Part shown: positions 1-8,863 of the stretch, one piece after another
Layout: each line of letters opens with the position of its first letter
Numbering within the stretch: the first letter of the stretch is position 1
Origin: a virus
Taxonomy: Duplodnaviria; Heunggongvirae; Uroviricota; Caudoviricetes
Virus record (IMG/VR): IMGVR_UViG_2713896779_000012
DNA: 8,863 bases
Strand: one strand, 5' to 3'
Notes under the pieces: model-generated
What the model saw: only the letters and a program-made list of their open reading frames with translations
Told to the model about the DNA's origin: nothing
The model's database searches: none
Program-made: the position numbers and the translations under genes

Positions 1-470
1 CCCTTAATGGTGATGTCTTTTTCCGTCACCCAGCCACCGTTACGTTGTATCTGAACCAGCAGACGGACTTCCGACGGATTCCTGTCACCCTTTGAGGTGG
101 TTTCCACCAGTGCCTGTACACCGAAGGTAAAGCGCAGACGGTCGATGTTTGCAGACGTAATGGTGCGGGTGATCGGCGTGTCATATTTCACTTCCGTACC
201 GAGCACCGTCTCGGAGCCGGAGGATTCAAACCCCTCCGGCGGTGTCTGCTCCTGCTCACCGGCACGGAACACCACCGTGACACCGGAGATGTTGGTATTC
301 CCCTCAGTGTCCAGCACCGGCGTACTGTTCAGCAGCACGCTTTTTAATCCATCCACCGGGCCTTCAACCGGCCCTTCGCTGATGGCATCGATCACACTCA
401 GCAACTGCGTGGACTTCAGGTTGTCCTTCGCTTCGCGCGGGGTATGCCCCTTACTGCTNCCTTTACCCAT
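1..470 (-). CDS. J: Central tail fiber / host-specificity protein J, N-terminal ~156 codons (5' partial; gene continues beyond the window start)
   Basis: Reverse complement of 420-470 reads ATG GGT AAA GG... = MGKGSSKGHTPREAKDN, and the window edge translates to ...IQRNGGWVTEKDITIKG, matching the lambda gpJ N-terminus as I recall it. ATG is at 468-470 (minus) with a GGAG Shine-Dalgarno 8 nt upstream. The N at 459 falls in the third base of a Gly codon (GGN), so it is silent. Position after I fits lambda gene order. Confidence 0.9.
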   Translation of the reverse strand, partial: MGKXSSKGHTPREAKDNLKSTQLLSVIDAISEGPVEGPVDGLKSVLLNSTPVLDTEGNTNISGVTVVFRAGEQEQTPPEGFESSGSETVLGTEVKYDTPITRTITSANIDRLRFTFGVQALVETTSKGDRNPSEVRLLVQIQRNGGWVTEKDITIK

Positions 471-492
471 TCNTCANGCTCCATAAANGACA

Positions 493-512
493 AAACCGCC
501 CGCAGGCGGTTT
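493..512 (-). terminator. GC-rich stem-loop in the I-J intergenic spacer (8-bp perfect stem aaaccgcc / ggcggttt, 4-nt loop), followed on the minus-strand transcript by a U-rich run; terminator-like or mRNA-structure element
   Basis: Seen directly: plus strand 493-500 aaaccgcc, loop 501-504 cgca, 505-512 ggcggttt. On the minus-strand RNA the hairpin is followed by UGUCNUUUAU. Function is inferred only. Confidence 0.3.
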
Positions 513-530
513 CACATAAAACATTTTGCA

Positions 531-1250
531 TCAGCGACCAATCACCACAACCTGACCACCGTCCCCTTCGTCTGCCGTGCTGATCTCCTGAGAAACCACG
601 CGTGACCCCACGCGCATTTCCCCGTACAGAACAGGCAGAACATTGCCCTGGGCAACCATGTTATCCAGTGAGGAGAAATAGGTGTTCTGCTTACCGTTAT
701 CCGTTGTCTGTGTACGGGGAGTTCTGGCTTTCGGTGCCAGCATCTGCGCCACACCACCGAGCACCATACTGGCACCGAGAGAAAACAGGATGCCGGTCAT
801 ACCACCGGCCCCAATGGCTGCCCCCCATGCTGCAAGGGTGGCTCCGGCGGTAAAGAATGATCCGGCAATGGCGGCAGCCCCCAGGACAATCTGGAATACG
901 CCACCTGACTTGGCCCCGGCGACTCTGGGAACAATATGAATCACAGCGCCATCAGGCAGAGTCTCATGTAACTGCGCCGTTAACCCGGACGTGCTGACGT
1001 CCCGCCCGGCAATCCGTACCTGATACCAGCCGTCGCTCAGTTTCTGACGAAACGCCGGGAGCTGTGTGGCCAGTGCCCGGATGGCTTCAGCCCCCGTTTT
1101 CACACGAAGGTCGATGCGGCGACCAAATCGTTGTAAATCCCCGTAAAGGCAGATGCGCGCCATGCCCGGTGACGCCAGAGGGAGTGTGTGCGTCGCNNNN
1201 NNNNNNNNNNNNNNNNNNNNNNNNNNNNNNNNNNNNNNNNNNNNNNCCAT
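531..1250 (-). CDS. I: Tail tip assembly protein I (interrupted near its 5' end by a 50-N scaffold gap at 1197-1246)
   Basis: ORF translation ATHTLPLASPGMARICLYGDLQRFGRRIDL...GGQVVVIGR matches lambda gpI as I recall it. An ATG at 1248-1250 lies just upstream of the gap and is in frame with the post-gap ORF for any true gap length of 3n+2. Stop TGA at 531-533. Overlaps the K 3' end in another frame. Confidence 0.85.
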   Translation of the reverse strand: MXXXXXXXXXXXXXXXXXATHTLPLASPGMARICLYGDLQRFGRRIDLRVKTGAEAIRALATQLPAFRQKLSDGWYQVRIAGRDVSTSGLTAQLHETLPDGAVIHIVPRVAGAKSGGVFQIVLGAAAIAGSFFTAGATLAAWGAAIGAGGMTGILFSLGASMVLGGVAQMLAPKARTPRTQTTDNGKQNTYFSSLDNMVAQGNVLPVLYGEMRVGSRVVSQEISTADEGDGGQVVVIGR

Positions 1251-1891
1251 TTGTCGGTGTACCTCTCTCGTTTGCTCAGTTGTTCAGGAATATGGTGCAG
1301 CAGCTCGCCGTCGCCGCAGTAAATTGCGGCGTGATTCGGCACCGATGAACCAAAACAGCACAGCAGCACATCGCCCGGCTGTGCCGCTGACAACGGCACC
1401 TGATACAGCCCCGTCGCCTCCAGATTATCCAGATAGAGATTCTGGCCGTTACGCCACCAGTCATCCTCACGATGAAAGTCCGGCATCTCAATCCCCGCCA
1501 GATGATAAGCATCCCGGAACAGTGTGTAACAGTCCGTCACACCGTGCTCAAAGCGCCGCCCGGTGAGATGCGGCACACAGCGGAACTTATGAATCGTCCC
1601 CCGGCAGACCAGCCACCACGGCAAATCACTCTGCACCTGCAGCCGCCGGTCGGCCTCACTCAGCCAGGGCAGACCACCGGGGTGGCTGTGGACCAGCGCC
1701 ACAATCTCACCCTGCATTTCTGCCTGCAGCCAGTCTTCCGGCGACATACGGAAATACGCCTCCGGCTCACCGGAGATATTCACGCAGGGGAAATATCTTT
1801 CCCCCTCCGGCGTGCTTACCACGAAGCCGCACGACTCCGCTGGCGCACATCGCCGGGCGTGCGCCAGAATCGCTGATTCTGTCTGTGTCAT
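1100..1891 (-). CDS. K: Tail tip assembly protein K, with JAB/MPN (JAMM-motif) and NlpC/P60-like domains; interrupted near its 3' end by the same 50-N gap
   Basis: ORF MTQTESAILAHARRCAPAESCGFVV...HSHPGGLPWLSEAD...GVTDCYTLFRDAY...ERYTDKW [gap] RRTHSLWRHRAWRASAFTGIYNDLVAASTFV. HSHPGGLPWLSEAD fits the JAMM consensus HxHx7Sx2D. ATG at 1889-1891 is 5 nt after the L stop. The 3' end overlaps the I start. An internal ATG at 1745-1747 (MSPEDW...) is an alternative start. Confidence 0.85.
   Translation of the reverse strand: MTQTESAILAHARRCAPAESCGFVVSTPEGERYFPCVNISGEPEAYFRMSPEDWLQAEMQGEIVALVHSHPGGLPWLSEADRRLQVQSDLPWWLVCRGTIHKFRCVPHLTGRRFEHGVTDCYTLFRDAYHLAGIEMPDFHREDDWWRNGQNLYLDNLEATGLYQVPLSAAQPGDVLLCCFGSSVPNHAAIYCGDGELLHHIPEQLSKRERYTDKWXXXXXXXXXXXXXXXXXRRTHSLWRHRAWRASAFTGIYNDLVAASTFV
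1197..1246. other. Assembly/scaffold gap (50 N) inside the K/I overlap
   Basis: Run of exactly 50 N. Both the K and I reading frames resume in frame after it, consistent with a true gap length of 3n+2 (possibly only 2 nt). Confidence 0.95.
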
Positions 1892-1896
1892 GGGAT

Positions 1897-2699
1897 TTAC
1901 TGCGAAAGTTTGTTAATGGAAAGGAAGCCGCCAAAGTTGCCGACGTTATTGCGGAACTTACAACCGCTCAGGCATTTGCTGCATTTATCCTTCGTGATAT
2001 CGGACGTTGGCTGGTCATATTCATCCGCGACAGCCGGACCGCTATAACCGCACTCGTCACCGCGATAGGTCCAGGTGCAGGTGTTGGCCAGCATGATACG
2101 TCCCGGAAAAACAGCGCCGTCCGTTTCCGTCGGCGTGGACAGTACAAAAGAGGCACTCACCGCGCTCAGTTCGCTGCACTGCTCGATGCGCCAGCGNCTG
2201 ATCACCTCCTGCTCCGGATCGGCGTCNCTGTTTCCGTTGACGAAGTTCACCGCATCCAGAAAACGGGCGTAAACCTTACGCCGGACCACCGTTCCGCCGA
2301 CCAGACTCTGCATATCTTCCACCATCCCGGTGACCATGCCGTACAGGTTAGAGACTGCCAGCGTGGGCCGCGTACTGGTGCCTTTGCCATTCAGTTCAAA
2401 ACCACTCCCCTGAATGGGATACGGCTGATACTGTCTCCCCTGCCAGGTGACCGGCTCACCTTTTTCGTTCTGCTCATTACAGAAAAAATAACGTTCTCNN
2501 NNNNNNNNNNNNNNNNNNNNNNNNNNNNNNNNNNNNNNNNNNNNNNNNAGGTGACCGGCTCACCTTTTTCGTTCTGCTCATTACAGAAAAAATAACGTTC
2601 TCCACCGACCTCTGTCAGATCGATTTCCCAGAGCACCACGCTGGCTGACTGCTCCGCACGGGTGCATTCATTCAGTGTTTCCTGCCGGATATCCTGCAT
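1897..2699 (-). CDS. L: Tail tip protein L (apparently intact; split in the ORF track by a 50-N gap plus 54-bp duplicated contig overlap)
   Basis: N-terminal part (2549-2699) reads MQDIRQETLNECTRAEQSASVVLWEIDLTEVGGERYFFCNEQNEKGEPVT. Sequence below 2498 continues WQGRQYQPYPIQGSGFELNG...MVTGMVEDMQ...FLSINKLSQ*. Removing the 104-nt artifact (one repeat copy plus the gap) leaves 699 nt, i.e. 232 codons plus stop. ATG at 2697-2699 overlaps the M stop (ATGA). Stop TAA at 1897-1899. Single N at 2197 and 2227. Confidence 0.9.
2445..2602. repeat. Assembly artifact: 54-bp perfect direct repeat (2445-2498 and 2549-2602) flanking a 50-N gap (2499-2548); unmerged overlapping contig ends
   Basis: aggtgaccggctcacctttttcgttctgctcattacagaaaaaataacgttctc occurs identically on both sides of the N run, and the post-gap copy starts immediately at the gap edge. 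Collapsing it restores a single in-frame L gene. Confidence 0.9.
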
Positions 2700-3013
2700 C
2701 AGTTCACCACCTGTTTAAACTCTGCGCTGAACTCAACACGCAACATACTGACCTGCGACGACCATTTTGCGCAGGTCACCTTTATCTGCCTGTAACCATA
2801 AGGCGNNNNNNNNNNNNNNNNNNNNNNNNNNNNNNNNNNNNNNNNNNNNNNNNNNTCACGGGAGACAGACAGCGTCACGCTGTACGTTTTCAGGTCAGCG
2901 TTCAGCCCGGCAGGCGCTCGCTGAGAATAGCCATCACCAAAGCGCACCTTTCTTACAGAAGGGACCGAAGCCACATCCATACCTGGTTTCACTTTCCAGC
3001 GGAAGGTCTTCAT
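2699..3013 (-). CDS. M: Tail tip protein M (interrupted by a 50-N scaffold gap at 2806-2855)
   Basis: ORF MKTFRWKVKPGMDVASVPSVRKVRFGDGYSQRAPAGLNADLKTYSVTLSV... [gap] ...PYGYRQIKVTCAKWSSQVSMLRVEFSAEFKQVVN matches lambda gpM as I recall it. ATG at 3011-3013 overlaps the H stop (ATGA). Stop TGA at 2699-2701 overlaps the L start. Confidence 0.88.
   Translation of the reverse strand: MKTFRWKVKPGMDVASVPSVRKVRFGDGYSQRAPAGLNADLKTYSVTLSVSRXXXXXXXXXXXXXXXXXXPYGYRQIKVTCAKWSSQVSMLRVEFSAEFKQVVN
2806..2855. other. Assembly/scaffold gap (50 N) inside M
   Basis: Run of exactly 50 N. The M frame is maintained across it. The true missing length is probably about 65 nt if M is 109 aa as in lambda (from memory). 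Confidence 0.95.
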
Positions 3014-5571
3014 CGTCCACCTCCGGAGAACAGGCCACCATCACGCATCTGTGTCTGAATTTCATCACGGGCACCCTTGCGGGCCATGTCATACACCGCC
3101 TTCAGAGCAGCCGGACCTATCTGCCCGTTCGTGCCGTCGTTGTTAATCACCACATGGTTATTCTGCTCAAACGTCCCGGACGCCTGCGACCGGCTGTCCG
3201 CCATACGGCCCGGTGTACCGACATAACCGCCGGTGGCATAGCCGCGCATCAGCCGGTAAAGATTTCCTACGCCAATCCGGCTGGTTGCCTCCTTCGTGAA
3301 GACAAATTCACCACGGTGAACAATCCCCGCTGGCTCATATTTGCCGCCGGTTCCCGTAAATCCTCCGGTTGCAAAATGGAATTTCGCCGCAGCGGCCTGA
3401 ATGGCTGTACCGCCTGACGCGGATGCGCCGCCACCAACAGCCCCGCCAATGGCGCTGCCGATACTCCCGACAATCCCCACCATTGCCTGCTTAAGCAGAA
3501 TTTCTGTCATCATGGACAGCACGGAACGGGTGAAGCTGCGCCAGTTCTGCTCACTGCCGGTCAGCATCGCCGCCATATTCTGTGCAATACCATCAAAGGT
3601 CTGCGTGGCTGCACTTTTTACCTGCGACATACTGTCCGTGGCGCTCTCTTCCCACTCGCTCCAGCCGGACCTGAGGCCTGCCATCCAGTTCCCGCGAAGC
3701 TGGTCTTCAGCCGCCCAGGTCTTTTTCTGCTCTGACATGACGTTATTCAGCGCCAGCGGATTATCGCCATACTGTTCCTTCAGGCGCTGTTCCGTGGCTT
3801 CCCGTTCTGCCTGCCGGTCAGTCAGCCCCCGGCTTTTCGCATCAATGGCGGCCCGTTTTGCCCGTTGCTGCTGTGCGAATTTATCCGCCTGCTGCGCCAG
3901 CGCGTTCAGGCGCTCCTGATACGTAACCTTGTCGCCAAGTGCAGCCAGCTGGCGTTTGTACTCCAGCGTCTCATCTTTATGCGCCAGCAGGGATTTCTCC
4001 TGTGCAGACAGCTGGCGACGTTGCGCCGCCTCCTCCAGTACCGCGAACTGACTCTCCGCCTTCCACAAATCCCGGCGCTGCTGGCTGATTTTCTCATTTG
4101 CTCCGGCATGCTTCTCCAGCGTCCGGAGTTCTGCCTGAAGCGTCAGCAGGGCAGCATGAGCACTGTCTTCCTGACGATCGCCCGCAGACACCTTCACGCC
4201 GGACTGTTTCGGCTTTTTCAGCGTCGCTTCATAATCCTTTTTCGCCGCCGCCATCAGCGTGTTGTAATCCGCCTGCAGGATTTTCCCGTCTTTCAGTGCC
4301 TTGTTCAGTTCTTCCTGACGGGCGGTATATTTCTCCAGCGGCGTCTGCAGCCGTTCGTAAGCCTTCTGCGCCTCTTCGGTATATTTCAGCCGTGACGCTT
4401 CGGTATCGCTCTGCTGCTGCGCATTTTTGTCCTGTTGAGTCTGCTGCTCAGCCTTCTTTCGGGCGGCTTCAAGCGCAAGACGGGCCTTTTCACGATCATC
4501 CCAGTAACGCGCCCGCGCTTCATCGTTAACAAAATAATCATCCTTGCGCAGATTCCAGATGTCGTCTGCTTTCTTAAACGCAACCTCTGCCTTAATCAGC
4601 ATCTCCTGCGCGGTATCAGGACGACCAATATCCAGCACCGCATCCCACATGGATTTGAATGCCCGCGCAGTCCTGTCTGCCCAGGTCTCCAGCGTGCCCA
4701 TGTTCTCTTTCAGGCGGCGGGTCTGGTCATCAAACCCTTTCGTTGCGGCCTCGTTCGCCGCCTGCAATGCCCCGGCTTCATCGCCGGAACGCTGCAACTG
4801 AGCAACATACGCAATCTGCTCCGCCGTCACGTTATGGAACTGGCGTGCCATCGCCGTCAGCCCCGACGTCGGGTCTGTGGTCAGCTTCCCGAAGGCTTCA
4901 GCGACCTTGTCCACCTCCACGCCGGATGCAGAGGAGAAACGCGCCACACTCTGGCTGATGGACGCAATCTGAGCCTCACCGCTTACCCCCGCCTTAACCA
5001 GTGCGCTGAGTGACTCGCTGGTCTGGTTAAACGTCAGCCCTGCCGCCTGCCCGGCTCTGGACAGGACCAGCATACGATCTGCCGTCAGTCCCGCCTGATT
5101 GCCGGAAAGGACCAGCGTTTTGTTGAAATCGGACAGGGTTGAGTTGCCCTGATACCAGGCATACGCCAGCGCACCGGTCGCCACCGCCAGCGAGGTGGCC
5201 CCCACCATCGGCAGGGTGATCGCACCGGCAAGCCCCCTGAACATGGGGATCATCCCGCCGAAGGAGTCCTTCACCTGCCCCCCCTGTTGCAGCAGGATCA
5301 GCCACGGACTTTGCCCGCCTGCAAGCTGCGTGGCCACGTCGGTGAACTGTGCAGGCAGCATACGCATGGCGGCTTTATACTGCCCGACGGAAATCCCCGC
5401 TTTCTGTGCAGCCAGCGCCTGTCGGCTCAGCGACTGTTCAACGACTGCCGCTGTTTTTTTCGCATCACTTTCCGTACCGGAAAAATGACGCCTGACTCTG
5501 GCCATCTGCTCGTCAAATCTGGCCGCATCCAGACTCAAATCAACGACCAGATCGCCTACCGGTTCAGCCAT
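3010..5571 (-). CDS. H: Tail tape measure protein H (853 aa)
   Basis: Uninterrupted 853-codon ORF. Sequence MAEPVGDLVVDLSLDAARFDEQ...GGLFSGGGR matches lambda gpH, including the Ala/Gln/Lys/Glu-rich helical middle and the Gly-rich hydrophobic segment near the C-terminus. ATG at 5569-5571 is preceded by GGAGGAG (6-nt spacer) and overlaps the end of the T frame. Confidence 0.95.
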   Translation of the reverse strand: MAEPVGDLVVDLSLDAARFDEQMARVRRHFSGTESDAKKTAAVVEQSLSRQALAAQKAGISVGQYKAAMRMLPAQFTDVATQLAGGQSPWLILLQQGGQVKDSFGGMIPMFRGLAGAITLPMVGATSLAVATGALAYAWYQGNSTLSDFNKTLVLSGNQAGLTADRMLVLSRAGQAAGLTFNQTSESLSALVKAGVSGEAQIASISQSVARFSSASGVEVDKVAEAFGKLTTDPTSGLTAMARQFHNVTAEQIAYVAQLQRSGDEAGALQAANEAATKGFDDQTRRLKENMGTLETWADRTARAFKSMWDAVLDIGRPDTAQEMLIKAEVAFKKADDIWNLRKDDYFVNDEARARYWDDREKARLALEAARKKAEQQTQQDKNAQQQSDTEASRLKYTEEAQKAYERLQTPLEKYTARQEELNKALKDGKILQADYNTLMAAAKKDYEATLKKPKQSGVKVSAGDRQEDSAHAALLTLQAELRTLEKHAGANEKISQQRRDLWKAESQFAVLEEAAQRRQLSAQEKSLLAHKDETLEYKRQLAALGDKVTYQERLNALAQQADKFAQQQRAKRAAIDAKSRGLTDRQAEREATEQRLKEQYGDNPLALNNVMSEQKKTWAAEDQLRGNWMAGLRSGWSEWEESATDSMSQVKSAATQTFDGIAQNMAAMLTGSEQNWRSFTRSVLSMMTEILLKQAMVGIVGSIGSAIGGAVGGGASASGGTAIQAAAAKFHFATGGFTGTGGKYEPAGIVHRGEFVFTKEATSRIGVGNLYRLMRGYATGGYVGTPGRMADSRSQASGTFEQNNHVVINNDGTNGQIGPAALKAVYDMARKGARDEIQTQMRDGGLFSGGGR

Positions 5572-6402
5572 ACCGGACTCCTCCTGCGATCCCTTCTGAT
5601 ACTGTCATCAGCATTACGTCATCCTCCGTCATGTCCGCCACATCCGGGGAAGCGGGGATAACTTCATTCCCGTCCGGGCCAAAGCGGACACCTCCGGCAA
5701 GCCCTGCCGCTTTCTGCATCAGCACATCATCTTCAGGCTCTTCGTCAGCCTCGCGCCGGTTCAGCAGACTGAAATCCAGCGGATGCATATCCGGATCGCT
5801 GAAAAACAGGCTGAGCACGGTGTACGTCAGCCCGGAAAAGTGCATATCCAGCAGAACATCATGAAAATAATGGGTACTGTAAAAGCGGTGCCAGTCGGCA
5901 TACTCCGTGGATGACATCCCGGCAAGCATGGCACGCCAGTCGGGTCGCCCCATCTCACGCGCCAGTTTCAGGGCAAAACTCAGCTCACCGTCGAACACTT
6001 TCCCGCAGAAACAGGCTCTGCGGGCCCGGCGTCCTCTGTCTGTTCAGGGGCATTATTCACCACAAACTCATACATACCAGACAGCCGGTACACCACGTTT
6101 TCAGCATGAGAAATTGCCTCCGTGGGCCAGGTGGTAAGCACTTCCTGCTCAATCTGTTTAACGGCTTCATTCATGGACGGCATCTTTGTCTTCTGCGGAT
6201 GGTTATGCCACAGGGACATCGCCACCAGAAACGCGCCGGTTCTGATGGCGTCTTCCACAGTAAACTTCCGATTGCTGTCTGACTCCGCCTGTTCTGCCTG
6301 CCGTTTCATCAGGGCGAGATGCTCAATGCGCTGCAGGGCTGACAGTTCAGAAAGCGTGACGGTCACACCGTTATGTTCAAATGATTCGGTTTTCAGGAAC
6401 AT
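5564..6402 (-). CDS. T: Tail assembly chaperone GT fusion, made by programmed -1 ribosomal frameshift: G frame from 6402 to the slippery site, then T frame to 5564
   Basis: The T-frame ORF (5564-5998, ...FDGELSFALKLAREMGRPDW...GGVRYG) has no start with a ribosome-binding site of its own; its listed start is a GTG inside the slippery site. It overlaps the last codons of G, where the slippery heptamer G GGA AAG sits (5998-6004 on the minus strand). The lambda G/GT frameshift is established knowledge. Confidence 0.85.
5980..6402 (-). CDS. G: Tail assembly chaperone G (140 aa)
   Basis: ORF MFLKTESFEHNGVTVTLSELSALQRIEHLALMKRQ...PVSAGKCSTVS matches lambda gpG. ATG at 6400-6402 with GGAGAG Shine-Dalgarno 6 nt upstream. 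Stop TGA at 5980-5982. Confidence 0.93.
   Translation of the reverse strand: MFLKTESFEHNGVTVTLSELSALQRIEHLALMKRQAEQAESDSNRKFTVEDAIRTGAFLVAMSLWHNHPQKTKMPSMNEAVKQIEQEVLTTWPTEAISHAENVVYRLSGMYEFVVNNAPEQTEDAGPAEPVSAGKCSTVS
5998..6004 (-). promoter_or_regulatory. Programmed -1 ribosomal frameshift slippery heptamer GGGAAAG (G GGA AAG) at the G/T junction
   Basis: Minus-strand mRNA reads ...UCU GCG GGA AAG UGU UCG ACG GUG AGC UGA. After a -1 shift it reads GGG AAA GUG UUC GAC GGU ..., which is the T frame (VFDGELSF...). Confidence 0.85.
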
Positions 6403-6417
6403 CGCTGACTCTCCGGA

Positions 6418-7158
6418 TTAACTGGCGGTGACGGTAATTTCTGCAACCGCAGCAAACTCACCATTACCGGATACAACCGGAATGTTGACCTTGCCTGCAG
6501 CAACGCCGTTCACGGTGATGGTCATACCACTGACCGACACGGTGGCTTTTGTTTTATCCGCAGACACCGCACGAAAGCTCTTGTCGGTTACACCCTCCGG
6601 CTGGAAGGCCACGGTCAGCGTGGTGCTCTGCCCTTTCACCACCGAGGTGCTGGCAGGCGTCACGGTCATGCCGGTTGCCGCTGTTACCGTGCTGCGATCT
6701 TCTGCCATCGACGGACGTCCCACATTGGTGACTTTCACCGTGCGGATGATCACTTCCTTCGCCGTCACCGCCTTACCGATACTGCTGACCCAGCCACGGA
6801 ACACATCGACCGTGCCGTTCGGGAAGCGGATTTTATAGGCACGGGTATCGCCTTCATTAAACCACGCCAGCAGCGCCTGCTGCCCCTGCTCTCCGGGCAT
6901 CCACGCCAGCGTGAAGCTGGTATCTCCGGCAGATTTCTGCCCCTGCCCGGTCGCAGTCCAGTCTGCATCTTCATCATCGAGATAGCTGTCGTCATAGGAC
7001 TCAGCGGTCAGTTCGCCGGGCGTCAGGTCTTTAACTTTTGCCAGACGCGACCAGTCAACGTCTGAAAGCGGGTTCGCATAAGGGTCACCGTTCCCCTTAT
7101 AAACCCACAGTGTGGTCCCGGCACCTTTCACCGGCATTGTAGGATTTGGTACAGGCAT
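6418..7158 (-). CDS. V: Major tail tube protein V (246 aa), including a C-terminal Ig-like domain
   Basis: [25 protein letters not shown]...AEITVTAS matches lambda gpV. I place the start at ATG 7156-7158 (GAGGA Shine-Dalgarno 4 nt upstream), not at the upstream start listed in the ORF track (7188), which would overlap U by 23 nt. Stop TAA at 6418-6420. Confidence 0.92.
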
Positions 7159-7165
7159 ATCGTCC

Positions 7166-7561
7166 TCACATTTCATAGGTAATGACATAAGTCAGATCGG
7201 CAGAACTCCACAGGCCCGCATCATCGTCGCGCCGGTAGTCATAGCCACTGGCCACCATACTGGTGATCAAATCTGACAGTGCCGGGATATCGCTCATCAC
7301 CGGATAAATCCGGGACTCCATCCACGCATCCAGCTCTGAATCCGGTACCTGAGCAGGCAGGAAAACTTCAATATGCAGCTCCGCCTGCCAGGTATCGCTG
7401 TCCAGCTCTTCGCCCGTGTATTCAGCGCCGGTGAGATAAACGGCAACTGCCGGAAAATCCGCCTCATCAAAAACAGCGGGGCGACCATCAAAAAGCGTCG
7501 CCCCGGTGTCATGCTTCTCCAGTGCATCCAGTACGGCTGCACGGAGTTCAGTATGTTTCAT
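7166..7561 (-). CDS. U: Tail tube terminator protein U (131 aa)
   Basis: [34 protein letters not shown]...LTYVITYEM matches lambda gpU. ATG at 7559-7561 overlaps the Z stop (ATGA). Stop TGA at 7166-7168. Confidence 0.93.
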
Positions 7562-8136
7562 CGCTTTATTACCATTCTCAGTTGATGCTGCAGCGCATAG
7601 CCCAGCTCTTTCGGAAGACGTTCACGCCGTATCCGTTCAATATTCTGTTTAAATGCCGTGGTCAGCGGCACCGCCATCGGAATTTTCACCACATCAATGG
7701 GGTAACGATTTTTCCCGGCCACACGCTGCATGACATGCCACCGGCCATTTTTCAGTTGCTGAATAAACGCGCCGGGAATATGACGGTTACCCACCACAAG
7801 CACGCTGCCGCCACCTTTCAGGGATGAACGCTGCCCCTTTTTACGACGCCTGCGGCGCGAAAGGACAACCCGCGCATTACCCAGCCTGATTACGGGCAAA
7901 TCCCCCCGGTTAACTTTGATTCTGGCCTGCGGATTTTTGACCGTGGCCCTTTTCAGCCTGGCCCTTTCCTTTACCAGTTTCCGGCGTACCTTTGTCTCAC
8001 GGGCAACCTGTGACGCCGACTGCGATATCGCGGATGAAGCAACGCGGTTAATGGCCATTGCGGCGGCACCGGGCACCGCCGTTTTGCTGATACGGCTGAG
8101 GTTTTCAACGGCCTGCTCAAGACCTTTTATGGGCAT
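7558..8136 (-). CDS. Z: Tail completion protein Z (192 aa)
   Basis: ORF MPIKGLEQAVENLSRISKTAVPGAAAMAINRV...[11 protein letters not shown] matches lambda gpZ. ATG at 8134-8136 is preceded by a purine-rich AAGGGGGAGG. Stop at 7558-7560. Confidence 0.93.
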   Translation of the reverse strand: MPIKGLEQAVENLSRISKTAVPGAAAMAINRVASSAISQSASQVARETKVRRKLVKERARLKRATVKNPQARIKVNRGDLPVIRLGNARVVLSRRRRRKKGQRSSLKGGGSVLVVGNRHIPGAFIQQLKNGRWHVMQRVAGKNRYPIDVVKIPMAVPLTTAFKQNIERIRRERLPKELGYALQHQLRMVIKR

Positions 8137-8147
8137 ACCTCCCCCTT

Positions 8148-8501
8148 TCAGCGGCGACGGTTAACGGCAGGCGGCACGCCACGCCCGAGCCAGAGATGAC
8201 AGCTTCCACCATCATCCGGCGAAACCCGGTCTATCCAGAAGTTTTCCTCACCGATGGTCAGCGTGTCTCCACGCCGCAGCTGCCGCACATCATCAGTCCG
8301 GACAAACAGGGACGGGCTGGAGCCTTCAACGCGCACGCCCTGTCCGGCATAGCTGATATTTTCAGGGTCATCAAAAACACCACGTATTACTGCGCCGGAC
8401 TGCTCACCGGATGTCATGGTGGCTGACGTTCCCATGTACCCGCGTATCGTTTCATCGGCGCGGGCAATGGCAGCATCGAACAGGTTATCGAAATCAGCCA
8501 C
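8148..8501 (-). CDS. FII: Head-tail joining (head completion / tail attachment) protein FII (117 aa)
   Basis: ORF MADFDNLFDAAIARADETIRGYMGTSAT...HLWLGRGVPPAVNRRR matches lambda gpFII. The start codon at 8499-8501 is GTG (plus strand cac), preceded by GGGAGG. Stop at 8148-8150. Confidence 0.9.
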   Translation of the reverse strand: MADFDNLFDAAIARADETIRGYMGTSATMTSGEQSGAVIRGVFDDPENISYAGQGVRVEGSSPSLFVRTDDVRQLRRGDTLTIGEENFWIDRVSPDDGGSCHLWLGRGVPPAVNRRR

Positions 8502-8512
8502 AGCGCCTCCCG

Positions 8513-8863
8513 TTATTGCATTCTGGCCAGGCCACGTTCCGTCATTTCGGCTGCCACACCGGCAGAGACACGAAACGCCGTTCCCGGCAGCACAAATGCC
8601 ACAGGTTCATCCCGCGTGGCGTGAAGTGCATCGGTATGCAGCGTCACCAGTGCCACAACCGTGACCAGAGCAGCCGTATCAGTCACGGTATCCGTCTGTG
8701 CTGATACCACCTCATTTTCATGTCCGGTCAGCGCATTTTCCGGGCTGACAGACGAGTCCTGACCGGCAGCCTCATCCGTGTCATCAAGCTCCTCTTCCAG
8801 CTCTGCCACACGGAGCGCCAGTTCTTCTTTCGTCCCCGTCAGGCTGACATCACGGTTCAGTTG
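8513..8863 (-). CDS. FI: DNA-packaging / head assembly protein FI, C-terminal ~116 codons (3' partial; gene starts beyond the window end)
   Basis: In-frame translation from the window edge reads QLNRDVSLTGTKEELALRVAELEEELDDTDE...FVLPGTAFRVSAGVAAEMTERGLARMQ*, matching the lambda gpFI C-terminal part as I recall it. Stop TAA at 8513-8515. The ORF-track start at 8809 is only an internal Met. Confidence 0.88.
   Translation of the reverse strand, partial: QLNRDVSLTGTKEELALRVAELEEELDDTDEAAGQDSSVSPENALTGHENEVVSAQTDTVTDTAALVTVVALVTLHTDALHATRDEPVAFVLPGTAFRVSAGVAAEMTERGLARMQ

What the first reader, a model, noticed from the sequence alone, without database searches (positions are those of the whole stretch)
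1100..1891. K carries JAB/MPN and NlpC/P60-like motifs; the upstream ATG includes the E-x-C-G motif
HSHPGGLPWLSEAD (about 1640-1690) fits the JAMM metalloprotease consensus. ESCGFVV (about 1826-1837) resembles the conserved Glu-containing first motif of JAB domains. A Cys-containing segment GVTDCYTLF (Cys codon about 1529-1531) and downstream His residues fit an NlpC/P60-type hydrolase. Starting at the internal ATG 1745-1747 would remove the E-x-C-G motif, so the full-length start at 1891 (5 nt after the L stop) looks more likely, although it has no obvious Shine-Dalgarno sequence.
Basis: partly seen in the sequence, partly recalled or inferred. Interest (0 to 1): 0.45.

Follow-up and report, generated by a model that had tools for sequence, protein, structure and literature searches.

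The report
Lambda tail gene K, full-length form
This is phage lambda's tail-assembly gene K, which encodes a 247-residue protein with two protease-like domains; this make-up is already published, and the shorter 199-residue version in the reference lambda record comes from one missing G in that sequence.

Summary
One correction: the ORF looks like 263 codons only because a 50-N gap (1197-1246) stands in for two real bases; the true protein is 247 aa. Pfam finds a complete Prok-JAB domain (52.3 bits, residues 3-104) and a complete NlpC/P60 domain (49.2 bits, 111-224). The 199-aa form from the internal ATG keeps only the second half of JAB and falls below Pfam's cut-off. The long start (ATG 1891, 5 nt after the L stop) is supported by conservation and purifying selection on codons 2-48, by non-conservation of Met49, and by a pLDDT-97 model in which residues 1-48 are core JAB elements. 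The 199-aa annotation (J02459, NC_001416, Swiss-Prot TIPK_LAMBD) arises because the reference lacks one G (window 1757), which breaks the long frame; every independent lambda sequence examined has it. The JAB + NlpC/P60 architecture was published in 2003-2006 and the 247-aa form is common in prophage annotation, so this is known biology plus a reference-annotation flaw. K's substrate remains unknown; removal of gpI's ubiquitin-like domain is the best-supported guess.

The parts
1100..1891 (-). Gene K coding sequence (tail tip assembly protein K). True length 744 nt / 247 aa; the window shows 792 nt because of the N run.
   Evidence: ORF and translation; identical to PhiR30_1 K once the N run is replaced by 'CA'; phrog_30 minor tail protein E=1.3e-163
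1889..1891 (-). Favoured start codon ATG, 5 nt after the L stop codon and without a Shine-Dalgarno sequence (translational coupling inferred)
   Evidence: the same start position in relatives down to 48-58% identity, mostly -1 to +11 nt from the L stop
1897..1899 (-). Stop codon (TAA) of gene L
   Evidence: annotation of lambda records
1580..1885 (-). JAB/MPN+ (JAMM) metalloprotease-like domain, residues 3-104. Motif residues: Glu19 (1837..1835), His68 (1690..1688), His70 (1684..1682), Ser78 (1660..1658), Asp81 (1651..1649).
   Evidence: Pfam PF14464 52.3 bits, profile 3-112 of 114; fold match to P. furiosus JAMM1 5ld9/5lda, rmsd 2.5-2.7 A; H68, H70, D81 invariant and E19, S78 at least 90% conserved in 83 representatives
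1172..1561 (-). NlpC/P60 (C40) papain-like peptidase domain, residues 111-224, interrupted in the window by the N run. Cys121 (1531..1529), His187 (1333..1331), His199 (1297..1295).
   Evidence: Pfam PF00877 49.2 bits, profile 1-105 of 105; fold matches to MepS 8xud/8xup and C. difficile Acd33800 9ubf; H199 invariant, C121 and H187 at least 90% conserved
1745..1747 (-). Internal ATG (Met49), the start of the 199-aa form annotated in the reference lambda records
   Evidence: replaced by Ile or Leu in diverged homologues
1759..1763 (-). GGAGG Shine-Dalgarno-like sequence, 11 nt upstream of the internal ATG; it lies inside codons for the conserved residues Glu42-Pro43-Glu44
   Evidence: anti-SD duplex -9.5 kcal/mol; annotated as a ribosome binding site in OM418625
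1757..1757 (-). The G that is absent from J02459/NC_001416 (after reference position 14266). Its presence joins the upstream ATG in frame with the rest of K.
   Evidence: alignment A1; frame consequences; allele counts
1197..1246 (.). Assembly gap of 50 N that replaces two bases ('CA' on the K strand). It adds 16 false codons to K and sits right after the annotated ATG of gene I.
531..1250 (-). Gene I (ubiquitin-like beta-grasp domain, Gly-rich linker, C-terminal plug domain), K's predicted partner or substrate. It overlaps the 3' end of K in another frame.
   Evidence: alignment of I homologues; Iyer et al. 2006

Best explanation
Window 1100-1891 (minus strand) is bacteriophage lambda gene K. 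It encodes a 247-residue (28.3 kDa) protein with two domains: an N-terminal JAB/MPN+ (JAMM) zinc-metalloprotease-like domain (residues 3-104) and a C-terminal NlpC/P60 cysteine-peptidase-like domain (111-224). Translation starts at the ATG at 1891, 5 nt after the stop of gene L. This site has no Shine-Dalgarno sequence, so initiation is probably by coupling to L translation (inferred). The 199-residue K in the reference lambda records is an annotation artefact: the reference sequence lacks one G (window 1757), which puts the upstream ATG out of frame.

Shown here: the gene's identity, the two domains, intact and conserved catalytic motifs, the conserved long reading frame, and the origin of the short annotation.

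Inferred: how K works. K is needed for tail-tip assembly but is not found in virions, so it most likely acts as an assembly-time protease on the J-I-L initiator complex. The best-supported substrate is gpI. In this reading the JAB domain, whose closest solved relative removes a ubiquitin-like protein, cuts gpI's N-terminal ubiquitin-like domain off at its conserved Gly-rich end (Gly96 to Gly101). That leaves the C-terminal plug seen in the tail tip. The substrate of the NlpC/P60 domain is unknown. The confidence given below is for the gene model and domain architecture; I put the gpI-cleavage mechanism at about 0.35.
For: Identity: 99.8-100% DNA identity to lambda and lambda hybrids, with L-K-I synteny.

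Domains: Pfam Prok-JAB 52.3 bits and NLPC_P60 49.2 bits, both covering the whole profile. The AlphaFold2 model has mean pLDDT 97.1 and pTM 0.91. Foldseek matches JAMM1 5ld9/5lda, AMSH and Rpn11 for the N-terminal half, and MepS and Acd33800 for the C-terminal half.

Catalytic residues: in 83 cluster representatives at 34-58% identity, H68, H70, D81 and H199 are invariant, and E19, S78, C121 and H187 are at least 90% conserved.

Long start:
- The 199-aa form scores only 23.3 bits for JAB, below the cut-off of 25, and covers profile positions 63-112 only.
- Residues 1-48 form helix 3-15 and strands 21-26 and 31-36 of the fold.
- Fifteen residues within 8-47 are invariant among 18 homologues at 67-96% identity.
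- In 80 unique 744-nt alleles, variable sites in codons 2-48 fall 10/7/28 by codon position, with pN/pS 0.23.
- Met49 is Ile or Leu in diverged relatives, whose 241-244-aa ORFs start at the same N-terminus next to the L stop.
- Distant relatives (228-271 aa) align from about query residue 4-10.

Reference flaw: J02459 lacks the G, and its upstream ORF runs out of frame just before the internal ATG. Only J02459, NC_001416, OR974322 (which keeps the reference's coordinates and annotation) and OR474059 (flagged UNVERIFIED) lack it among 60 listed phage records. Among fetched loci, 76 carry the G and 3 lack it, and the carriers include more than 12 low-coverage lambda contaminant contigs assembled de novo in unrelated genome projects.

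Mechanism:
- K is absent from virion mass spectrometry and from all cryo-EM maps.
- gpI is modelled only from residue 101 or 134-135 onward.
- The single gpI peptide in virion MS (9.87% coverage) can only be the C-terminal tryptic peptide 202-223.
- The Gly-rich end of gpI's beta-grasp domain is conserved down to 43% identity.
- The K-I link was predicted by Iyer et al. 2006.
Against: - There is no direct evidence for K's N-terminus (no proteomics or start-site profiling found).
- The long start has no Shine-Dalgarno pairing (+0.7 kcal/mol), whereas the internal ATG has a strong one (-9.5 kcal/mol, top 5% of windows), though at a long 11-nt spacing. Thousands of automatic gene calls choose the 199-aa form.
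- I could not show that the stock sequenced in 1982 really carried the G.
- On the mechanism: an unresolved gpI N-terminus may simply be flexible rather than removed, and one MS peptide is very weak evidence. The yeast two-hybrid map found no K interaction with tail proteins. I infer, but the paper does not state, that the K clone followed the 199-aa annotation.
- No enzymatic activity of K has been reported in the papers read.
Confidence: 0.88

Rival explanations
1. The internal ATG (1747) is a genuine start, either alone or alongside the long start. It would give a 199-residue, 23-kDa product that is essentially an NlpC/P60 peptidase with a non-functional JAB remnant.
For: There is a strong GGAGG upstream (-9.5 kcal/mol). 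It is the annotated start in J02459, NC_001416, DE3 and OM418625, the last with an annotated RBS, and in Swiss-Prot TIPK_LAMBD. Large clusters of 199-aa gene calls exist. Iyer et al. mention phages whose K has only the NlpC/P60 domain.
Against: The product would lack Glu19 and the first helix and two strands of the JAB fold. Met49 is not conserved. The GGAGG lies in codons for the conserved Glu-Pro-Glu, so coding constraint can explain its conservation. The 11-nt spacing is longer than the usual optimum (established knowledge). The reference annotation had no alternative because its long frame is broken.
Confidence: 0.12
2. The G-less reference allele is real, not an error. The sequenced lambda stock would then have made only the short K and still been viable, so the JAB N-terminus would be dispensable or vestigial in lambda.
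For: J02459 was determined from real phage DNA. Four database records lack the G.
Against: NC_001416 is a copy of J02459. OR974322 keeps the reference's coordinates and annotation. OR474059 is flagged UNVERIFIED and is an engineered strain. Every other lambda or lambda-hybrid record listed, and more than 12 contaminant assemblies of laboratory lambda, carry the G. The JAMM residues are invariant or nearly so across the family, and codons 2-48 are under purifying selection.
Confidence: 0.04
3. K's NlpC/P60 domain is the phage's cell-wall-cutting enzyme, used at infection to open the peptidoglycan for DNA entry.
For: The closest folds are peptidoglycan endopeptidases (MepS, C. difficile Acd33800, CD630_03720), and there are weak NCBIfam hits to phage cell-wall peptidase and RipB/RipC models. 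One structural paper notes that lambda's peptidoglycan-cleaving enzyme is unidentified.
Against: K was not detected in virions by mass spectrometry and is not resolved in any map. The Ur-lambda paper states that lambda virions contain no peptidoglycan hydrolase. All NCBIfam peptidoglycan-hydrolase hits are far below their cut-offs.
Confidence: 0.08
4. K is a catalytically inert scaffold or chaperone that merely uses protease-like folds to bind gpI, gpJ or gpL during tip assembly.
For: No activity has been reported. K's function is described as unknown in the 2023-2026 papers read.
Against: Both active sites are intact and conserved down to 34% identity. Inactive MPN or NlpC/P60 domains generally lose these residues (established knowledge of MPN- domains).
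Confidence: 0.1

Closest known systems
Lambda tail assembly protein K (TAPK) as described by Ambroggio et al. 2003 and Iyer, Burroughs & Aravind 2006
   Same: It is the same gene. JAB plus NlpC/P60 architecture, position between L and I, and the predicted functional link to the ubiquitin-like gpI.
   Different: Nothing biological differs. The window carries the G that the reference record lacks, so it encodes the full 247-aa protein rather than the 199-aa entry (AAA96551) that the 2003 paper lists.
Archaeal minimal JAMM proteases that remove ubiquitin-like SAMPs (Pyrococcus furiosus JAMM1, PDB 5ld9/5lda; 'desampylase' NF041370)
   Same: A single compact JAB domain with an E...HxHx7SxxD motif. 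It is the best structural match (rmsd 2.5-2.7 A over about 108 columns, 23-26% identity), and there is a weak desampylase HMM hit at E=4.7e-07. The partner protein has a beta-grasp domain ending in Gly.
   Different: K scores 29.8 bits against a cut-off of 130 for the desampylase model, so it is not a member of that equivalog. K is fused to a second peptidase domain. Its presumed substrate is a linear fusion (a domain of gpI) rather than an isopeptide conjugate. No activity has been shown.
NlpC/P60 peptidoglycan DL-endopeptidases (E. coli MepS/Spr, C. difficile Acd33800)
   Same: Papain-like fold with a Cys-His-His triad; structural matches with TM 0.55-0.68 normalised to the target; Pfam PF00877.
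   Different: K appears to lack a signal peptide or lipobox (read from the sequence, not tested with a predictor), is made in the cytoplasm during late phage development, and is not in virions. A peptidoglycan substrate is therefore doubtful.
F-type pyocin assembly gene PA0639 / pyoF8
   Same: Described as the gpK counterpart in a lambda-like tail gene cluster, and likewise absent from the mature particle by cryo-EM and proteomics.
   Different: It belongs to a bacteriocin, not a phage. I did not compare the sequences here.

Membership tests
JAB/MPN+ (JAMM) metalloproteases, Pfam PF14464 Prok-JAB | Significant match to the family HMM over the whole domain | tested here: met
   52.3 bits against a cut-off of 25, profile positions 3-112 of 114, residues 3-104. 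The 199-aa form fails: 23.3 bits, half the profile.
JAB/MPN+ (JAMM) metalloproteases, Pfam PF14464 Prok-JAB | JAMM motif E-x(n)-H-x-H-x7-S-x-x-D | tested here: met
   Glu19, His68, His70, Ser78, Asp81 with exact spacing; conserved in 83 representatives
JAB/MPN+ (JAMM) metalloproteases, Pfam PF14464 Prok-JAB | MPN fold | tested here: met
   Predicted model (pLDDT 97) matches JAMM1, AMSH, Rpn11 and CSN5 structures. This is a prediction, not an experimental structure.
JAB/MPN+ (JAMM) metalloproteases, Pfam PF14464 Prok-JAB | Zinc binding and (iso)peptidase activity | not testable with these tools
   Needs biochemistry
NlpC/P60 (MEROPS C40) peptidases, Pfam PF00877 | Significant match to the family HMM over the whole domain | tested here: met
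   49.2 bits against a cut-off of 23, profile positions 1-105 of 105, residues 111-224
NlpC/P60 (MEROPS C40) peptidases, Pfam PF00877 | Catalytic Cys at the start of a helix, plus His and a third polar residue | tested here: met
   Cys121 opens helix 121-131 and His187 lies in strand 187-193. His199 is invariant; Cys121 and His187 are at least 90% conserved.
NlpC/P60 (MEROPS C40) peptidases, Pfam PF00877 | Hydrolytic activity and substrate (peptidoglycan stem peptide or other) | not testable with these tools
   Needs biochemistry. The specific NCBIfam peptidoglycan-hydrolase models are all far below their cut-offs.
Lambda-type tail tip assembly protein K | Near-identity to lambda K and position between genes L and I in a lambdoid tail cluster | tested here: met
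   99.8-100% DNA identity and L-K-I order; phrog_30 E=1.3e-163
Lambda-type tail tip assembly protein K | Required for tail assembly but absent from virions | not tested
   Taken from the literature only
Desampylase equivalog (NCBIfam NF041370) | Score above the equivalog cut-off | tested here: not met
   29.8 bits against a cut-off of 130: a relative, not a member

The most novel reading that the evidence does not exclude
K could be the missing maturation protease of the lambda tail, working like a deubiquitinase. In this reading its JAB domain clips the ubiquitin-like domain off gpI at the Gly-rich junction (about residues 96-101), so that only the plug fragment stays in the tip. [quoted passage not shown] Experiments that used the 199-residue clone from the reference annotation would have missed this, because that protein lacks the catalytic Glu and about 40% of the JAB fold.
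Probability: 0.3. Interest if true: 0.6.

Novelty: already known. Interest (0 to 1): 0.25.

Why it matters
The biology is not new. K's two protease-like domains have been in the literature since 2003-2006, and the 247-residue form is common in prophage annotation.

The practical point is that the most-used lambda references (J02459, NC_001416, Swiss-Prot TIPK_LAMBD) still give a truncated K, because one G is missing from the sequence. Some records that carry the G copied the short annotation anyway. A clone, antibody, interaction screen or structure prediction built from the 199-residue entry uses a protein without its catalytic glutamate or the first part of its JAB fold.

K is also one of the last lambda virion-assembly proteins with no known mechanism. 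Papers from 2023 to 2026 still call its role or location unknown. Two unexplained processing events sit next to it in the pathway: the unseen N-terminal domain of gpI, and the cleavage of gpH. Using the correct full-length protein is the first requirement for testing whether K carries them out.

Tried and rejected
- **Documentation of the missing G.** Three literature searches found nothing in the held library. From memory only, a commercial supplier's lambda sequence notes list a '+G at 14266' difference from J02459; I could not verify this here.
- **Papers not held.** The Casjens & Hendrix 2015 review and the Liu et al. 2013 lambda ribosome-profiling paper could not be read, so I have no published start-site evidence.
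I used P0006 (98% identical) instead.
- **A solved structure of K.** None exists by sequence search; the best hit is an uncharacterised JAB protein, 2kks, at E=1.3e-05.
- **Modelling K docked to gpI** through natural K-I fusion entries. I dropped this because the structure tool returns no coordinates or inter-domain error, so an interface could not be assessed, and the fusions are probably frameshift artefacts.
- **Confirming the window's source contig** through P0287 returned a different, 560-nt contig.
- **L-stop to K-start distances** of 164, 500 and 703 nt for three loci are probably artefacts of my simple L-stop finder. I did not use them.
- **Programmed frameshifting** as an explanation for the reference frame break. 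I rejected it because all other lambda sequences simply have the extra base.
Full report
**What the region is.** The window is phage lambda DNA with the tail genes on the minus strand: Z, U, V, G/T, H, M, L, K, I and the first part of J. The 851 bases around the finding are 99.8-100% identical to lambda, lambda hybrids, DE3, HK629/HK630 and similar phages, and lie over the genes annotated L, K and I (annotations). The finding is therefore lambda gene K.

**Checking the observation.**
- ATG at 1891..1889, 5 nt (ATCCC) after the L stop TAA at 1899..1897
- internal ATG at 1747..1745
- ESCGFVV at 1837..1817
- HSHPGGLPWLSEAD at 1690..1649, an exact H-x-H-x7-S-x-x-D
- GVTDCYTLF with its Cys codon at 1531..1529
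- stop TGA at 1102..1100

One correction is needed. The ORF is listed as 263 codons but contains a run of 50 N (1197-1246). Comparison with an uninterrupted record shows that the run replaces just the two bases 'CA'. With these restored the gene is 744 nt / 247 aa and identical to K of phage PhiR30_1. The window looks like a gapped scaffold: another 50-N run (2499-2548) is flanked by an exact 54-nt duplication.

The 247-aa protein matches Pfam Prok-JAB (PF14464) at E=6.1e-14, 52.3 bits (cut-off 25), over residues 3-104 and profile positions 3-112 of 114. It matches NLPC_P60 (PF00877) at E=5.7e-13, 49.2 bits (cut-off 23), over residues 111-224 and the entire profile. The 199-aa form that starts at the internal ATG keeps NLPC_P60, but its JAB match drops to 23.3 bits. 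That is below the cut-off and covers only profile positions 63-112. NCBIfam gives only sub-threshold hits (desampylase 29.8 against 130 bits; phage NlpC family 23.9 against 81.9). PHROGs places the protein in phrog_30, minor tail protein, at E=1.3e-163.

**Why the reference says 199 residues.** The same query spans 803 bases in most records but 802 in J02459/NC_001416. The alignment shows that the reference lacks one G, GGAGGC-TATTTCC against GGAGGCGTATTTCC. This is window position 1757, after reference position 14266, ten bases before the internal ATG. In J02459 the ORF from the ATG after the L stop therefore runs out of frame just before Met49, and K was annotated from 14276 as 199 aa.

Among 60 listed phage records only four lack the G:
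- J02459
- its RefSeq copy NC_001416
- OR974322, from cloacal swabs, with coordinates and annotation identical to the reference
- OR474059, flagged UNVERIFIED, an engineered strain

All other lambda, lambda imm21/imm434, DE3, HK629/630 and LC730321 (48,503 bp) records listed carry it. Among all loci fetched, 76 carry the exact G-containing string and three lack it. The carriers include more than a dozen low-coverage contigs in genome assemblies of unrelated bacteria (Neobacillus, Pseudoxanthomonas, Chromatium, Enterococcus, Bradyrhizobium and others) that encode K 100% identical over residues 1-247. I read these as laboratory lambda DNA assembled de novo as a contaminant, which makes them independent re-sequencings. 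The simplest reading is an omission in the 1982 sequence; a private mutation of the sequenced stock is not formally excluded.

The short annotation has spread. DE3 and lambda imm21 carry the G yet annotate K from the internal ATG. The exact 199-aa sequence is AAA96551.1, and its UniRef entry is named TIPK_LAMBD. The exact 247-aa sequence is on at least 1000 contigs under names such as 'C40 family peptidase' and 'Predicted metal-dependent protease of the PAD1/JAB1 superfamily'.

**Evidence that the long form is the real protein.**
1. *Conservation.* Eighteen homologues at 67-96% identity from Escherichia, Shigella, Salmonella, Citrobacter and Edwardsiella are 242-249 aa. Within the first 48 residues they share invariant I8, L9, H11, A12, A16, P17, E19, S20, C21, G22, V24, Y33, N38, S40 and F47.
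2. *The internal Met is not conserved.* It is Ile or Leu in several E. coli and Salmonella homologues. It is Ile in the 48-58% identical relatives from Budvicia, Chania, Limnobaculum and Enterobacteriaceae B14, whose 241-244-aa ORFs begin at the same N-terminus.
3. *Codon-level selection.* Among 80 unique 744-nt alleles, variable sites in codons 2-48 fall 10/7/28 by codon position, with pN/pS 0.23. The rest of the gene gives 46/29/111 and 0.13.
4. *Distant relatives.* An exhaustive search found 2753 cluster representatives at E<=0.001. The 35-50% identical ones are 228-271 aa and align from about query residue 4-10.
5. *Structure.* An AlphaFold2 model built on 83 representatives has mean pLDDT 97.1 and pTM 0.91. 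Residues 1-48 form helix 3-15 and strands 21-26 and 31-36, which are core parts of the domain.
6. *Start geometry.* In most relatives the K start lies -1 to +11 nt from the L stop, and some have a visible Shine-Dalgarno sequence there.

Against this, the lambda long start has no anti-SD pairing (+0.7 kcal/mol). The internal ATG has GGAGG (-9.5 kcal/mol, top 5% of windows) at a long 11-nt spacing. That GGAGG lies in codons for the conserved Glu-Pro-Glu, so its conservation does not need a ribosome-binding role. I conclude that the long start is the functional one, probably reached by coupling to L translation (inferred). A minor internal product cannot be excluded without protein data.

**Active sites.** In the 83-sequence alignment (34-58% identity to the query) H68, H70, D81 and H199 are invariant, and E19, S78, C121 and H187 are at least 90% conserved. 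This is the complete JAMM motif plus an NlpC/P60 Cys-His-His triad. In the model Cys121 opens helix 121-131 and His187 lies in strand 187-193. Both domains therefore look catalytically competent; activity itself cannot be tested here.

**Fold comparison.** No solved structure of K exists by sequence search; the best hit is the uncharacterised JAB protein 2kks at E=1.3e-05, with an alignment that starts at K residue 7 and includes the Glu-x-Cys-Gly. By fold, the N-terminal half is closest to Pyrococcus furiosus JAMM1 (5ld9, and 5lda in complex with the ubiquitin-like SAMP2), with rmsd 2.5-2.7 A over about 108 columns. AMSH, Rpn11 and CSN5 follow. The C-terminal half matches the peptidoglycan endopeptidase MepS and the C. 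difficile autolysin Acd33800.

**What is already known.** Ambroggio et al. 2003 list lambda tail assembly protein K among JAMM proteins of unknown function, citing the 199-aa entry AAA96551. Iyer, Burroughs and Aravind 2006 describe K as JAB plus NlpC/P60. They note its conserved position next to gene I, whose product has a ubiquitin-like beta-grasp domain ending in a conserved Gly. They also predict that K processes gpI, with JAB releasing the ubiquitin-like domain.

K's function, however, is still open:
- K was not detected in virions by mass spectrometry, and those authors speculated that it is non-structural.
- Its F-pyocin counterparts are likewise absent from mature particles.
- The two-hybrid map found no K interaction with other tail proteins.

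**Most likely mechanism (inferred).** K acts during tip assembly, in the order J, I, L, K or J, I, K, L, and then leaves. The gpI link fits several later observations:
- gpI is modelled only from residue 101 or 134-135 onward, just after the Gly100-Gly101 that follows the beta-grasp domain.
- The single gpI peptide in virion MS, at 9.87% coverage, can only be the C-terminal tryptic peptide 202-223, the one 22-residue peptide in the protein.
- The 'HI(V/I)P(R/H)xxGA-K-x-(G/A)-G' end of the domain is conserved down to 43% identity.

All of this is also compatible with a flexible, unresolved N-terminal domain, so I rate this mechanism at about 0.35.

A peptidoglycan-cutting role at infection is unlikely for lambda, because K is not in virions and lambda virions are reported to have no peptidoglycan hydrolase. 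The same paper states that it is unknown how gpH is cleaved to gpH* and gpHC in its Gly-rich region. K is an obvious untested candidate, and I list this as the novel case.

**Verdict.** The finding is ordinary in the sense that it rediscovers a published architecture of a well-known gene. The useful extra is that the reference lambda records carry a truncated K because of a single missing base, and that the truncated form lacks the catalytic Glu and the first part of the JAB fold.

Noticed in passing
window 1197-1246, 2499-2548, 2806-2855; single N at 459, 473, 477, 488, 2197, 2227: The window is a gapped scaffold. Three 50-N placeholders are present: the first replaces only two bases, and the second is flanked by an exact 54-nt duplication, which looks like an unmerged contig overlap inside gene L. 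ORF lengths read across these runs (K 263 aa, plus the L and M fragments) are artefacts. I did not examine the third run.
   Followed up: partly
window 1248-1250 and 1161-1163 (minus strand); loci L121, L123, L124, L125: The start of gene I is ambiguous. The lambda annotation uses the ATG at 1250 (223 aa, overlapping K by 103 nt). In the most diverged relatives the I frame has a stop or no Met there, and the conserved start corresponds to lambda Met14 (MARICLYGDL, ATG at 1163..1161). The PhiR30_1 record uses a third start, at the K stop, giving 190 aa; that start lies well inside the ubiquitin-like domain.
   Followed up: partly
loci L087-L099, L105, L107, L112, L113, L117, L118, L122, L126-L128, L132, L133: Many species-representative 'genomes' of unrelated bacteria (Neobacillus, Pseudoxanthomonas, Chromatium, Enterococcus, Paenibacillus, Shewanella, Bradyrhizobium, Streptomyces-like and others) contain contigs encoding 98-100% lambda K, many with about 1x coverage in the contig name. 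This is almost certainly laboratory lambda DNA contamination in public assemblies.
   Followed up: no
L005 (NC_042057 DE3), L003 (OM418625 lambda imm21): Records that carry the extra G, and so have an intact 247-codon frame, still annotate K from the internal ATG at 199 aa. The annotation was apparently copied from the reference ('similar to lambdap19').
   Followed up: yes
proteins P0015, P0016, P0020, P0031, P0035, P0042, P0078: Database entries fuse K to L (PF05100) or to I (PF06805) in single ORFs of 311-428 aa. They may be frameshift or assembly artefacts at the tightly packed or overlapping L/K and K/I junctions, or the rare natural fusions that Iyer et al. mention. I did not examine them.
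   Followed up: no
cluster 2 member P0287 (KPO91295.1): A partial 167-aa K (Met49 to Trp215 would be 167 residues, ending exactly at the N run) is recorded on an E. coli contig of 8863 bases, which is the window's length. This is probably the window's source record, with K called from the internal ATG. A look-up returned a different, 560-nt contig, so this is unconfirmed.
   Followed up: partly
loci L031, L036, L043, L051, L076, L084, L109-L111: In some lambdoid prophages the K reading frame stays open upstream of the conserved ATG, so ORFs run to 264-323 aa from the first ATG and automatic callers could over-extend K. The conserved 'MT(Q/E)TES' start is still present in all of them.
   Followed up: no

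What the first reader, a model, noticed from the sequence alone, without database searches (positions are those of the whole stretch)
2445..2602. 54-bp duplicated contig overlap around a 50-N gap artificially splits L
Identical 54-mers lie on both sides of the N run. Deleting one copy plus the gap (104 nt) gives an uninterrupted 232-codon L gene. As submitted, automated annotation would call L as two fragments or a pseudogene.
Basis: seen in the sequence. Interest (0 to 1): 0.4.

Follow-up and report, generated by a model that had tools for sequence, protein, structure and literature searches.

The report
Assembly-gap duplicate splitting phage L gene
The identical 54-base stretches on either side of the N gap are two assembler contigs that overlap and were joined with a placeholder gap instead of being merged, so the lambda-type tail gene L only looks broken; this is an ordinary draft-assembly artefact.

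Summary
Window 2445-2498 and 2549-2602 are the same 54 nt and abut the 50-N run 2499-2548 exactly.

The window is the whole WGS record LEAA01000210.1, from E. coli O121:NM 03-4064. It was assembled with ABySS 1.3.4 from 100-bp paired reads, and it holds the lambda-like tail genes FI'-J' on the minus strand.

All four gap-separated blocks are colinear with one prophage locus in lambda and in closed O121 genomes, where the 54-mer is single copy. Removing 104 nt restores a 232-aa L. It is identical to the closed-genome L apart from two X residues that come from single Ns.

The cause could be reconstructed. A second prophage in O121 shares an exact 70-nt run with this L gene. With k=63, each flanking contig reaches k-1 = 62 nt into that run, so the two contigs overlap by 2x62-70 = 54 nt. 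The same k reproduces five of the six internal contig ends, including the 257-nt middle contig.

The three 50-N runs stand for true distances of +2, -54 and +65 nt. Five of the six single Ns sit on sites where the two prophages differ.

This is not a biological feature, and interest is low.

The parts
2445..2498 (.). Left copy of the 54-mer; the last 54 nt of contig c2 (window 1247-2498).
   Evidence: Exact identity to 2549-2602. Maps to L002 10199-10252, the same bases as the right copy.
2499..2548 (.). 50-N placeholder gap. The true distance between the two contigs is -54 nt, that is, an overlap.
   Evidence: The other two 50-N runs stand for +2 and +65 nt, so the 50 Ns do not measure the distance.
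2549..2602 (.). Right copy of the 54-mer; the first 54 nt of contig c3 (window 2549-2805, 257 nt).
   Evidence: A k=63 de Bruijn graph built from three closed-genome prophage loci yields exactly this 257-nt unitig.
2437..2498 (.). The last 62 nt (k-1) of c2. These are the first 62 nt of the 70-nt exact run shared with the L gene of a second O121 prophage (P2).
   Evidence: The maximal exact match between locus 1 and P2 is ref 2389-2458, which corresponds to window 2437-2498 plus 2603-2610.
2549..2610 (.). The first 62 nt (k-1) of c3. These are the last 62 nt of the same 70-nt shared run.
1897..2699 (-). Lambda-type tail tip gene L as submitted: 803 nt, made of the 699-nt gene plus 104 nt of artefact. 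The start ATG is at 2699-2697 and the stop at 1899-1897.
   Evidence: The collapsed translation is 232 aa. It differs from lambda L at 3 residues and from O121 RM8352 L at none, aside from 2 X. It matches Pfam PF05100 Phage_tail_L with E = 3e-101. It lies in M-L-K-I-J synteny.
1197..1246 (.). Gap 1: 50 Ns standing for 2 nt (TG), in the K/I overlap. The +48 nt keeps both reading frames.
2806..2855 (.). Gap 3: 50 Ns standing for 65 nt inside gene M. The -15 nt keeps the frame. It is flanked by contig ends that lie 62 nt inside a run shared with a third prophage (P3).
2197..2227 (.). Two single Ns, at 2197 and 2227, inside L. They lie exactly on the two sites where locus 1 and P2 differ between two long shared runs, so they are the consensus of a collapsed bubble.
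   Evidence: at ref 2149 and 2179, locus 1 has A and G while P2 has G and A.

Best explanation
This is a scaffolding artefact of a de Bruijn graph assembly, not biology.

Shown: the strain (E. coli O121:NM 03-4064) belongs to a lineage that carries several lambdoid prophages with near-identical tail genes. The L gene of the prophage in this window shares an exact 70-nt run with the L gene of a second prophage. In a k=63 graph that run is a two-copy repeat node. The unique contig on each side ends k-1 = 62 nt inside it. The two flanking contigs therefore carry the same 2x62-70 = 54 nt.

Inferred: the 70-nt repeat contig was left out. The scaffolder then linked the two flanking contigs through read pairs and wrote its placeholder of 50 Ns instead of merging the overlap. 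From memory, 50 is the default minimum gap of abyss-scaffold.

Consequence: the real sequence has one copy of the 54-mer and no gap, and L is an intact 232-codon gpL gene.
For: 1. Source. The window equals LEAA01000210.1 over its whole length. It was assembled with ABySS 1.3.4 from 100-bp paired reads with 300-bp inserts (PMC4563881). ABySS is a de Bruijn graph assembler whose sequences overlap by k-1 (bioRxiv 10.1101/068338).
2. Single copy elsewhere. The 54-mer is single copy, and both flanks are colinear, in lambda, in closed O121 RM8352, and in three other assemblies.
3. Intact gene. The collapsed L equals the RM8352 L.
4. Repeats are present. The closed O121 genomes hold 5-6 copies of the K-L region.
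5. Contig ends fit one k. The exact runs shared with paralogues P2 and P3 of RM8352 are ref 1159-1260, 2389-2458 and 2592-2780. Five contig ends each lie exactly 62 nt inside a run boundary. The predicted values 1199, 2450, 2397, 2653 and 2719 equal the observed ones.
6. Simulation. A k=63 unitig simulation reproduces the 257-nt contig and the 70-nt repeat unitig. A k=55 simulation does not.
7. Gap length. The three 50-N runs stand for +2, -54 and +65 nt.
8. Sister assembly. It ends exactly at the start of one P2 run (ref 1159). It also carries P2's 141-nt allele between two shared runs.
Against: No reads were available, so the junction in this particular strain was not observed directly. One of the six internal contig ends (c1, window 1196) is not explained by the two paralogues fetched. 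It would need a run starting at ref 1135 shared with another paralogue, which was not retrieved. Gap 3 stands for 65 nt, more than 50, so the 'minimum gap' reading requires the distance estimate to have been about 15 nt too low. The abyss-scaffold default of 50 Ns is recalled from memory and was not verified here.
Confidence: 0.97

Rival explanations
1. Strain 03-4064 has a genuine tandem duplication or insertion in L. The Ns hide real intervening sequence and L is a pseudogene.
For: In related genomes the prophage is already defective: J is interrupted by an IS3 element in RM8352 and in LM996918.1. A broken L would therefore not be selected against. No reads were examined.
Against: The copies end exactly at the gap edges. 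The 54-mer is single copy at this locus in the closed O121 genome inspected (RM8352) and in three independent drafts with the identical H protein. The contig ends are predicted to the base by k-1 = 62 and the paralogue repeat boundaries, which a real duplication would not produce.
Confidence: 0.01
2. The artefact is the same, but the contigs were ordered against a reference genome and concatenated with fixed 50-N spacers by an external tool, rather than joined by ABySS's own paired-end scaffolder.
For: All gaps are exactly 50 N whatever the true distance, including one of 65 nt. The paper mentions reference-based scaffolding.
Against: The paper says reference scaffolding was applied to the O157:H7 strains only. 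The record is only 8.9 kb, which is odd for a reference-ordered pseudomolecule. The sister O121 assembly has the same 50-N gap in M.
Confidence: 0.1
3. This is a mis-scaffold: the 257-nt contig c3 belongs to a different prophage and was wrongly placed here, so collapsing the overlap would create a chimera.
For: Several paralogous prophages exist. The sister assembly does contain a chimeric L.
Against: c3 is 100% identical to the closed O121 genomes at the position adjacent to c2 and c4. No genome outside the eight O121 genomes listed reaches 100%. The collapsed L equals the closed-genome protein.
Confidence: 0.01

Closest known systems
Negative (overlapping) scaffold gaps in short-read de Bruijn graph assemblies
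   Same: The identical contig ends abut a fixed-length N run. The contig ends lie k-1 inside a repeat shared with paralogous copies. Collapsing the overlap restores the reference structure.
   Different: The overlap (54 nt) is not k-1 itself. It is 2(k-1) minus the length of an omitted 70-nt repeat contig.
Bacteriophage lambda tail tip protein gpL (Pfam PF05100, Phage_tail_L)
   Same: The collapsed gene is 232 aa with 3 substitutions relative to lambda L. The full-length Pfam match has E = 3e-101. The synteny is H-M-L-K-I-J.
   Different: Nothing of note. It is a prophage allele in an O121 STEC strain, inside a prophage whose J gene is IS-disrupted in close relatives.
Genuine in-gene tandem duplication
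   Same: Two identical direct copies lie 104 nt apart inside a coding sequence.
   Different: There is no sequenced junction between the copies, they end exactly at the N run, and the duplication is absent from all related genomes examined.

Membership tests
Scaffold-gap overlap artefact | The repeat copies end exactly at the two edges of the N run (suffix of the left contig equals prefix of the right contig). | tested here: met
   The longest suffix that equals a prefix is 54 nt, at 2445-2498 and 2549-2602.
Scaffold-gap overlap artefact | Both flanking contigs are colinear with a gap-free relative in which the repeated segment is single copy. | tested here: met
   Lambda L001 8646 only; RM8352 L002 10199 only; L003, L005 and L006 each have one copy.
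Scaffold-gap overlap artefact | The N-run length is a convention and not a measured distance. | tested here: met
   The three 50-N runs stand for +2, -54 and +65 nt.
Scaffold-gap overlap artefact | The contig ends sit k-1 inside repeats present elsewhere in the genome. | tested here: met
   Five of the six internal ends lie exactly 62 nt inside exact runs shared with prophages P2 and P3 of a closed O121 genome. A k=63 simulation reproduces them. The sixth end (window 1196) is not explained.
Scaffold-gap overlap artefact | Reads or PCR span a single-copy junction in the same strain. | not testable with these tools
Lambda gpL (Phage_tail_L) | Full-length match to PF05100 above the curated cut-off. 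| tested here: met
   337 bits against a cut-off of 25, profile positions 1-206 of 206, for the identical closed-genome protein.
Lambda gpL (Phage_tail_L) | Position between M and K in a lambda-type tail module. | tested here: met
Genuine tandem duplication | A sequenced junction or intervening sequence between the copies. | tested here: not met
   Only Ns lie between the copies.
Genuine tandem duplication | The duplication is present in closely related genomes. | tested here: not met
   The 54-mer is single copy in RM8352 and in three draft assemblies with the identical H protein.

The most novel reading that the evidence does not exclude
Strain 03-4064 really carries an insertion or duplication in L at this point, and the Ns hide true sequence. 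L would then be a strain-specific pseudogene in an already decaying prophage.
Probability: 0.01. Interest if true: 0.1.

Novelty: not a real feature. Interest (0 to 1): 0.04.

Why it matters
The only consequence is for annotation hygiene. As deposited, the record makes the tail gene L look truncated; the gene calls give a 199-aa fragment. Genes M, K and I are also distorted or split by the other two placeholder gaps. Pseudogene counts or prophage-completeness calls made from such drafts would therefore be wrong. The case is a clean worked example: contig ends, N runs and single Ns in a multi-prophage STEC draft can be predicted to the base from paralogue repeat boundaries and the assembler's k. 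No new biology follows.

Tried and rejected
- I searched viral contigs and genome contigs for the gap-spanning pattern to find the source. Both returned nothing. The source was found instead through an exact-protein look-up of H.
- I first guessed that 54 = k-1, so k=55. This was rejected. The paralogue repeat boundaries and the unitig simulation fit k=63 and not k=55.
- I tested lambda itself as a stand-in for the paralogue. Its exact-match boundaries (78-nt run) give inconsistent k values, so it is not the relevant repeat.
- I queried the whole K-L block of the sister assembly to find a paralogue. No closed genome matches it fully (best 98.4%), which showed that the sister contig is chimeric. 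Querying only its divergent 161-nt patch then located paralogue P2.
- I could not retrieve the remaining three paralogous K-L copies of RM8352, because the search tool lists one place per record. The end of contig c1 (window 1196) and the single N at 477 therefore remain unexplained.
- The literature search confirmed ABySS's k-1 graph overlaps, but not the default minimum gap of 50 Ns.

Full report
**Observation**

Window 2445-2498 and 2549-2602 are identical 54-mers, and they abut the 50-N run 2499-2548 exactly. The longest suffix of the left flank that equals a prefix of the right flank is 54 nt.

This is the only long direct repeat in the window. The other two 50-N runs, at 1197-1246 and 2806-2855, have no such flank identity. 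There are also six single Ns, at 459, 473, 477, 488, 2197 and 2227.

Removing one copy plus the Ns (104 nt) yields a 699-nt ORF of 232 codons on the minus strand. As submitted, the frame that starts at the L ATG (2699) runs through the Ns, is shifted, and stops at 2391.

**What the window is**

The window is a lambda-type tail module on the minus strand: FI', FII, Z, U, V, G, T, H, M, L, K, I, J'. It is 98.5% identical to lambda J02459. It is 99.7-100% identical to one prophage locus of closed E. coli O121 genomes such as RM8352, NZ_CP028110.1.

An exact-protein look-up of the 853-aa H protein identified the source. The window is the entire WGS record LEAA01000210.1 (8863 nt, GCA_001309825.1). 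According to PMC4563881 this is E. coli O121:NM 03-4064. It was sequenced as 100-bp paired-end HiSeq reads with 300-bp inserts. [quoted passage not shown] Only the O157:H7 strains were scaffolded against references.

**Test of the interpretation**

The four gap-separated blocks are w1-1196, w1247-2498, w2549-2805 and w2856-8863. They are colinear with a single locus in both lambda and RM8352.

- Gap 1 stands for 2 nt (TG).
- Gap 2 stands for minus 54 nt, because both copies of the 54-mer map to the same bases, L002 10199-10252.
- Gap 3 stands for 65 nt.

The 54-mer is single copy in lambda and in RM8352. It is also single copy in three other assemblies that encode the identical H protein: LM996918.1, LDZZ01000042.1 and RRKS01000054.1. 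All three are contiguous across it.

The collapsed L is 232 aa and differs from lambda L at three residues. It is identical to RM8352's annotated 'phage minor tail protein L' (WP_001152565.1), apart from two X residues caused by the single Ns. That protein matches Pfam Phage_tail_L over the full profile.

The predicted annotation damage is real. The gene calls on record for this contig give L as a 199-aa fragment starting at the gap edge, M as 52 + 34 aa, and I as 31 + 190 aa. Gaps 1 and 3 change the length by +48 and -15 nt, so they keep frame. Only gap 2 (+104 nt) shifts it.

**Why the contigs overlap by 54 nt**

Closed O121 genomes hold 5-6 places matching the K-L region, so repeat-induced contig breaks were expected.

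The sister assembly (LDZZ01000042.1, O121:H19 03-2832) carries a 141-nt divergent patch just left of the 54-mer. That patch is 100% identical to the L gene of a second prophage of RM8352 at 4.895 Mb, here called P2. A patch in the window's H gene led in the same way to a third prophage at 1.689 Mb, called P3.

Coordinates below use the gap-free closed-genome locus, where ref = L002 7803-16528. The maximal exact runs shared with P2 are 1159-1260 and 2389-2458 (70 nt). Those shared with P3 are 2592-2666 plus 2668-2780.

From the P2 mismatch at window 2436 I had predicted k-1 = 62. That predicted a 70-nt shared run for gap 2, and run boundaries at ref 2592 and 2780 for gap 3. The fetched paralogues met all of these. 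With k-1 = 62 the predicted ends match the observed ends exactly:

| Contig end | Predicted (ref) | Observed (ref) |
|---|---|---|
| c2 start | 1199 | 1199 |
| c2 end | 2450 | 2450 |
| c3 start | 2397 | 2397 |
| c3 end | 2653 | 2653 |
| c4 start | 2719 | 2719 |

I built a toy de Bruijn graph from the three closed-genome loci.

- At k=63 it yields a 257-nt unitig at 2397-2653, which is exactly the window's middle contig.
- At k=63 it also yields a unitig ending at 2450 and unitigs starting at 1199 and 2719.
- At k=63 it also yields a separate 70-nt repeat unitig at 2389-2458.
- At k=55 it does not reproduce any of these.

So 54 = 2x62 - 70. Each flanking contig reaches k-1 nt into a two-copy 70-nt run. 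The 70-nt repeat contig was left out, and the scaffolder joined the flanks with a placeholder.

ABySS being a k-1-overlap de Bruijn assembler is documented. That abyss-scaffold writes at least 50 Ns by default is my recollection and was not verified here.

Further support comes from two places. The sister contig ends exactly at ref 1159, the start of a P2 run. Five of the six single Ns (459, 473, 488, 2197, 2227) fall exactly on sites where locus 1 and P2 differ. That fits a collapsed bubble written as an ambiguous base.

**Unexplained remainder**

The end of contig c1 (window 1196) would require a shared run starting at ref 1135 with a paralogue I could not retrieve. The N at 477 is not a P2 difference. 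Gap 3 stands for 65 nt, slightly more than the 50 Ns written.

**Rivals**

- A genuine duplication or insertion in this strain cannot be excluded without reads. It is contradicted by the exact gap-edge geometry, by the single-copy state in all relatives examined, and by the base-exact prediction of the contig ends from k and the paralogue boundaries.
- A mis-placed contig is contradicted by c3 being 100% identical to the adjacent closed-genome sequence, with no listed genome outside the O121 set reaching 100%.
- Whether ABySS itself or an external tool wrote the Ns is a detail that does not change the verdict.

**Verdict**

This is an assembly and scaffolding artefact in a draft STEC genome. 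L is an ordinary intact lambda gpL allele. It is not a real biological feature, and interest is very low.

Noticed in passing
window 1197-1246: This 50-N run stands for only 2 nt (TG) in the K/I overlap. It adds 16 X codons to both K and I while keeping their frames. The gene calls on record split I into 31 + 190 aa.
   Followed up: yes
window 2806-2855: This 50-N run stands for 65 nt inside gene M. M is called as 52 + 34 aa fragments. The same gap is present in the sister assembly LDZZ01000042.1. The flanking contig ends lie 62 nt inside a run shared with a third O121 prophage.
   Followed up: yes
window 459, 473, 477, 488, 2197, 2227: Five of the six single Ns coincide exactly with sites where this locus differs from prophage P2 of a closed O121 genome, which fits collapsed assembler bubbles. 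The N at 477 is not explained by P2.
   Followed up: partly
window 3199-3307 (3' part of H, minus strand): Six differences from the RM8352 locus are all alleles of a third prophage's H gene (P3). The resulting H protein is identical in four independent assemblies. This is probably real gene conversion between prophages rather than assembly error.
   Followed up: partly
window 7346-7495, 7781-7848, 8208-8394: There are further clustered mismatches against the closed O121 locus: 14 sites in three patches, within U/Z/FII. The pattern is typical of mosaic exchange with paralogues. Their donors were not sought.
   Followed up: no
L005 about 7599-7759 (LDZZ01000042.1): The sister strain's L gene is contiguous but chimeric. 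A 141-nt stretch is 100% the allele of prophage P2, and no closed genome matches the composite (best 98.4%). This is most likely a wrong branch taken between two shared runs.
   Followed up: yes
L003 12888-13760 (LM996918.1): In this related assembly the L stop codon reads TTA, giving 235 aa. The third codon of the long K reading frame is TAG, and K is called as 199 aa. These may be real mutations or errors.
   Followed up: no
window 5998-6004, minus strand: The heptamer GGGAAAG lies at the end of G where it overlaps T. This is the position of lambda's G-T -1 programmed frameshift site.
   Followed up: no
L002 3697-8272; L003 14965-19540: In close relatives the J gene of this prophage is truncated by an IS3-family insertion and the tail fibre gene is frameshifted. 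The prophage is probably defective regardless of L.
   Followed up: no

Follow-up and report, generated by a model that had tools for sequence, protein, structure and literature searches.

Phage lambda G/GT is among the founding examples of programmed -1 ribosomal frameshifting, and the role of the ratio between its two chaperones in tail assembly is established. The class of long-tailed phages to which it belongs also includes other slip sequences, sometimes other types of shift, and unrelated protein sequences. Levin, Hendrix and Casjens are said to have demonstrated the lambda G/GT -1 frameshift experimentally in 1993, in J Mol Biol 234:124, and Xu, Hendrix and Duda reportedly described, in Mol Cell 16:11 in 2004, a tail-assembly-chaperone frameshift that is conserved in long-tailed dsDNA phages.

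The lambda frameshift is experimentally documented in three papers that each cite Levin et al. 1993 (PMC3296357, PMC5009743, PMC7618472). Its slip site is GGGAAAG, at which Gly-Lys is specified in both frames; approximately 96% of ribosomes keep the frame and produce gpG, and the remainder produce gpGT (PMC3296357; PMC7618472). Both gpG and gpGT were seen by immunoblot, with a frameshift of approximately 4%, and the mnm5s2U34 modification of tRNA-Lys tunes the rate (PMC3296357), which goes up without U34 thiolation on tRNA-Lys(UUU), lowering phage yield (PMC3296357; PMC7618472). A G:GT ratio of approximately 30:1, set by the slip frequency, is required for correct tail assembly, in which gpH, the tape-measure protein, is a binding partner of gpG and of the G part of gpGT, and the T part of gpGT recruits and binds gpV, the major tail protein; gpG and gpGT are both absent from the virion (PMC5009743).

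We analysed a stretch of 8,863 nt (the window), in which the genes run on the minus strand. The window almost certainly carries this phage lambda G/GT programmed -1 ribosomal frameshift within a lambda-like prophage. The anatomy of the site, the relationship of the two frames, the conservation of the junction, the missing start of T, and the identity to lambda were established directly in this analysis.

Anatomy of the G/T junction and its identity to lambda

Two overlapping ORFs, gene G and the T frame, are flanked by the genes for the major tail protein and the tape measure. The first of these, gene V (6418..7158, minus strand), assigned by homologous lambda/PGAP annotation, the ORF list and an SD check, is located directly upstream of G. 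The tape-measure gene H (3010..5571, minus strand), assigned by the ORF list and homologous lambda/PGAP annotation, encodes 853 aa from a start that overlaps the T end and has a strong SD (-10.3 kcal/mol). The resulting order on the minus strand, V-G-T-H, agrees with the lambda and PGAP annotation.

Gene G (5980..6402, minus strand; ORF list and translation) starts with the ATG at 6402 and encodes the frame 0 product, the 140-aa tail assembly chaperone gpG. It matched Pfam PF06894 (4e-61) and the NCBIfam equivalog TIGR01674 (5e-65; 217 bits, cut-off 74), both of which represent the lambda tail assembly chaperone G. The -1 ORF matched Pfam PF06223 (2e-14) and the equivalog TIGR01715 (2e-56; 189 bits, cut-off 77), both representing tail protein T. 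In the 290-position profile phrog_32165, G matched positions 1-142 and T positions 140-285; this family is thus one made up of G-T fusion proteins. No PDB chain matching the GT fusion by sequence was found.

The slippery heptamer G_GGA_AAG, which is the slip site documented for lambda (PMC3296357 Table 1; PMC7618472), was read directly from the sequence of the whole window at 5998..6004 on the minus strand (GGGAAAG, 6004..5998). Its first base is codon position 3 in G, which sets the frame 0 phase as G|GGA|AAG. Downstream of AAG, frame 0 continues with TGT TCG ACG GTG AGC (Cys-Ser-Thr-Val-Ser) and ends at TGA 5982..5980. The -1 frame reads GGG AAA, then GTG TTC GAC and onwards, and stays open until the stop at 5566..5564. 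Gly-Lys is thus specified in both frames, by GGA AAG in frame 0 and by GGG AAA in frame -1.

The last stop of the -1 frame before the heptamer is a TGA at 6046..6044; from 6043 on, 13 codons ahead of the heptamer, this frame is stop-free. Translation of both frames gave a G/T overlap zone of 64 nt (5980..6043, minus strand), from the opening of the -1 frame to the G stop; both frames are open only here, which makes it the sole zone where a -1 shift can join G to T. Position 5998 marks only where the T frame has its first start-like codon, a GTG, and the ORF caller accordingly returned an ORF of 144 aa at 5564..5998 with a GTG start. This -1-frame segment (5564..5998, minus strand), the T domain of gpGT, is 144 codons long, with GTG/Val (5998..5996) as its first codon and its stop at 5566..5564, and its assignment is based on the ORF list, PF06223, TIGR01715 and identity to lambda T. 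The predicted gpGT coding region (5564..6402, minus strand) would run through 6402..5998 in frame 0 and 5998..5564 in frame -1, base 5998 being read twice, as indicated by the computed fusion, phrog_32165 and the phi80 annotation. The predicted fusion of 135 + 144 = 279 aa has a computed mass of 31.2 kDa, and G alone 15.6 kDa.

These data agree in coordinates and phase with the original prediction, which had put a G GGA AAG heptamer at 5998-6004, five codons ahead of the G stop. The prediction was likewise right that the T frame runs to 5564, that a fusion of about 279 aa would accompany the 140-aa G, and that ORF calling gives T as a separate, GTG-started gene. Its statement that the T frame opens exactly at the heptamer was wrong, the frame being open from 6043, 13 codons earlier. 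Apart from that statement, its observation and its reading were right, and the frameshift is the already known lambda G/GT.

It is the placement of the heptamer, rather than the bare count of the 7-mer, that is non-random. GGGAAAG was not enriched in the window, with two copies vs 1.22 expected and 68 of 200 shuffles matching or exceeding this number. The copy at the junction is the only in-phase X_XXY_YYZ across the whole of G and is located inside the 64-nt overlap, and an in-phase heptamer in the last 64 nt was obtained in 3.9% of 20,000 codon shuffles of G. The second GGGAAAG (1803..1797) lies out of phase in gene K, its first G being codon position 2, and was dropped as a candidate slip site.

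Over its whole length, the window showed 99.8% identity with a prophage of E. coli 2014C-3599, 99.7% with prophages carried on several O121 STEC chromosomes, and approximately 98.5% with lambda; it is thus a copy from a lambda-like prophage, not the laboratory phage. The prophage is from E. coli and the assembly a draft. For the G-T segment, identity to phage lambda and to laboratory derivatives of it was 99.6%. Base-by-base comparison with lambda over 6450..5540, done from an exact anchor, gave three nucleotide differences (6271, 6187 and 6186), all of them in G and at a distance of over 180 nt upstream from the heptamer. gpG differs from lambda gpG by Q73K only, and T is 100% identical to lambda T. 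The context of the slip site is lambda base for base and, with the three differences so far upstream, the slip site and its surroundings are the sequence used in the lambda experiments.

By analogy with those experiments on the identical sequence, the slippage, its frequency and the roles of the two proteins in this prophage would be as in lambda. Ribosomes would initiate at the G ATG (6402), and the majority would read G|GGA|AAG and five further codons before the stop, giving the 140-aa chaperone gpG. With tRNA-Gly on GGA and tRNA-Lys on AAG, a few percent would slip back by one base, and the tRNAs would re-pair with GGG and AAA. The GTG would then be read as an internal valine and the T frame translated to 5564, giving the 279-aa gpGT.

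Conservation of the junction among relatives

The junction was compared in two sets of relatives. For the first, a ladder, tblastn spread was used to pick 11 phages covering T identities of 73% to 32%, namely PhiR12_2, Stx-converting phages of three kinds, HK225, mEp043, phi80, Fels-1, mEp460, and a Vibrio phage. A larger set of 255 loci, with 62 unique junctions and T identity down to 38%, was assembled from viral-contig searches with lambda-, phi80- and Fels-1-type queries together with fetched annotated records. The lambda-type T query alone returned only loci with 99-100% identical T and was for that reason uninformative on conservation.

T was in the -1 frame relative to G in all 11 ladder phages and in 255 of 255 loci, where the -1 frame was always open. 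A shift-prone heptamer was present at the homologous position in each of the 255 loci, as GGAAAAG (164), GGGAAAG (87), AAAAAAG (3) or GGGAAAA (1), and this conservation excludes a chance motif. The single GGGAAAA variant differs by two substitutions from its GGAAAAG relatives, restoring the canonical slippery pattern.

Either one or five codons separated the homologous heptamer from the G stop in the ladder phages. Its form was G_GGA_AAG in lambda, PhiR12_2 and Stx2a types, A_AAA_AAG in Stx1 and other Stx2 types, G_GAA_AAG in HK225, mEp043, phi80, Fels-1 and mEp460, and C_CCA_AAA in the Vibrio phage. A strict X_XXY_YYZ scan misses G_GAA_AAG, the form of the phi80/N15/Fels-1 types, which was recognised through the phi80 annotation and the alignment. 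In the phi80 record, the homologous join is annotated, and with it a "slippery sequence for -1 translational frameshift".

In the ladder alignment, homology of the T-frame protein (xKxFxGELxFxLKLARE...) begins directly at the heptamer, and the T-frame peptide G/K-K-x-F/L-x-x-E-L-x-F-x-L-x-L-A-R-E... is conserved from there on. Among nine homologs with the same spacing, 18 of the 30 variable columns past the heptamer were at T-frame third positions. This concentration of variation indicates that purifying selection switches to the T frame at the heptamer. The original prediction had called the site the conserved tail-chaperone frameshift of long-tailed phages, and the -1 T of the 11 ladder phages and the heptamer in every one of the 255 loci bear this out.

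Stimulatory elements, initiation of T and transcriptional slippage

The alternative that survives best, although it is unlikely, is that slippage at the heptamer depends on a 3' RNA structure (5989..5921), as in dnaX or in IS-element signals. Such a structure was predicted at 5921..5989 on the minus strand, and is unsupported as a functional element. Its helix 1 (5989..5983 with 5927..5921) would begin 8 nt past the heptamer, a canonical spacing, and enclose helix 2, a 14-bp hairpin (5964..5929). The predicted structure had an MFE of -38.7 kcal/mol and z = -1.8, with 9 of 200 shuffles folding as well. Across 11 homologs, five pairs were changed on both sides, a result as good being reached in 0 of 500 shuffles. 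The proportion of cells paired across homologs was 90-91%, and compensatory changes were seen in helix 1 (16:84 as AU/GC/CG and 18:82 as CG/UG/GU). Levin et al. 1993 reportedly found that downstream sequence influences the frameshift rate.

Against a dependence on this structure, the RNAalifold covariation term for it was approximately zero (+0.08), and relatedness-robust covariation measures over the 62 unique sequences were not significant, the observed values being reached in 44 of 500 and 120 of 500 shuffles. Several helix-2 pairs are broken in the Fels-1/mEp460 clade. No excess synonymous-site conservation was detected in T codons 6-28 (0.253 vs 0.260 in codons 29-90; one-sided Mann-Whitney p = 0.40), and third positions in the structure varied to the same extent whether paired or unpaired. 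No Rfam family matched within 5800..6150 on either strand at E <= 10. The nucleotide conservation downstream of the heptamer is accounted for by the strong conservation of the encoded peptide, LAREMGRPDWRAM, and, moreover, G_GGA_AAG by itself is intrinsically highly shift-prone in E. coli (PMC5009743).

The candidate was thus promising on 11 sequences, and failed on the 62-sequence set, in the synonymous-site test and in the Rfam scan. A structural stimulator downstream of the heptamer is unsupported, and it is quite improbable that the modelled two-helix structure at 5989..5921 would, in phages of the lambda, phi80 and Stx types, serve as a conserved element that tunes the G:GT ratio. If it did, it would be a stimulator unrecognised so far, being buried in a strongly conserved coding segment. 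An upstream SD-like stimulator was rejected as well: no SD-like element was found in the 20 nt before 5998, where the best duplex (-4.3 kcal/mol) uses the GGGA of the heptamer itself.

A second alternative, which we regard as very improbable, is that T is a gene of its own whose translation starts at the GTG (5998), either through a weak GGG/GGGA ribosome-binding site or by coupling to G. The 144-aa, GTG-started CDS is listed by the ORF caller and by public records (RefSeq lambda, PGAP and most of GenBank), one record marks the GGG of the heptamer as the RBS, and the GTG is located 18 nt upstream of the G stop, so that coupling is conceivable. The literature, by contrast, names gpG and gpGT as the only products (PMC3296357, PMC5009743). 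The best anti-SD pairing in the 20 nt upstream of the GTG is the same -4.3 kcal/mol duplex, at a spacing of approximately 1 nt, and 38% of all ATG/GTG/TTG triplets on the minus strand equal or better it. At sensible spacing, the scores of other genes were -6.6 (G, 7-nt spacing), -10.3 (H), -10.8 (M), -11.9 (Z) and -10.3 kcal/mol (FII). Scoring of candidate starts by anti-SD pairing returned no better-sited alternative start in the T frame. The SD of gene U in the window is weak too, and its translation is presumably coupled; a missing SD is by itself no proof against initiation.

The relatives also speak against a start at 5998. The codon after the heptamer was GTG in 13 of the 62 unique junctions, in the lambda type only. 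In the other 49 it was GTC, GCC, GCA, GCT or ACC, so that outside the lambda type there is no start codon at this position, and the first possible T start in these types lies 8 to 26 codons inside the conserved stretch. Because the GTG is missing in most relatives while the T-frame peptide is conserved from the heptamer on, the lambda GTG is a sequence accident and not a start. On these comparisons, T lacks an initiation site of its own. The original prediction had held that T has no start with a ribosome-binding site, and this claim stands, with a pairing at background level (-4.3 kcal/mol at 1-nt spacing) and a GTG that is absent from 49 of the 62 junctions.

The third alternative, that the fusion arises by transcriptional slippage, in which RNA polymerase adds or deletes an A in an A-run and yields a minority mRNA with G and T in frame, is barely credible: the site does contain a short A-run, and the AAAAAAG relatives have six A, but polymerase slippage needs runs far longer than the three A present here, and what is conserved is an in-phase X_XXY_YYZ-like pattern ending in A_AAG, suited to tRNA re-pairing, and not the length of a run. 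Transcriptional slippage does yield fusion proteins in some secretion systems, but the same source explicitly contrasts it with the ribosomal frameshifting of lambda GT (PMC5009743), and the response of the lambda rate to tRNA-Lys U34 modification is a ribosomal signature (PMC3296357).

With programmed -1 ribosomal frameshifting at the heptamer as the reading retained, the practical value of the locus is one of annotation. Biologically it offers nothing new, and its scientific interest is low because it is the known lambda G/GT in a lambda-like prophage. T is listed as a stand-alone CDS in the lambda RefSeq record (NC_001416), in PGAP-annotated E. coli chromosomes, and in most GenBank phage records. 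Records of several relatives start T at an internal ATG, so that as many as 25 conserved residues are lost. The locus should be annotated as a ribosomal-slippage join, complement(join(5564..5998, 5998..6402)). Matches to the 8.9-kb tail region were found in 4508 of 5426 complete E. coli genomes, from which it follows that the mis-annotation of T is very widely propagated.

Comparison with known frameshift systems

One of the systems compared was E. coli dnaX (A_AAA_AAG), which shares with this locus a bacterial -1 shift at a heptamer ending in A_AAG and read by tRNA-Lys(mnm5s2UUU). In dnaX, two flanking stimulators, an upstream SD-like element and a downstream hairpin, accompany a high-frequency shift. 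The present locus differs in having no upstream SD-like sequence and no supported downstream structure, and the lambda rate is approximately 4% (PMC3296357).

Phages of the phi80/N15/HK225 type, for which the slippery sequence is annotated in FN582354, have homologous G and T, with T approximately 58-64% identical and in the -1 frame, and a slip site five codons before the G stop with A_AAG in the A-site. They differ in the slip sequence, a non-canonical G_GAA_AAG whose P-site Glu codon re-pairs with GGA via a G-U at the middle position, and in the next codon, GCC or GTC, which is not start-like.

With the long-tailed dsDNA phages as a class, the locus shares two overlapping ORFs between the major tail and tape-measure genes, the second entered by a shift close to the end of the first and without its own start, as was also the case in 11 of 11 relatives; lambda G/GT is the founding member of this class itself. 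Compared with lambda G/GT, essentially nothing is different at the site, the differences being Q73K in G and a window that is approximately 98.5% identical overall. The genes, the heptamer G_GGA_AAG, its distance to the G stop, the V-G-T-H order and the 100% identical T are the same, and nucleotide identity is complete for over 180 nt to both sides of the slip site.

The slippery heptamer and its variants

In the window, the slippery heptamer of gene G is G_GGA_AAG (6004-5998, minus strand). Among the 255 related G-T loci and public records compared (L-numbers below; coordinates are those of the individual record), G_GAA_AAG was the commonest heptamer, found in 164 loci; the loci concerned are L090-L094 (position 783-789) and L096-L255. 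G_GAA_AAG does not follow the canonical X_XXY_YYZ pattern. After a slip on it, the P-site tRNA-Glu would lie opposite GGA, giving a G-U pair at the middle position. The metagenomic contig L138 has G_GGA_AAA in place of G_GAA_AAG, a change of two substitutions by which the site is kept slippery. The sole other copy of GGGAAAG in the window lies within gene K (1797-1803, minus strand). There it begins at codon position 2 of the K frame and is thus out of phase, so that it is unable to act as an X_XXY_YYZ site. This copy serves as an internal negative control.

Annotation of T, V and the surrounding region

The annotation of T is inconsistent across public records. T is given as a stand-alone GTG-started CDS in the lambda RefSeq record NC_001416 (L003, 5603-6037) and in the PGAP annotation of NZ_CP027435 (L004, 3366-3800), and in OM418625 the GGG of the slippery heptamer is labelled a ribosome-binding site (L002, 2097-2099). 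In several relatives, T is begun at an internal ATG (L085, 843-1256; L088, 843-1151; L091, 858-1130), with a loss of 17-25 conserved residues from the annotated protein. Among the records inspected, only phi80 (FN582354) was annotated with both the join and the slippery sequence.

Two starts were considered for V, the major tail protein gene upstream of G. The ORF caller pushed the start out to ATG 7188 (minus strand; 256 aa), in agreement with the old J02459 annotation, and the alternative ATG 7158 (minus strand; 246 aa) agrees with RefSeq. Shine-Dalgarno pairing was stronger at ATG 7158 (-5.9 vs -2.2 kcal/mol at 7188). Between V and G, the depositors of mEp460 (L094, 369-392) and HK225 (L090, 351-366) annotated a rho-independent terminator or stem-loop, and a second terminator was annotated by the depositors within the T coding region of mEp460 (L094, 1007-1024).

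Assembly state of the M/L/K/I region

The window is a draft assembly. Its M/L/K/I region holds three scaffold gaps of 50 N each (1197-1246, 2499-2548, and 2806-2855), together with scattered ambiguous bases; single Ns occur at 459, 473, 477, 488, 2197, and 2227. An identical 54 nt is present on either side of the gap at 2499-2548, and this repeat is a duplicated contig end. Gene L was seen as two ORFs (2391-2699 and 1897-2337) and gene K was broken at the gap at 1197-1246, both because of the scaffold gaps with the duplicated contig end. Reading the split L and the broken K as pseudogenes was rejected, as they are assembly artefacts.

Spread of the tail module and comparison with lambda

With the whole window as the query, 5426 complete E. 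coli genomes were compared, and 4508 of them had a match to the lambda-type tail module, at a median of 2 and a maximum of 14 places per genome; in 3466 of those 4508 genomes, 80% or more of the window was covered at one place. One match in the nucleotide search with the G-T segment (H15), MW057783.1 "Campylobacter phage CJLB-4" (48,361 bp), was 99.6% identical to the lambda G-T segment of the window. The record is labelled as a Campylobacter jejuni phage, and its gene names are lambda-style; it looks like lambda DNA, e.g., a sequencing spike-in or contaminant, deposited under another host's name.

Compared with lambda itself, the G-T segment of the window differed only within gene G, by a two-base change at 6186-6187 (minus strand) that results in Q73K in gpG and by one additional substitution at 6271 (minus strand), both distant from the slip site.
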